NCBI GenBank assembly: GCA_040757175.1
Contig: JBFLXM010000010.1
Span: 3,390 to 67,389, forward strand
Direction: 5' to 3'
Source of the DNA: Thermodesulfobacteriota bacterium
GTDB lineage: Bacteria; Desulfobacterota; Desulfobaccia; Desulfobaccales; 0-14-0-80-60-11
Length of the DNA: 64,000 nucleotides
The notes beneath the pieces are model-generated. The model searched no databases and was not told the origin of the DNA. It worked only from the letters and a program-made list of their open reading frames with translations. A program made the position numbers and the translations under genes. Numbering within the stretch: the stretch's first letter is position 1; the number at the start of each line of letters is the position of its first letter. This document shows positions 1 to 64,000 of the stretch, piece by piece.

Positions 1-20
1 TTCCCTAGGAACATGAATGG

Positions 21-110
21 CTCGTTCCCAAATTGTACTTGGGAACGAAAAAGGCTGCCAGGCTCAGCCTGTCCCGGCAAGGGCGTTCCCAAGCACAGCT
101 TGGGAACGAG
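21..110. repeat. REPIN-like element (gene-less copy of the RAYT-flanking arms)
   Basis: CTCGTTCCCAA..TTGGGAACG hairpin at 21-47 and inverted GCGTTCCCAAGCACAGCTTGGGAACGAG at 83-110; same motif as 38133-38189 and 38728-38784. Confidence 0.8.
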
Positions 111-128
111 GTACATATCGCTGTTTTT

Positions 129-238
129 ACTGACCACTGACCACTGACCACTGATCACTAATCACTAACCCCTGACCCCTGCCCCCTGGCTACTGTTCAC
201 TGCTCACTGCTCACTGCTTACTGCTTACTGCTCACTGC
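129..238. repeat. Period-7 tandem tract (CACTGAC/CACTAAT/CACTGCT variants) overlapping the 3' end of the MauE-like gene
   Basis: About 15 degenerate heptamer units; they encode the last residues and stop codon (AVSSKQ*) of 218..676. Confidence 0.85.
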
Positions 239-676
239 CTTTAATTCCCACCAGTACAGCCCCCCGGCCCAGACCAAAAAAACCAGGTCTTCCAGGAGGG
301 CCAGCACCCCCACCTGCCTCTGAAAAAAGAGGCCGCAGCCGCAGTCGATCTTCAGCCCCCGGGCCAGGGTCACCGTCAGGACCACCAGGAAGGACGCAGT
401 CAGCAAGGCGAGGAGCAGGAGGCAGGAGCGACGTTTGAGCCCCGCCACCAGCATACCCCCGGCGATTAACTCCACCCAGGGGAGCACTGCGGCCACCACT
501 CCCGCCAGCCATAGGGGCGCCAATTGGTATGCCAGCACCGCCTCGGCAAAGTCCCAATCGTGGAAATGCTTCTGCAACCCGGCATAGAAAAAGATCCCTC
601 CCAGGACCACGCCCAGGACCCGGGGAAGGAGCCAGTTAAGTTTCCGGTTTTCGGTTTTCGGTTTTCGGTTTGCCAA
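218..676 (-). CDS. MauE/DoxX family membrane protein
   Basis: Hydrophobic helices, PWVELIAG, G-x-I-D-C-G-C motif; TTG start preceded by GAGGA. Confidence 0.8.
   Translation of the reverse strand: MANRKPKTENRKLNWLLPRVLGVVLGGIFFYAGLQKHFHDWDFAEAVLAYQLAPLWLAGVVAAVLPWVELIAGGMLVAGLKRRSCLLLLALLTASFLVVLTVTLARGLKIDCGCGLFFQRQVGVLALLEDLVFLVWAGGLYWWELKAVSSKQ
640..671. repeat. Heptamer tract (GGTTTTC)n within the 5' end of the MauE-like gene
   Basis: ccggttttcggttttcggttttcggttt; encodes NRKPKTENRK. Confidence 0.85.
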
Positions 677-684
677 ATATCTTC

Positions 685-722
685 CTCTTGGTGTCCCTTT
701 GTGACCTTTGTGTCTTTGTGGT
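685..722. repeat. Period-9 tract (CTTTGTGNC-like)
   Basis: gtgtccctttgtgacctttgtgtctttgtggt; related to 25669-25792. Confidence 0.65.
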
Positions 723-741
723 AAATCTTCTATGCTTTCCG

Positions 742-1251
742 TTACTTACTCGTGTCCACCGGGTAGCCCGCCTCGTCCCAGGCCTTGAAACCACCCAGGA
801 AGGCCGCCACCTGGGTAAATCCCAGGGCCTGCATTTTCTCGGCCACCTTGAGGGCGATATCGCAATGGGCCTCGCCGCAGTAAACCACGATCTGCCGCTC
901 CTTGGCGATGCCGGTGAGGGCCGGGTTATCCCCTCTTTGGACCTTCTCCGGCGACAGATTCACCGCGCCGGCGATATGCAGTTCCTGGTATTCCTCAGGC
1001 TTGCGGGCGTCGATGAACAGGCTTTGGCCCTTTTGAAAAAGTTCATAAGCCTGGGAGAGATTTAAGGTCCTGACGCCTTGGAACTGCACCTGGCGGCGCT
1101 GGGCCCGCATCTCTTCCAGATGCGCCGCCAGTTTCCCCTGGAAGGAGAGGTTCACCAGGGGCCAGTGTTTGACCAGGCCGAACGCGGCCGCCAGCACCAG
1201 CAAAAACGCGGCCCAAGCCAGGTCCTGTCTGCATAAGCCGCGCCTGCTCAA
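742..1251 (-). CDS. Membrane-anchored rhodanese-like domain protein
   Basis: IDAR..EY...HIAGA, active-site loop YCGEAHC, GGFKAW...G; N-terminal TM helix. Confidence 0.85.
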   Translation of the reverse strand: MSRRGLCRQDLAWAAFLLVLAAAFGLVKHWPLVNLSFQGKLAAHLEEMRAQRRQVQFQGVRTLNLSQAYELFQKGQSLFIDARKPEEYQELHIAGAVNLSPEKVQRGDNPALTGIAKERQIVVYCGEAHCDIALKVAEKMQALGFTQVAAFLGGFKAWDEAGYPVDTSK

Positions 1252-1661
1252 GGGCGCTTCTCCCCTCGCTCTCCGCTTTCCACTTCCCCGGCGCTGGGGT
1301 ATTTCTTGCCGCCGAAGAAGAAAGGCAGGGGCAGGAAACCTTCCTCTTCCTTCACGTGGCCGTCATCCCGGGTGTAATGAAAGTAGCGCCACACCCGCCC
1401 CTCCTTGAGGTCCGCCAGAAATGTCTGCTTGCCGTCCGTCACCACCTGGTACCTGGCCCCCGGGGCTTGAGGGGTTAGGCCCTTCAGTTCCGGCTTGGCC
1501 TTGTCACTCTCCGCGGTCTTGGCGGTCTGGCCTTTAACGGCCTCCTCCACCTGGCGGCCCACCTCCTGCTGCAGGAAGCCCCCGTAGAGCCAAAAGGCCG
1601 TGGCCCCGGCAATGCCCAGTAGTAAAACGCCAATTGTCCGCCAACCTTGACTTTTAGCCAC
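1248..1661 (-). CDS. Hypothetical membrane-anchored protein
   Basis: Probable GTG start at 1661, one TM helix, ATGA overlap with the rhodanese gene. Confidence 0.6.
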   Translation of the reverse strand: MAKSQGWRTIGVLLLGIAGATAFWLYGGFLQQEVGRQVEEAVKGQTAKTAESDKAKPELKGLTPQAPGARYQVVTDGKQTFLADLKEGRVWRYFHYTRDDGHVKEEEGFLPLPFFFGGKKYPSAGEVESGERGEKRP

Positions 1662-1901
1662 CTGCCACCCCCAATTTGATTTGGTTTTCCCGGGTGGGGA
1701 AGGAAGGGGGGCTGGAGCCGCGCCCCCTCCCCTCTCGCGATTGTTCCCCTCCCCGCCACCCCGGCCAGGAAAGGGGCCGGCTACAGACCTCAATAAAGAA
1801 TATCGACTATAACGGCCCTAATTTTAAAAAACTCTGCTATTATTTGTATTATAGAGTGCAATTCCACTCCAGGGGGAGTTTGGAACTGCAAGACCGAGTC
1901 C

Positions 1902-2522
1902 ATGCCTAAGACGCCTGACTTACCCCTCCAGGCCATCGCCTTCGACCTGGGCAACGTCCTGGTGGCCGCGGACCATTTCCGCTTCTGCCGCCCTTTTGCG
2001 GCCCTAACCGGCCTGACTGCGGACGAAGTCTATGCCGCGGTCTTCGCATCCGACCTGGAACCCGGCTATGACACCGGCCGCCTCTCCTCCGCAGATTTTT
2101 ACCGGCGGCTCAGGGATCGCTTCCGCCTGGCCCTCCCCTACCCCCGGTTTTGCGAACTGTGGAACGATATCTTCTCGCCCCTGGAGGATATGGAGGAAAC
2201 CGTGGCGCGCCTAGCCGGCCGTTATCCCCTCTATCTGCTCTCCAACACCAATCCCTTGCATTTCCAGTATATCAAGGAGCGCTATCCCCTGCTCGGCCAT
2301 TTCCGGCGCTTCATCCTCTCCTATGAGGTGGGCAGCCGCAAACCCGAGCCCGGCATCTTCCAGGCCCTGATCCGGGAAATGGGCCTGGCGCCTTCGCACT
2401 GCCTCTTCCTGGACGACAAGCTCCCCTTCGTGGAGGCCGCCCGCACCCACGGCCTGGTGGCCTGGCATTTCACGACCCCCGGGGATTTCCACCGGAAGCT
2501 CAACGAATACGGTCTCTGGTAA
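1902..2522 (+). CDS. HAD-superfamily phosphatase (YihX-like)
   Basis: FDLGNVL, LSNTN, RKPEPGIF, FLDD motifs. Confidence 0.9.
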   Translation: MPKTPDLPLQAIAFDLGNVLVAADHFRFCRPFAALTGLTADEVYAAVFASDLEPGYDTGRLSSADFYRRLRDRFRLALPYPRFCELWNDIFSPLEDMEETVARLAGRYPLYLLSNTNPLHFQYIKERYPLLGHFRRFILSYEVGSRKPEPGIFQALIREMGLAPSHCLFLDDKLPFVEAARTHGLVAWHFTTPGDFHRKLNEYGLW

Positions 2523-2532
2523 CGCAAAGGAT

Positions 2533-2672
2533 CGTTTTGCGTTTTGCGTTTTGCGTTCCTTCGCTGATAGTCTAAGGCTGCCGATAAATCTTTATCGGTT
2601 AGTTCGCTGATAAAAATCCAAATCGCATTCCTATTAGTTTCTCCAGATACGAAAAACGTAAAACGCAAAACG
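2533..2672. repeat. Inverted pair of heptamer tracts (CGTTTTG)n / (AAAACGY)n between convergent genes
   Basis: 2533-2557 cgttttgcgttttgcgttttgcgtt and 2649-2672 acgaaaaacgtaaaacgcaaaacg. Confidence 0.8.
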
Positions 2673-2676
2673 GTCC

Positions 2677-4026
2677 TTAAAAAGGCTTGCCAATCGCCTT
2701 ATCCAACTGGGCCTCCGCCACCCGGTAGTCGTACAGGGCCCGGACGAACTTCAGGTCCGCCTGAAAAAATTGCACCTGGGCGTCGGAGACCTCAATGATG
2801 GAGCCCACCCCCACCTGGTAGCGCCCCTGGGCCAGGCGGTAGTTCTCCCGGGCCGCCTCCAGGGCCTTCTTGGTGGCCCGGATCAACTCCCAGGCCGCGG
2901 TGACATCCAGATACCGCTGGTCCACTTCCTTGGAGATATCCTGGCTGAGAACCTCCGCATCGGCCAAAGTGGCCCGGGTGTTGGCGCTGGCCGTGCGCAC
3001 GTTGTGGTAAGTGAGGAGGCCGTCAAACAAGGGGAGGGTCACCCCCGCGCCCACCCACCAGGACTTGTTGTCCATGGCATTGGAGGAGAACGGCGCGTCC
3101 GCGGCCGACCAGCCGTAAGCCGCCAGGGAGCTCACCGTGGGGAACCAGCCGGCCCGGGCCACCCGGTAGGCGGCCTGGTCGTATTCCTGCTGGTAGCGGT
3201 TCCGGAGGATTTCGGGCCGCCGGTTCAGGGCCTGGGCCTTTAATTCCGCCCGGGACAGGGGTTGGGGGACCACTTCCATGACGTCCTCCACCCCCTCAAA
3301 AGGAAAGGTCTTCAAGCCCAGGGCGGTCATCAGGGTGACCTTGGACAGGTCCACCGCGTTTTTGGCCCTGATGAGCTCGGCCTCGGCAGTATAGAGATTG
3401 GCTTCCGCCTTGGTGACGTCGATCTTGGCCTTCAGCCCCACTGTATAAAAACCCTGGGCCTGTTTCACCAGCTCCTGATTCTGGCGCACCGTCTCTTCGG
3501 TGACCTTCCGGGCCCGCAAGGCCGCCAGATAGCCGAAATAGGCGGTGCGCGCGTCCAGAACCACCTTCTGGCGGCTGCCCGCGTAATCCTCTTCGGTTTG
3601 ATGGAAAGTAGCCCGGGACTGGTCGATCTGCCCCGGGGTCTTGCCGAAATCATAGATCAACTGGCTCAAAGAAAACCTGTTGACGTAATAGTCCGTAGTC
3701 GCGCCGCCGAGGCTGCTGCCTAAGCCGGGAGGCCCCCCGCTGACCGCGCCGGAGGTGGCGGGGAAGGCGTTCCCGTAATAGAGATTGTAAGTATAGGTGA
3801 CTTGCGGCAGGTACGCGGCCCGGGCCGCGCCGATCTGGTATTTGGCCGCGGTCACCTTTTCCCGGGATTGCTTCAGGAGGGGATGCTCCTTGAGGGCAAT
3901 ATCGATGGCCTGCTTTAAGCCCAGGCGTTCCGCGGCCTCCGTGGCTCCGGTCCCAGCCGGCCCCAAGGCCAGAAGCGCGGCCAGGACTAGAAAAACGGCC
4001 CGCCCTTTCTTTAAAATACCCACCAC
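2677..4026 (-). CDS. TolC-family outer membrane efflux protein
   Basis: Signal peptide, two OEP repeats (LIYDFG, LPLFDG, RYQVGVGSIIEVSDAQ). Confidence 0.9.
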   Translation of the reverse strand: MVGILKKGRAVFLVLAALLALGPAGTGATEAAERLGLKQAIDIALKEHPLLKQSREKVTAAKYQIGAARAAYLPQVTYTYNLYYGNAFPATSGAVSGGPPGLGSSLGGATTDYYVNRFSLSQLIYDFGKTPGQIDQSRATFHQTEEDYAGSRQKVVLDARTAYFGYLAALRARKVTEETVRQNQELVKQAQGFYTVGLKAKIDVTKAEANLYTAEAELIRAKNAVDLSKVTLMTALGLKTFPFEGVEDVMEVVPQPLSRAELKAQALNRRPEILRNRYQQEYDQAAYRVARAGWFPTVSSLAAYGWSAADAPFSSNAMDNKSWWVGAGVTLPLFDGLLTYHNVRTASANTRATLADAEVLSQDISKEVDQRYLDVTAAWELIRATKKALEAARENYRLAQGRYQVGVGSIIEVSDAQVQFFQADLKFVRALYDYRVAEAQLDKAIGKPF

Positions 4027-4050
4027 CTAAAAACTCCTCTTTACTCCGAC

Positions 4051-4171
4051 CCCCAAGCTGCCCTTGGGAACCCGAATATGATCCAAGCTTGGTTTTGAAG
4101 CTTTAATTATGCCGGCTAATGCCAAGCAGAGCTTGGCGGAACATGGCGTTCCCAAGCGCAGCTTGGAAACG
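4051..4171. repeat. Degenerate REPIN, likely deletion derivative of the RAYT locus
   Basis: CCCAAGCTGCCCTTGGGAAC ... GCCGGCTAATGCCAAGCAGAGCTTGGC ... GCGTTCCCAAGCGCAGCTTGGAAACG, matching 38722-38784. Confidence 0.75.
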
Positions 4172-4230
4172 CGTCGATGCCCTTTGACCTTTTTTCCTTA
4201 TCCCCTATATTCCTCCCGATCTTATCCCTT

Positions 4231-4263
4231 AAACCGAAGACCGAAAACCGAAAACCGAAAACG
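4231..4263. repeat. Heptamer tract (AAAACCG)n just after the gatA stop
   Basis: aaaccgaagaccgaaaaccgaaaaccgaaaacg. Confidence 0.85.
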
Positions 4264-4266
4264 GCA

Positions 4267-5730
4267 TTAAAGCTGCGGTTTGCGCTGATGCCAATCCGTG
4301 GCCTGCTCAAAGGCATAAGCCGCCTGCAGCAGCGCGGCCTCCCCCAGGGGCGGCCCCATGAGCTGCAGGCCGATGGGCAATCCTGAGGCGCTGAAGCCGC
4401 AGGGCACCGAGATGCCGGGGATGCCCGCCAGGTTGGCGGAGATGGTGAAGATGTCCGACAGGTACATGGTCAGGGGGTCGGCCACCTTCTCCCCCAGGCG
4501 GAAGGCCGGGGTGGGGGACACCGGGGTGGCCAGCAGGTCGCATTGTTGGTAAGCAGCATCGAAATCCCCCTTAATCAAAGCCCGGACCTGGGAGCCCTTC
4601 CGGTAGTAGGCGTCGTAATAACCCGCGGACAGGGCGTAGGTGCCCAGCATGATGCGCCGCCGCGCTTCCGCGCCGAACCCCTGGGTGCGGGTGGCCCCAT
4701 ACATCTCCAGGAGGTTTTTGCCCTCCGCCCGCAAGCCGTATTTCACCCCGTCGTAGCGGGCCAGGTTGGAGGAGGCTTCGGCCACCGCCACCAGGTAATA
4801 CACGGCCACCGCGTATTCGCTGTGGGGCAGGCTCACTGCCACCAGCTCCGCGCCCAGCCCCTCCAAGGTTTTAAGTGCTTTTTGTACTGCCGCCTCCACT
4901 TCCGGGTCCAGGCCGGGACCGAAATATTCCCGGGGTACGCCGATCTTTAGGCCCTTGATCTCCCGCCCCAGACCTGCCAGGTAATCGGGCACAGACGCGT
5001 CCAAAGAAGTGGAATCCCGGAGGTCGTGGCCGGCAATGCAGTTGAGCAGCAGGGCCGCGTCCCGCACCTCTTTGGTCAGGGGGCCGATCTGGTCCAGGGA
5101 TGAGGCATAGGCCACCAGCCCGTAGCGGGAGACCCGCCCGTAGGTGGGTTTCAACCCCACCACCCCGCAGTGGCAGGCGGGCTGGCGGATGGAGCCGCCG
5201 GTGTCCGACCCCAGGGAGGCAATACACAAATCCGCGGCCACCGCGGCCGCGGAGCCGCCGCTGGAGCCCCCGGGAATGCATTCTCTATTCCAGGGGTTGT
5301 GGGTGGGGCCGAACGCCGAGTTCTCGGTGGAGGAGCCCATGGCGAACTCGTCCATGTTCACCTTGCCCAAAAAGACCGCGCCCGCCTGGCGCAGTTTGGT
5401 ACAGACCGTGGCGTCGAAGGGGGGGACAAAATTCTCCAGGATGCGGGAGGCGCAGGTGGTCCGCAAACCCCGGGAGATGAGCACGTCTTTCAGGGCCAGG
5501 GGAATGCCGGTCAAGGGCGTGGCCTCGCCCTGGGCCAGACGGGCTTCCGCGTCCCGGGCTTGGGCCCGGGCCCCTTCCCGGTCCACGGTGAGATAGGCGT
5601 GCAGTTCCCCGTCCAGGCGCTCGATGCGGTCCAGGAGTTGCTCCGTGACCTCCACCGGGGAGACCTCCCGCCGGGCCAGGAGCGGGGCCAACTGAGAGAT
5701 GCTCAGGCTGTACAATGCTTCCGTCATCAA
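4267..5730 (-). CDS. gatA: Asp/Glu-tRNA amidotransferase subunit A
   Basis: Amidase signature [51 protein letters not shown]. Confidence 0.97.
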
Positions 5731-5784
5731 CTTTACCTAATCTTGCGTCCCAAAATTAAATGGCAGCCTTGAATACGCAGCACT

Positions 5785-6068
5785 TCCCCCCCTCTTCTAA
5801 AGGGGGGCAGGGGGAATTATTTAAGCCCTCGAAATCCCCCTAAATCCAATGCTGTTCACTTAAGCGGTTTTAAGGAATTGGTGGGCAGTGCCCACCCTAC
5901 ATTTTTCCTCTTCTTGTCATGCTGAGCGAAGCGAAGCATCTCGTCTTAAGAGATTCTTCGGTCGCCTGCGGCTTCCTCAGAATGACAAGGGAAATGGTCT
6001 TGGATCACCTCAAAATGCTTAAGTGAACAGCATTACCCCTAAATCCCCCTTTAGAAAAGGGGGACTTA
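5785..6068. repeat. CCCCCTTT..AAAGGGGG palindromic repeat interrupted by a MITE
   Basis: The two halves match the intact copy at 31280-31368. Confidence 0.75.
5847..6035. mobile_element. IS4-family-like MITE with a 10-bp target duplication
   Basis: TIR (C/T)AATGCTGTTCACTTAAGC at 5847-5865 and 6017-6035; CCCCTAAATC duplicated at 5837-5846 and 6036-6045. Confidence 0.8.
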
Positions 6069-6086
6069 AAAACCTGCTGTTCCAAG

Positions 6087-6119
6087 ACTAAAAACTGAAA
6101 ACCGGAAACCAAAAACTGT
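6087..6119. repeat. Heptamer tract just after the gatC stop
   Basis: actaaaaactgaaaaccggaaaccaaaaactgt. Confidence 0.75.
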
Positions 6120-6121
6120 TC

Positions 6122-6406
6122 TTAAATAATCCGGGGCACCACAAAGCTCCCCTCTTCCCGGCCCGGCGCGTTGTCCAGGGCCTCTTCCCGGGGCAGGCCG
6201 GTCTGCACCTCATCTTCCCGGAAGGCGTTAAAAACCGGGATGACATGGGCCATGGGCGTTACCCCTGTGGTGTCCAACTCCTGCAATTTTTCCACGTAAG
6301 CCAAGATATCGTTGAGCTGCCGGGTGAACAATTCCACCTCCGCGGGCTCCAACGCCAGCCGCGCCAGTTGGGCCACGTGCAGCACTTCTTCCCGGGTCAA
6401 GGCCAT
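6122..6406 (-). CDS. gatC: Asp/Glu-tRNA amidotransferase subunit C
   Basis: HVAQLARL..., REDEV, NAP...FVVPRII; GGAG SD. Confidence 0.96.
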   Translation of the reverse strand: MALTREEVLHVAQLARLALEPAEVELFTRQLNDILAYVEKLQELDTTGVTPMAHVIPVFNAFREDEVQTGLPREEALDNAPGREEGSFVVPRII

Positions 6407-6856
6407 GCCTTCTTCTCCTCAGCGCGTCCCTGGGCTTCAGGGCCGAAGCTATTAACAGGTTATTATATAACCCCGGCGCGGTTAAGAATAAAGGTAATTT
6501 TCGGGCCAGGGAGGGGCCTGGGCTTTGCCGCCAGGTGATTTGCTTAAAATATCTTAACAAGTTGCCTGGCCTTTTCTCCCTCCCCCTTGAGGGGGGAGGA
6601 GGAGTTCAAGAGGTCGATATTTTGTAACTTATGCCCGGAAGACAACACTGGATCACGGCCCCGGGAGCCAGCCTCAGGGCCCTACGTGCCTCACCCGCGG
6701 AACCGGGCGGAGAAAATGCGGGTGGTGGGGAGAATGCTTATTGAAAACGGTAAATAATTGTGAAATTATGGCCTCGAAGTGGGGACCTTGCAGTTTTTTT
6801 CGGGTTATGGTGGCAAATCTCGCCATTATCTATTATATTAATTCTAGGGTTAGCAA

Positions 6857-7693
6857 ATGGTGGAGAAATCACAAGATATTCCCGATAGTTCCCGCTTGCG
6901 GGAGACGGCCCGGCAGGTCCGTCTCGATATTGTGGAAATGCTGCACCGGGCCGGCTCCGGACACACGGGAGGATCGCTCTCGGCCACCGATATCTTGGTG
7001 GCCTTGTTTTTCGGGCAGATGCGCCATAACCCCCAGGATCCCTGCTGGTTCCAGCGGGACCGCTTCGTTCTCTCCAAGGGCCATGCCGCGCCGGCCCTGT
7101 ACGCGGTGCTCTCCCGGCTGGGCTATTTCCCCCGGGAAGAACTGCTCACCCTGCGCCAGTTCGGCAGTTCCTTGCAGGGCCATCCGGATTCCGCCTGCAC
7201 TCCGGGAGTGGAGGTCCCCACCGGCTCCCTGGGCCAGGGCCTGTCCATCGCCAACGGCATGGCCCTGGCGGCCCGCCTCAACGGCAACGGCGCCCGGGTC
7301 TACGTCTTGTTGGGGGACGGCGAAGTCCAGGAGGGGCAAATTTGGGAAGCGGCCATGTCCGCGGCCCATTTCCACCTGGACAATCTCACGGCCATCCTGG
7401 ACCGGAACCGCCTGCAGATTGACGGCCGTACCGCAGAGGTAATGAGCCTCGAACCCCTGGCCCCCAAGTGGGAGGCCTTCGGCTGGCATACCGTGGAGGT
7501 GGATGGGCATAGTTTCCCGGAGCTCCTGGGCGCCTTGCAAGAGGCGGAGCAGGTCAAAGACCGCCCCACCATGATCATCGCCCATACGGTCAAGGGCAAG
7601 GGGGTGTCCATTTTTGAAAATCAGGTAAAATACCACGGGGTGGCCCCCAATAAAGAAGAGTATGCGCAGGCATTGAAGGAGTTGCAAGCTTAG
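6857..7693 (+). CDS. Transketolase N-terminal (TPP-binding) subunit
   Basis: [34 protein letters not shown]. Confidence 0.95.
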
Positions 7694-7696
7694 ATA

Positions 7697-7722
7697 CAGT
7701 TTTTAGTTTTTAGTTTTTAGTT
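7697..7722. repeat. Heptamer tract (AGTTTTT)n between the transketolase halves
   Basis: cagtttttagtttttagtttttagtt beginning 4 nt after the stop. Confidence 0.8.
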
Positions 7723-7743
7723 AAAAGGTTTTTGAGGAGTAAC

Positions 7744-8691
7744 GTGTCCGCCAAAGAAAGCACCCGGGTCGAATACGGCAAGGCCCTGTTAAAACTGGGA
7801 GAAGAAAACCCGGATATTGTGGCCCTGGACGCGGACCTGTCCGGGTCCACGCAGACGAAGCATTTTGCCAAGGCCTTCCCCCAGCGCTTTTTTAACATGG
7901 GCGTGGCCGAGCAGGATCTGCTGGGTACGGCCGCGGGGCTGGCCCTGGGGGGGAAAATCCCCTTTGCCAGCACCTTTGCCATGTTTGCCACCGGCCGGGC
8001 CTGGGAGCAAATCCGCCAGTCCATTGCCTACGCCAAGCTCAACGTCAAGATCGTGGCCAGCCACGGGGGCATCAGCGTGGGGGAAGACGGCGGTTCCCAC
8101 CAGGCGGTGGAGGACCTGGCCCTGATGCGCGTCCTCCCCAATATGGTGGTCCTGGTGCCCGCGGATGGTCCGGAAACCCGGGCCATGGCCCGCTGGGCCG
8201 CGAATTATCAGGGACCGGTATACATGCGCACCGGGCGCATGCCCTTCCCGGTGATTTTTGCAGACGACCACCGCTTTGAGCTGGGGCGGGGCCAAATCTT
8301 ACGGGAAGGAGAGGACGTCACCCTGGCGGGTATCGGCCTGTTAACCCACCATTGCCTGGAGGCCGCGGACCTCCTGGCCCGGGAAGGGGTCTCGGCCCGG
8401 GTCCTCAACCTCTCCTGCCTGAAACCCCTGGATTGGCAACTGGTGGTGGACTCCGCCCGGCGCACCGGGGCTTTGGTCACCGCCGAAGAGCATCTGGCCA
8501 CCGGAGGTTTGGGCAGCGCGGTGAGCGAAGTGCTGGCCGAGCACTATCCGGTGCCCCTCCAACGCATCGGCCTCCGGGACACCTTCGGCACTTCCGGCAA
8601 GGCGGAGATTCTCCTGAAGCATTACGGGCTAATGCCCGATGATATTAGAAAGGCAGCTTTAAAGGTATTGCCGCGCAAGAACAGCCGCTGA
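7744..8691 (+). CDS. Transketolase C-terminal subunit
   Basis: GTG start after GAGGAG; DADLSGST, GVAEQ, EDGGSHQ, EEH...GGLGS. Confidence 0.95.
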   Translation: MSAKESTRVEYGKALLKLGEENPDIVALDADLSGSTQTKHFAKAFPQRFFNMGVAEQDLLGTAAGLALGGKIPFASTFAMFATGRAWEQIRQSIAYAKLNVKIVASHGGISVGEDGGSHQAVEDLALMRVLPNMVVLVPADGPETRAMARWAANYQGPVYMRTGRMPFPVIFADDHRFELGRGQILREGEDVTLAGIGLLTHHCLEAADLLAREGVSARVLNLSCLKPLDWQLVVDSARRTGALVTAEEHLATGGLGSAVSEVLAEHYPVPLQRIGLRDTFGTSGKAEILLKHYGLMPDDIRKAALKVLPRKNSR

Positions 8692-8772
8692 ACAATCTTA
8701 GGCGGGCGGGTGGATGCCGGTCATTCACCAGAACCGTGTTTCCCCGGCCTGCATTTCTAGAAGGGGCAGTAG

Positions 8773-10030
8773 AGTGAAATCTTTTGGCGCCAAAACCTTC
8801 CAAACCAGCCCCGGTTGGTTCTCTTACCAGATTTTTTCCGTCTTTTTGGCCCTTTTCCTGGTTGCTTCCTGGACCGGACTGGTGGCTGCCGCGCCTGCCC
8901 AGGACTATGAATCCCTGCGGCTGATCACGGAAGCCATGCATGAAATCTCCCAAAAATACGTCTGGAAAAAGGGGGAAGAAGAGATCATCTATGGGTCCCT
9001 CCGGGGTTTGATGAATTCCCTGGACCCCGATTCTTCTTTTCTCACCCCCAAGGAATATCAACAGGTTTTAAGCGGACATAAGGACCAGTTAGCGGAAGCC
9101 GGGGTGGATTTGGTCTACAAAGACACCCTCCTCACCATTGTCGCGGCCCTGGAGGGGGGGCCGGCCTGGCGGGCCGGGTTACGGCCGGGAGATCATATTC
9201 TCAAGATCAATGGGCATCTGGTGCGCAATCTCACCACCCAGGAAGCCAATCGCCGCTTCCAGGGAAAGGCGGGGACCACCCTCGACCTCCAGGTTTTGCG
9301 CAACGGCCTGATCAAACCCCTGGAGCTAAAGGTGACCCTGGAGCCCCTGGCCCCAGGCGGGGTGACCCATAAAATCCTGAAGGACTCCTACGCTTATATC
9401 CGTATGCCTGCTTTCACCCCGGAGACCCTGGCGGAGTTGGCCGCGACCTTAAAGCAACTGCAGCGGCAGCAGCCGCCCCTGAGAGGCTATATTCTCGATC
9501 TGCGCAATAATGCCCGGGGCAGTATAGACCTGGCAGTGCGCGGGGCTTCCCTGTTCATCGGGGATAAAGAGGTCCTCACCGCCCGGGGACGCCCACCGGA
9601 GCCGAGCCAGGTTTTTCAAGGCCGGGCCAAATCTGAAATCTTTAAACCCGGCCAGCCTCTAGTGGTGCTGGTGGACGGGGGCACGGCCCGGGCCTCGGAA
9701 GCTCTGGCCGGGGCCCTCCGGGACCAGTATCGCGCAGTGCTTCTGGGAAGCAAAACCGTGGGTCTGTGCGGACTCACCAAGACCCTGCCCCTCAAGGACG
9801 GCTCGGCCTTGGTGATGACCGTGGCCCAATGTTATACTCCTAACGGCCAGAAGATCCACGGCAAAGGCCTGGAGCCGGAGGTCGCCGGTAAGACCCCGGC
9901 GGTTACCACCCCCGGGGTCACCACTCCGCCGAAGCTTTCTCCGGAGCAAGACCCCTGGGTGACCCAGGCCTTGGAGATCTTGAAGACCGGCAAGCCACGG
10001 AAGGTGGCGGAAAAGGCGGAAAAACCATGA
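8773..10030 (+). CDS. S41A C-terminal processing protease paralog, predicted catalytically inactive
   Basis: PDZ + S41 layout (SLDPDSSFL, ILDLRNN), but TARASE and TVGLCG replace SASASE and FGKG; start uncertain (8714 or 8773). Confidence 0.8.
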
Positions 10031-10059
10031 TTTTTTCCCATAGCCGGTGGAGAAAGCCA

Positions 10060-11406
10060 ATGACCCTAAGAAAAATAATGGGGGCCGCCCTCAACCTGTT
10101 ACTGACTCTGGTCCTTTGCTGGGGCCTGTCCCTGGCGGTTTCGGCCCCGGCAAACGCCCGCAGCCGGAACGCGTCCTTACAAATGGCGTCTTTGCCGGAG
10201 GTGATCTCCCCGGCCACGGATGCCAAACTCAAGGTCCTGGCCCAGGCCCTGGCCCTGGTGGAAGAGCAATATGTGGAGCCCAAGACCCCCAAGGATTTAA
10301 TCTATGGGGCTATCCAGGGCGCGGTGAGCACTCTGGATTCCCATTCCTCCTTTATGACCCCCGAAGAATACCGGGAATTGCAGATCGAGACCAAGGGTAA
10401 GTTTAGCGGCATCGGTATCGAAATCACCCTGAAGGACCGGACCCTGACGGTGGTCTCTCCCATTGAAGGCACTCCTGCCTACCGGGCGGGCCTCCAGGCG
10501 GGGGATCAGATCGTCAAGATCAACGGCGCGGCCACCAAAAACATGTCCCTCACCGAAGCGGTGAAATCGATCCGGGGCCCCAAGGGCAGCAAAGTGACCC
10601 TGACCATTAACCGGCAAGGTTTCCCCCAGCCCAAGGATTTTGCCATCGTCCGGGAAATCATTCCCATCCGCAGCGTCAAGGCCCGGGTGGTGGATGGAGG
10701 CATCGGTTATATCCGTTTGGCCAATTTCCAGGACCAGACCGACACCGACTTGCAGGTCTACCTCAAGAAGATGCAACAGCGCCTCACTCCCTTTAAAGGC
10801 CTGGTCCTGGACCTGCGCAATGACCCGGGGGGCCTGCTGGAACAGGCAGTGCGGGTGGCGGATGAATTCCTCAACTCCGGGTTGATCGTCTATACGGAAG
10901 GCCGCACCCCCAACCAGAGTATGCGTTTTTACGCCCACCCCGGGGAAAAACTGGGGGTTCCCATTCCCATGGTGGTCCTGATCAACGAGGGCAGCGCCTC
11001 TGCCTCGGAAATCGTGGCCGGCGCGCTCAAGGACCAAAAGCGGGCGATGATCGTCGGCACCAAAAGCTTCGGCAAGGGTTCGGTGCAGACCATCATCCCC
11101 CTGGAAGACGGCTCAGCCCTGCGCCTGACCACTGCCCTCTATTACACTCCCAACGGCATCACCATCCAGGACAAGGGCATTATCCCGGATGAGGTGGTCA
11201 AGGAGAAGGAAATCCCTGCGGGCAAGAGCCTCCAGAAAGTGCGGGAGGAATCTCTTAGCAAACACATGCGCAAAGAGGGACTCACGGATAAACCCTGGAC
11301 CCAGCCCATCACCGGCGAGGAACTGGATCAGGACCCTCAGCTAAAGCGGGCCGTGGAGATGATCCGCAATTGGCCTCCTAAAAAGTTGGCGCAGCAGACG
11401 AAGTAA
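10060..11406 (+). CDS. ctpA: Carboxy-terminal processing protease, S41A
   Basis: GIGIEI PDZ loop, DLRNDPGG, SASASE, FGKGSVQ; start may be 10027 (ATGA overlap with the upstream gene). Confidence 0.93.
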   Translation: MTLRKIMGAALNLLLTLVLCWGLSLAVSAPANARSRNASLQMASLPEVISPATDAKLKVLAQALALVEEQYVEPKTPKDLIYGAIQGAVSTLDSHSSFMTPEEYRELQIETKGKFSGIGIEITLKDRTLTVVSPIEGTPAYRAGLQAGDQIVKINGAATKNMSLTEAVKSIRGPKGSKVTLTINRQGFPQPKDFAIVREIIPIRSVKARVVDGGIGYIRLANFQDQTDTDLQVYLKKMQQRLTPFKGLVLDLRNDPGGLLEQAVRVADEFLNSGLIVYTEGRTPNQSMRFYAHPGEKLGVPIPMVVLINEGSASASEIVAGALKDQKRAMIVGTKSFGKGSVQTIIPLEDGSALRLTTALYYTPNGITIQDKGIIPDEVVKEKEIPAGKSLQKVREESLSKHMRKEGLTDKPWTQPITGEELDQDPQLKRAVEMIRNWPPKKLAQQTK

Positions 11407-11408
11407 AG

Positions 11409-11675
11409 ACGGTTTTCGGTTTTCTGTTTTCTGTTTTCTGCAAAACCGAATCAGAGCTTTTCGACAATTTAAGGGGGAATGATTATATCATTCCCCCTCC
11501 TCATAAGGGGGGATCAGGGCGATATTTCTTTAATTTTTCACCCTCTCCGCCCCCTTCCCTAGTAAGTCTTTTTAAATCATTAAATTGAAAAGTCTTTAAG
11601 CCTTTATTCAACCTCCGGAATTATAGTGCCCATGTCTCTTAACAGAAAACAGAAAACAGAAAACAGAAAACCGTC
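11409..11675. repeat. Inverted pair of heptamer tracts (GTTTTCT)n / (AGAAAAC)n bracketing the ctpA-der spacer
   Basis: 11409-11440 acggttttcggttttctgttttctgttttctg; 11641-11675 aacagaaaacagaaaacagaaaacagaaaaccgtc. Confidence 0.85.
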
Positions 11676-12999
11676 AGTACCGCAGGGCTTGGTGGCCATT
11701 ATCGGCCGGGCCAACGTAGGGAAATCCACCCTCTTTAACCGCCTGACCCGCTCCTCCCGGGCCCTGGTGGCGGATTTTCCCGGGGTCACCCGGGACCGCC
11801 TTTATGGACAGGTGGATGGGGATGACCATTCCTTCCTGCTGGTGGACACCGGCGGCCTGGTGGGGGGCGAGGAGGAGTTGGGGGAACTGGTGCGCCGCCA
11901 GGCCGCGGCCGCGGTGGCCGAAGCCGACGTCCTCCTCCTGGTGATGGACGGCAAAGAGGGCCCCCAGCCGGGGGACGGCGAGGTCATCGACTATCTGCGG
12001 CGCACCGGCAAGCCCTTTCTGCTGGTGATCAACAAGATGGACCATCCGGGCCGGGAGGAGCGGCTGCCGGAATTCTACCGCTTCGGAGTCGAGCCCCTTT
12101 TCCCCGTGGCAGCCGTCCACGGCCTGGGCCTGAACGCCCTGCTGGCGGCCCTGGTCCAAGAACTGCCCCGGCCCGAGGAAGCCGCGGCCCTGGCCGCGCC
12201 GGGCATCCGGGTGGCCATCCTGGGCCGGCCCAACGTGGGCAAATCCTCCCTGGTCAACCGCTTCCTGGGAGAAGAGCGCCTCCTGGTGAGCCCCCGGCCG
12301 GGCACCACCCGGGACGTGGTGGACACGCCCTTAACCTGGCAGGATCAAGATTATGTCCTGGTGGATACCGCGGGGCTGCGCCGTCCCAGTCAGGTGGCGG
12401 CCGGCCTGGAAAGGCAAATGGTGCTCAAGGCCATCAAGTCCCTGGCCCGGGCGGAAGTGGCGCTGCTGCTCCTGGACGCCCAGGAAGGTCTGACCGCCCA
12501 GGACCTGCGCATCGCCGGGCTCATCCAAGACCAGGGCAAGGGTTGCCTCATCCTGGTGAATAAGTGGGACCTGGTAAAACAAGACCCCCAACAGGCCCAA
12601 AAGCTCCTGGACCAAGTGGCCGCGGGATTGGAGGTCATGGCTTATGTGCCGGTGCTGCCGGTCTCCGTCAAGACCGGCTATCATGTCAACAAAATTTTTC
12701 CTTTGCTAAACGACATCTACGCCCAAAGCCGGCGCCGGGTGGCCACTCGGGAACTCAACCTGATCCTCAAAGAGATCACCGACCGGGTGCCCCCGTCCCG
12801 CTACCGGAACCGGCCGGTGAAATTCCTTTATCTGACCCAGGCGGAAATCCAGCCTCCCACCTTTATCGCCTTTGTCAATCAACCCGCAGGGGTCAAGGAC
12901 TCCTACCGCCGCTACTTGGTGAAGCAATTGCGGGAGAGGCTGAACCTCCCCCACGCGCCGGTGCGGCTCTACCTGAAAGGCAGAAAACGCCGGGATTAA
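11632..12999 (+). CDS. der: Ribosome biogenesis GTPase Der
   Basis: Two GTPase domains (GRANVGKS/DTGG/NKMD; GRPNVGKS/DTAG/NKWD) plus KH-like tail PPTF. Confidence 0.96.
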   Translation: MSLNRKQKTENRKPSVPQGLVAIIGRANVGKSTLFNRLTRSSRALVADFPGVTRDRLYGQVDGDDHSFLLVDTGGLVGGEEELGELVRRQAAAAVAEADVLLLVMDGKEGPQPGDGEVIDYLRRTGKPFLLVINKMDHPGREERLPEFYRFGVEPLFPVAAVHGLGLNALLAALVQELPRPEEAAALAAPGIRVAILGRPNVGKSSLVNRFLGEERLLVSPRPGTTRDVVDTPLTWQDQDYVLVDTAGLRRPSQVAAGLERQMVLKAIKSLARAEVALLLLDAQEGLTAQDLRIAGLIQDQGKGCLILVNKWDLVKQDPQQAQKLLDQVAAGLEVMAYVPVLPVSVKTGYHVNKIFPLLNDIYAQSRRRVATRELNLILKEITDRVPPSRYRNRPVKFLYLTQAEIQPPTFIAFVNQPAGVKDSYRRYLVKQLRERLNLPHAPVRLYLKGRKRRD

Positions 13000-13001
13000 T
13001 A

Positions 13002-13032
13002 CCGTTTTCGGTTTTCAGTTTTCGGTTTTCGG
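13002..13032. repeat. Heptamer tract just after the der stop
   Basis: ccgttttcggttttcagttttcggttttcgg. Confidence 0.85.
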
Positions 13033-13155
13033 CAAAAAGGAAGCGGAGCAATTGTGGCGATGCAAGTGGGGAATTTTAGAGAATAGAAGTCCCTTCCCCC
13101 GCCTTTGCCAGGTCCGGGGATTCGGGGGAAATAACCGCAGTTTTGCCGGGGAGTT

Positions 13156-13407
13156 TTAAGCTTTTACCAGTCGCAGTGTGGGGCGCCCGCCCTGTTGGCG
13201 CTCCGTCTTGAGGGTATTCCCTTTTTTCAGGGCGTTTTTGACCCGGACCCCGTTGATCAGGAAGTAGGCGATCACCGCCCGTTCCCAGGCGGGAGAGACT
13301 TCCAATTGCTCCATGCGGGTTTTGAAATAATTGAGAAGTTCGTTCAGGTCCGGTTCGTCGTAGGCCAGCACCCGGTCAGCTAAGCGTTCAATGGCTTCAG
13401 CGATCAT
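13156..13407 (-). CDS. Small hypothetical protein
   Basis: Helical ~83-aa ORF (AYDEPDL...WERAVIAYFLINGVRVKN); start 13407 or 13455. Confidence 0.65.
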   Translation of the reverse strand: MIAEAIERLADRVLAYDEPDLNELLNYFKTRMEQLEVSPAWERAVIAYFLINGVRVKNALKKGNTLKTERQQGGRPTLRLVKA

Positions 13408-13451
13408 GAATGAGGTCTTTTTTCCTCCAACTGTTTTCTGTCCCATCGCGC

Positions 13452-13480
13452 ACACTATTCCACATGCAATAAAAAGTCAA
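13452..13480 (-). promoter_or_regulatory. Putative sigma70 promoter
   Basis: TTGACT-N17-TAGTGT on the minus strand. Confidence 0.45.
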
Positions 13481-13496
13481 GAAAAAGTGTTCAGGT

Positions 13497-14225
13497 TTAT
13501 TCTTCCTTTTCCAGGGCAGCGATCACCTGGGTCAGGCGCCGCACCTCGGCCTGCAAAATCTCTTCCCCCTGGGCCGCGGTGGCCGGAGCCGGGTCGCCCC
13601 ACACCCCCCCGGGCCAAAAACGCCGTTTATCCCGCACCAGGATATATTTAGGAAAGGAGGGCCACTCCGCCGGAGCCGTGCCCTTCACCAGGTGGGAGTA
13701 CGCGGCCAGCATGAGCGCGGTCTCCACTTCCCCGGCGTGCGCGTCGCCCTTGGTGCGCACCAGGTGCGGATTCTCCCCCAGGACCTCCCGGAGCAGGTCC
13801 AGGACATTGACCACCGCCACCCGGATCTCCGGAAACTCAGCCAGCAACCTCTCCCCGGCCTCCAGCAGCGCGGCCATATGGGTGCCCCCGGCATGGCCGC
13901 TGAGGATGACCAGGTTATAAAAACCCTGGCGGTAAAATTCCCGGCCCAGGTCCAGGACCAGGGCCCGGAGGGTGTCGCCGGAGAGGCTCACCGTGCCCGG
14001 ATGCTCCCGGGTGGAGCGGCAGACCCCGTAAAACAGGGGCGGCGCCGCCAGCGCCACGCCCTCTTGCGCCACCCGCCGGGCCAGCTCCAGGGCGTGGAAG
14101 GCATCGGTGCCCAGGGGCAGGTGCGGCCCATGCTCTTCCAGAGAGCCCACCGGGAGGATCACCGTCCGGGTCTTCTCCCGGGCCGCCTCGAACTCCGGCA
14201 TGGTTAAATCTTGCCATTGGCTCAT
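13497..14225 (-). CDS. Creatininase-family amidohydrolase
   Basis: GSLEEHGPHLPLGTD, SGHAGG, HAGEVET, GVWGDP. Confidence 0.9.
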   Translation of the reverse strand: MSQWQDLTMPEFEAAREKTRTVILPVGSLEEHGPHLPLGTDAFHALELARRVAQEGVALAAPPLFYGVCRSTREHPGTVSLSGDTLRALVLDLGREFYRQGFYNLVILSGHAGGTHMAALLEAGERLLAEFPEIRVAVVNVLDLLREVLGENPHLVRTKGDAHAGEVETALMLAAYSHLVKGTAPAEWPSFPKYILVRDKRRFWPGGVWGDPAPATAAQGEEILQAEVRRLTQVIAALEKEE

Positions 14226-14275
14226 GATGCCACTTCCCTTAACCTGCAGAAGTTACCGGGGATTTTAACCGGATA

Positions 14276-15457
14276 TCAGTCACCCAGTAACAGCAATTCC
14301 ATGGGAGCAAGATTTGCCACCCCTGTATAGAGTTCGGCGCTGTCCAGATAGGATGGATAATTGTAGCCTCCGACCATCAGCACCTGGCCGTTAGCCAGCC
14401 GGGTGGCCGTATGTTCTTCCCGGGCTATGCCAAGCTCCCCTGTCTGGCTCCAGGTCCCTGTGGCTGGGTTGAAAAGCTCGGAGCTCTTTAGTGAGCCGCC
14501 AGCTACAAAGTTATAACCCCCGGCCAACAGGATATGACCGTTGGTGAGTAAGGTAGCCGTATGATAATCTCTGCCGGTAATAAGAGAACCGGTGCTGCTC
14601 CAAGTCCCCGAGGTCTGATCGTAGAGCTCGGCGCTGTTCGAGCTGCCCGCGGAGTTATACCCCCCGGCCGCCAGGACCTGGCCGGAGGTAAGCCGGAGGG
14701 CCGTATGGCCCATTCGGGCGGTGGCGAGTTCCCCTGTCGCGCTCCAAACCCCCGTGACCGGATTGAAAAGCTCGGCGCTCTTCAGGTAGCCGCTGGCCCC
14801 AAAGCCCCCGGCCACCAATACCTGGAGGCCCATCCAGGTGGCCGTATGCAAAGTACGGGATATAGTGAGCTCGCCGGTCCCGCTCCAGGTCCCGGTGGCT
14901 GGATTGTAGATCTCCGCGCTTTTCAGAGTGGCGCTGCCCGCTCCTGTCCCTCCAACCACCAACACCATGCCGTTCCGCATCAAGGTGGCGGTGTGATCCA
15001 TGCGGGCCGCGATGAGGTCCCCGGTGGCCGACCAGTTTCCCGTGGCCGGATTGTAAAGCTCGGCGCCGGCCTGTTCCCCTCCCCCGGTAGGCCAATTGGA
15101 ACCCCCGGCCACCAGCACCTGGCCGTTGGGCAGCAAGGTGGCGGTATGCCCTCTGCGGATCGTGCCCATGGGGTCGGTATTGCTCCAGGTCCCCGTGGCC
15201 GGATCGTAGAGCTCGGCGCTTTTCAGGACCCCGCCCGTCCCGATGCCCCCGGTCACCAGCACCTGGCCGTTCAGCAGCCGGGCGGCCGTGTGATAGTAGC
15301 GGGCCGCGGCCAGGGAGCCGGTGGCGCGCCAACTAGCGCTTTCCCCCGGGGTGGGGCGGATTATAAGAAGCGACAGGAGAAGGAATAGCAGAATGATTGC
15401 GGCCCGGTAAAGAATCCGGGGGGCGGGTGAGAGGCTGCAAATCATGGGCATGGTCAT
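14276..15457 (-). CDS. Secreted 7-blade Kelch-repeat beta-propeller protein
   Basis: Seven R..HTA.LL.NGQVLVAGG...AELYNP.TG.W repeats; signal peptide; tail APMELLLLGD. Confidence 0.9.
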   Translation of the reverse strand: MTMPMICSLSPAPRILYRAAIILLFLLLSLLIIRPTPGESASWRATGSLAAARYYHTAARLLNGQVLVTGGIGTGGVLKSAELYDPATGTWSNTDPMGTIRRGHTATLLPNGQVLVAGGSNWPTGGGEQAGAELYNPATGNWSATGDLIAARMDHTATLMRNGMVLVVGGTGAGSATLKSAEIYNPATGTWSGTGELTISRTLHTATWMGLQVLVAGGFGASGYLKSAELFNPVTGVWSATGELATARMGHTALRLTSGQVLAAGGYNSAGSSNSAELYDQTSGTWSSTGSLITGRDYHTATLLTNGHILLAGGYNFVAGGSLKSSELFNPATGTWSQTGELGIAREEHTATRLANGQVLMVGGYNYPSYLDSAELYTGVANLAPMELLLLGD

Positions 15458-15818
15458 TTCTCCTTCGTCTTATCGGACATCAACTTAGTTTTAAGAATAT
15501 CTTTAACACCATACCCCCCGTCATTTTCTGAATCAGTGTATAGCACAATTTCACTCCCAGCAGATATAATTTTACAAGCATTATTTGGTGAAAAGCCCTA
15601 TGTGAGCCGACAATCGTTACTTGAAGTCCACCTGGACTGAAAATGGGACCGGAACAGGGGCAAGGGACATCTCTGGACATCCGTAATGCGGCGGCCAGGG
15701 AGCCCCCCCCATCCCGGGATTTTCAGATAAAGACGAGCCGCTATCGGTACGTGAGACACACTTAAGCTGCCCCGGCTCACCTGCCAGGAGATTTTTCCCA
15801 GTGTATAGAAAAAAACCC

Positions 15819-15848
15819 TTGACTAAGTTTTTTCCAACAAGGTATAAA
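15819..15848 (+). promoter_or_regulatory. Putative sigma70 promoter of the nuo operon
   Basis: TTGACT-N18-TATAAA upstream of the AGGAG/TTG start. Confidence 0.5.
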
Positions 15849-15889
15849 ATCGGGAGTTTTGTTAAAAAAAGCACAAGGAGAGACGGGCT

Positions 15890-16282
15890 TTGGAAATCCC
15901 TGAGGCCTTGAGCGATTTTTCCTTCGTTTTGGTCTACCTGGTGGCCGCGGGCCTGTTTGCCATGGGCCCCATCATTATCGCCTTCCTGATCGCGCCCAAG
16001 AGTTTCGGCGCCACCCGGGACGCGGTTTATGAATGCGGCATGCCCGCCATCGGCAGCGCCTGGATTCAAGTAGCCGTCATTTACTACCTCTTTGCCTTAC
16101 TCTTCCTGGCTTTCGATGTGGACGTGCTCTTTCTCTTACCGGTGTTGCTGGCCTACGGCAAAGGCTACGCTTGGCGGGATTTTGTGGAAATTACCATCTT
16201 CATAGGCATTCTCTCCCTGGTGATCGTCTATGCCTGGTGCAGGGGGGTTTTCAGTTGGAAGCGAAAACAGGTGCACCCTTAA
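15890..16282 (+). CDS. nuoA: Complex I subunit A
   Basis: [18 protein letters not shown]. Confidence 0.93.
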
Positions 16283-16755
16283 TCCATTTGGGCCTCCTGG
16301 AAGAGGCCCTGAATCTGGCCCGGGCCAACTCTTTGTGGCCCATGACCTTTGGGCTGGCCTGCTGTGCCATCGAAATGATGGCCGCGGGCGCGGCCCGGTT
16401 CGATCTGGACCGCTTCGGAGCCGGAGTCTTCCGGCCCTCGCCCCGGCAGTCGGACCTGATGATCGTGGCCGGCACCATCTCCAAAAAGATGGCCCCCGCG
16501 GTGGTCCGCCTCTGGGAGCAGATGCCCGCGCCCAAGTGGGTGATCGCCATGGGCAACTGCGCCATCTCCGGCGGTCCTTTTTATTACGAAAACCAGTATG
16601 CCATCGTGCCCGGAGCCGACCTGATCATCCCCGTGGACGTCTATGTGCCCGGCTGCCCGCCCCGGCCCGAGGGGTTGATCGAAGGCATCCTGATGTTGGA
16701 AGAAAAGATCACCAAACAGGGCCGGTTAAGGAAGTTCCGCGATGCTAGTAGATAG
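16255..16755 (+). CDS. nuoB: Complex I subunit B
   Basis: [29 protein letters not shown]; TTG start at 16255 after AGGGGG. Confidence 0.95.
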
Positions 16756-17206
16756 TATCCCCAAGGCCCTGGCGCCTCTGAACCTGGAAAAGGTGGCCCC
16801 CGGGGATTACGCCAAGACGGGCTATCATCTGGAAGTGGCCGCCGCGCCGGCGCAGATGCCGGCCGTGGCCCAGGCCCTGCTCAAGGAAGGCTGCTTCCTG
16901 GAGTCCCTCACTGCGGTGGACACGTCCCGGGAGGCCTTCACCCTGGTCTACCATTTCGCCAACTTCTACGAACTCTGCCGCACCGTGGTCCACGCCTCCC
17001 TGGCTAAGGACACTGAGGCCCCCACCATCAGCCAGGTCTATCCCGGGGCCGATTGGTACGAGCGGGAGGTTTACGACCTCTTCGGCATCAAGTTCGCAGG
17101 GCATCCCAACCTGAAGCGCCTGCTGCTCCCCGAGGATGCCACCATCCACCCCTTGCGGAAGGAATTCCCGCCGGAGGCGGAAACCAAAGCGGAAGCGCCC
17201 AAATGA
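16742..17206 (+). CDS. nuoC: Complex I subunit C
   Basis: [28 protein letters not shown]...HPLRK. Confidence 0.93.
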
Positions 17207-18315
17207 TCACCTCAGGAATCGAAGAAAAGACCTTTATTCTCAACCTGGGCCCCCAGCATCCCAGCACCCACGGCGTCCTGCGGGTCCTGTTGGAGATGGA
17301 CGGGGAATACATCGCCGCCGCGGAGCCGGTCATCGGCTACGGCCACCGGGCCCACGAACACATGGCCGAAAACCGCAACTACCATCAGTTTCTCCCCAAC
17401 ATGGGCCGGGTGGATTACCTCCACGCCCTGGCCTATAACCATGGCTACTGCATGGCCGTGGAGAAGCTCATCGGCGTCGTGGTGCCGGAGCGGGCCGAGT
17501 ACATCCGGGTCATCACCAACGAACTCAACCGCATCACCTCCCATCTGTTATGGTTCGGGGCCTATCTCATGGACCTGGGGGCCTTCACCCCCTTCCTGTA
17601 CTGCTTCGATGACCGGGAACATATCCTGGACTTGCTCGACCGCATCACCGGCTCCCGCCTCACCTATTGTTTTTTCCGCTTCGGCGGCGTGCCCGTGGAC
17701 CTGGACGACGATTTCATCTTCGGCTGCCGGGCCTTCATCAAACGCCTCCGCAGCCGCTGGGTGGACTACCACAACCTGGTGACCAAAAACGTCATCTTCA
17801 TCCACCGGGCCAAAGGGGTGGGGGTCTTCACCAAGGAGCAGTGCCTGCTTTACGGCATCACCGGCCCCAGCCTCAGGGGCAGCGGCATCGCTTATGACAT
17901 CCGCAAGAGCGAGCCTTACTCCGCCTATCCCCTGTTTAATTTCGACATTCCCACCGGGGAGAACGGCGACATCTTCGACCGGTATATCGTGCGCCTGGAA
18001 GAGATGGAGCAGAGCTGCCGCATTATAGAACAAGCCCTGGACAAACTCCCCAACGGCCCCATCATGGCGGAGAAGGTGCCCAAGCGGATCAAGCCCGCGG
18101 CCGGGGAAGTCTATCAGGCGGTGGAGACCGCCCGGGGCTCCTTCGGCACCTACATCGTCAGCCAGGGAGATATCAAACCCTACCGCATCAAACTGCGGGT
18201 CCCGTCCTTCGCCAATCTGAGCCTCATGGTGGAGAGTTTTAAGGACAACCTGGTGGCCGACGTGGTGGCCATCCTCGGTTCCATCGACGTGGTGATCCCG
18301 GAGATCGACCGCTAA
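17203..18315 (+). CDS. nuoD: Complex I subunit D
   Basis: NLGPQHPSTHGVLR, RVDYL, ends EIDR; no NiFe CxxC motifs; ATG at 17203. Confidence 0.95.
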   Translation: MITSGIEEKTFILNLGPQHPSTHGVLRVLLEMDGEYIAAAEPVIGYGHRAHEHMAENRNYHQFLPNMGRVDYLHALAYNHGYCMAVEKLIGVVVPERAEYIRVITNELNRITSHLLWFGAYLMDLGAFTPFLYCFDDREHILDLLDRITGSRLTYCFFRFGGVPVDLDDDFIFGCRAFIKRLRSRWVDYHNLVTKNVIFIHRAKGVGVFTKEQCLLYGITGPSLRGSGIAYDIRKSEPYSAYPLFNFDIPTGENGDIFDRYIVRLEEMEQSCRIIEQALDKLPNGPIMAEKVPKRIKPAAGEVYQAVETARGSFGTYIVSQGDIKPYRIKLRVPSFANLSLMVESFKDNLVADVVAILGSIDVVIPEIDR

Positions 18316-18336
18316 GAACGATTACGAGCGCAACTT

Positions 18337-19311
18337 ATGGACATGCTGGCGTCAACTTTAGGAACGGAAGGGGCCCGGATGATCGTGGGCCTCATCGGGG
18401 TCATCGCCCTGGTCTCGGTGAACGCCTTATTCCTCATCTGGATGGAACGCAAGGTGTCGGCCCACATGCAGCTCCGGCCCGGACCCATGGAAGTGGGCTG
18501 GCACGGGGCCATCCAGACCATCGCCGATGCCCTGAAACTCATGGGCAAGGAACTGATCACCCCCGAGGAAGTGGACCGGCCCGTTTATTATCTGGCCCCG
18601 GTGGTGGTCTTTTTGCCGGTGCTCCTCACCTTCCTGGTGATTCCCTTCTCCCAGAAGATGATCATCAAGGACATGAACGTGGGGATCGTCCTGATTTTGG
18701 CCTTCTCCACCCTCTCGGTCCTGGCCATCCTCATGGCCGGGTGGTCTTCCAACAACAAGTACTCGGTCTTTGGAGCCATCCGCTCCGTGGCCCAGAACAT
18801 CGCCTATGAGATCCCCCTGCTGGTGACGGTGATGAGCATCATCCTCATGGTGGGCTCTTTTAAGCTCACGGACATCGTCGCCGCCCAGGGCCGGTACTGG
18901 TTCATCCTGGTGCAGCCCCTGGCCTTTATTCTTTATATTATTTGCGCCACCGCGGAGACCAATCGGACCCCCTTTGATCTTCCTGAAGCTGAATCCGAGT
19001 TGGTAGCCGGTTTTCATACCGAATATAGCGGCATGCGCTTCGCCCTCTTCTTTCTCGCGGAATATACCAACATGTTCATTGTCTCCGCGGTGGCCACTGT
19101 TCTCTTCCTGGGCGGCTGGCATGGGCCCATCCTCCCCGGATTTATCTGGTTCCTGATCAAGGTCTACGCCTTGATTTTTTTAATCATGTGGTTCCGCTGG
19201 ACCTTCCCCCGGGTGCGTTTCGACCAGTTGGTCACCTTTGCCTGGAAGATCCTGATTCCCTTATCTTTTGCCAACTTGCTGATTACCGCCCTGTTTCTGA
19301 AACTCTTTTGA
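18337..19311 (+). CDS. nuoH: Complex I subunit H
   Basis: ERK...[32 protein letters not shown]. Confidence 0.96.
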
Positions 19312-19343
19312 GGGACCGTGCCTTAGATGAAGGTTGAACAGCA

Positions 19344-19940
19344 ATGATTAATTACTTCAAAGAGATTCTGGTGGGTTTCTGGAGCCTGTTGGCGGGCATG
19401 GCGGTTACCATCCGCTATTTCACCAAACCCATCGTCACCGTCCAATATCCTCGGGAAAAAATTCCCATGAGCCCCCACTACCGGGGCTATCCCCAACTGA
19501 TTATCGATCCCGAGACCCAAACTCACCGCTGCATTGCCTGCGAGATGTGCTCTCGCATGTGCCCCTCCCAGCTCATCGCCGTGGAAGGGGCCAAGTTCCC
19601 GGGCGAAAAACAAAAAAGGGCCACCAAATACATCCACGAGCATTATTACTGTAGCCTTTGCGGCCTGTGCACCGAGGTCTGCCCCACCTCCGCCCTGGAA
19701 TACTCGGCGGTCTACCGCCTGGCTGGTTATCGCCGGGAGGATGCGGTCATTGACCACTTGCTTCTCTTGCAGCAAAGGCAGCAGGCTGCCGGCCTGCCCG
19801 TGACGCCGGTGCCCACGGAAGCGGACATTGCCGCAGCCGCGGCTGCCGAAGCCGCGGCCAAAGAGGCCAAAGAAAAAGAAGCCAAAGCCAAGGCTGCGGC
19901 TGCGAAAAAGCCGGGGCCCGGTGAAGAGGTGAAAGAATGA
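19344..19940 (+). CDS. nuoI: Complex I subunit I
   Basis: Two CxxCxxCxxxCP ferredoxin motifs; Ala/Lys/Glu-rich tail. Confidence 0.93.
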   Translation: MINYFKEILVGFWSLLAGMAVTIRYFTKPIVTVQYPREKIPMSPHYRGYPQLIIDPETQTHRCIACEMCSRMCPSQLIAVEGAKFPGEKQKRATKYIHEHYYCSLCGLCTEVCPTSALEYSAVYRLAGYRREDAVIDHLLLLQQRQQAAGLPVTPVPTEADIAAAAAAEAAAKEAKEKEAKAKAAAAKKPGPGEEVKE

Positions 19941-20464
19941 ACCTCCTTTCTCTTTCCCCCCAGGCAGTGGCCACCCTCGCTTTCTACCTGGTGGTGGCGG
20001 TGACCCTCATCGGCGCGCTCATCGCCGTGGCCGCCCGCAACATCTTCCACAATGTGCTGGGATTGGCCCTGAGCTTGATCGGCGTGGCCGGGCTGTTTCT
20101 CTATCTCAACAGCCCCTTTGTGGCCCTGATGGAAATCCTCATTTACGTGGGGGCCATCTGTATCGCCATTTGTTTTGCCATCATGCTCTCCGAGCCCATG
20201 TATCTGCCGCGGCCCCCCCGGAAGCTCACCAAGATCCTGGGCGGCGTAGCCGGCGCGGGCCTGGTCTTCGCCTTTTTAGCCCTTTTAACCAGAAAAACCA
20301 CTTGGGTCCCTGCGGCCCAGCGGAGCACGGACTGGTCCGTCACCACCCTGGGCCATTACCTGCTCACCAATTACGCCCTGATCTTTGAATTGGTCTCTTT
20401 ACTCTTATTAGTGGCTATGCTGGGCGCCATCGTCATCGCCCGGGGCGGCCGCGGCAGTTCTTAA
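19937..20464 (+). CDS. nuoJ: Complex I subunit J
   Basis: ILIYVGAI, FELVSLLLLVAMLGAI. Confidence 0.93.
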   Translation: MNLLSLSPQAVATLAFYLVVAVTLIGALIAVAARNIFHNVLGLALSLIGVAGLFLYLNSPFVALMEILIYVGAICIAICFAIMLSEPMYLPRPPRKLTKILGGVAGAGLVFAFLALLTRKTTWVPAAQRSTDWSVTTLGHYLLTNYALIFELVSLLLLVAMLGAIVIARGGRGSS

Positions 20465-20475
20465 TTTCGAGGTCC

Positions 20476-20796
20476 ATGATGCTGGTCTTTAACCAACTGG
20501 AAACCTACCTGTACCTGGCCCTGCTGCTGTTCGCCATCGGCCTGTACGGCGTCTTGGCCCGGCGCTCCCTGATCGCCATCCTGATCTCCGTGGAGCTGAT
20601 CCTCAACGCCGCGAGCCTCAATTTTATGGCCTTTAACCGCTTCCTGGCCCCCCATCCGGCGGTGGGCCAGGTCATTACCCTGTTCATCATGGCCGTGGCC
20701 GCCGCCGAGGCCGCCATCGCCTTGAGCATCATCGTGGCCGTGTACCGGAAGCTCAAGTCCATCAACATCGAACACGCCACTGAGCTTAGGGGTTAA
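20476..20796 (+). CDS. nuoK: Complex I subunit K
   Basis: SVELILNAA, GQV, AAAEAAI. Confidence 0.94.
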   Translation: MMLVFNQLETYLYLALLLFAIGLYGVLARRSLIAILISVELILNAASLNFMAFNRFLAPHPAVGQVITLFIMAVAAAEAAIALSIIVAVYRKLKSINIEHATELRG

Positions 20797-20798
20797 TC

Positions 20799-22769
20799 AT
20801 GGGCGCGTGTGATCCCAATTTCCTGTCCTGTTTCCTTATCGTCGCCTTGCCGCTCCTGTCCTTCGCGGTGATCATGATCTTTACCTGGAGAAGGCACAAA
20901 CTCTCCCTGGCCATTTCCCTGACCTGCTCCACCATCCCCCTGATTCTGGCCTGGTCCTTGTTCTTTAGGCTCAAGGACGCGGTCACCATGGCCAAGCCCA
21001 TCGTCACCCAGGTCAACTGGCTGGTGTCCGATGCGGTCATTGTCCCCTTCGGCTTCCTCCTCGATCCGGTGAGCCTCTTAATGCTGGCCATTGTCGCCAC
21101 CATCTCCTGGCTCATCCAGGTTTACTCCATCGGCTACATGGAGGGGGACCCGGGGTTTGCCCGTTTTTATGCGGACCTGTCGCTGTTCGGCATGTCCATG
21201 TTGAGCCTGGTCTCCGCCAGCGGCATGCTCCAATTGTTCATCTCCTGGGAATTGGTAGGGTTGGCTTCATATCTCTTGATCGGTTTCTGGTACGAAAAAT
21301 TCTCCGCGTCCGAAGCCGGCAAGAAGGCATTTGTGGTCACCCGCTTCGGGGACATCGGCTTCTTCATGGGCCTGGTCTTTCTCACCTTCTTTTTGAAGGA
21401 TATCAATATCTTCGGTCTCGGCATCTTTGATATCAATAACGCCGCGCTCACCAAAAAGCTGACCGAAGCCCAGGTAACCCTCTGCGCCCTGTTGATCTTT
21501 TGCGGGGTAGCCGGCAAAAGCGCCCAATTCCCCATCCATGTCTGGCTGCCGGACGCCATGGAAGGTCCCACGCCCGTTTCCGCGTTGCTGCACTCCGCCA
21601 CCATGGTGGCCGCGGGTATCTATTTGATAACCCGGCTGTTCCCTTTATTTGCCGCGTCCGCCACCGCCATGTCGGTGGTCCTGGCCATCTCCACCATCAC
21701 CCTGCTGCTCTCTTCCACCATCGGCATGGTGGCCAAGGACATCAAGCAGGTCTGGGCCTATTCCACGGTAAGCCAACTGGGGTTTATGGCCATGGGCTTG
21801 TCAGCCGCGGCCCTGGGGGGGAGCACCCTGTTCGCCGGCTACTATCATCTCACCACCCATGCCGCGTTTAAGGCCCTGCTCTTTCTCTGCGCCGGCGTCT
21901 TTATCCACCACTTCGGCACCAACGACTTTTTCGTCATGAGCAAAGACGGGGGCCGCAAACTGGCCATCCCCATGATCACGGTCACCATCGGCGCCCTGGC
22001 CCTGGCCGGGATTTTTCCGTTCTCCGGCTTCTTCAGCAAGGAAGCCATCCTGGGCCAGTTGTGGCACCTGCCCAACAAGATGTGGGTGGGCCTGGCGCTT
22101 TTCGGGGCCTTCTTGACGGCCTACTACACCTTCCGGGTGATCTTCGTCATGCTCTTGCCCCGCAAGGATGATGATCCTATCTGGAAAGAGTATTACGTGC
22201 GGGAAGAGGGGGGACATGGGCATGGCGCCCATGATGATGCCCACGGCGGCGGCCATGACGAACATCACGGCGTTCCCTGGGTCATGTCCTTTCCCCTGAT
22301 CGTGCTGGCCGGTTTCACCCTGGTCCTGGGGTTCATGCAGGCTCCCCTGGAGAAGTTCCTCCTGGGGGAATCCCATCCCCATGACCTGAATTATTTGCTT
22401 CTCTTCCTGGCGGTGGGTTGCGCCCTGGGGGGCATCGGCGTGGCCTGGCTCGACTGGGGCCGCTCCGGGGCCAAATGGCAGGGTTTCATCAGGAAGTTCC
22501 CGGCCCTGGAGACCTTTTTCATCCAGAAATGGTATATGGACCATTTCTGGCGCTGGTTCCTGAACACCTTCATCTACGGCACCTTCTCCCGGATCTTCAC
22601 TTATAACGACCGGCGGGTGGTGGACGGCGGCGTGGACGCGGTGGCCTTCTCCACCATCGGCAGCGGCCGCCTCCTGTCTTTCATCCAGACCGCGTTTGTG
22701 CAACTCAACCTGCTTTTCATGGTCCTGGTCCTGGCTGGGGTCGGGCTATATCTCTTGATGGGTCGCTGA
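20799..22769 (+). CDS. nuoL: Complex I subunit L
   Basis: GKSAQFPIHVWLPDAMEGPTPVSALLHSATMV, THAAFKALLFL; His-rich loop. Confidence 0.96.
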   Translation: MGACDPNFLSCFLIVALPLLSFAVIMIFTWRRHKLSLAISLTCSTIPLILAWSLFFRLKDAVTMAKPIVTQVNWLVSDAVIVPFGFLLDPVSLLMLAIVATISWLIQVYSIGYMEGDPGFARFYADLSLFGMSMLSLVSASGMLQLFISWELVGLASYLLIGFWYEKFSASEAGKKAFVVTRFGDIGFFMGLVFLTFFLKDINIFGLGIFDINNAALTKKLTEAQVTLCALLIFCGVAGKSAQFPIHVWLPDAMEGPTPVSALLHSATMVAAGIYLITRLFPLFAASATAMSVVLAISTITLLLSSTIGMVAKDIKQVWAYSTVSQLGFMAMGLSAAALGGSTLFAGYYHLTTHAAFKALLFLCAGVFIHHFGTNDFFVMSKDGGRKLAIPMITVTIGALALAGIFPFSGFFSKEAILGQLWHLPNKMWVGLALFGAFLTAYYTFRVIFVMLLPRKDDDPIWKEYYVREEGGHGHGAHDDAHGGGHDEHHGVPWVMSFPLIVLAGFTLVLGFMQAPLEKFLLGESHPHDLNYLLLFLAVGCALGGIGVAWLDWGRSGAKWQGFIRKFPALETFFIQKWYMDHFWRWFLNTFIYGTFSRIFTYNDRRVVDGGVDAVAFSTIGSGRLLSFIQTAFVQLNLLFMVLVLAGVGLYLLMGR

Positions 22770-22770
22770 T

Positions 22771-24243
22771 ATGACCGAACATGCTGCCACTTTTCCGGTA
22801 TTGTCGTGCATGCTCATCGCGCCGCTGGCGGGCCTGATCATCCTCCTGCTGCTCAAGGAAGAGCAGAAGTTCCTGATCCGGGCCGTCTCCCTGGTGTCCG
22901 GGGGCATCTCCCTGGCTCTCGCCATCTATACCTTCGTAGCCTATGACAAGGGTCTGGGGGGCCTGCAGTTCGTTGAAAAGTACGAAATGGTGAAGACCTT
23001 CGGGATCACCTACTTTGTGGGCGTGGAGGGTTTGAACGCGCCGCTGCTGCTGCTCACCGGCATCGTCATCTTCACCGGCGTCCTCACCATGTGGGAGTTG
23101 GAAGAACGGACCAAGGAATTCTTCATCTGGATTCTCGCCCTGGTCACCGGGGTCTTCGGCGTGTTCATGTCCTATGACATGTTCATGTTCTTCCTCTTCT
23201 ATGAGATCGCCGTGGTCCCCATGTACATCCTGATTCTGGTCTGGGGCTCCACCCGCAAAGAATACGCGGCCATGAAGCTGACCCTCTACCTGATGGCGGG
23301 CAGCGGCCTCATCATCCCCGGCATCTTGATGCTTTATTCCGCGTCCGGTCTCAACACCTTCAACATGTTGCTGCTCCATAAGGCCCATTTCTCCCCCTGG
23401 GTGCAGAAGGTGGCCTTTGTGTTGCTTTTCTTCGGCTTTGGGGTGCTGGCCGCGGTCTGGCCGCTCCACACGTGGTCTCCCGTGGGCCACGTGGCCGCGC
23501 CCACCGCGGTGAGCATGCTCCACGCGGGCGTGCTCATGAAGCTGGGTTCCTTTGCGGTCCTCAGGGTGGCCATGTACCTTTGCCCGGACGGCTTCCATTA
23601 CTGGGCCCAACTCATGGCCCTGTTGGCCACCGTGGGCATTGTTTACGGGGTCTTCGTGGGCCTGGCCCAAACCGACCTGAAATACGTCATCGGTTACTCT
23701 TCCGTGTCCCACATGGGCATCGTCTGCCTGGGACTGGCCACGGGCACGGTGGACGGGGTCAACGGCTCGGTCTTCCAGATGTTCGCCCACGGCATTATGA
23801 CCGCCCTCTTCTTCTCTTCGGTGGGCTATATTTATGACCGCACCCATACCCGGGATATCCACGAGTTGGGAGGCTTCTCCAGGATCATGCCCGTGGCTTC
23901 GGCCTTCTTCATCATCGCCGCGCTCTGCGGCGCGGGGGTGCCGGGCATGGCCTCCTTCTGGGCGGAACTGCTGGTCTTCATCGCCACCGTCAAGGTCTTC
24001 CCGGTGCAGGGCCTGTTGGCCATCGCCGCCCTGGTGGTGGGCGCTCTCTTCGCCCTGCGGGTCGTGCAAACCACCTTTTTTAACGAACCTAATCCCAAGT
24101 TTACGCACTTTGAGGACGTCAGCCCCTTTCTGGGCCTGCCCCGGATGATGCTCATCGCCACCCTGATCTTTTTCGGGATTTTTCCCCAGACCATGGTGGG
24201 CATGATCAAGTCCGCGGTGATCCCCTTCCTCCAGGGAATGTAA
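22771..24243 (+). CDS. nuoM: Complex I subunit M
   Basis: WPLHTW...HVAAPT.VSMLHAGVLMKLG, YSSVSHMG. Confidence 0.95.
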   Translation: MTEHAATFPVLSCMLIAPLAGLIILLLLKEEQKFLIRAVSLVSGGISLALAIYTFVAYDKGLGGLQFVEKYEMVKTFGITYFVGVEGLNAPLLLLTGIVIFTGVLTMWELEERTKEFFIWILALVTGVFGVFMSYDMFMFFLFYEIAVVPMYILILVWGSTRKEYAAMKLTLYLMAGSGLIIPGILMLYSASGLNTFNMLLLHKAHFSPWVQKVAFVLLFFGFGVLAAVWPLHTWSPVGHVAAPTAVSMLHAGVLMKLGSFAVLRVAMYLCPDGFHYWAQLMALLATVGIVYGVFVGLAQTDLKYVIGYSSVSHMGIVCLGLATGTVDGVNGSVFQMFAHGIMTALFFSSVGYIYDRTHTRDIHELGGFSRIMPVASAFFIIAALCGAGVPGMASFWAELLVFIATVKVFPVQGLLAIAALVVGALFALRVVQTTFFNEPNPKFTHFEDVSPFLGLPRMMLIATLIFFGIFPQTMVGMIKSAVIPFLQGM

Positions 24244-24246
24244 AAG

Positions 24247-25662
24247 ATGAACGTGATGCTCTTCGGACCGGAACTTTACTACTTGGGCGCGGCCCTGGTG
24301 TTCTTCCTCCTCAGCCTGAAACGCCGGCCGGAGCCCAAGGCGGATTTCCAAATCGCCCTGGCCCTGGCCATCGGCGGCCTGGTGGTCACCGGCTTATGTC
24401 TCTGTCAGCAGGGGGAGTTGTTTTTCAAGGCCTACCGGGTGGATCTCTTCAGCCAAATCTTTAAGTTCGCCCTGGCCCTGGCCTTCTTTTTCGTGTTGAC
24501 CATCTCCCATAACCTGGCCCACATCGAGGAACGCTACCACGCGGAATTCTTTCTCTTCCTGACCACCACCACCATCGGCATGATGATGCTGGTCAGCTCC
24601 GTGGAACTCTTGACCATCTATGTCTCCCTGGAGCTCTCCTCCTATTCCCTGTACATCCTGGTGCCCTTGCGCCGGGGCGACGGCATCGACGTGGAGGCGG
24701 GCATCAAATATCTCCTCATCGGCGCGGTCTCCTCCGGGGTGATGCTCTTCGGGCTGAGCTATCTCTTCGGAGCCACGGGCAGCACCTATATCGCCGATAT
24801 TCTCCCGAAGATGCCCCAACTGGTGTCCAGCCCCATCGGCATCCTGGGCCTGCTCCTGGCCCTGGCGGGCTTCTTCTTTAAGCTCTCGGTCTTCCCCTTC
24901 CACTTCTGGGCCCCGGACGTCTACCAGGGTGCGGCCAACCAGGTGACCACCTTCATCGCCACCGCGTCCAAGGCCGCAGCCGTGGCCCTGCTGCTCCGCC
25001 TGGCGGTCCTGGGCACCAGCTATGGTTACAGTTTCACCCAGGCCCTGGTCTTTCTCTCCATCGTCTCCATGACCCTGGGGAACCTGGTGGCCATCATCCA
25101 AAAAGACTTCAAACGCCTGCTGGCCTACTCTTCCATTGCCCATGCCGGCTACTTCCTCATGGGCGTCCTCACCATGAAAGAGGCGGGCTACACAGCCGCG
25201 GTCTATTACGCCCTGGCCTACCTGGTGATGAACTTCACCGTCTTCATGGTCATCTCCGAAGTGGCCAAGGACGGCCGGGACCTGAAGATTCAGGAGTTGG
25301 CCGGATTGTGGCGCCGCAGCCCCCTGCTCAGCCTCAGCCTCATCGTCGGCCTCTTTGCCCTGGCGGGGGTGCCGCCGTCCATCGGCTTCACCGGCAAACT
25401 CCTCCTCTTCACTTCCGCCATGAACCAGGGATACTTCTGGCTGGTCTTGATCGGCGCGGTGAACGGCACCATCTCCCTTTACTACTATCTCCGGGTCATC
25501 TATTGCTCCTATTTCACCGATGATCCCAACCTGCCGCCGGTGACTGTATCCACGCCTATCCGCATCCTCAATTACGCCTTGATCGCCATCGTCCTGGGCT
25601 TCGGGGTCTTCCCGGACCGCATCGTCGAACTGGCCAAGGCCGCAGTGCATACGGTGCTTTAA
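24247..25662 (+). CDS. nuoN: Complex I subunit N
   Basis: EAGIKY, FKLSVFPFHFWAPDVYQGA, KRLLAYSSIAHAGY. Confidence 0.95.
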   Translation: MNVMLFGPELYYLGAALVFFLLSLKRRPEPKADFQIALALAIGGLVVTGLCLCQQGELFFKAYRVDLFSQIFKFALALAFFFVLTISHNLAHIEERYHAEFFLFLTTTTIGMMMLVSSVELLTIYVSLELSSYSLYILVPLRRGDGIDVEAGIKYLLIGAVSSGVMLFGLSYLFGATGSTYIADILPKMPQLVSSPIGILGLLLALAGFFFKLSVFPFHFWAPDVYQGAANQVTTFIATASKAAAVALLLRLAVLGTSYGYSFTQALVFLSIVSMTLGNLVAIIQKDFKRLLAYSSIAHAGYFLMGVLTMKEAGYTAAVYYALAYLVMNFTVFMVISEVAKDGRDLKIQELAGLWRRSPLLSLSLIVGLFALAGVPPSIGFTGKLLLFTSAMNQGYFWLVLIGAVNGTISLYYYLRVIYCSYFTDDPNLPPVTVSTPIRILNYALIAIVLGFGVFPDRIVELAKAAVHTVL

Positions 25663-25668
25663 AAGGAT

Positions 25669-25792
25669 TCACCACAGAGACACAGAGAGCACAGAGTTAC
25701 ACGGAGAAAAATAATAAAAGAGGGTGGGCCTTTGGCCCACCCTCTTTCTTTATTCCTCTGTGAATCTCTGTGTCCTCTGTGCCCCTGTGGTA
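25669..25792. repeat. Inverted period-9 tracts (CACAGAGNN) enclosing a hairpin
   Basis: caccacagagacacagagagcacagag ... ctctgtgaatctctgtgtcctctgtgcccctgtggt. Confidence 0.75.
25717..25747. terminator. Probable bidirectional intrinsic terminator
   Basis: AAAGAGGGTGGGCC-TTT-GGCCCACCCTCTTT between convergent genes. Confidence 0.7.
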
Positions 25793-25800
25793 AAGTCTTT

Positions 25801-27657
25801 CTACTTCCTGAACAGGGACTCCATCTGCATCAGCAGCCCCAGGTCTCCCTCCACCTGGAATTTCCCGGTCATAAAAGCCGCGGCCCCGTCCATTTCGCCC
25901 CTGGCAATGGCCAGCCAGACGTCCGCGGGGGTCTTGATGATCACGTCGGGTTGGGAGGCCGGACCCTCCTGGAAGGTGGCGGCGCCATTGTCGATGCGCA
26001 GGTGGGCCGTAAAATTTTCCCCGCCGCTCACCTCAAACTGGAAGGTGGCCGTCAGGCCCGCGGCCGCCTCCGCATTCAAGGCCCCGGGCATGGCCTCCAG
26101 CAGTTCCCGGGCCGTTTGGGGGGAGCCGGGATTGCCTGGGTTGGCAGCCGCGGCCAGGGGGGCTTCCCCGGGGGCTCCTTGCTGGCGGGCCATCAGACTT
26201 TTTAGCCAGGCTGCCCGCATTTCCGGGCTGCCGCTGGCCGGAGAGCGGCTCTGGCCGATGTAGGCCTCCAAACTGTCCAGAATCCCCAGTTTCTGCCAGT
26301 GCTCAAAGTCCGCCTTCATAAAATCCCGGTTCTCTTTGATCAGTCCGCCCATGAAATGCCAGTAATCCAAATCCCGGTCGGTGGGCGGGTAGCGCCGTCC
26401 CTCTTTCACCGCCCGGGCCAGGTCCCGGGCCAGGTCTCCGGCCCGGGCCTCCACCGCCTCCTTCCCCCAAAAGGCCCCGGGGCCGACGGCGATGGCGGTG
26501 AGCTGCCCCACCGCAAAGGCCCCGTAGACCCCCAATAACCCTGCCAGGTATTGGGCCACCTGGGTCTCCCCCCAACCCGCGGACACGCTCACCGCCAGGC
26601 CCGGCTTCCAGGTGCCCCGGGGGCGATGGCCGTAACCCAGGGAACGGTCCAGAAAGGTCTTCATCTGCCCGGTGACCTGGTGGAAGTAAACCGGCGAAGC
26701 CAAAATCACCGCGTCCGCGTCCAGGAGCCTTTTGACCACTCCTTTGTGGTCGTCCCGGATCCAGCACGCGCCTTTCTCCAGGCACACCGCGCAGCCGGTA
26801 CAGTATTCGATCTGCTGCTGGCTCAAGAAGATTTCTTCCAGAGCGAATCCCTCTTCCGCCAGATGCTCTTTGAGCATGGCGAGCATCTGGGAGGTGTTGC
26901 CAAAACCCTCGTGGGGAGAGCCGTTGAGGGCCGCCACCTGGTATTTAAAAGACATCCTGTCTTCCTCCTTTCTATCTTTCATGGATATTTCCATGCCAAT
27001 TGGAACGTCTTTCTGCGTGATTGCCCCCGGGCCAGCCGGCTTAGTTGGCTGCGCGGCTTCTCCCGCCGGCAGGCCCAATTGCCGCCGCCGGTAACCAGGA
27101 TACCACTTAGTAACCGGAAACCCCACCCCTAAAATCAGGGCCAGAGGCAAGACCGAGGTGAAAAGCCAAGGCCGGCCCATCCCGGGCCATAAGTGGGGAA
27201 CCAAAGTCACCAGGGCGTTCAGGGCGAATAGAGAAGCCCAAAAATAGGTGAGCCGCCGGTTGATTTCCTGAAAAAGGGGCGTTTCCCAGACCGCTGCCGG
27301 GGTGGTTTTGCGGGCAAAATAGGTGGTGAACGGGGCCGCGCCCACTAGAGGCTGGGCTGCGGCGGTAAGAAAGAGACCAGCATAAAGGACGGTGAGGGGA
27401 TACCCCGCCATGATCCGGCCCAGCCCTTGGGGGAAGAGCCAAAACCCCAAAGCCGCCAGAAAAAAATAGCCGATGAGAGCCAGATCCAGGTCCGAGGCCT
27501 GCCCCCGGACGCGCCTATACCCTAGAAATGGAGCCAGGACCAGTAACATTACCAGGACCACGGGCCTCATGATCTCCCCCCGGAAATGGCAGCTCGCTCC
27601 CCAGGCGCTATAGAGGGAAAATCCCACCCAACCGGCGTATTCAAGGAAACGGTTCAT
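25801..27657 (-). CDS. Fusion: membrane domain + iron-sulfur flavoprotein (flavodoxin fold) + SCP2 lipid-binding domain
   Basis: About 6 TM segments; NGSP..GNT, CTGCAVCLEKGAC, ASPVY, MKTFLDR; C-terminal AFMTGKFQVEGDL. Confidence 0.8.
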   Translation of the reverse strand: MNRFLEYAGWVGFSLYSAWGASCHFRGEIMRPVVLVMLLVLAPFLGYRRVRGQASDLDLALIGYFFLAALGFWLFPQGLGRIMAGYPLTVLYAGLFLTAAAQPLVGAAPFTTYFARKTTPAAVWETPLFQEINRRLTYFWASLFALNALVTLVPHLWPGMGRPWLFTSVLPLALILGVGFPVTKWYPGYRRRQLGLPAGEAAQPTKPAGPGAITQKDVPIGMEISMKDRKEEDRMSFKYQVAALNGSPHEGFGNTSQMLAMLKEHLAEEGFALEEIFLSQQQIEYCTGCAVCLEKGACWIRDDHKGVVKRLLDADAVILASPVYFHQVTGQMKTFLDRSLGYGHRPRGTWKPGLAVSVSAGWGETQVAQYLAGLLGVYGAFAVGQLTAIAVGPGAFWGKEAVEARAGDLARDLARAVKEGRRYPPTDRDLDYWHFMGGLIKENRDFMKADFEHWQKLGILDSLEAYIGQSRSPASGSPEMRAAWLKSLMARQQGAPGEAPLAAAANPGNPGSPQTARELLEAMPGALNAEAAAGLTATFQFEVSGGENFTAHLRIDNGAATFQEGPASQPDVIIKTPADVWLAIARGEMDGAAAFMTGKFQVEGDLGLLMQMESLFRK

Positions 27658-27691
27658 TTTCAGCTAATATATACCGAGACTCACAGGTTGG

Positions 27692-27723
27692 AAAAAAAAA
27701 TCTGCCCCGGCAAGCCGGGGCGG
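27692..27723 (-). terminator. Intrinsic terminator
   Basis: CCGCCCCGGC-TTG-CCGGGGCAG stem followed by a T-run on the minus strand. Confidence 0.7.
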
Positions 27724-27772
27724 AACCTTTTTTCTTTCTCTCCGCTCTCGGTGCCTCCCTGGTGAATCCGTT

Positions 27773-28807
27773 TCAACCCCCTGGTGCGGCCCGGATCTGC
27801 ATCAGGTCGATGTGATGGGAGTGGAGCCAGCGGTAGATGGTCTTGCTGCAGACCCGCAGCCGCCGGGACAGGGCGGAAATATTGCCCCCTTCCGCCAACA
27901 ACAGTTCCTCCAATTGGGTCCGGCCCGGGCGGGCCGGGAGGTCCTGGACCCGGGGGATGAAAGCCGGCCCGCCTAAGCGCGGCCACTGGGAGGTAAAAGA
28001 CAGGTCCCGCTCCCGAATCACTGACCCGGCGCTGAAAAGAACGGCCCGGGTGATGACGTTCTTCAGTTCCCGGACGTTTCCCGGCCAGTGGTATTGTTGC
28101 AGGCGCCGGGCCGCAGCCGGGGTTAAACCCACCGGCCCCTCCCGGCCCAGGAGACGGGCCGCGTCCTGGCCGAAATGGCCGGCCAGGAGCAGGATGTCCT
28201 CTCCCCGCTCCCTCAGGGGTGGCAGGTGCAGGAGCAACACTGCCAGGCGGTCGTATAAATCATGGCGGAACCGGCCCTGGGCCATGAGAGTGGGAAGGTC
28301 CTGATTGCTGGCGGCCACCAGGCGCACATCCACCCGGATGGGAGCATCAGCCCCCAGGGGCTCTATCTCTCCTTGCTCCACGGCCCGCAACAGCCGGGGC
28401 TGGATGGCTAAAGGCAGATCCCCCACTTCGTCCAGGAAAAGGGTGCCCCCATGAGCCAACTTGAACTTGCCGCAGCGGCTGCGGCGAGCGTCAGTGAAAG
28501 AGCCCTGAAGATGGCCGAAGAGCTCGCTGCAAGCCAGGGACTCGAGCAAAGTGGCGCAATTGATCCGCAAAAAGGGGTGACCGCGGCGGGGGCTCAACTG
28601 CCAGAGGGCTTCGGCCACCAATTCCTTGCCCGTGCCCGGCTCTCCGGCCAGGAGAACCGGCAGCTCGGACCGGGCATAAAGAGGCAGGCCGGCCAAAATC
28701 TGCTGCAAAGGAGGATAAACGGTGATAATGCGGCTCACCGGCGGAGTCCCACCGGGTTTTAGAAAGTTTGCCTCCCCGGAGGCCAGATGGCAATTATTCC
28801 CCACCAT
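27773..28807 (-). CDS. Sigma54-interaction AAA+ regulator with HTH and no N-terminal sensory domain
   Basis: GEPGTGKE, SELFGH..GSFTDA, LFLDEVG, WPGNVRELKN, Fis-type HTH. Confidence 0.88.
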   Translation of the reverse strand: MVGNNCHLASGEANFLKPGGTPPVSRIITVYPPLQQILAGLPLYARSELPVLLAGEPGTGKELVAEALWQLSPRRGHPFLRINCATLLESLACSELFGHLQGSFTDARRSRCGKFKLAHGGTLFLDEVGDLPLAIQPRLLRAVEQGEIEPLGADAPIRVDVRLVAASNQDLPTLMAQGRFRHDLYDRLAVLLLHLPPLRERGEDILLLAGHFGQDAARLLGREGPVGLTPAAARRLQQYHWPGNVRELKNVITRAVLFSAGSVIRERDLSFTSQWPRLGGPAFIPRVQDLPARPGRTQLEELLLAEGGNISALSRRLRVCSKTIYRWLHSHHIDLMQIRAAPGG

Positions 28808-28921
28808 AAACTTAGCCTCTCCTTGCGCTTACGCGGCTTCCCTAGTTGGACCGGGAGATTTCAGGAGGGTGCGAATTAGGATTTTGTAAACTTTTTCATA
28901 TAATAAAAAATAAATTATTAA

Positions 28922-28951
28922 ATTATATTATTAGATAAAATTAATTGTCAA
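28922..28951 (-). promoter_or_regulatory. Consensus sigma70 promoter in an AT-rich block
   Basis: TTGACA-N18-TATAAT on the minus strand. Confidence 0.6.
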
Positions 28952-29005
28952 GATATTTTTGAAATTAATTTGTAGAACCGAATTTTTTTACAAATCCGGA
29001 CCCAG

Positions 29006-29488
29006 CTAGAGCCCGGCCAATATTTCTTCAGCCTGGCGCCTCACTTCCAGGTGGGGGCTGGTTAAGGCCAGAATCTGCACCCGCCCCCTAAAACCCTGCT
29101 GTTCCACCCGGCTGCGTGATCCTAACTGCCCGGCCATGGCCCGCAATACCTCCGCCACTAGCAGTGGCTCATTATAATCCAGCAGCCGGTTCAAGGCTCC
29201 CCACTCCTCCGGCAACCCATATTCGTTGACAAAAAACTTTACAAAATAATGGAACTTCTTGGTCCCATGATGGGTCTCCAACTCCCTCAGGGCCGTCTGG
29301 TACTCCGGGCGGCCCCGCTTGCCTTTGAACAGGGCCTCAGCCTGGCGCAAAGCCTGCTGCCGCTCCCGCTCCGCCTCTTTTTTGGGGAGCCGGGTCTTTT
29401 TCGGAGCCTGGTGCTGCTGCCGGTCCCGGCGCTGGTCGATCTCCTTCCAGGTGAGGCGTTCCCGGTCGTCATCGTCTTTCGGTGTCAT
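29006..29488 (-). CDS. Hypothetical protein
   Basis: 160-aa helical ORF (TWKEID..RD) with host-like codon usage. Confidence 0.7.
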   Translation of the reverse strand: MTPKDDDDRERLTWKEIDQRRDRQQHQAPKKTRLPKKEAERERQQALRQAEALFKGKRGRPEYQTALRELETHHGTKKFHYFVKFFVNEYGLPEEWGALNRLLDYNEPLLVAEVLRAMAGQLGSRSRVEQQGFRGRVQILALTSPHLEVRRQAEEILAGL

Positions 29489-29511
29489 TTGTCTTACCTT
29501 TGCAAGCAGTT

Positions 29512-29740
29512 TTTCCGTTTTTCGTTTTGCGTTTTTCGTTTTTCGTTTTTCGTTTTGCGTTTTTCGTTTTTCGTTTTGCGTAAAAGACAGAGTTTCGGAG
29601 TGATGAAATTCGTTTGGCTGCTTTCGCCCTCCAAGACCATCTGGGAATTAATTGGGAACCGTGGTCTAAGCCTTGAACCTTGAAATTTTCGCAGCAAGCA
29701 TTTTTTTCACGAAAAACGTAAAACGCAAAACGTAAAACGA
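29512..29740. repeat. Inverted pair of heptamer tracts (CGTTTTT/CGTTTTG)n / (AAAACGY)n
   Basis: About 10 units at 29512-29581 and about 4 inverted units at 29708-29740. Confidence 0.9.
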
Positions 29741-29743
29741 TCT

Positions 29744-31042
29744 TTAAAATATCCAATTCGGGTGCCTTGCCATCAACCCTTCCAGATACTCCCAAATCCA
29801 CCCTCTGATGGCCGGGGCCAGGAAAAACCGGGGCCGGAGCAGGTTATCCCCGGGGGCCAGCAGCCCTTCCGCCAGAGCCAGCCGGTGCAAGGCCAGCCCC
29901 GGGTAGATGCGGAGGCCCACCGTCAGATTGACCATCTGCGGCCGGTACTGGGAAAGCAAGGCCACGCTCTCCTCCACCGTCTCCCGGGTTTCCCCGGGCC
30001 CTCCCAGCAGCAGGAAACAGGAGTAGGCAATCCCTTCTTCTTCCAGCAAGCGGAAGGTAAGTTCCACCTGCCGCCGCCCGTAGCCCTTGCCCAACTTCGT
30101 CAAGACCAATTCCGAGCCGCTTTCGTTGCCCACCTGCATGAAACCGCCGCCAGCCCGGCGCATCAGGCGGAAAAGTTCCCGGTCCGGGGCCCCGGGGTTG
30201 AGGAGCGCGCCCCACTCCAGGGGCAGGTTCAGGTCGATGATGGCCCGGCAGAGACTCTTGGCATAACCTGGCGGGCAGTTGAAGAGGTTATCCACAAAAT
30301 AGAAGCGCGTGATGCCCCATTTTTCATGCCAGGCGGCCAGCCAGGACGCGACTTGGGCGGGTTCCCAGGCCCGGAACCTTCTCCCTTCCAGCAAAGGGGT
30401 GGTGCAATAGATGCACTTCATGGGGCAGCCCCGGCGGGTTTGCACCGGCACCATACCGGGAAGTTTGGCGCTCCCTACGGCCTCCTGGTAAAGTTCCGGG
30501 GTGAAATATTCCAGAGCCGGAGGAGGCAGGTTGTTAAGGCTGGCCACCCTTTGCACCGGATTCAGCCGCCACGCGTCACCTTGCCGCCACACCAGCCCCG
30601 AGACCTTTTCCCAATCTCGAGAGCCCGCAGAGGCTGACAAAAAATCCCGGAAGGCCGCCTCTCCTTCCCCGGCCACGCCGAAGTCGGCCCCCAGGTATTC
30701 CATGAATTCCCGGGGCATGATGCTGAAGCCGGCCCCTCCCACCAGGATGGGCGCGTTGCTGTGTTGCCGGAGCTGTTCCACCAGGTCCTTCACCTCGGAG
30801 ATGAAGGATTCGGGGTGGCGGCAGTCCTGGTTATCGATATTCCTGACGGCTAAGGCGATGATCTCCGGAGAAAACCCGGCCACCACCCGGCGGGTCTCCC
30901 CCAGGGGGTCGGCCGCAAACATGAAATCCAGGACCCGGACTTCATGCCCATCTTGCACCGCGGCCACCACCGCGGCCAGCCCCAGGGGCAGGGGCGGCAC
31001 CACCAGACGCAAGCGGTTGGGGGAGATGAAAAGAATGCGCAT
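29744..31042 (-). CDS. B12-binding domain radical SAM protein
   Basis: PLGL N-terminus, RNIDN, GEGE, TRRGCPMKCIYC, GGPGET. Confidence 0.9.
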   Translation of the reverse strand: MRILFISPNRLRLVVPPLPLGLAAVVAAVQDGHEVRVLDFMFAADPLGETRRVVAGFSPEIIALAVRNIDNQDCRHPESFISEVKDLVEQLRQHSNAPILVGGAGFSIMPREFMEYLGADFGVAGEGEAAFRDFLSASAGSRDWEKVSGLVWRQGDAWRLNPVQRVASLNNLPPPALEYFTPELYQEAVGSAKLPGMVPVQTRRGCPMKCIYCTTPLLEGRRFRAWEPAQVASWLAAWHEKWGITRFYFVDNLFNCPPGYAKSLCRAIIDLNLPLEWGALLNPGAPDRELFRLMRRAGGGFMQVGNESGSELVLTKLGKGYGRRQVELTFRLLEEEGIAYSCFLLLGGPGETRETVEESVALLSQYRPQMVNLTVGLRIYPGLALHRLALAEGLLAPGDNLLRPRFFLAPAIRGWIWEYLEGLMARHPNWIF

Positions 31043-31063
31043 TATTTTATTGCCTGTTTAGAG

Positions 31064-31096
31064 AAGTTCCAAGTTCCAAGTTCAAGGTTCCAAGTT
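31064..31096. repeat. Heptamer tract (AAGTTCC)n upstream of the radical SAM start
   Basis: aagttccaagttccaagttcaaggttccaagtt. Confidence 0.85.
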
Positions 31097-31116
31097 AGGA
31101 GCGCCCATCGGTTAGT

Positions 31117-31146
31117 GTAGGGTGGGCACTGCCCACCAATTCCTTA
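31117..31146. repeat. GTAG-type REP
   Basis: GTAGGGTGGGCACTGCCCACCAATTCCTTA, exact reverse complement of 5871-5900. Confidence 0.85.
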
Positions 31147-31279
31147 GCTGGTAGAGGCCGATTTTTCAGAATTTATGGGTGGGCCAAAGGCTCATGAGCA
31201 ACTGCTTTGAGTTTCGCGCTATGTTCAATAATTCAAATGAGTCCATTTAAGGCAAAAAGCCTGGGAAGGAAGAGGTATT

Positions 31280-31368
31280 TCCCCCCTTTTCTAAAGGGGG
31301 GTCAGGGGGGATTATATAAGCGCTTGATAAGTCCCCTAAATCCCCCTTTAGAAAAGGGGGACTTAAAA
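31280..31368. repeat. CCCCCTTT..AAAGGGGG double-hairpin repeat
   Basis: tcccccctttttctaaaggggggtcagggggg...cccctaaatccccctttagaaaaggggg. Confidence 0.75.
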
Positions 31369-31372
31369 GCCG

Positions 31373-31945
31373 TTATTCGGAAGGAATTCCATGGAATCTA
31401 TTCCGGGCCTCTTGCAACCCCTCCCGGATCAGGCAGTCCACCGCCTGGGCCCCCCGCTCCACCAGCCCGGCCGCGGTCTCCTCCTCCTCCCGGGTGAAGG
31501 GGGAGAGCACAAAATTCTCCCCGGGGATTTGCGGCGGCGGGCGGCCGATGCCCAGCTTCACCCTTAAGAATTCCTCGGTGTCCAGGGCGTTGATAATGGA
31601 AAGCACGCCCCGATGCCCCCCGGGGCCGCCCCGCTCCACGATCTTCAGTCGTCCTAGGGGCACGTCCAGATCGTCGTGGATCACCACCAGGCTGCCGGGA
31701 GTAAGACGGAAATAGGTCAGCAGCCGGGAGACCGCGCGGCCGCTCAGGTTCATGAAAGTGGCGGGCTGGGCCAGGACTGCGGTCTCCCCCCCTACCCTGC
31801 CCTGACCCCAGGTGGCGTCCAGGGTGCTTCGGGTCAAAGGAATCCGCCACTCTTCAGCCAGCGCGGCCACCACCATAAACCCCAGGTTATGCCGGGTCCA
31901 GGCGTACTGCGGGCCCGGATTCCCCAATCCAACAATAAGACGCAT
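31373..31945 (-). CDS. pth: Peptidyl-tRNA hydrolase
   Basis: LIVGLGNPG..Y..TRHNLGF, TFMNLSG, HDDLD, GGHRG. Confidence 0.97.
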   Translation of the reverse strand: MRLIVGLGNPGPQYAWTRHNLGFMVVAALAEEWRIPLTRSTLDATWGQGRVGGETAVLAQPATFMNLSGRAVSRLLTYFRLTPGSLVVIHDDLDVPLGRLKIVERGGPGGHRGVLSIINALDTEEFLRVKLGIGRPPPQIPGENFVLSPFTREEEETAAGLVERGAQAVDCLIREGLQEARNRFHGIPSE

Positions 31946-31948
31946 ATT

Positions 31949-32588
31949 AGCTTTCAGCTTTCAGCTATCAGCGGTCAGCTTTTAACTTTAATTGTTGAAA
32001 TAGCCCTACACGTTCGGTGGGTAGTATGCCTAAGATGGGCAACCGTTTTGGAGTTCTTTTAACTTTATAAAACGGTCTATTTCAATACAATTCCCCTATA
32101 AGGCCCAAGATTGAGCGACACACCTCCGCGTGCATAAGTGAGCCTATTAGTTCCGGCATCTAAGGTGACAACCCGGATTTCAGGGTGTCGGGTGTCGATA
32201 TACGCGTCTGGATGGGAATAAATATCATTCATTATGGATATCGGAATCAAATAGTAGGAATCGGGTCGACCACAAATCCAAATTTCGTAATCAGCACTCA
32301 GGGTGTTTGGATTTATGTTGAATTTATATTTTGATGAACCCCTCAAGTCCGTGTTGCAAAATCTCACATGAACAACTGTATTGCCTATTTGGTACTTGGC
32401 CTTCCCAATATAATTAAAGACCTTATCATTAGCGATATGCTCAATAGTTTTCCTCTTAATAGCTTCACTCATTGGATGTCCTTACTTTTCATAACTAAGG
32501 GAGACTAATAGGCATGAAGCTAAATGAAAAATGAAGACACCGATAGCTATTGATAGCTGAAAGCTGACCGCTGAAAGCTGAAAGCTTT
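31949..32588. repeat. Inverted pair of heptamer tracts (AGCTTTC)n / (GAAAGCT)n flanking a cargo gene
   Basis: 31949-31984 agctttcagctttcagctatcagcggtcagctttt; 32544-32588 tagctattgatagctgaaagctgaccgctgaaagctgaaagcttt. Confidence 0.9.
32077..32472 (-). CDS. Hypothetical protein, AT-rich (probably acquired)
   Basis: 131-aa ORF with AAGGA SD and atypical codon usage. Confidence 0.7.
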   Translation of the reverse strand: MSEAIKRKTIEHIANDKVFNYIGKAKYQIGNTVVHVRFCNTDLRGSSKYKFNINPNTLSADYEIWICGRPDSYYLIPISIMNDIYSHPDAYIDTRHPEIRVVTLDAGTNRLTYARGGVSLNLGPYRGIVLK

Positions 32589-32589
32589 C

Positions 32590-33525
32590 CTAAACGAACA
32601 AAGAGCTCACCGAATCCTGGTTATGAATCCTCTTAATGGCCTCCCCCAGCAGCGGCGCCACTGATAGCACTTGAATCTTTTCCAGGGCCGCGGCCTCCGG
32701 TTCCAGGGGAATACTGTCGGACACCGCCAGGCTCTGGAGCAGGGACCCCTGGAGATTACTCACCGCATTCCGGGCCATCACCGGGTGGGTGATACAGGCA
32801 TGCACCCCCCGGGCCCCGTGGCGGATCAGCAGTTCCGCGGCCATGGTCACTGTGGCCCCGGTATTGATCATGTCGTCCAGGATGATGGCCTCTTTGCCCC
32901 AGACGTTGCCGATGAGGGTCATGGCTTTAATGGCCGGCCCCTCCCGGCGTTTGTCAATGATAGCCAGGGAGGTGTGCAGCCTCTTGGCGAAGGCCCGGGC
33001 CCGCTCCACGCCGCCCGCGTCCGGGGATACCACCACCACGTCGGCGCCGAAGCGCTCCCGGATATAGTCCAGGATCACCGGAGCCGCAAAGAGGTGATCC
33101 ACGGGGATATTAAAAAACCCCTGGATCTGGCCGGCGTGCAGGTCCATGGTGAGCAGCCGGTTGGCCCCCGCGGCGGTGATCAAATCCGCCACCAGCTTGG
33201 CGGAAATGGGCACCCGGGGCGCGGTCTTCCGGTCTTGCCGGGCGTAGGCGTAATAGGGCACCACCGCGGTGATGCAGCCCGCGGAGGCCCTTTTCAGGGC
33301 GTCCACCATCAAGAGGAGTTCCATCAGATGCTCATTGCAGGGCACGGAAAAGGGTTGGACGGCAAAGACATCCTTACCCCGCACGTTCTCCCGGAACTCC
33401 ACCATCAGCTCTCCATCGGAGAATTTTCCTACTACCGCCTCCCCCAGGGGCATTCCCAGGTGCTGGCAGATTTTCTCGGCCAGGGGCCGGTTGGCATTGC
33501 CGCTGAAGATCTTCAAATCATCCAT
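32590..33525 (-). CDS. prs: Ribose-phosphate pyrophosphokinase
   Basis: [34 protein letters not shown]. Confidence 0.97.
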
Positions 33526-34436
33526 GTCTGATCACCCCAGGCCGTATCCTTCTCCCGGCCGGTAAGGCCCCGGGCCAGGGCCATCCATCCCGGGAAAGCC
33601 CCCCGCAATTCCCGCCCCGCCTGACGGGCTGCCTCCAGGGTGGGGAAGAGTCCGAAGAGAGTGGGGCCGCTGCCGGACATGCCCCGGGCCAGTGCTCCCA
33701 AACGCCCCAAGGTTTCCAGCATCTCCCCCAGTTGGGGATATTTCTTCAAGGTAACGCTCTCCAGATCGTTGTGAATCCAGGCGGCCGGTTGTTCCGGATC
33801 CCAGCCGCCTTCTTCCAGAACTTTATACCTCTTTAACGAGTCCAGGTCCAGACTTTCATAGACCCAACGGGTGGAAACCCGCACCCCTGGATTGATCAGC
33901 AGATACCAGTAAGCCGGCAACTGCACCGGCGAGAGCCGGTCGCCGATACCCCGGGCCACTGCCGGGGAGAGCCCCAGGAAAAAGGGGACGTCCGCGCCCA
34001 AGCCCGCGGCCAGGGTATGCAGGGCCTCGGCCTTTAAAGGCTCACCCGCCAGAGTGTTCAAGGCCAGCAAGGTGGCGGCCGCGTCGCTGCTGCCGCCTCC
34101 CAGGCCCGCGGCCGTGGGAATCCGTTTTTTGAGGGCAAAATGCGCCCCCACCTTGCGGTCCGTAGCTCTCTGGAAGGCCAGGGCCGCCTGCCATACCAGG
34201 TTCCCCGGCCCCAGGGGAATCTCCGGCTGGTCGCAGTCCAGAAAGATGCCGGGGGGAGCAGGGCTGATGAGCAATTCATCAGCCAGACTCAGGGGCTGCA
34301 TAATGGAGAGCAGATCATGGTAACCGTCGGCGCGACGGCCCAAAACCCGCAGATAGAGATTAACTTTGGCGGGACACAGGACTTGCAGTCCAGCGGCACC
34401 GGGGCTGGGATACAGTTTGCGCAGAGGCCGGGGCAT
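33513..34436 (-). CDS. ispE: 4-diphosphocytidyl-2C-methyl-D-erythritol kinase
   Basis: [36 protein letters not shown]. Confidence 0.95.
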
Positions 34437-34460
34437 ACTTTGGAAGATCAGAAGTTATCC

Positions 34461-34517
34461 GTAGGCGCGGACCCAGGTGCAGCCCTGGTGAGGGCGCACG
34501 TGCGGGTACGCCCCGAC
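34461..34517. repeat. Degenerate GTAG REP pair
   Basis: gtaggcgcggacccaggtgcagccc...gggcgcacgtgcgggtacgccccgac. Confidence 0.55.
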
Positions 34518-34622
34518 AAGGAATGAGTGCCCCGGATTATTACCGGGGGAGGAATCTGCGGTCATCCTCCCCCGGAAAAATTGGCCGATATCCCTCGCGC
34601 ACCAACACGGCCCCCGGGGTGA

Positions 34623-35042
34623 CTATTGCGCCTCCTTGATGTAGCGCATCCGCAAATCATAAAGGAGGTGGTCGAACAGGTCTTCTTCCTCTTTGGTCAG
34701 GTTGTTCCGGGTCTTCTCCCGCAGCAGCCCCAACAGATCGATGGTCTGTTTGGCCAGAGGCAGATTCCGGTCCACCTCCCCGGTGGCCGGGTCGGCCACT
34801 GCACCCAGGTGCACGAAAGCCGAGGTGCTGAGAGAGAAAAGAAAAGAAGAGAAGGTGATTTCCGGCAACGGGATCTCGGAGCCGGCGCCACCGCGTCCGG
34901 TCTCTTCCCGGGGCGCTTTTTCCTCCGCGCCCGCGGCCTTACGGGCCTCCTCCTCTTTCTGGAGCGCGGCCTTCTCTTCTTCGCTCATCTGGAGGAAACG
35001 CCGATCTTTGACCGTATAGCCCTTGTCTTCTTCTGCGGTCAT
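34623..35042 (-). CDS. DUF1844-type protein
   Basis: F..FLFSL...A..HLG...P, AKQTIDLL.LL.EKT..NL; usual neighbour of ispE. Confidence 0.8.
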   Translation of the reverse strand: MTAEEDKGYTVKDRRFLQMSEEEKAALQKEEEARKAAGAEEKAPREETGRGGAGSEIPLPEITFSSFLFSLSTSAFVHLGAVADPATGEVDRNLPLAKQTIDLLGLLREKTRNNLTKEEEDLFDHLLYDLRMRYIKEAQ

Positions 35043-35096
35043 GTTTGCCCTCTCACCAGGCAGAATCTCTATATTATAGGGAAACGGCCAGAAACC

Positions 35097-35125
35097 GTAG
35101 GGGCGGGTTTAAAACCCGCCCCTAC
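35097..35125. repeat. GTAG REP palindrome, possible terminator of serA
   Basis: GTAGGGGCGGGTTT-A-AAACCCGCCCCTAC perfect hairpin. Confidence 0.8.
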
Positions 35126-35136
35126 CCCCGCAGAAC

Positions 35137-36720
35137 TTACAATTCCAAGGGGATGGCCATGGCCACGTGTTCCAGGGCCCGCACGTCTTTGAGGCATTCC
35201 GGGGTCAGGGGGGTATCCGTGGTGAGCAGGATGATGTTCTGCCCCCGTTCCTTTTCCTGACCCACGGTCATCCGGGCGATATTGATATGGTGCTTGCCGA
35301 TGGTGGTGCCGATGGCCCCGATCACTCCCGGGCGGTCGGTGTTGTAGATGAACAGCATGTGCCCCTCGGGCACCGCCTCCAGGCGGAACTTGTTGATCCG
35401 CACCAGCCGCGGCTCATATTTGCCAAAGATGGTGCCCGCCACGGTGTTCTCTTCGTTGTTGACCCGCACCGTCAGCCGGATCAGGTTGGCGAAATCCTCC
35501 GCGGATTCCACCTTCTCTTCGCTCACGTGGATGCCCCGGGTGGTGGCCATGGATGGCGCATTCACGTAATTCACTTCATCGTGCATCACCGGATAGAGCA
35601 GGCCCTTGAGAATGGAGTGGGTCAGGGGCTTGGTGTCCAGCTTGGAGACTTCGCCGATATAGGCGATGGACACCGCGGAGATGGCCCCTTCGTTCATCTG
35701 CGCCTGGAAGGCCCCCAGGGCCTCGGCCAGGGTGAGGTAGGGCTTCAGCTTGGCCATGGTCTCCTGGCTCACCGAGGGCGCGTTCACCGCGTTCTTGATG
35801 GTGCCGTAGAGCAGCAGTTCCACGATCTGCTCGCACACCGCCACCGCCACGTTGGCCTGGGCCTCTTCCGTGGACGCGCCCAGGTGGGGGGTGCAGATGA
35901 CGTTGGGCATCTCCCGGAGGGGAAAATCCGCGGCCGGCGGCTCCGTCTCATAGACGTCCAATGCCGCGCCCGCCACCTTGCCCTCTTTCAGGGCCTCCAG
36001 CAGGGCCGCTTCATCAATGAGGCCCCCCCGGGCGCAGTTGATGATGCGTACCCCGGGCTTCATCTTTTTGAAGGCCTTTTTGTTCAGGAACTTGGCCGTA
36101 TCCTTGGTCTTGGGGGTGTGCAGGGTAATAAAGTCGGACCGGGCCAGGAGATCATCCAGGGAGACCAGCTCCACTCCCATATTGGCGGCCACTTCCTTGG
36201 TGATGAACGGGTCGTAGCCCAGAACCCGCATCTTCAGGCCCAGGGCCCGTTCGGCCACCACCGTGCCGATGCGCCCCAGGCCGATGATCCCCAGGGTCTT
36301 GTTGAAAAGCTCCGTGCCCTGGAACTTCTTCTTCTCCCACTTGCCTTCCCGCATGGACTGCGCGGCCTGGGGCACGTTCCGGGCCAGGGCCATCATCAGG
36401 GACAGGGCGTGCTCCCCGGTGGTGATGGTGTTGCCTCCGGGGGTGTTCATCACCACGATGCCGGCCTTGCTGGCCGCGGGGATGTCCACGTTGTCCAGGC
36501 CCGTGCCCGCCCGGCCCACCACCTTGAGCCGCGGCGCGGCCGCGATCAGGTCCGGGGTCACCTTGGTGGCGCTGCGGATCACCAGGGCGTCCACATCCTT
36601 GATGACCTCTTTTAACTCCTCCGGTTTCATGCCCGGCTTGTTCACCACTTCGATATTGGGCTGGGACTCCAGGACCGCCACCCCGGCTTCATGCAAATTA
36701 TCGCTGATCAGGACCTTCAT
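35137..36720 (-). CDS. serA: D-3-phosphoglycerate dehydrogenase (with ASB/ACT domains)
   Basis: RSATKV, RAGTGLDNVD, GLGRIG, NCARGG, PHLGAST, DRPGVIG. Confidence 0.96.
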   Translation of the reverse strand: MKVLISDNLHEAGVAVLESQPNIEVVNKPGMKPEELKEVIKDVDALVIRSATKVTPDLIAAAPRLKVVGRAGTGLDNVDIPAASKAGIVVMNTPGGNTITTGEHALSLMMALARNVPQAAQSMREGKWEKKKFQGTELFNKTLGIIGLGRIGTVVAERALGLKMRVLGYDPFITKEVAANMGVELVSLDDLLARSDFITLHTPKTKDTAKFLNKKAFKKMKPGVRIINCARGGLIDEAALLEALKEGKVAGAALDVYETEPPAADFPLREMPNVICTPHLGASTEEAQANVAVAVCEQIVELLLYGTIKNAVNAPSVSQETMAKLKPYLTLAEALGAFQAQMNEGAISAVSIAYIGEVSKLDTKPLTHSILKGLLYPVMHDEVNYVNAPSMATTRGIHVSEEKVESAEDFANLIRLTVRVNNEENTVAGTIFGKYEPRLVRINKFRLEAVPEGHMLFIYNTDRPGVIGAIGTTIGKHHINIARMTVGQEKERGQNIILLTTDTPLTPECLKDVRALEHVAMAIPLEL

Positions 36721-37862
36721 ACCGCCGCCTCCTTGGCCAGTACCTCTTGCGCGGCCTTGAGGCCGACGCCCGGCTGTACCTTGTAACCCAGGGTATTGAG
36801 CACTTCCTCCAGGCCGCCGATGGTGCCCAGGAGGTCCACTGTATCAATAAAGCCCATGTGGGCTATACGAAAAATCTTGCCTTTGGCCTCCGCCTGGCCG
36901 CCCGCGATCCAGATGCCTTTTTTGCGCAGCTCCGCCACCACCTTCTGGCCGTCCACCCCCGGGGGGGCCATGACCGCGGTCAGGACCACCGACGGATTAT
37001 CCTTGGAGTAGAGCTCCAGGCCCATGGCCTTCATGGCCGCCTTGCAGGCCTTGGACAGCCTCTGGTTATGGGCGTATATCTTCTCCAGACCCACTTTCTT
37101 GATCTTCCCCAGCACTTCCCTGAGCCCCAGGATCAGAGACACCGGGGAAGTATAGGGCGTCTGGTTCTTCTCCGCGGACTTCAGGGCCTTGGAGAAATTG
37201 AAGTAATACTTGGGCAGTTTCGATTCCTTCACGAATCCCCAGGCCTTGGGGGAGAGAGCCGCAAAGGCCAGCCCCGGGGGCAGCATCATGGCCTTTTGGG
37301 AACCCGCCACCAGCACGTCGATGCCCCAGGCGTCCATGGGAATGGAATATCCCCCCAGCGCGCTGATGGCGTCCACCACCAGGATGGTGCCGGGCCGTTT
37401 TTTGGTCACTTCCGCCAGTTCCTGCACCGGGTGCTGCACGCCCGTGGAGGTCTCATTGGCCTGGACGAAGACCGCCTTGATGGCCGGGTTGGCGTCCAGC
37501 ATCTTGGCCACGTCCTTGGGGTCCACGGCCTGGCCCCAGGTCACCGCCAGGCGCTCCGCCTTGACCCCGTAGACGTTGCACAGTTCCGTCCAGCGCTCGC
37601 CGAACTTGCCGCCGTCCACCACTAAGGCCGTATCCCCGGCGCTCAGGGTGTTGGCCACCGCCCCTTCCATGGCCCCGGTGCCCGTGGCTGCGAAGATCAG
37701 CACTTCTTGCTGCGTCTCAAAGAGATATTTCAGGTCCGCCCGCACCTCCCCCAGGATCTCCATGAACAGGGGGGAACGGTGGTGAATGATGGGCTGCGCC
37801 ATGGCCAGATTGGTTTCCGGGGCCACCGGCGTGGGACCCGGAGTCATCAGATACATTTTCAT
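36717..37862 (-). CDS. Class V PLP aminotransferase (probable phosphoserine aminotransferase role)
   Basis: TPGPT, NETSTG, DAIS, GSQKA..LPPGL; ATGA-coupled to serA. Confidence 0.88.
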   Translation of the reverse strand: MKMYLMTPGPTPVAPETNLAMAQPIIHHRSPLFMEILGEVRADLKYLFETQQEVLIFAATGTGAMEGAVANTLSAGDTALVVDGGKFGERWTELCNVYGVKAERLAVTWGQAVDPKDVAKMLDANPAIKAVFVQANETSTGVQHPVQELAEVTKKRPGTILVVDAISALGGYSIPMDAWGIDVLVAGSQKAMMLPPGLAFAALSPKAWGFVKESKLPKYYFNFSKALKSAEKNQTPYTSPVSLILGLREVLGKIKKVGLEKIYAHNQRLSKACKAAMKAMGLELYSKDNPSVVLTAVMAPPGVDGQKVVAELRKKGIWIAGGQAEAKGKIFRIAHMGFIDTVDLLGTIGGLEEVLNTLGYKVQPGVGLKAAQEVLAKEAAV

Positions 37863-37930
37863 CGCTTTTCCCTTACCTTCAAACCTCGCGGCCCGCGCGA
37901 GGGGATTTTACAAAACTATAAGAATTAATA

Positions 37931-37959
37931 ATTTTATGCCCATCCCCGCCCCCTGTCAA
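37931..37959 (-). promoter_or_regulatory. Sigma70 promoter of the aminotransferase-serA operon
   Basis: TTGACA-N17-TAAAAT on the minus strand. Confidence 0.7.
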
Positions 37960-38132
37960 GATTTCTGTCTAGGGCTAGTGAAAATTGGCACGAACTATTG
38001 CCCATTTCACCATTTCTTGTAATGCCGAAATAATAGAAGGAGAAAAATTGTGGAAAGAATAAAAAAACAGGACTGTTATGACCTATGGGGAAAATGGGGC
38101 GAATGCTGCCAAACTGGGCAGAGGCCCTCGCC

Positions 38133-38784
38133 CTCGTTCCCAAGCTCTGCTTGGGAACGCAATTGCCGCAAAGCTCCTGCTTTGCCTTACACCTCCAGCA
38201 CATCAATCTCCAACATCCCCGCCTGACCCAAATAATTCTTTGCACTGGAATACAGCCAATCCTCCGCCCTCTCCACCAACCCCGCCTTCACCGGGTTGTC
38301 ATGAATATACTCCACCTTCTGGCTCAACATCTCCTCCGAAATCACCAACTGCGGATGAAACCCCTCCTGCCAGACCTGGTGACGGCTCTCCTGCTTATGC
38401 CTGGCCTTGAAAAACTTGAACTGATTTAGCAGCCAGTCTTTCCCCTCCTCGGTAGCCAACTTAATTATCCCCTGGGCGGTAAAGCTCTTGAACTCCTTGA
38501 TCGTTTCTGGCAACCGCTCCCCATGGGCCACCAAATGCAGATGGTTGTCCAGTACCACATAAGCAAAAATCTTTAACCCCTTCCGTTCCCGGCAATATTT
38601 CAAGGAATCGATGATTATCTCGAAGTAAGGCTTCCGGGTAAAAACCGGCAGCCATTCAATAATGGTGCAGGTCAGGAAATAAGGATGGGAATCTTCAATT
38701 ATCCGGTAGCGCGTTCTCATGGCCGGCTAAGGCAAAGCAGAGCTTTGCCCCCAAGTGCGTTCCCAAGCAGAGCTTGGGAACGAG
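38133..38784. mobile_element. RAYT element: transposase flanked by ~57-bp inverted double-hairpin arms
   Basis: 38133-38189 and 38728-38784 are near-identical inverted repeats beginning CTCGTTCCCAAGCTCTGCTTGGGAACGCA. Confidence 0.85.
38187..38720 (-). CDS. REP-associated tyrosine transposase (RAYT, Y1 HUH)
   Basis: YFLT, AYVVLDNHLHL (HUH), WQEGFH, YIHDNPVKAGLV...W.YSSA. Confidence 0.92.
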   Translation of the reverse strand: MRTRYRIIEDSHPYFLTCTIIEWLPVFTRKPYFEIIIDSLKYCRERKGLKIFAYVVLDNHLHLVAHGERLPETIKEFKSFTAQGIIKLATEEGKDWLLNQFKFFKARHKQESRHQVWQEGFHPQLVISEEMLSQKVEYIHDNPVKAGLVERAEDWLYSSAKNYLGQAGMLEIDVLEV

Positions 38785-39174
38785 AGGAGAACTCTTATGA
38801 TTTGCTCTGCGCCCCTTCGTTTTGAAATGTCCAATGCGTTTATTGAACTCCTAAATTCTAATATTAGCGTCAACTTGTCTACCAAAGAGTGAACTGCCCC
38901 TCATTAAGTGGGAGGGCCCCACGGATTTTCCTTCTCCTATCTCCTTTTATTTTTGACATTTATAGTTTATAGAGATAATCTATTTGGAATTTTTAATGTG
39001 CATGATGACAAAGACTATTTCGATGTTTAATTTAAACCCATATCAGAGGGTTAAAACCATCGAGTATGGCGACTGCGCGTAGTCTTTTAGGGAAGGGGGA
39101 TAATTATTGTCAATCATCCCTAAAGGCGAACCCTAAGCAGTCCAGGCAAATAAAAAAAAAGTATTCCCCCAAAT

Positions 39175-39888
39175 ATGAAAGGGTCGAAAGCATCAAAACA
39201 TATTGGCATCGTTGCTTGTAGCGCCGAGGGAGCAGCACTGTGCTATAGAACCATATGCATGGAAGCCCCTGCACTGTTGGGGGAACATTTGCATCCGGAG
39301 ATTTCTATGCACACGTATCCACTGGGCAATTACATGGTTCACATTCGCTCGGGGAATTGGGAAGAAGTTTCGTCTCTCATGCTATCATCTGCAAGAAAAC
39401 TTGCCCAAATCGGAGCTGATTTCGCAATCTGCCCAGACAACACAATTCACCAAGCCTTTGATTTCGTTGTCACTGAGTCCCCCATACCGTGGCTGCATAT
39501 AGCTGAAACCGTTGCCCAACATGCTGCTAAACAAGGATTCAAGCGCCTTGCTCTGATCGGCACCAGCTACCTGATGATAAGTCCTGTATATCCCAAAATC
39601 CTTGATAAGTTAGGAATTTATATGGAAATACCTAACGAATCAGAAAGAGAAAAGATTAATGCGATCATTTTTAACGAACTAGTTAATGGTATTTTTTTGG
39701 AAACGTCCCGGCTTTATCTAAATGAAGTAATCAAGGAATTAAAAAAAAGAGGATGTGATGCAGTTGTACTCGGCTGCACTGAGATTCCGTTACTTGTAGT
39801 TCCCAACGATTGTCCATTACCCACCCTTGACTCAACACGATTGCTAGCGAGAGCGGCATTAAAAGAAGCCATAAAGATTACAGGATAG
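39175..39888 (+). CDS. Aspartate/glutamate racemase family protein, AT-rich
   Basis: GADF..CPDNT.H, IPWLHI, LGCTEIPL. Confidence 0.88.
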   Translation: MKGSKASKHIGIVACSAEGAALCYRTICMEAPALLGEHLHPEISMHTYPLGNYMVHIRSGNWEEVSSLMLSSARKLAQIGADFAICPDNTIHQAFDFVVTESPIPWLHIAETVAQHAAKQGFKRLALIGTSYLMISPVYPKILDKLGIYMEIPNESEREKINAIIFNELVNGIFLETSRLYLNEVIKELKKRGCDAVVLGCTEIPLLVVPNDCPLPTLDSTRLLARAALKEAIKITG

Positions 39889-40233
39889 TTAACCTTCATT
39901 TTGCCATCTTTTCCCAAGATCTGCATCAATCATCCCATCCTTTCTGGAATTCTCCCTCTTTTCCTCTAAATTCCCTTGGGAACCAAAATTTACTTGAATA
40001 AGGTGTGACCATGCGCTTTTTGCCTTCTTTGCCCCGGCGGCCAGGTGGAATTAAGGGGTACAGAAGCGGCGCAGTTCCGCCACTTGAGTCTGGCTTATCC
40101 GGAAAATACCTTGAAAATAGCGGAGTTATCCTGCTCCCCCGCCCCGGTTCCGGCGCCACCTTCAACCCAATACCAAGTCGCCGTCAAACGAGTAGAGTTG
40201 TATTACTCGGAGCAAGAAGTCATTTGTATTTCT

Positions 40234-40295
40234 TGTCATTCTGAGGCCCCGGAGGGGCCGAAGAATCTAGACCCTTCGCTGCGCTCAGGGTGACA
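40234..40295. repeat. (T/C)GTC-type REP doublet
   Basis: TGTCATTCTGAG...CGAAGAATCT-AGACCCTTCGCTGCGCTCAGGGTGACA; related copy at 5916-5987. Confidence 0.75.
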
Positions 40296-40464
40296 AAAAA
40301 GCAATCTATTTTGTGCTCCTCGTAATAAGTGGTGAACCTTCTAACGAATTTGGTTTCCTGCACAATTGAGTCCTCACCCAGGACGATACGCCGGTTTTAT
40401 ACCAATTTCACTTTCAAATGAAACAAATTTGCGATCTAACCTATTGATAATCTTCTTTCATTTA

Positions 40465-40497
40465 ACCGAAAACCGAAAACTGAAAACCGAAAACGGT
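40465..40497. repeat. Heptamer tract (AAAACCG)n
   Basis: accgaaaaccgaaaactgaaaaccgaaaacgg. Confidence 0.85.
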
Positions 40498-40669
40498 ATT
40501 ATACAGTATGATGCCATACCGGGAGCTTCCTTGTGGCCATCCGCTCTCCGGCCGCCTGGGTGGACCGGGGATAACTGCGATCAGCGTAACGGTTGCCGAG
40601 AAAGACTTCCGGGAAATTGTTGCTGAAGATTTAATTGCGGATCAGAGGGCCTACTAGCTCCTCAGCCGT

Positions 40670-41842
40670 CTATTTGATATTGAATACCGGGGGCTGGGGC
40701 GCAAGGTTCAGAAGCTCTTTCTGCAAGTCCAGATTATCTTCCAGGGGGCCTCTGCCGGTTTTGGCTTCCTTGGGGCCGGGAGGCGGGGCATTGGCCGCCG
40801 CGGTCTTATTATCCACCTGGGCCGCGGGCGCGGCTGCGGTCCGGGCTTGCACCGGGCCCGGCGGCGCCACCGGCCCGGCGGCCGGAGCCGCGGTCGAAGG
40901 CTTGGGTCCAGGGGCAGGCGGGGGCAGCTTCACCGCGGCCGCGGCCGGAGGGGCCGGAGGCGGCGGGGGCCCGGCTTTCGAGAGTTCGCTGCCGTTCTTC
41001 CCTGCCTTGCTTTTAACCGGGAGGTCGATGGGTAGGGGCTTGTCCGGATCTTTACTCAGCGGCTTGACAATGATGCTCACCCGCCGGTTCTTGTAATCAT
41101 TGGGGTCCTTGCTGTTATAGAGGCGGCGGTCGGCATAACCCCGCACCTCCGCAATCTGGCCGGTTTTTAGGCCCGAATCGTCCATCAACCGCCGGGCCGC
41201 GTTGGCCCGGTCAGAGGATAATTCCCAGTTGGAATAACTCTTCTTGCCGCCGTAAGGACGGCTGTCCGTATGCCCTTCAAGGGCCAAATGGTTGGGCAGT
41301 TGGCCCAGTTCCTTGGAGATAATGTCAAAGATTTTGTGAGTCTTGGGATTGATGTTGGCACTGCCCACCTCAAAAAACCGGGCGTCCTCCTTTTCCATGA
41401 GTTCGATCCGGAGACCCTCATCAGTAATCTCCAGGCGTATCATATCCTTCAGCCCTTCCAGGTCCGGCAGTTGGGCGATCATTTCCTCGATTTTCTTCTT
41501 GGTTTCTTCCATGCGTTTGGCGTCATTGACCACATCCGCAGGCGCGGGCGAGGGTCTCTGCAGGTCCTGGCTGTGCCCGGGGGTGGGCATCTCTCCGCCC
41601 ATATCGCTCGTCTCCAAGAGCCCCTGGGAATGGGGCAATAACCCGGGATTCTTGAAATATTGGGCCACATTTTGCCGGATGGACTGGCTCTGGGCCATGA
41701 TCCAAAGAACGATGAACAGGGCCATCATGGCGGTGACGAAATCCGCGTAGGCCACCTTCCAGGCCCCGCCGTGATGGCCGCCGTGGCCCCCCTTCTTCTT
41801 GATGATCCTTTGGATCGGCGCTTCGCCGTTCAATTCGGACAT
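40670..41842 (-). CDS. motB: Stator protein MotB with a Pro/Ala-rich C-terminal extension
   Basis: HHGGAWKVAYADFVTAMMALF, OmpA-like GHTD, NWELSSDRA, NRRVSI. Confidence 0.92.
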   Translation of the reverse strand: MSELNGEAPIQRIIKKKGGHGGHHGGAWKVAYADFVTAMMALFIVLWIMAQSQSIRQNVAQYFKNPGLLPHSQGLLETSDMGGEMPTPGHSQDLQRPSPAPADVVNDAKRMEETKKKIEEMIAQLPDLEGLKDMIRLEITDEGLRIELMEKEDARFFEVGSANINPKTHKIFDIISKELGQLPNHLALEGHTDSRPYGGKKSYSNWELSSDRANAARRLMDDSGLKTGQIAEVRGYADRRLYNSKDPNDYKNRRVSIIVKPLSKDPDKPLPIDLPVKSKAGKNGSELSKAGPPPPPAPPAAAAVKLPPPAPGPKPSTAAPAAGPVAPPGPVQARTAAAPAAQVDNKTAAANAPPPGPKEAKTGRGPLEDNLDLQKELLNLAPQPPVFNIK

Positions 41843-41939
41843 GATGTGCCGTTAACTTACCTGAGCTTACTCTGGTTCTCTGGGCGTAGACCCCGCCAGG
41901 AACCGTAAGGCTCTGATATTAAGTAGATTTTTCTAATAG

Positions 41940-41968
41940 AAAACGGAAACCTGAAAACCAAAAACCGT
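41940..41968. repeat. Heptamer tract just after the motA stop
   Basis: aaaacggaaacctgaaaaccaaaaaccgt. Confidence 0.7.
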
Positions 41969-41969
41969 A

Positions 41970-42836
41970 TTAATTACCTTTTACCTTGATGGCCCGGCAG
42001 GCTTCTTCCACTTCCCCAAAGCTGGGGCGGGTATCAGTGGCAATCACCCGCCGGGCGAATTCCACGGCCACGATGGGGGCCATGCCTTTGGCGTAAGCCA
42101 CCACTCCGGCTTTGATGCATTTCAAGACCACCTCTTCCGAGGCCGCCTGGTTCTCGATGGTGGAGGCTAAAGGCGAGACAAACCCGTAACACATGAGCAC
42201 TCCCAGGAAAGTGCCTACCAGGGCCGCGGCCACATGGTGGCCCACTTCCGAGGCCGGCCCGCCCACGGACTGCATGGTGATAACAATACCCAGAACCGCG
42301 GCCACGATACCCAGGCCCGGGAGGGAATCGCCGATTTTCGCCAGAGTCAGCCCGGGCTTGCGCCCTTCTTCTTCCTGGGTCTCCAGGTCCGCGTCCAGTA
42401 TCAACTCCAGTTCCAGGGCCGGCACCCCCCCCACCACCAGCAATTTCAGGGAATCGGTAATATACTCCAAGGCATGATGATTGTTGCTGACAATAGGGTA
42501 TTTGGCAAACAGCTCGCTTTCTTCCGGCTTCTCCACGTGGGATTCCAAGTGCAGGAGGCCCTTGACCCGGGCGGTTTGAAAGAGTTCATAAAGAAGTTGC
42601 AGCACCTCCACGAAATTGGCTTGGCTGTGACCCGGGGATTTGAGGGAACTCAAAATATAGGTGATAATCTTCTTCAAGACCGGCATGGGCGTGGAGATCA
42701 GCAGCGCGCCCAGGGCCGAGCCCCCGATGATCACAAATTCGGCCCATTGCAGCAGGAGGAGAAGGTTCCCCCCTGCCAGGAGAAAACCTCCAATAACCGA
42801 GACTATCACCACTCCTAAGCCGATGATTACTAGCAC
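41970..42836 (-). CDS. motA: Stator protein MotA
   Basis: EFVIIGG, LPGLGIVAAVLGIV, AALVGTFLGV..YGFV.P, AVEFARR. Confidence 0.94.
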   Translation of the reverse strand: MLVIIGLGVVIVSVIGGFLLAGGNLLLLLQWAEFVIIGGSALGALLISTPMPVLKKIITYILSSLKSPGHSQANFVEVLQLLYELFQTARVKGLLHLESHVEKPEESELFAKYPIVSNNHHALEYITDSLKLLVVGGVPALELELILDADLETQEEEGRKPGLTLAKIGDSLPGLGIVAAVLGIVITMQSVGGPASEVGHHVAAALVGTFLGVLMCYGFVSPLASTIENQAASEEVVLKCIKAGVVAYAKGMAPIVAVEFARRVIATDTRPSFGEVEEACRAIKVKGN

Positions 42837-42894
42837 TTTTTAACCGGAATAACCTCGAGGGCGGGAATTTGGCGGAGCCACCCCTCCAATTTTG

Positions 42895-42922
42895 TTATCG
42901 GTTAAAGGCGTACCCTTCTTTA
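42895..42922 (-). promoter_or_regulatory. Putative sigma28 (FliA/SigD-type) promoter of motAB
   Basis: TAAA-N16-ACCGATAA about 60 nt upstream of motA. Confidence 0.6.
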
Positions 42923-43312
42923 ACAATTCCTTAGGGGTCAGGAAAACGGGGGCATGGTCTTATGCCTTGTAATTATTGAGAATTCTGACTAAAGTGACCT
43001 GGAAGGGAAAGAATTTTTCGAAAGCTTCTGGTGGGGGGCAAAATAGAATTCCAGGACCAATAGGGAGAAAAGGCGCCGGATGAAAAAGGAATTAATGGGA
43101 TAAGCAATTAATATTTAAAAAATATTGCCATTAATAAATTTCCTTGCCCCTCTGTTCCGGTGGGCATTTTTCGGTGCATTTATTACAAAATCAGGCCGGA
43201 TATTAAAGCCCGCCCGGAAACATAACGGGACTCTTTCTGGGGCCTTGCGGAAAAATGGGACAGGGATTATATTTATGCCGACAGCGTTTCATTCTTCTCC
43301 AAGGAGGAGACG

Positions 43313-43477
43313 ATGCCGACCTACGATTACCTTTGCAGCCAATGTGGCCATGAATTCACCCGGATCATGAGTATTAGTGAATACGAAGCTGTCAAGGTCA
43401 CCTGTCCCAAGTGCAACTCCCCGGAAGTAAAGCAACAAATGACCGCCTTCATCTCCAAGACTTCCCGGAAGAGTTGA
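43313..43477 (+). CDS. FmdB-family zinc-ribbon protein (not in the ORF track)
   Basis: AGGAGG SD; MPTYDYLCSQCGHEF...CPKCNS; 54 aa. Confidence 0.88.
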   Translation: MPTYDYLCSQCGHEFTRIMSISEYEAVKVTCPKCNSPEVKQQMTAFISKTSRKS

Positions 43478-43486
43478 ACCCCGTTC

Positions 43487-45832
43487 TCAGGGGCGCCACT
43501 GGCGCACCCCCACGCCCTTGCCGGAGAGGTGCAGGCTGACCGCGCCTTCCCGGGTTAAATAGCCCCGGACCCCGCCAGGGAGGCCCGAGGCCGCGACGTC
43601 CTGCTGGGGAGAGCCGTAAATCACCATGATTTCCGGACGCAGTTTCTCCAGGCAGGCGTCCAGGGTCGGGGCCATGGTTCCGGGGATAACCAGCGCCGCC
43701 ACCCGGGCCCCGGGGGGAAGAGCCAACGCGGCCGCGTCCAACTTGCGCACCGGAGGAATGACGAAGACCAGCCGGCCTTGATGGGAGAGTTTTAAGGCCA
43801 TGTCTCCCGCCTCCCCCAGACGCGGAAATTCCAGCCCCACGCTCCCCAGGACCCCAGGGGGACGGCCCCGCTCCAGGGACCGGGGCGACCGGTTCTGGTC
43901 TCCCAGCAGATTCACCAACTCATAATAAGCCGGTCCCTCCGGCCCCCGCCGGCCATACCAGAACTGGCCCACCTGGAACTGCCGGGCCAGGGTCAACAGC
44001 TCCGGGGCATTGCCCTGGGCCAGCCCCAAAGCCATCACCTGCTCCAGGCGCTGCCACTGGCGCCAATGGAGATAACCGGGCAAGGGACTCAAACCGCCGC
44101 CGCTCTGCCCCGGCCAGGAGGCCCCGGCCGCGGAAAAAACCAGGCGCCGGCCCTCGGGGGTAACCGCGACTCCTGCCAGGCCGCGGTTGGTGTCCAGGCA
44201 GGTGATTTCCAGATCGTGGTGAGCGAACAGCGGGGGGAGGGCCACCGTGCCTGCCAGGATCAAGGCGGCCCCCCCCGCCCCCGCCCAGGTCCGCCAATCC
44301 CGCCGGCGGGGGAAAAGCAGAAGCAACAGCATAAAATAGGCGGCAATCTGCAGCCAGGTGGGAGTGGACACGGTAAGGGCGCTCCCCGGCAGCCGCGCGG
44401 CCCAGGCAATTACCGCGTATCCCAACTCCAGGGGGATGCGCCCCAGGGCCAAAAGCACCTGGGCCACGGATGTCAGATGGAGGCTTTGGGCCAGAACCGC
44501 GGCCTCCCCCAGGGGCAGGGCCAGGAGCAGGACCAGGGGAATGGCCGCCAAATTGACCGCGGCCCCCAGGAGGGAAACCACCTGAAAATGCATGGCCACC
44601 AAAGGCGCAGTGGCTAACGTCGCCACCAGGGACGCGGCCGCGGCTTCCTTCCCCCGGAGCCAGACGAGGTTTCTCCACCTGACCAGCCATCCTCCGGTAG
44701 ACAACCCTTCCCGGGCTCCCCTGAACCAGCGGGGCAGAACATAGAGGAGCGCGGCCACGGCCACAAAAGATAGCTGAAAGGACGCAAAATAGAGCCGCAA
44801 GGGAGAGAGGCATAAGATGATCAAAGCCGCCAAAGCCAGGGCGCTCCAGACCTCCCGGGGGCGGCCCAGAAAGAGGAGCAGCAGGTAGGCCAGGACCATG
44901 ATCTCCGCCCTTTGGGTGGAGGGCGACCCGCCCGCGACCCAGGCATAGGCCACCACCGGCGCCGCGGCCACCAGGGTGGAAATCTGCACCGCATTGAGGC
45001 GCAGCAGCAGCCGGGGAAAACGCCGGAGCCCCCAGAAACACAGGAAATAGGCCACCGCGGCCACTGCCCCCAGGTGCATGCCGTTGATCACCATCAGATG
45101 GCTGGTGCCCGTGCGGCTGAAGGCCTGGCGCATTTCCGGGGAGATCTCCCCCTGGTCCCCCAAGAGCATAGCCAGATACATGGCCCGGGGCGCGGCCGGC
45201 AACTCTTGCAGCAACCTGCGGATGCTCCCCCGGAGGCGTTCCCCCAGGGGCGGAGCCCCGGCATTGGCCAAAATTATCAGATCGTCCGGCTGCCGCAGGG
45301 CCGCCATCCGGAAGATGCCGTCTGCGGCCAGATAACGGCCCCGGTCGAAGCCCCCCGGATTTTGCAGCACCCGAGGCGGCCGGAGCCGCACCTTGAGGAC
45401 CACCGCGGTCCCCAGCGGCGGCGAGGCCAGCGGCGGCGCGCTCACCAGCAGCTTGCCGCAGACCGGACGCCAACCTGCCGGGCTGCGCCAGGCTTCCGCG
45501 TCCAGAAAGAGCTGCACCCTCTCCGCCCTGATCCTGCTGGGCCGGTCCAGGCGCGCCCTCAGGATCACCTCCTGGTCCTGGGGCAGAAAGGTGAGATGAT
45601 GGGGAGGAAAAACGGGTTGCTGGGCCTGTTGGTAAAAGGCCACGCCCAACAACCAGAAAAAGGCCAGGGGCAGCCAGACTGCACCCCGGCGGGTCCACCA
45701 GGACAGGGCCAGCAGCAGCCAGAGGGCCAGCAGCCCCGCGGCCGGCCAAACGCCGGGAATCGCCAAACCCCAGGCAGGCGCGGCCACCCCCAGCATCAAA
45801 GCCAGCGTCAGCCAGACCAGGGGCCGGGCCAC
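43487..45832 (-). CDS. comEC: ComEC/Rec2 DNA-uptake channel with a degenerate C-terminal domain
   Basis: NPGGFD, AMLLGD, TGTSHLMVINGMH, SFQLSF; probable GTG start at 45832. Confidence 0.88.
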   Translation of the reverse strand: MARPLVWLTLALMLGVAAPAWGLAIPGVWPAAGLLALWLLLALSWWTRRGAVWLPLAFFWLLGVAFYQQAQQPVFPPHHLTFLPQDQEVILRARLDRPSRIRAERVQLFLDAEAWRSPAGWRPVCGKLLVSAPPLASPPLGTAVVLKVRLRPPRVLQNPGGFDRGRYLAADGIFRMAALRQPDDLIILANAGAPPLGERLRGSIRRLLQELPAAPRAMYLAMLLGDQGEISPEMRQAFSRTGTSHLMVINGMHLGAVAAVAYFLCFWGLRRFPRLLLRLNAVQISTLVAAAPVVAYAWVAGGSPSTQRAEIMVLAYLLLLFLGRPREVWSALALAALIILCLSPLRLYFASFQLSFVAVAALLYVLPRWFRGAREGLSTGGWLVRWRNLVWLRGKEAAAASLVATLATAPLVAMHFQVVSLLGAAVNLAAIPLVLLLALPLGEAAVLAQSLHLTSVAQVLLALGRIPLELGYAVIAWAARLPGSALTVSTPTWLQIAAYFMLLLLLFPRRRDWRTWAGAGGAALILAGTVALPPLFAHHDLEITCLDTNRGLAGVAVTPEGRRLVFSAAGASWPGQSGGGLSPLPGYLHWRQWQRLEQVMALGLAQGNAPELLTLARQFQVGQFWYGRRGPEGPAYYELVNLLGDQNRSPRSLERGRPPGVLGSVGLEFPRLGEAGDMALKLSHQGRLVFVIPPVRKLDAAALALPPGARVAALVIPGTMAPTLDACLEKLRPEIMVIYGSPQQDVAASGLPGGVRGYLTREGAVSLHLSGKGVGVRQWRP

Positions 45833-45884
45833 CTGGCGGCCCGGGGATTCGGAAATAAACGGCGGCTGAGCAGGACCGGAGATA

Positions 45885-45990
<106 letters not shown>

Positions 45991-46126
45991 TTAACCAACA
46001 GCCCTTGCCCGCCCGCGGTTTAGGCCATATTTTGCTAAAGTACGCCATCTTTAAGCCGATAAAAGAATTGAAGATGATTAAATACGGCTTTAATCAAGCT
46101 CAACCAGGTCTAAATAAAACTTCCGT

Positions 46127-46146
46127 ATTGACAACTAGTTATCAAT
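46127..46146. promoter_or_regulatory. Near-perfect 20-bp palindrome overlapping a TTGACA box
   Basis: ATTGACAACTAGTTATCAAT between divergent comEC and slt. Confidence 0.5.
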
Positions 46147-46163
46147 TGGTTTACAAGTTTGTT

Positions 46164-46967
46164 ATGGGAATGAAAATTTTCCTCCTGGCCATTATCTTTT
46201 CCATCCTGGCGCTGCCGACGGTGGCCGCGGCCGCGCCCCGGACCGCGGCTGACGGCTCCCTGGTCCTGGAGGTCAAAGAGTCCGCCGGCAAGCCCAATTC
46301 CGGGGACACCCTCTATGACCTGCAGACCCTGGGCACGGAGGTGCAGGCCTATATCTTCCATAACCGCACCCGGGTCTGGTCCCCCAACTTTATTCTGCAG
46401 AACCGCAGGTCCGCGTGGAAGCCTTTGTCCAACCCCCAATTGGAATCCCTGATCCACAAATATTCCCGGCATTACGGGGTGGACCCGGCCCTGATCCGGG
46501 CGGTGATGCGCCATGAGTCGGGCTTCAATACCCAGGCGGTCTCCCCCAAGGGAGCGCAGGGGCTGATGCAGTTGATGCCCGGCACCGCCGCGCTCATGGG
46601 CGTACGGGACCCCTTCGATCCGGAGCAGAATATCGCCGGCGGCGTCGGCTATCTCCGGCGCTGCCTGGACCGTTTCGGGAACAACGTGCCCCTGGCGGTG
46701 GCCGCGTATAACGCCGGGCCGGAGGCCGTGGCCCGGCACTGCAGTGTCCCCCCCTACAGCGAAACCCAAACCTTTGTGCAAAACGTCCTGGGAAGCTATG
46801 GCTCCTCCGGCTTACCCCGGGCCAACTATCCCGGGCTGGCCGCCGCCAAGGCCGCAGCCTCGCAGCAGGTGGCCAAACCCCCCCGCCGGACCAAAGGACC
46901 GAAGGTCATCGAGCTCACGCCCCGGAAAAAAAGCCGGCCCCGGGTTGCTCAAAATACCGGGGAATAA
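46164..46967 (+). CDS. SLT-domain lytic transglycosylase
   Basis: AVMRHES, GAQGLMQLMP.TA, AAYNAGP, PPYSET; signal peptide. Confidence 0.9.
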   Translation: MGMKIFLLAIIFSILALPTVAAAAPRTAADGSLVLEVKESAGKPNSGDTLYDLQTLGTEVQAYIFHNRTRVWSPNFILQNRRSAWKPLSNPQLESLIHKYSRHYGVDPALIRAVMRHESGFNTQAVSPKGAQGLMQLMPGTAALMGVRDPFDPEQNIAGGVGYLRRCLDRFGNNVPLAVAAYNAGPEAVARHCSVPPYSETQTFVQNVLGSYGSSGLPRANYPGLAAAKAAASQQVAKPPRRTKGPKVIELTPRKKSRPRVAQNTGE

Positions 46968-47032
46968 GCCGGTCCCGCCGCCAACCTGCGGGCAAACCCG
47001 GACTTCAGGCCGCGGCGCCCTCCACCCCTACT

Positions 47033-47154
47033 CATACCAAGTTGCAATCAAACGACAATTTTCTTGTAGGGGCGAATCTTGTATTCGCCCGGCCTCCAGG
47101 GCGAACACAAGGTTCGCCCCTACAGTTTAACGTCTTTTGATTGCGAATCGGTAT
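47033..47154. mobile_element. MITE-like element containing a GTAG REP pair
   Basis: Ends ATACCAAGTTGCAATCAAA / TTTGATTGCGAATCGGTAT; internal REP pair 47066-47123. Confidence 0.6.
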
Positions 47155-49760
47155 CAAGCCCCTGCTGAGCCCAGACTTCCAGGCCAATTCTTGATGTAAA
47201 GGTCCCGCTGGGGAAAAGGAATTTCAATCCTCTCCCTTTGGAATGCCTCGAAGATGGCGCTGTTTAACTCATGGGTGGCGGCGTTCCTTTCTTTGGGTTC
47301 GGGAGATCCCAAAAACACCCGGATGGTGAAATTTAAGGCGCTATCGCCGTAAGCTTTAAAAAAAATAGCGGGAGCCGGCTCCCCCAGCACCCGGGGGTTG
47401 GCCCGGCACACTTCGGTAAGCACCCGGGTCACCTGGCGCACGTCCGCGCCGTAGGACACCCCCACCTCCAGGGTCAAACGCGTGGGCACCCGCCCGAAAT
47501 GCGTCCAGTTGACAATCTTGCCGGAGAGCAACTCCGAGTTGGGGATGATAAGCACGTAGCGGTCATAGGTCTGAAACACGGTGCTCCTGACCCGGATCTC
47601 CTTCACTTTCCCCCATTGGCCGTCAATGACCAGGATGTCCCCCACTTTGATGGGCCGCTCAAAGAGAAGGATCAGGCCGGAGATGAAATTATTGACGATG
47701 TTTTGCAGGCCGAAGCCGATGCCCACCCCCAAAGCCCCGGCGACCAGGGCCAGGTTGGTCAGGGGAAAACCCACCAGGTTCAGGGCCACCAGAACTGCCA
47801 GGACGATGATGGCGTAGTGCAGGCTGGTGGAGATGGTGTATTGGATGCCGCTGTCCCAGCCGGTGCGGGGATAGACCCGGAATTCCATCAAGCCCCGGGC
47901 CAGGCGGGAGAGCCAGACCCCCAGATAGAGGGCCAGGGCCGCAGCCCCGAGGCTCAAAGGGGTCAATCTCACCGGACCCAGTTCCGGCCCCCGGTTAAGC
48001 CACTGGAAGGCCCAAGCCATCCGGGTGAACTCCAGGCCCCAGACCTTCAGGATCAGCAGCAGGGCGGCCGCGGCCAGGAGCGCGGTGGTGCCGCTCCGGG
48101 TCAGGCCATGCAGCCGCTGGAGCATCTCCTCCCGTTGGGGATAACGCCGTCTGACCCACCCGGTCTCCGGGTGCAGCAGACAGTGCAAGAGCGCGTCCAG
48201 CCCCAGCCACAGCAGCCCCAGAATTAAAAGGCCCACGCCGCTGAAGGCCCCGGCTTGGGCCAGATAATCCGCCAGATTTTGGAACCCCAGCAGGTCGGAG
48301 AAGATGATGAGGGCCAATAACAGCAGCACCAGCCCCCGCAGGCCCCGGATTACCCCCGGACGCTTGAACCAGTCGGGCCCCGGCAGCTCCGGCAACAGCC
48401 TCTCCAGGTAATGGCGCCGCAGCAGCCACATGGCCCCTCCCAGCAGACCGAGGCGGAAGAGATGGCCCAAAAATTGGCGGCTGGCCGGGGGAAACCCCAA
48501 GAACTGGGCGCTGGTCAGCCCCCACACTCCTAAAAGCAGATAGAGCCAAAAAAGCTGCAAATAGCGTCGATAAAAGCGGGCGATGCCGTCCTCTAGAGGG
48601 AGAAGCCCCCCGGCCGTTTTCCCGGCAAAAGCCAGGCGCAGCCAGTGGCAGCCTAGTTGCAGAAGCCCCAGGGCCACCAACAGGTTCAGGAAGACGCGGC
48701 CGGCCGGATACCTTAATAACCCCAGGCTCCAGGCCGAAAGCCCCACCCACAGGATCGCCGCCAGCAGCAACAGATGGGCCCGGATTACCTGCCCCAGACT
48801 CAGGAGCGTCTGCAAAACCGGGGTCTGGGCCCGGCTCTGCCAGGCCGCCACCCTGGCGGCAGCCAGGCCGCCCACCCGGTGTAGGCCCCAGACCAGCAGG
48901 ATCAGCAGGGCCAGCAGGGCGATGAGGGGGGCCAGATGCTCCCGGACAAAGACGCCCAGGGCTCCGGAGGCCTGCAGTTGCTGGAGGCGGCTCCAAAGCC
49001 GGGGTGGCAGATCCCAGACGGTTTGCCACATCCGCTCCACCTGTTCCTTTAAAGGAGCCCCCTTCTGGCGCTTTAACAACTCGGCCTTCCAGGCCGCGTC
49101 CACATAGGGCTGCAGCTCAGCCTTCACTTCCGCAAGCAGCTTTTTTCCCGTTTCCAGGAGTTGTGATTCTTTCCCCAGGCTTTCCAGCAATTGTCCGGTT
49201 GCCTGCCGCTCCCCGTCGGCCGCGCGTTGGTAACGCTGGTAAGCCTGCCGCATCTCCCGGGAACGGGCCACCGCAGGCCCGGTGGTCTGCAGCCGGGTCA
49301 CTTCTGCCTGCAAGGCGGCCTGGGCCTCCTTCCGGGCCGCCTGGGCCTTTTCTAAGGCCTCGATTTCCTGGGCCACCGCCTGGAGACGGCTTCCCAGGCG
49401 CTCCTCTTGGAGGGTATAGTTCTTCAAGGTCTCTTCCGCCTCGCCCAGAGGGAGGCTCTTCATCGCTAAAGAAGCCTTGAGCGCGGCCAGGGCGGCTTGC
49501 CGTTCCTGGGCATCCTTCTCCGCCTGGGACCAGGTCTTGCTCGCCGCGGCCCCCCGGGATTTTAAGGCCACGACTTTCTTTTCCAGGGCCTCCGCGCCCT
49601 CGGCCAGCACCCGGGGCAAAACCTCCGGCGAAGCCGCAGGCGCGGTTATCTTTTCAGTAGCCTGGGGCTTCTCTTGGGCTGGAGCTGTTAACGGGCATCC
49701 CAGCAGCAGCCAGATGGTTAGAGCTGCTGTTAGCCCCAATCTAAAGCATAAGACAGGCAT
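47154..49760 (-). CDS. Large MscS-family mechanosensitive channel (MscK-like)
   Basis: GALGVGIGFGLQNIVNNFISGLILLFERPIKVGD, IPNS, IEIPFPQRD; AGGAGG SD before ATG 49760. Confidence 0.92.
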   Translation of the reverse strand: MPVLCFRLGLTAALTIWLLLGCPLTAPAQEKPQATEKITAPAASPEVLPRVLAEGAEALEKKVVALKSRGAAASKTWSQAEKDAQERQAALAALKASLAMKSLPLGEAEETLKNYTLQEERLGSRLQAVAQEIEALEKAQAARKEAQAALQAEVTRLQTTGPAVARSREMRQAYQRYQRAADGERQATGQLLESLGKESQLLETGKKLLAEVKAELQPYVDAAWKAELLKRQKGAPLKEQVERMWQTVWDLPPRLWSRLQQLQASGALGVFVREHLAPLIALLALLILLVWGLHRVGGLAAARVAAWQSRAQTPVLQTLLSLGQVIRAHLLLLAAILWVGLSAWSLGLLRYPAGRVFLNLLVALGLLQLGCHWLRLAFAGKTAGGLLPLEDGIARFYRRYLQLFWLYLLLGVWGLTSAQFLGFPPASRQFLGHLFRLGLLGGAMWLLRRHYLERLLPELPGPDWFKRPGVIRGLRGLVLLLLALIIFSDLLGFQNLADYLAQAGAFSGVGLLILGLLWLGLDALLHCLLHPETGWVRRRYPQREEMLQRLHGLTRSGTTALLAAAALLLILKVWGLEFTRMAWAFQWLNRGPELGPVRLTPLSLGAAALALYLGVWLSRLARGLMEFRVYPRTGWDSGIQYTISTSLHYAIIVLAVLVALNLVGFPLTNLALVAGALGVGIGFGLQNIVNNFISGLILLFERPIKVGDILVIDGQWGKVKEIRVRSTVFQTYDRYVLIIPNSELLSGKIVNWTHFGRVPTRLTLEVGVSYGADVRQVTRVLTEVCRANPRVLGEPAPAIFFKAYGDSALNFTIRVFLGSPEPKERNAATHELNSAIFEAFQRERIEIPFPQRDLYIKNWPGSLGSAGA

Positions 49761-49772
49761 ATAGCCTCCTGT

Positions 49773-50133
49773 TAAGTTCCAAGTTCCAGGTTCCAAGTTA
49801 AAGACAAGACTTCGGCGGCGACTTTAGTAATTAGGGATTCTCTCTGCGTCTCAGCGGCGAAAAGATAATGCACCGCAGAGACGCTGAGGACGCAGAGATA
49901 GCATTGCGCCGGGTTGGCAACCGTGGTTTAGATACTATGGGGATCTAAATAGATTGTCAATCAGGAGGCCTCGGTCCGATAACTTGGAACGTGAGACCTC
50001 TGGGAAAGTCTTATGTGGAACAGCCGCCCTCGGCTGTTCACCCTTCATTTAGTAGCAGGCGGGGGCGCCTGCTCCACATTTTGAATAAAAAAAGAGTAAT
50101 CGAGACTTTCGCAGAGGTCTCAACTTGGAACTT
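49773..50133. repeat. Inverted (AAGTTCC)n / (GGAACTT)n tracts bracketing the ABC-mscS spacer
   Basis: 49773-49799 versus 49981-49990 plus 50122-50133 (split by a MITE). Confidence 0.7.
49992..50122. mobile_element. MITE with GAGACCTCTG ends carrying a GTGG REP pair
   Basis: TGAGACCTCTGGGAAAGTCT ... AGACTTTCGCAGAGGTCTCA; internal GTGGAACAGCCG..CGGCTGTTC. Confidence 0.7.
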
Positions 50134-50138
50134 TATTC

Positions 50139-51437
50139 TTAAGCCGCGCCTGGCTCCAGAAAGAGGATCTGGCTGCTGTCATCGTAGGCCAGCAGTTCCG
50201 CGTACCGGCCCCAGTCGATGGCGGTGTCCAACTGGCGCTCCGCCTCTTCTTCGTGGAACTCCAGCTCCAGGGCCTTTTGCACCACGTCCCATTCCATCTG
50301 TTTCTTATCGCCGGCCCTAAGCATTCCCAGCAGCCATTTGAACAGCGGCAGGCGCCGGATGCGGGTGGCGAAGATCTCTTTGCGGGAACGGATGGAGGCT
50401 TCCGCGAAGGTCTCTCCCAGGGTGTTCAGGGTGATGTCGCCGTAGGCCACATTGGCAAAACCCAGAAGCTCCGCGGCCTCAATGAGGCGCAACAACTCAT
50501 CCGAATTTATCTGGAGCTCCTGGGCCAGGGCGTAAATGTCGGCCCGGTTATTGGGCATATTGTCCAGATGTTCCAGCAGCCCGGAGAGGTCGTCGATATT
50601 GATGTGGGGCAGGGCCCGGGTGCGGCCCGGCTCGCCGGGCGCGGTGCCCAACTCCAGGTGCTCCGGCAGGGTATGGCCGGCCAGAATGGCGTAGACCCTA
50701 TCCACCACCTCCAGGAACTGGGAATTCTTGCGCTGGCGGGGGTGGGGCAGGTCCACCTTGAGGTCCAGCATCACCCGGCCCGGGTCTTTTTCCATGACCA
50801 CGATGCGGTCCGCCATGAACACCGCTTCCTCAATGTTGTGGGTGACCATGAGGATGGCCCGGGTAGGTATCTTGCCGCTGGTCCACAACTCCAAAAGGTC
50901 ACCTCGCAGGGCCTCGGCGCTGAGAACGTCCAGGGCGGAAAAGGGCTCATCCAGGCAGAGGAGCTCCGGCTCCACGGCCATGGCCCGGGCAAAGCCCACT
51001 TTTTGGAGCATCCCCCCGGACAGTTCCCGGGGATAAGCGTTTTCAAAACCGTCCAGACCCACCCGATCCAACAGGTCCAGGGCCCGGGAGGTCCGGAGTT
51101 TGACCGGCGTCCCCCGGGCCTTGAGGGCCACTTCCACGTTTTCTTGCACCGTCAGCCAGGGAAACAGGGCAAAAGTCTGAAAGACAATGGTGGCGTAGGG
51201 ATTGACTCCCGCCAGAGGACGCCCCCGGTACATCACTTGCCCTGTGGTGGGCACCTGCAAGCCGGCAATGAGGCGCAGCAAGGTGCTCTTGCCGCAGCCG
51301 GTGGGCCCCAAAAGCGCCAGAAATTCCCCTTCGCTCATGGTCAGGCGGAAGTCTTTGATGGCGGTGAAGCTTTGTTCCCCGCTTTTGTAAACCTGGCTGA
51401 TATTGCGCAGCTCCAGCAAATAACCGTTGTCAGACAT
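50139..51437 (-). CDS. NitT/TauT-type ABC ATPase with a C-terminal extension
   Basis: GPTGCGKS, LSGGM, LDEPFSALD, VTHNIEE. Confidence 0.9.
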   Translation of the reverse strand: MSDNGYLLELRNISQVYKSGEQSFTAIKDFRLTMSEGEFLALLGPTGCGKSTLLRLIAGLQVPTTGQVMYRGRPLAGVNPYATIVFQTFALFPWLTVQENVEVALKARGTPVKLRTSRALDLLDRVGLDGFENAYPRELSGGMLQKVGFARAMAVEPELLCLDEPFSALDVLSAEALRGDLLELWTSGKIPTRAILMVTHNIEEAVFMADRIVVMEKDPGRVMLDLKVDLPHPRQRKNSQFLEVVDRVYAILAGHTLPEHLELGTAPGEPGRTRALPHINIDDLSGLLEHLDNMPNNRADIYALAQELQINSDELLRLIEAAELLGFANVAYGDITLNTLGETFAEASIRSRKEIFATRIRRLPLFKWLLGMLRAGDKKQMEWDVVQKALELEFHEEEAERQLDTAIDWGRYAELLAYDDSSQILFLEPGAA

Positions 51438-51440
51438 GGC

Positions 51441-53165
51441 TCATTCCATCCGGTAACGTTCCTCCGCCAACCGGTACAAACGGCGCCACAACAGCCGGTT
51501 GGTGGTGGACACGGCGAGGATCAAGGCCAGGGTCGCGGCCAGCAGCAAGGGATAATCCCCCGCCGCGGTAGCCTGGGAGATGATGGCGCCCACGCCGGTG
51601 GTATGCATGATTTTGCCGCCGAATTGGGTATATTCCGCGACGATGCTGGCGTTCCAGGCCCCCCCGCTGGCAGTGATGGACCCGGTGATCACAAAAGGAA
51701 AGATGGCCGGCAGGATCAGGGTGCGCCAGCGTTCCCACCGGCCCAATTGTAACAGATTGGTAGTATATTTTAAATCCTGGGGGATGGCGCTGGCCCCGGC
51801 AATGATATTGAACAGCAGGTACCATTGGGTGCCCAGGAGCATCAGGAGGACCGCAGCCAGGTTGAGACCCCCGGGAAGCCCCAGCACTATCAGCACCAAG
51901 GCCGGGAAGAGGGCGGTGGCCGGCACCGACGCGGTGATCTGCACCAGGGGTTGGAGCCACTTGGCCAGGCGGGGGTTGGTGCCGATGGCCACCCCCACGG
52001 GAATGGTCCAGGCCAGGGCGATGAGCAGGGCAATGAAGACCCGGATGAAGGTGGCCGCCAGACCGATAACAACGGTGCGCCATTGCCCCATAGACAGCCC
52101 CAATAGCATCTGTCCGGCTCGATACCCCTCGTACAGCAAAACCAGGACAACTATACTGCCCAAGACGTACCAGAGCCAATGGGGGCGGCTTTTTCCGGGG
52201 TGATCCGGACCTGGCGCGGCAAAGAGACGGGTCAGCCGTTCATCCAGGCGCTGCCCGGGAAGAAAGATGATGTGTCTGGTGAACCACGCAAAGACCCGGG
52301 AACTGCGCAAGGCGTTATAGAACCAGGAGGTGGGAGGATTCTCGCTTTCCACCAACTGGACCTTAAAGCGGTCGGACCAGGCCAGTAAAGGGCGCCATAC
52401 TAATTGGTCCAGCGCCACGATGGTCAGGATCAGAGCCCCCAGGCCCCAGGCCAGGGCCGTTAAATTCCCCCGGCTCGCGGCTTCCTGGAGATAGGCGCCT
52501 AAGCCCGGCAGCCGGAAATTTCGTTCTCCCGCGGCGAAAATCTCCGCGGCCATCAGGAAGAACCAGCCCCCGGCCCAACTGGCCACGCTGTTCCAGATGA
52601 GGGTGATGGCGGCAAAGGGGAGTTCCAGGGTCTTGAAGCGCAGCCAGGAGTTAAAGCCCAGAACAATGCTGGTCCGCTGCAGGTCCCGGGGAATGGTGGT
52701 GAGGGATTGATACCAGGCAAAAGTCAGGTTCCATACCTGGCTGGTAAAAATGAGAATAATGGAAGACAATTCCAGGGCCAGGCGCAGGGGCAGGATGGCC
52801 ACCAGGCTCAGCAAAACCACCGGCAGAAAGGACAGGATGGGCACGCTTTGGAGAATGTCCAGTAACGGTAACAGAATCTTTTCAGCAAGGCGGTGGTTGG
52901 CGGCCAGGGAACCGTAAACCAAAGAAAAGAGAAGGGACAAGACATAGGCCGCGGCCATACGGCGCAGAGAGAGGGTGACATAATAAGGCAAGACGCCGGG
53001 GGACAGGTCGATCTCCGGCCCCTGGATGACCGCGGGCGCGCCCAGGCCCAGGCGGATTCCCAGATAGAGGAGCACCCCCAAGCCGAAGAGCACCACCGCG
53101 TCGCCCCAGGCGGAGCGGCGCCAGCCCGGCAATTCGATCTTAAAGACCCGGAGCAAAGGGTTCAT
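51441..53165 (-). CDS. ABC permease with two transmembrane modules
   Basis: LDILQSVP, WAGGWFFLMAAE, GGAWNASIVAE. Confidence 0.9.
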   Translation of the reverse strand: MNPLLRVFKIELPGWRRSAWGDAVVLFGLGVLLYLGIRLGLGAPAVIQGPEIDLSPGVLPYYVTLSLRRMAAAYVLSLLFSLVYGSLAANHRLAEKILLPLLDILQSVPILSFLPVVLLSLVAILPLRLALELSSIILIFTSQVWNLTFAWYQSLTTIPRDLQRTSIVLGFNSWLRFKTLELPFAAITLIWNSVASWAGGWFFLMAAEIFAAGERNFRLPGLGAYLQEAASRGNLTALAWGLGALILTIVALDQLVWRPLLAWSDRFKVQLVESENPPTSWFYNALRSSRVFAWFTRHIIFLPGQRLDERLTRLFAAPGPDHPGKSRPHWLWYVLGSIVVLVLLYEGYRAGQMLLGLSMGQWRTVVIGLAATFIRVFIALLIALAWTIPVGVAIGTNPRLAKWLQPLVQITASVPATALFPALVLIVLGLPGGLNLAAVLLMLLGTQWYLLFNIIAGASAIPQDLKYTTNLLQLGRWERWRTLILPAIFPFVITGSITASGGAWNASIVAEYTQFGGKIMHTTGVGAIISQATAAGDYPLLLAATLALILAVSTTNRLLWRRLYRLAEERYRME

Positions 53166-53255
53166 GACTTGAATATCGTAGCATATATTTCCCGGAATAA
53201 TTAATTTTGGGAGATTTATGATATATTTTAACCATACATCCAGGCGAGGTAAGTT

Positions 53256-54467
53256 TTGCGCGCTTTATTGGCTTTAGAAGACGGTTTGGTGCTCCGGGCG
53301 CGGTCCTTCACCGGCCCCGGGGAGTGCGCCGGGGAGGTGGTCTTCAACACCGCCATGACCGGCTACCAGGAGATTCTCACCGATCCCTCCTACAAGGGGC
53401 AGATCGTCACCATGACCTATCCCCTGATGGGGAACTACGGGGTCAACCTTGAGGACCTGGAGTCCCGGGGCGTCCAGGTGGAAGGCTTCATCGTCAAGGA
53501 ATACCACCCCTACCCCTCCAACTGGCGGGCTAAAGGAAACCTATCCGACTACCTGAAGGCCAGCGGCCGCCTGGGGGTGGAGGGCCTGGACACCCGGGCC
53601 CTCACCAAGCGCCTCCGGGAAGTGGGGGCCATGCGGGGCATCGTCTCCACCGAAGACCTGGACCCCCAGCGCCTGGTGCGCCGGGTTAAGGAAGAAGTCC
53701 CGGACATGAACGGCCAGGACCTGGTGCCCCTGGTCACCTGTAAGGCCCCCTATTGGTGGGACGAAGGCGTTTTGCCGGAGGCCCCGGATTATTGCCTGAC
53801 CCCGCCCACCAAGAAAGACCTGGCTGGCGCCGGAGAGAATGTGGAACAGCCGCGCCCGGCTGTTCCCTTGGGGAATTTGGAAGCCCTGTGGAAGCAGCGC
53901 GCCGGCAGGAAAGTGGTGCTCTACGATTACGGAGTGAAGTTCAATATCATCCGCAGCCTCAAGGCCCGGGGCCTGGAGGTGCTGGTGGTGCCCGCGGCCA
54001 CCCCGGCCGCGGAGATTTTAAAACTCAACCCCGATGGCATCGTGCTTTCCAACGGCCCCGGCGACCCCGCCGCGGTCACCTATGCCATCGACAACGTGCG
54101 CCAATGCCTGGGCGCGGCGCCCCTCTTCGGCATCTGCCTGGGCCACCAGCTCCTGGGCCTGGCCCTGGGGGGCCGCACCTTTAAATTAAAATTCGGCCAC
54201 CGGGGTGCCAACCAGCCGGTGAAGAACCTCCTCTCCGGCCGGGTGGAGATCACCTCCCAGAACCACGGCTTTGCCGTGGACCTGGAATCCATCCCCGACC
54301 CGGAGGTGGAACTCACCCACTTCAACCTCAACGACAATACCCTGGAGGGCCTGCGCCACACGAAACTTAAGGCCTCCTCCGTCCAATACCACCCCGAGGC
54401 CTCCCCGGGCCCCCACGACGCGGATTATCTGTTTGATGAATTTTTGCAGGCGGTTGAGGGAGATTGA
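53256..54467 (+). CDS. carA: Carbamoyl-phosphate synthase small subunit
   Basis: [41 protein letters not shown]. Confidence 0.97.
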
Positions 54468-54471
54468 GCTT

Positions 54472-54777
54472 ATGGCTACCAAAGCCCCCCTGGAAATACT
54501 ACGCCACCACCAAAAAGAATTACAAGAGGCAGGGGTTAAGTCCCTCAAACTCTTTGGCTCCGTGGTGCGGAGCGAGGCCCGCGCGGATAGCGACATCGAC
54601 ATATTGGTGGAGTTTTCCCGGCCTGTGGGCCTGCTGGCCTTTGTCCGCCTTAGAAATCGTTTGGCCGAATTGCTGGGACGGCATGTGGACTTAGTTACTG
54701 CCGAAGCCTTAAAACCGCAGCTACGTGATGGTATCCTGCATGAGGCCCAAAATGCCGGTCAGGGACTGGAAATTTAG
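54472..54777 (+). CDS. Minimal nucleotidyltransferase (MntA-like antitoxin)
   Basis: FGSVVRSEARADSDID (GS-x10-DxD), VDLVT. Confidence 0.88.
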   Translation: MATKAPLEILRHHQKELQEAGVKSLKLFGSVVRSEARADSDIDILVEFSRPVGLLAFVRLRNRLAELLGRHVDLVTAEALKPQLRDGILHEAQNAGQGLEI

Positions 54778-55090
54778 AATTACCGACATCCTTGAGGCAG
54801 CAGAAGATTCTCTAGAAATCACCCAGGGAATGGATTACGAAACTTTCTGCCAGGACAAAAAAACCCTGAAGGCCGTACTCTATAACTTGGCAGTTATTGG
54901 TGAAGCCGCGCGCAAATTGCCGGCAGAGGTCACGGCCAGGTATCCGGCGATCCCTTGGCGGGAAATGGGCGATATGCGCAATATCGTCATTCATGAATAT
55001 TTGGGCATTGACACGAAAATCCTCTGGGAGACCATCACGAACGAGATTCCGGCTATTGTTTCTGGGCTCAAAGATATCCTGGTTGATTAG
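54752..55090 (+). CDS. DUF86/HepT-like HEPN RNase toxin
   Basis: IGEA, IPW, RNIVIHEY (R-x4-H-x-Y). Confidence 0.88.
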   Translation: MPVRDWKFRITDILEAAEDSLEITQGMDYETFCQDKKTLKAVLYNLAVIGEAARKLPAEVTARYPAIPWREMGDMRNIVIHEYLGIDTKILWETITNEIPAIVSGLKDILVD

Positions 55091-55094
55091 GCCA

Positions 55095-55427
55095 AAAACT
55101 ATAAGCTTGTCCGCGCACTCCGTGCCCCTGGGCCTGGCCCTCTTCACGGAAGAAGGCTGGCCGCAGGAATATTGCCATAATCTCCTGGTGGCCTATCACG
55201 GCTCCTGGAACCGTAGCGTGCCCACGGGCTACAAGGTGGTGCGTATAAAACTGGATGAGAGGGGCAATTACCTGGGCATGGAAGACTTCATCCCCGGCTG
55301 GATCATACCTTCCGAGGCCCTGGGCCAGCCGGTGGATATCTTGATAAAAAATGATGGAGTGATGTATATTTCAGATGATAAGACGGGAGTTGTTTCTCGG
55401 GTTACTTATAATCAAGGTGGTAGCTAA
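55095..55427 (+). pseudogene. C-terminal fragment of a PQQ-dependent sugar/sorbosone dehydrogenase
   Basis: AHSVPLGL, HGSWNRS.P.GYKVV, PVD...DG..YISDD; no start codon or N-terminal part. Confidence 0.75.
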
Positions 55428-55852
55428 TGGATAACGATATTCCTAAGTATTTTGACTCGTTAATGAAATTATACATCCACCAGAACGATCTGATGTGGAG
55501 TAGAACAAAGACACTGTTAGCCATCGAATCAGCCGCTTTATATGTTGGCTATGGACTGAAGACGGTTTTGGCGGGTCCTTTATTTATTTTGTTTGGTAGC
55601 ATATTTTTGGCGAGTATTCTGGTAATCTACCATCGAGATAAAAAATATCGGGATGTCATATGTGACTTATTAATTGAGACCGGTGGTCCTTTTTTTACCG
55701 AAGCTAGACCAAAACTCCATAAAACTTTTGGATTTTTAACAGGAGTAAGAATATTTTATGGGATATCTTGTTTTATGATTATGGTCAATTTGGCCTTATT
55801 ATTTTATTTCCTAATTAATATACTACAAAGTGGTAATATTAATTTTTTATAG
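55427..55852 (+). CDS. Hypothetical small membrane protein, AT-rich
   Basis: 141 aa, about 3 TM segments. Confidence 0.65.
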   Translation: MDNDIPKYFDSLMKLYIHQNDLMWSRTKTLLAIESAALYVGYGLKTVLAGPLFILFGSIFLASILVIYHRDKKYRDVICDLLIETGGPFFTEARPKLHKTFGFLTGVRIFYGISCFMIMVNLALLFYFLINILQSGNINFL

Positions 55853-55868
55853 CATCCAGAAGGTCATA

Positions 55869-56660
55869 ATGAAAACTACATACTCTTATGAGCTCGAGAT
55901 AGCACTAAAAGCTATTAATCGCGCATCTGAAAAAACCAAGGAATTATTCCGAAGAGGTCTCGCTGTAAGTCAAAAACCGGGATTCGAATCTCAGCAAGTG
56001 GTATCCGAAGCCGATTTTGCCTCAGAGACAATATTGCGGGAGATATTGGCAACCAGCTTTCCTGGCTATGGAATTCTCAGCGAAGAGATGGAAATTGAAA
56101 ACATCGGGGCTGAAAAAATTTGGATTTTGGACCCCCTATGCGGCAGTTTATTTTATGGAAGAGGCTTGAGCCAATGGTCTATTTCTATTGCTTTATTATG
56201 TAACGACGACATAACATTATCTATTATCAGCAATCCTTTTTATGGGGAAATATTTTGGGCGCAGAAAAATAAGGGCGCGTACCTGAACAACGAAATGATC
56301 AAAGTTTCGAGAACAGCATCAATTGAAGAAAGTATAATCTCCGTAGGCCACAGGGATCTCAGGTTAGATGCCTATAGAGAGAAAACCGAGGTTCTTGTCA
56401 AAAAAACTAAAAGGCTGATAACCATGGATAACCATTGGGCTTTAACCCAATTGGCCGCAGGACGAATTGATGCAGTTATTCGGGCAGAACAACCTTCTTA
56501 CGAAATCGCCGCGGGTGCTTTATTAATCTCGGAAGCTGGGGGGGCTTTCACATATTTTAATGGTAGAGAGATTTCCTTGGAACGTAGCAAAAAAAGAAGC
56601 ATCAATTATCTGGCGTCTAACGGCTTACTCCATTCCGCCTTGCTGGCTATTCTTGAATAA
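55869..56660 (+). CDS. Inositol monophosphatase-family protein with non-canonical metal ligands
   Basis: SEAD, ILSEE, WILDPLCGS, YEIAAG.LLI.EAGG, ASNG. Confidence 0.85.
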   Translation: MKTTYSYELEIALKAINRASEKTKELFRRGLAVSQKPGFESQQVVSEADFASETILREILATSFPGYGILSEEMEIENIGAEKIWILDPLCGSLFYGRGLSQWSISIALLCNDDITLSIISNPFYGEIFWAQKNKGAYLNNEMIKVSRTASIEESIISVGHRDLRLDAYREKTEVLVKKTKRLITMDNHWALTQLAAGRIDAVIRAEQPSYEIAAGALLISEAGGAFTYFNGREISLERSKKRSINYLASNGLLHSALLAILE

Positions 56661-56666
56661 GTTTCT

Positions 56667-56740
56667 GTAGGGTGGGCACGGCCCACCATTTATCACCTTC
56701 GCATCCCGGCAAGCTTGATGGTGGGCCATGCCCACCTTAC
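56667..56740. repeat. GTAG REP pair
   Basis: GTAGGGTGGGCACGGCCCACC ... GGTGGGCCATGCCCACCTTAC. Confidence 0.8.
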
Positions 56741-56789
56741 ATAAAACGTCAAAATAGCCCCGTCTCCCCAAATTGAGGAGGGCAGCAAA

Positions 56790-57587
56790 ATGACCCGGAA
56801 ATATTCATTAACCATCTTCGCTATGTTGTCCCTCCTCCTCGCTCTCTCCCTCACCGCCCAGGCCGCGGCCGTGGGCCGCTTCCTGATGATGGAAGGCCAG
56901 GTGGACCTCCTTAAGGGCGGAAAACTCCCGGCCCAGGCCGCCACTCTCACGGACCCCGTGGAAGTAGGGGACGTGATCCGCACCAAGTCCAAATCCCGGG
57001 CCCAGGTGCTCTTTGTGGACGACACCGTCCTCACCCTGGCCCCGGAGACCCGGGTGGCGGTGGCGGATTATTTCTATGACGGCTCTAAAGGCGTGCGCCG
57101 GGCCCTCCTCCAGGTCTTCCGGGGCCTGGCCCACACCCTGGTGAAACGGGTCCTGGAACTGCAGCAGCCGGATTTTCTCATGCAAACCCACACCGTGGGC
57201 CTGGGCGTGCGGGGCACCGAGTGGTACACCCTGATCCTTCCCCACGGCACCAATGTCTATAATATGGACGGCCTCCTGGAGCTGACTCCCAGCAACCGCC
57301 GCATCCCCGGCAGCCTGCTTCTCCCGGCCCTGAAATACAGCGAGGTCCGCCGGGACCAGGCCCCGGGCCCGGCCCAAGACCTCACCCCCGAGATCCTCAC
57401 CATGCTCCGGAAAATGATGCTAACCGGCCCCCGGGAAATGCTCCCGGACCTCTTCGGCAGGACCTTGCTTCCCCCCGGGATGGAGCCGCCCAAATTGCCG
57501 GAAGCCCTCACCTCCCCTTACGCGCCGGCCTTGACTCCCACCCATCCGGGCCGCCAGGGGCCCTCTACCCCGGGTACCATTCCTTAA
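56790..57587 (+). CDS. Secreted FecR-domain protein with a Pro-rich tail
   Basis: Signal peptide; GDVIRT...SRAQVLFVDDT, T...GVRGT. Confidence 0.8.
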   Translation: MTRKYSLTIFAMLSLLLALSLTAQAAAVGRFLMMEGQVDLLKGGKLPAQAATLTDPVEVGDVIRTKSKSRAQVLFVDDTVLTLAPETRVAVADYFYDGSKGVRRALLQVFRGLAHTLVKRVLELQQPDFLMQTHTVGLGVRGTEWYTLILPHGTNVYNMDGLLELTPSNRRIPGSLLLPALKYSEVRRDQAPGPAQDLTPEILTMLRKMMLTGPREMLPDLFGRTLLPPGMEPPKLPEALTSPYAPALTPTHPGRQGPSTPGTIP

Positions 57588-57773
57588 TCAGCCCCCAGGA
57601 GAGCGCGGCTCCCGGGGGCGCGGGGAGAGAGGCCAGGGACTAAAGGCGGGCGGGACGCCCGCCCTACGGGCCCCTGCTTCTCCCCCCGCAAGCTCTTTTT
57701 AATACCCCCATATTTAGGCTGAAAACTCCTCCCTAAGCGTTGAAACTATTTCGCAAAAACGGTAAATATAACC

Positions 57774-61019
<3,246 letters not shown>

Positions 61020-61123
61020 TGGTTGAGGGGAGGGCCGGGGGACCTGAGGTCCCCCACCCTCTCCTCAAACTCCCCTCCCAACCCCCGCATATATTTGGTG
61101 AAAAGTTAGCAGGCTGAAAGCAT

Positions 61124-61144
61124 GTAGGGTGGGCATCGCCCACC
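61124..61144. repeat. GTAG REP
   Basis: GTAGGGTGGGCATCGCCCACC. Confidence 0.75.
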
Positions 61145-61187
61145 ATTTTTCCTATGGCCATCCCTATTTGTAGTATAATGGGACAGG

Positions 61188-61424
61188 ATGCCAACGATAT
61201 TCAGAACCGGACCGTATCGTTTCTTTTTCTATGCTACTGATCGGGATGAGCCACTGCACGTTCACGTTGAGCGGGATGATAAGATAGTCAAGTTCTGGAT
61301 CGACCCCATTCGCTTACAATATAGTGTCGGTTTTAGTCGCGTGGAGATTCGTCATATTGAAAGAATTGTCCAGGAACAACGCGTGAAACTAATGGAGGCG
61401 TGGCATGCCTACTTCAGCAGTTGA
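61188..61424 (+). CDS. DUF4160-type protein (putative toxin)
   Basis: MPTI...GYRFFFY..D..EP.HVHV, KFW, W..YF pattern. Confidence 0.82.
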   Translation: MPTIFRTGPYRFFFYATDRDEPLHVHVERDDKIVKFWIDPIRLQYSVGFSRVEIRHIERIVQEQRVKLMEAWHAYFSS

Positions 61425-61707
61425 ATTACAAATCCCCAATGTGGAGAACCTGACCGTAACTGAGGACACTCTAACGGTGGAACTCAGTGATGGCCGGACG
61501 CTTTCCGTGCCTCTGGCCTGGTTTCCCAGACTATTCCATGCCAGTCCGAAAGAGCGGGACAACTGGCGCCTCATCGGCAAGGGACAGGGGATACACTGGG
61601 AAGACCTGGATGAAGATATAAGTGTTGAGGGATTATTGGCCGGTAAACCTTCCGGAGAGAGCCAAAAGTCGTTTAAGAAGTGGTTGGAAGGGCGGGCATT
61701 ACTGTAG
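61405..61707 (+). CDS. DUF2442-type protein (putative antitoxin)
   Basis: L.DGR.LSVPLAWFPRL, GIHWEDLDEDISVEGLL. Confidence 0.85.
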   Translation: MPTSAVELQIPNVENLTVTEDTLTVELSDGRTLSVPLAWFPRLFHASPKERDNWRLIGKGQGIHWEDLDEDISVEGLLAGKPSGESQKSFKKWLEGRALL

Positions 61708-61764
61708 GGGCGAACCTTGTGTTCGCCCAGTCGCAACCAGGGCGGACACAAGGTTCGCCCCTAC
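61704..61764. repeat. GTAG REP pair supplying the DUF2442 stop codon
   Basis: GTAGGGGCGAACCTTGTGTTCGCCC ... GGGCGGACACAAGGTTCGCCCCTAC; close to 47066-47123. Confidence 0.85.
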
Positions 61765-61813
61765 GTCTAAAACCTTTTTAACTGTTGACTATTAGCCGAG
61801 GCTTGAGGTACTG

Positions 61814-62131
61814 ATGGTAGCAGAAGAAAGCATCCGCGAACTTTGCCAACTCATCGTCCAGGAATTTCAACCTGAGCGCATCATCCTCTTCGGCTCCTAT
61901 GCCTCCGGCAAGCCCACACCCGATTCGGACGTGGACCTCCTGGTGCTGCTGCCTTTCGAGGGAAAAAGCTTCCGGATGTCCCTGGAGATTTTGAACCGCA
62001 CCAATCCTCCTTTTCCCATCGATCTGCTGGCCCGGACCCCGGAGGACACGGCCCGGCGCTACCGGGAGGGCGATCCTCTAATCCGGGAAGCCCTGGACCG
62101 CGGCAAGGTTCTCTATGAACGCGACAGTTAA
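61814..62131 (+). CDS. Minimal nucleotidyltransferase
   Basis: IILFGSYASGKPTPDSDVD, GKVLYE. Confidence 0.88.
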   Translation: MVAEESIRELCQLIVQEFQPERIILFGSYASGKPTPDSDVDLLVLLPFEGKSFRMSLEILNRTNPPFPIDLLARTPEDTARRYREGDPLIREALDRGKVLYERDS

Positions 62132-62495
62132 GGAATGGCTGGAAAAAGCGGAGAAAGATTACGCCACGGCCCGCCGGGAACTGGCCGCCCAGGAAGACCC
62201 CAATTACGACGCGGTCTGTTTCCATGCCCAGCAATGCATCGAAAAATTTCTGAAGGCGCTATTGATTCAGCGGAACGTCTTGCCTGGCAAGACCCATGAT
62301 CTTGCCTATTTGGTCCAACTCCTCGCCCCTGTTTGCCCGGAATGGTCCTGGCCGATGGAGGACTTACGCTTTTTGACCCGGGCCGCGGTGGCCTTCCGGT
62401 ATCCCGGTGAAGCCGCGGACCGGGAGGATGCCGCCCAAGCCTTTGACCTCGCCACCCGTTTGCGAGAAAAATTGCGTTCTTTATTGAAAGGTTAA
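62115..62495 (+). CDS. HEPN-domain protein
   Basis: FHAQQCIEKFLKA, KTHDL, RYPG. Confidence 0.87.
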   Translation: MNATVKEWLEKAEKDYATARRELAAQEDPNYDAVCFHAQQCIEKFLKALLIQRNVLPGKTHDLAYLVQLLAPVCPEWSWPMEDLRFLTRAAVAFRYPGEAADREDAAQAFDLATRLREKLRSLLKG

Positions 62496-62508
62496 AGCGA
62501 AGATAAAG

Positions 62509-62575
62509 CACAAACCGGAAGCCTGTGCCACCATTTCTTGGCCGATTAAAATCGCAGGCTGAAGCCTGCGGCTAC
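62509..62575. repeat. Two REP-type hairpins (GTGG and GTAG ends, minus orientation)
   Basis: cacaaaccggaagcctgtgccac and cgcaggctgaagcctgcggctac. Confidence 0.6.
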
Positions 62576-62646
62576 CAAAAATATGAAAATCATGTTAAAG
62601 TTTCCACATGGTTGGATTTAAATCTGCCGAACCTGCCATTAGGCCG

Positions 62647-64000
<1,354 letters not shown>

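Follow-up and report, generated by a model that had tools for sequence, protein, structure and literature searches.

Why would a bacterium keep, directly upstream of an intact carboxyl-terminal processing protease, a second full-length member of the same family whose catalytic residues have been replaced? Proteases of the CtpA and Prc type regulate both the hydrolases of the cell wall and proteins of the envelope. The question is raised by two tandem neighbouring genes, here called A and B, in a 64,000-nucleotide stretch of Thermodesulfobacteriota DNA (the window; all features below lie on its plus strand). Gene A (8714–10030; 438 amino acids from the ATG at 8714) encodes a putatively exported pseudoprotease with a PDZ domain and the S41 fold, as judged from its open reading frame and its Pfam S41 and PDZ matches. 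Gene B (10027–11406; 459 amino acids) encodes an intact CtpA-type carboxyl-terminal processing protease, an assignment based on its open reading frame, its match to TIGR00225 and its match to P. aeruginosa CtpA (7rpq, E = 2.7e-104). The proteins share 34% identity over 401 columns. As the initial annotation had described, both are PDZ-S41 genes that overlap at ATGA (10027–10030), where the start codon of B lies on the stop codon of A. B more probably starts at the ATG within the overlap, because its second in-frame ATG is missing in 3 of 6 same-genus loci; for A, the start used in public gene calls is GTG 8774 (418 amino acids, P0003). The hydrophobic stretches near the N-termini (residues 43–57 in A and 24–38 in B; mean Kyte-Doolittle values of 2.3–2.4) are consistent with export of both proteins. 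A promoter and terminator scan of positions 6500–13200 gave counts at the level of shuffled sequence.

Both proteins match Pfam Peptidase_S41 (PF03572) far above its cut-off of 24 bits (A, 128.1 bits; B, 186 bits). Three PDZ models score above cut-off in A (PDZ_6, 45.9 bits; PDZ_2, 39.5 bits; PDZ, 29.9 bits), and B matches PDZ models too. The PF03572 match, together with an AF2 model that superimposes on CtpA chains with a TMq of 0.77–0.80, places A in the S41 fold by both homology and structure. By the NCBIfam model TIGR00225 ('prc'; cut-off 218.6 bits), however, the two differ: B scores above the cut-off (339.6 bits) and A below it (201.8 bits).

To locate the nucleophile, we aligned the proteins with two deposited sequences of P. 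aeruginosa CtpA, the wild type (7rpq) and the S302A mutant (7rqh); these differ at that residue alone, which fixes the position. In this alignment Ser302, Lys327, Gln331 and His84 of the P. aeruginosa enzyme correspond to Arg326, Leu351, Thr355 and Asp106 of A. Arg326 (CGG, 9689–9691) occupies the place of the nucleophile, which in 36 orthologs is Arg in 33, Gln in 2 and Lys in 1. Leu351 to Thr355 (GLCGLT, 9764–9778) replace the general-base Lys and the triad Gln, the Lys position being Leu in 24 of the orthologs, Asp in 8, Asn in 3 and Glu in 1. Asp106 (9029–9031) aligns with His84, the role of which is described in PMC11021448; the same paper reports that S302A and K327A each abolish the activity of P. 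aeruginosa CtpA in vivo. An active S41 protease is marked by a nucleophilic Ser and, some 25 residues away, a Lys that acts as general base; A has neither, and both are present in B, where Ser325 (10999–11001) and Lys350 to Gln354 (11074–11088; Lys 25 residues after Ser) are kept in 36/36 B-type sequences, and where His106 (10342–10344; H46 in mature numbering), the equivalent of His84, is invariant in 33/33 rows. In addition, the alignment sets NARG in A (9509–9520) against DPGG in B, and EAGV in the PDZ loop of A (9095–9106) against GIGI in B.

These alignments bear out the initial annotation on Arg and Leu at the Ser and Lys positions of A, on its NARG and EAGV motifs, and on the Ser-Lys pair of B, to which Gln354 and His106 can now be added. 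The accompanying claim that A has lost the carboxylate-binding loop of its PDZ was an over-reading. The general PDZ loop pattern is X-hydrophobic-G-hydrophobic; E-A-G-V fits this pattern, and the PDZ of A therefore need not be dead.

We followed A through 36 orthologs, which belong to a single class (Desulfobaccales or Desulfobacca in the record titles) and to two of its families, and compared them with 36 B-type sequences. Ser and Lys are both absent from 36/36 A orthologs, whereas Ser, Lys and Gln are present in 36/36 B-type sequences, and the A reading frame is intact in 36/36 loci examined. Of the 83 genomes of the class, 78 gave an A-type match (the remaining five are 70–94% complete); the 146 genomes sampled from the rest of the phylum gave none (E<=1e-75). 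Orthologs from metagenomes number in the hundreds (1659 matches at E<=1e-20). Stop codons fall within the aligned span in 7 of these 78 matches; in the one of the seven that was inspected (G016, locus L021) the stop precedes the A reading frame, and for G051 (2 stops) and G074 (3 stops) breakage of the gene or an assembly error may be the cause. For 15 same-genus pairs, NG86 dN/dS (computed without row L033) had a median of 0.216 in A (0.149–0.255) and of 0.164 in B (0.089–0.218). Neutral decay of a pseudogene, which might be supposed from the loss of all catalytic residues and from the faster evolution of A (mean column identity 59% versus 75% in B), is contradicted by the intact frames, the low dN/dS and the class-wide retention, and we give it practically no weight. 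Catalytic residues lost, a reading frame intact clade-wide and dN/dS well below 1 show that A is a pseudoprotease, for which S41 serine-protease function is impossible and which selection keeps at full length.

The initial annotation had proposed a maintained pseudoprotease acting as hetero-oligomer partner, adaptor or inhibitor, and had named orthologs retaining Ser/Lys, or decaying neutrally, as evidence that would speak against maintenance. Neither was seen, and the first part of the proposal stands (36/36 dead orthologs, 78/83 genomes, dN/dS 0.15–0.26); the second part is supported indirectly, by the conserved dimerisation regions and the predicted A–B dimer described below. In the tree, the A clade and the B clade each have a support of 100, with the same internal groupings in both. 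An AU test did not reject A and B as one clade (p-AU 0.967), and for the placement of the A clade among active CtpAs it is this test, not the quick tree, that is informative. A is a paralog of B, and the data are compatible with its origin by duplication in the stem lineage of the class (Desulfobaccales by record titles). As a counterpoint to any partner role for A, a tandem duplication leaves its products adjacent whether or not they interact.

Could A still be an enzyme that works through non-canonical residues, such as Cys352 or the nearly invariant Cys373? Of 33 A rows, 97% carry Cys373, the counterpart of which in B is Tyr, and GLCG is conserved in one of the two families (f1). Cys352, however, is missing in 5 of 36 orthologs (L026–L029 and L036), one of which (L036) has neither Cys; every invariant Ser/Thr of A is also common to B; and the PGG motif, which we take to be the oxyanion-hole region, is altered in A. 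Such an activity is therefore highly improbable. A is also not an adaptor of the LbcA or NlpI type, which are TPR lipoproteins: no TPR family is among its Pfam or NCBIfam matches, and no canonical lipobox was visible by eye in its N-terminus.

Both oligomerisation elements of hexameric CtpAs remain under constraint in A, which has weakened in three other regions: the substrate helix, the protease core and the trans-acting loop. The N-terminal helices H1–H2 (8891–9049), the dimerisation region of CtpAs and the interface with B in the predicted complex, are the best-conserved part of A (14/53 invariant columns, mean pairwise identity 0.62; 9/52 and 0.60 in B). The C-terminal helix (EQDPWVTQALEIL..., 9944–9994), which by conservation and model is the counterpart of the dimerisation helix at the C-terminus of CtpA (PMC8764530), has a mean pairwise identity of 0.54 versus 0.57 in B. 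The corresponding values are 0.37 versus 0.83 for the H3 link, 0.53 versus 0.75 for the cap and core, and 0.22 versus 0.57 for the linker. Of the features of hexameric CtpAs, A thus appears to keep the H1/H2 and C-terminal helices, judging by the modelled helices and by conservation similar to that in B. The trans-interacting (motile) loop, whose Glu and Leu pair with the core His, is absent from A and kept in B, along with the His (R-[DEQ]-E-x-L, with the DKPW motif); the linker of A is unconserved and motif-free, and is about 20 residues shorter in the family of the window's genome.

Conserved dimerisation regions would suit A–A pairing equally well, and A might act apart from B, in the periplasm, by binding without catalysis; one example would be a homo-oligomer that grips peptide tails via its PDZ and the disused tunnel, with adjacency to B as a duplication scar. 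The PDZ of A is fairly conserved (mean pairwise identity 0.62), and the S41 fold exists without proteolysis elsewhere, in the non-proteolytic retinol-binding protein 3 (IRBP). The genomic arrangement, in contrast, argues for a connection with B. A is followed directly by B in 19/19 named Desulfobaccales loci, and the order is held in all pairs examined across the two families; among the genomes examined, A was never found away from B except at contig breaks. The ATGA overlap is kept in 6/6 same-genus loci and suggests co-translation within the genus, although outside the genus the two genes are separated by a gap, with no overlap, in the loci examined. We therefore regard an independent function of A as rather unlikely.

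The AF2 model of A (mean pLDDT 83.2) has CtpA chains as its best structural matches, with helices at mature residues 3–23, 29–44 and 355–366. Compared with CtpB, it is closer to the resting (4c2e, 4c2h; TMq 0.73–0.74) than to the active structures (4c2c, 4c2f, 4c2g; TMq 0.57). Folded together, A and B were predicted to form a dimer through their N-terminal helices with an ipSAE of 0.70 (0.72, 0.70 and 0.70 in three runs), a mark that 58 of 80 solved complexes attain, as do 2 of 110 mismatched pairs; the best of three controls scored 0.01. The partner pLDDT was at least 81 and contacts agreed between runs by at least 90%, the predicted interface comprising residues 1–50 of each chain and core residues around 292–313. 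The score may, however, show likeness alone, because CtpA and CtpB homodimers with the same interface have been solved, and the predicted A–B dimer may be an echo of solved CtpA homodimers.

The above results lead us to favour, with modest confidence, a reading in which A is a dedicated non-catalytic partner protomer of active B, made and exported with it and paired with it through the N-terminal bundle. The two proteins would be produced together and exported, and A would pair with B as the protomers of CtpA dimers do, via the four-helix bundle at the N-terminus, possibly with a contribution of the C-terminal helix. As the permanent non-catalytic protomer of an asymmetric pair, A would shape or gate the activity of B, and its PDZ, where conservation persists, may serve to hold substrates or to shut the tunnel on one side. 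It is probably as such a partner subunit of an active protease, itself without catalysis, that A has been kept across this class of sulfate-reducing bacteria.

The same assembly could have the opposite effect, A being a restraining subunit whose heterodimers with B keep the latter latent or less active until a signal or an adaptor displaces A. The predicted A–B fold and the regional conservation serve this explanation as well as they serve an activating partner, and control of latency is normal in the family, since P. aeruginosa CtpA by itself is locked inactive and requires LbcA (PMC8764530). Present data, however, fit activation as well as inhibition, and we consider a restraining role unlikely.

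A precedent for an obligatorily resting protomer, and for a more specific arrangement, is given by the hexamers of P. aeruginosa LbcA–CtpA and H. pylori CtpA. Two recent structural studies report that in CtpA hexamers no more than half of the active sites work simultaneously: only one protomer in each N-terminal dimer can be active, and the other rests and helps to wall off the active one (PMC11021448; PMC12749690). In these hexamers the loop that reaches the His of the active protomer comes from a resting neighbour; LbcA docks on the CtpA dimer at its N-terminal helices (PMC11021448). We tentatively suggest that this half-of-sites asymmetry has become fixed in the genome, with A permanently resting and B permanently active in an obligate A–B assembly, where the dead subunit would supply a gate or a substrate-holding PDZ and may replace activation of the LbcA type. 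An A3B3 hexamer that copies the P. aeruginosa and H. pylori geometry strictly fits poorly, because it is B, not A, that keeps the loop as well as the His; B–B contacts may therefore persist.

If A is indeed such a partner, the lineage would amount to a natural experiment: a dead subunit with a gene of its own would take one of the two positions, and what the resting protomer contributes (gating, compartment wall, allosteric partner) could be separated from catalysis by genetics. It would also provide a clear bacterial case of a pseudoprotease derived from a homo-oligomeric protease. Public annotations of A-type proteins ('S41 family peptidase', 'carboxyl-terminal processing protease') overstate their capability. 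Our literature search found no published dead or inactive CtpA or S41 paralog or pseudoprotease. One paper considered as a report of a dead CTP, PMC12772221, was rejected, its subject being WthA/LbcA.

Among known systems, IRBP (RBP3) resembles A in its S41-related fold and is among the PDB sequence matches of both A and B, but it consists of vertebrate ligand-binding repeats and has no PDZ and no paired active protease. Trypanosomatid deoxyhypusine synthase, in which a dead paralog is reported to hetero-oligomerise with the impaired active enzyme and to increase its activity (PMC3663545), is eukaryotic and not a protease, and a comparable effect of A on B is hypothetical. CspA and CspC of Clostridioides difficile are dead protease paralogs of the subtilisin family kept beside active CspB as A is beside B (PMC7200643); they, however, belong to another protease clan, act in spore germination, and have neither a PDZ nor a hexameric ring. 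LbcA of P. aeruginosa and NlpI of E. coli are non-catalytic binders of S41 proteases (CtpA and Prc, respectively), as proposed for A, but are unrelated to S41, whereas A is a paralog within that family. In sequence and in structure, A is matched best by the hexameric CtpAs of P. aeruginosa (7RPQ, 8SXE-H) and H. pylori (9JR1, 9KU3, 9KUB), with which it shares the fold and the order of N-terminal helices, PDZ, cap and core, and C-terminal helix. Unlike them, A is without the conserved trans-acting loop; and while their resting and active protomers are one polypeptide with swappable roles, A is encoded by a separate gene as a putative resting partner that is never active.

The end of gene A (8714-10030, + strand, an ORF of 438 aa) overlaps the start of gene B (10027-11406, + strand, 459 aa) in the sequence ATGA. 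The ORFs, together with matches of both products to the Pfam Peptidase_S41 and PDZ models, confirm the tandem PDZ-S41 pair proposed in the initial annotation; the two proteins are 34% identical and are the only S41 genes found in the whole genome. Against TIGR00225 (C-terminal processing peptidase; curated cut-off 218.6 bits) B scores 339.6 bits and A 201.8 bits, above and under the cut-off, respectively. The top PDB matches for both are Pseudomonas aeruginosa CtpA chains, among which 7rpq (wild type) and 7rqh (S302A) differ at a single aligned position, thereby fixing the position of the nucleophile in A and B. As seen from the alignment to P. aeruginosa CtpA, B carries Ser325, Lys350, Gln354 and His106, and A has Arg326, Leu351, Thr355 and Asp106 at the corresponding positions, so the catalytic Ser and Lys, as previously noted, are lost in A and intact in B. 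NARG in A replaces DPGG. The substitution of EAGV for GIGI in the PDZ loop of A was likewise borne out; E-A-G-V is, however, compatible with the general PDZ loop pattern, and the PDZ domain of A is therefore not counted as dead. In P. aeruginosa CtpA in vivo, S302A and K327A are each reported to abolish activity, and H84A or Q331A to weaken it (PMC11021448).

A/B pairs were collected from a search of 41 related genomes. All 36 A-type ORFs are open; in them the Ser is replaced by R in 33, Q in 2 and K in 1, and the Lys by L in 24, D in 8, N in 3 and E in 1. The 36 B-type sequences, of which 34 belong to the Thermodesulfobacteriota class of this genome and 2 to other families within the phylum, retain S/K/Q, GIGI and PGG without exception. 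A-type matches (at least 45% identity) occur in 78 of the 83 genomes scanned, which span two families of the class; completeness of the other five is 70-94%. Estimates of dN/dS (Nei-Gojobori, mature regions, leaving out A row L033, whose back-translation was inexact) had a median of 0.216 (0.149-0.255) for A and 0.164 (0.089-0.218) for B in 15 within-genus pairs, with 0.149 and 0.126 in the closest pair, and ranged over 0.13-0.23 for A and 0.07-0.12 for B in six more close pairs from other genera. These low values, near those of B, show that A is under purifying selection, slightly weaker than that on the active enzyme. With no catalytic Ser or Lys in any of the 36 orthologs and no neutral decay, A is a maintained pseudoprotease, as had been suggested.

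Stop codons fall within 7 of the A-type matches in the 83-genome scan; in one genome (G016) the stop sits upstream of the ORF. Two matches, G051:C19:37031-37789 and G074:C11:279303-280103, in genomes with completeness of 90% and 68%, have truncated spans and 2-3 in-frame stops; sequencing errors or broken copies may account for them. In three named MAG contigs (L056, L068 and L086) the matches for every cluster gene, transketolase and der included, are fragmented, suggesting frameshifts introduced by assembly, not a decaying A gene. Across the phylum, evenly sampled with 151 genomes, A-type matches, separated from B-type ones at E≤1e-75, occur in the five genomes of the window's family and in none of the remaining 146. 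Of 1.84 billion cluster representatives searched, the 150 best include 137 with S/K/Q intact, and only protein P0123 and fragments among them are A-like. The 80 loci listed include 19 named records with A-type genes (47-76% identity), titled Desulfobaccales, Desulfobacca, uncultured Desulfobacterales or (uncultured) delta proteobacterium/Deltaproteobacteria bacterium.

A 60-row tree was built from 15 of 33 A/B pairs picked for spread, P0123, 27 representatives and two outgroup CtpAs. In it the A and the B sequences form separate clades, both with support of 100 and with identical internal groupings; the A clade has the longer branches and sits on a long stem (0.75). The AU test does not reject joining A and B in a single clade (p-AU 0.967); the tree so constrained lies 54.8 log-likelihood units above the quick free tree. 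This fits one duplication preceding the class radiation, followed by vertical co-inheritance, though long-branch effects may play a part. A second S41/PDZ clade apart from A (support 99), made up of the metagenome proteins P0145, P0151 and P0195 (482-636 aa), has degenerate triads at the Ser-Lys-Gln positions (G-R-Q, S-Q-Q and A-K-Q); CtpA relatives that are dead or half-dead may have more than one origin. Gene order around the pair is conserved as gatC(-), split transketolase, A, B, der: in the 19 named loci B directly follows A in all, der follows B in 18 and tktC precedes A in 17, and the neighbours gave no hint at function. The ATGA overlap is present in all six same-genus loci, and a short gap separates A and B in other genera. 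Just upstream of A, transketolase is split into two adjoining + strand genes, 6857-7693 (N-terminal) and 7732-8691 (C-terminal), an order kept in most Desulfobaccales loci. A short run of GTTTTCT-like units (11407-11445) lies right behind the B stop, and a 393-aa ORF at 14276-15457 (-) with a hydrophobic N-terminus has many 'G.VLV.GG ... SAELY.P.TG.W' repeats, which look Kelch-type.

Constraint on A is uneven along the protein. In A and B alignments of 33 genomes in identical row order (L008, L009 and L029 were excluded since B is partial or absent on those contigs), mean pairwise identity was 0.62 for A (14/53 positions invariant) and 0.60 for B (9/52) in the N-terminal helices, and 0.54 and 0.57 in the C-terminal helix. 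The values for A and B were 0.37 and 0.83 in the H3 link, 0.62 and 0.75 in the PDZ, 0.53 and 0.75 in the cap and core, and 0.22 and 0.57 in the linker. The N-terminal helices of P. aeruginosa CtpA are described as making the dimer, and the C-terminal helix as linking dimers into a hexamer (PMC8764530, PMC11021448); by these roles, A has kept its oligomerisation elements and relaxed its substrate-handling parts. In 15 columns A and B each show at least 90% conservation, but of different residues; several of these columns lie beside the old active site (A/B: D321/N, T324/S, R326/S, A328/S, A267/P, C373/Y). A-type proteins of the second family (L026-L038) have, in the alignment, a linker about 11 residues longer ahead of the C-terminal helix, partly conserved (e.g. 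L-K-L-E-K-P-K), and have QDPL[IV] in place of DPWV as C-terminal motif. Many of them have Arg at the old Ser position and Asp/Glu/Asn at the old Lys position, possibly a charge pair.

The AF2 model of mature A (mean pLDDT 83.2, pTM 0.80) has helices at 3-23, 29-44 and 355-366, and CtpA chains of Helicobacter pylori and P. aeruginosa come closest to it in structure (TMq 0.77-0.80). The model is nearer resting CtpB (TMq 0.73-0.74) than active CtpB (0.57), a predicted conformation being weak evidence. The predicted A-B complex gave a median ipSAE of 0.70 (runs 0.72, 0.70 and 0.70; best of three controls 0.01), meeting a mark that 58 of 80 solved complexes reach, as do 2 of 110 mismatched pairs, with partner pLDDT of at least 81 and at least 90% of contacts common to runs. 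The interface, formed in the prediction by residues 1-50 of each chain and core residues ~292-313, is that of the CtpA-type N-terminal dimer. Since solved homodimers share this interface, the score speaks for retained dimer competence of A rather than for a preference for B over itself; A-A pairing is equally compatible.

Two independent structural studies describe only one active protomer per N-terminal dimer in hexameric CtpAs (PMC11021448, PMC12749690): the 'back' protomer of P. aeruginosa LbcA3CtpA6 remains inactive (PMC11021448), and each N-dimer of H. pylori CtpA has at least one resting subunit, whose PDZ seals the tunnel of the active subunit at one face (PMC12749690). A duplicate gene could thus drop catalysis cheaply while keeping a structural role, and A is proposed to be such a dedicated resting partner of B, a plausible role in which it may either activate or restrain B. 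In the P. aeruginosa and H. pylori hexamers, however, the loop reaching the active protomer's His is supplied by a resting neighbour. Unlike those resting protomers, A has an unconserved linker, short in the family of the window, and it is B that retains the loop and the His, a distribution that speaks against a literal copy of this geometry; B-B contacts may therefore persist.

Searches of published full text found no account of an active CtpA or S41 protein accompanied by a dead paralog. Dead paralog partners are already described for the Csp pseudoproteases of Clostridioides difficile (PMC7200643) and for trypanosomatid DHS (PMC3663545); A and B would place such a partnership within the S41 family, where it would be new.
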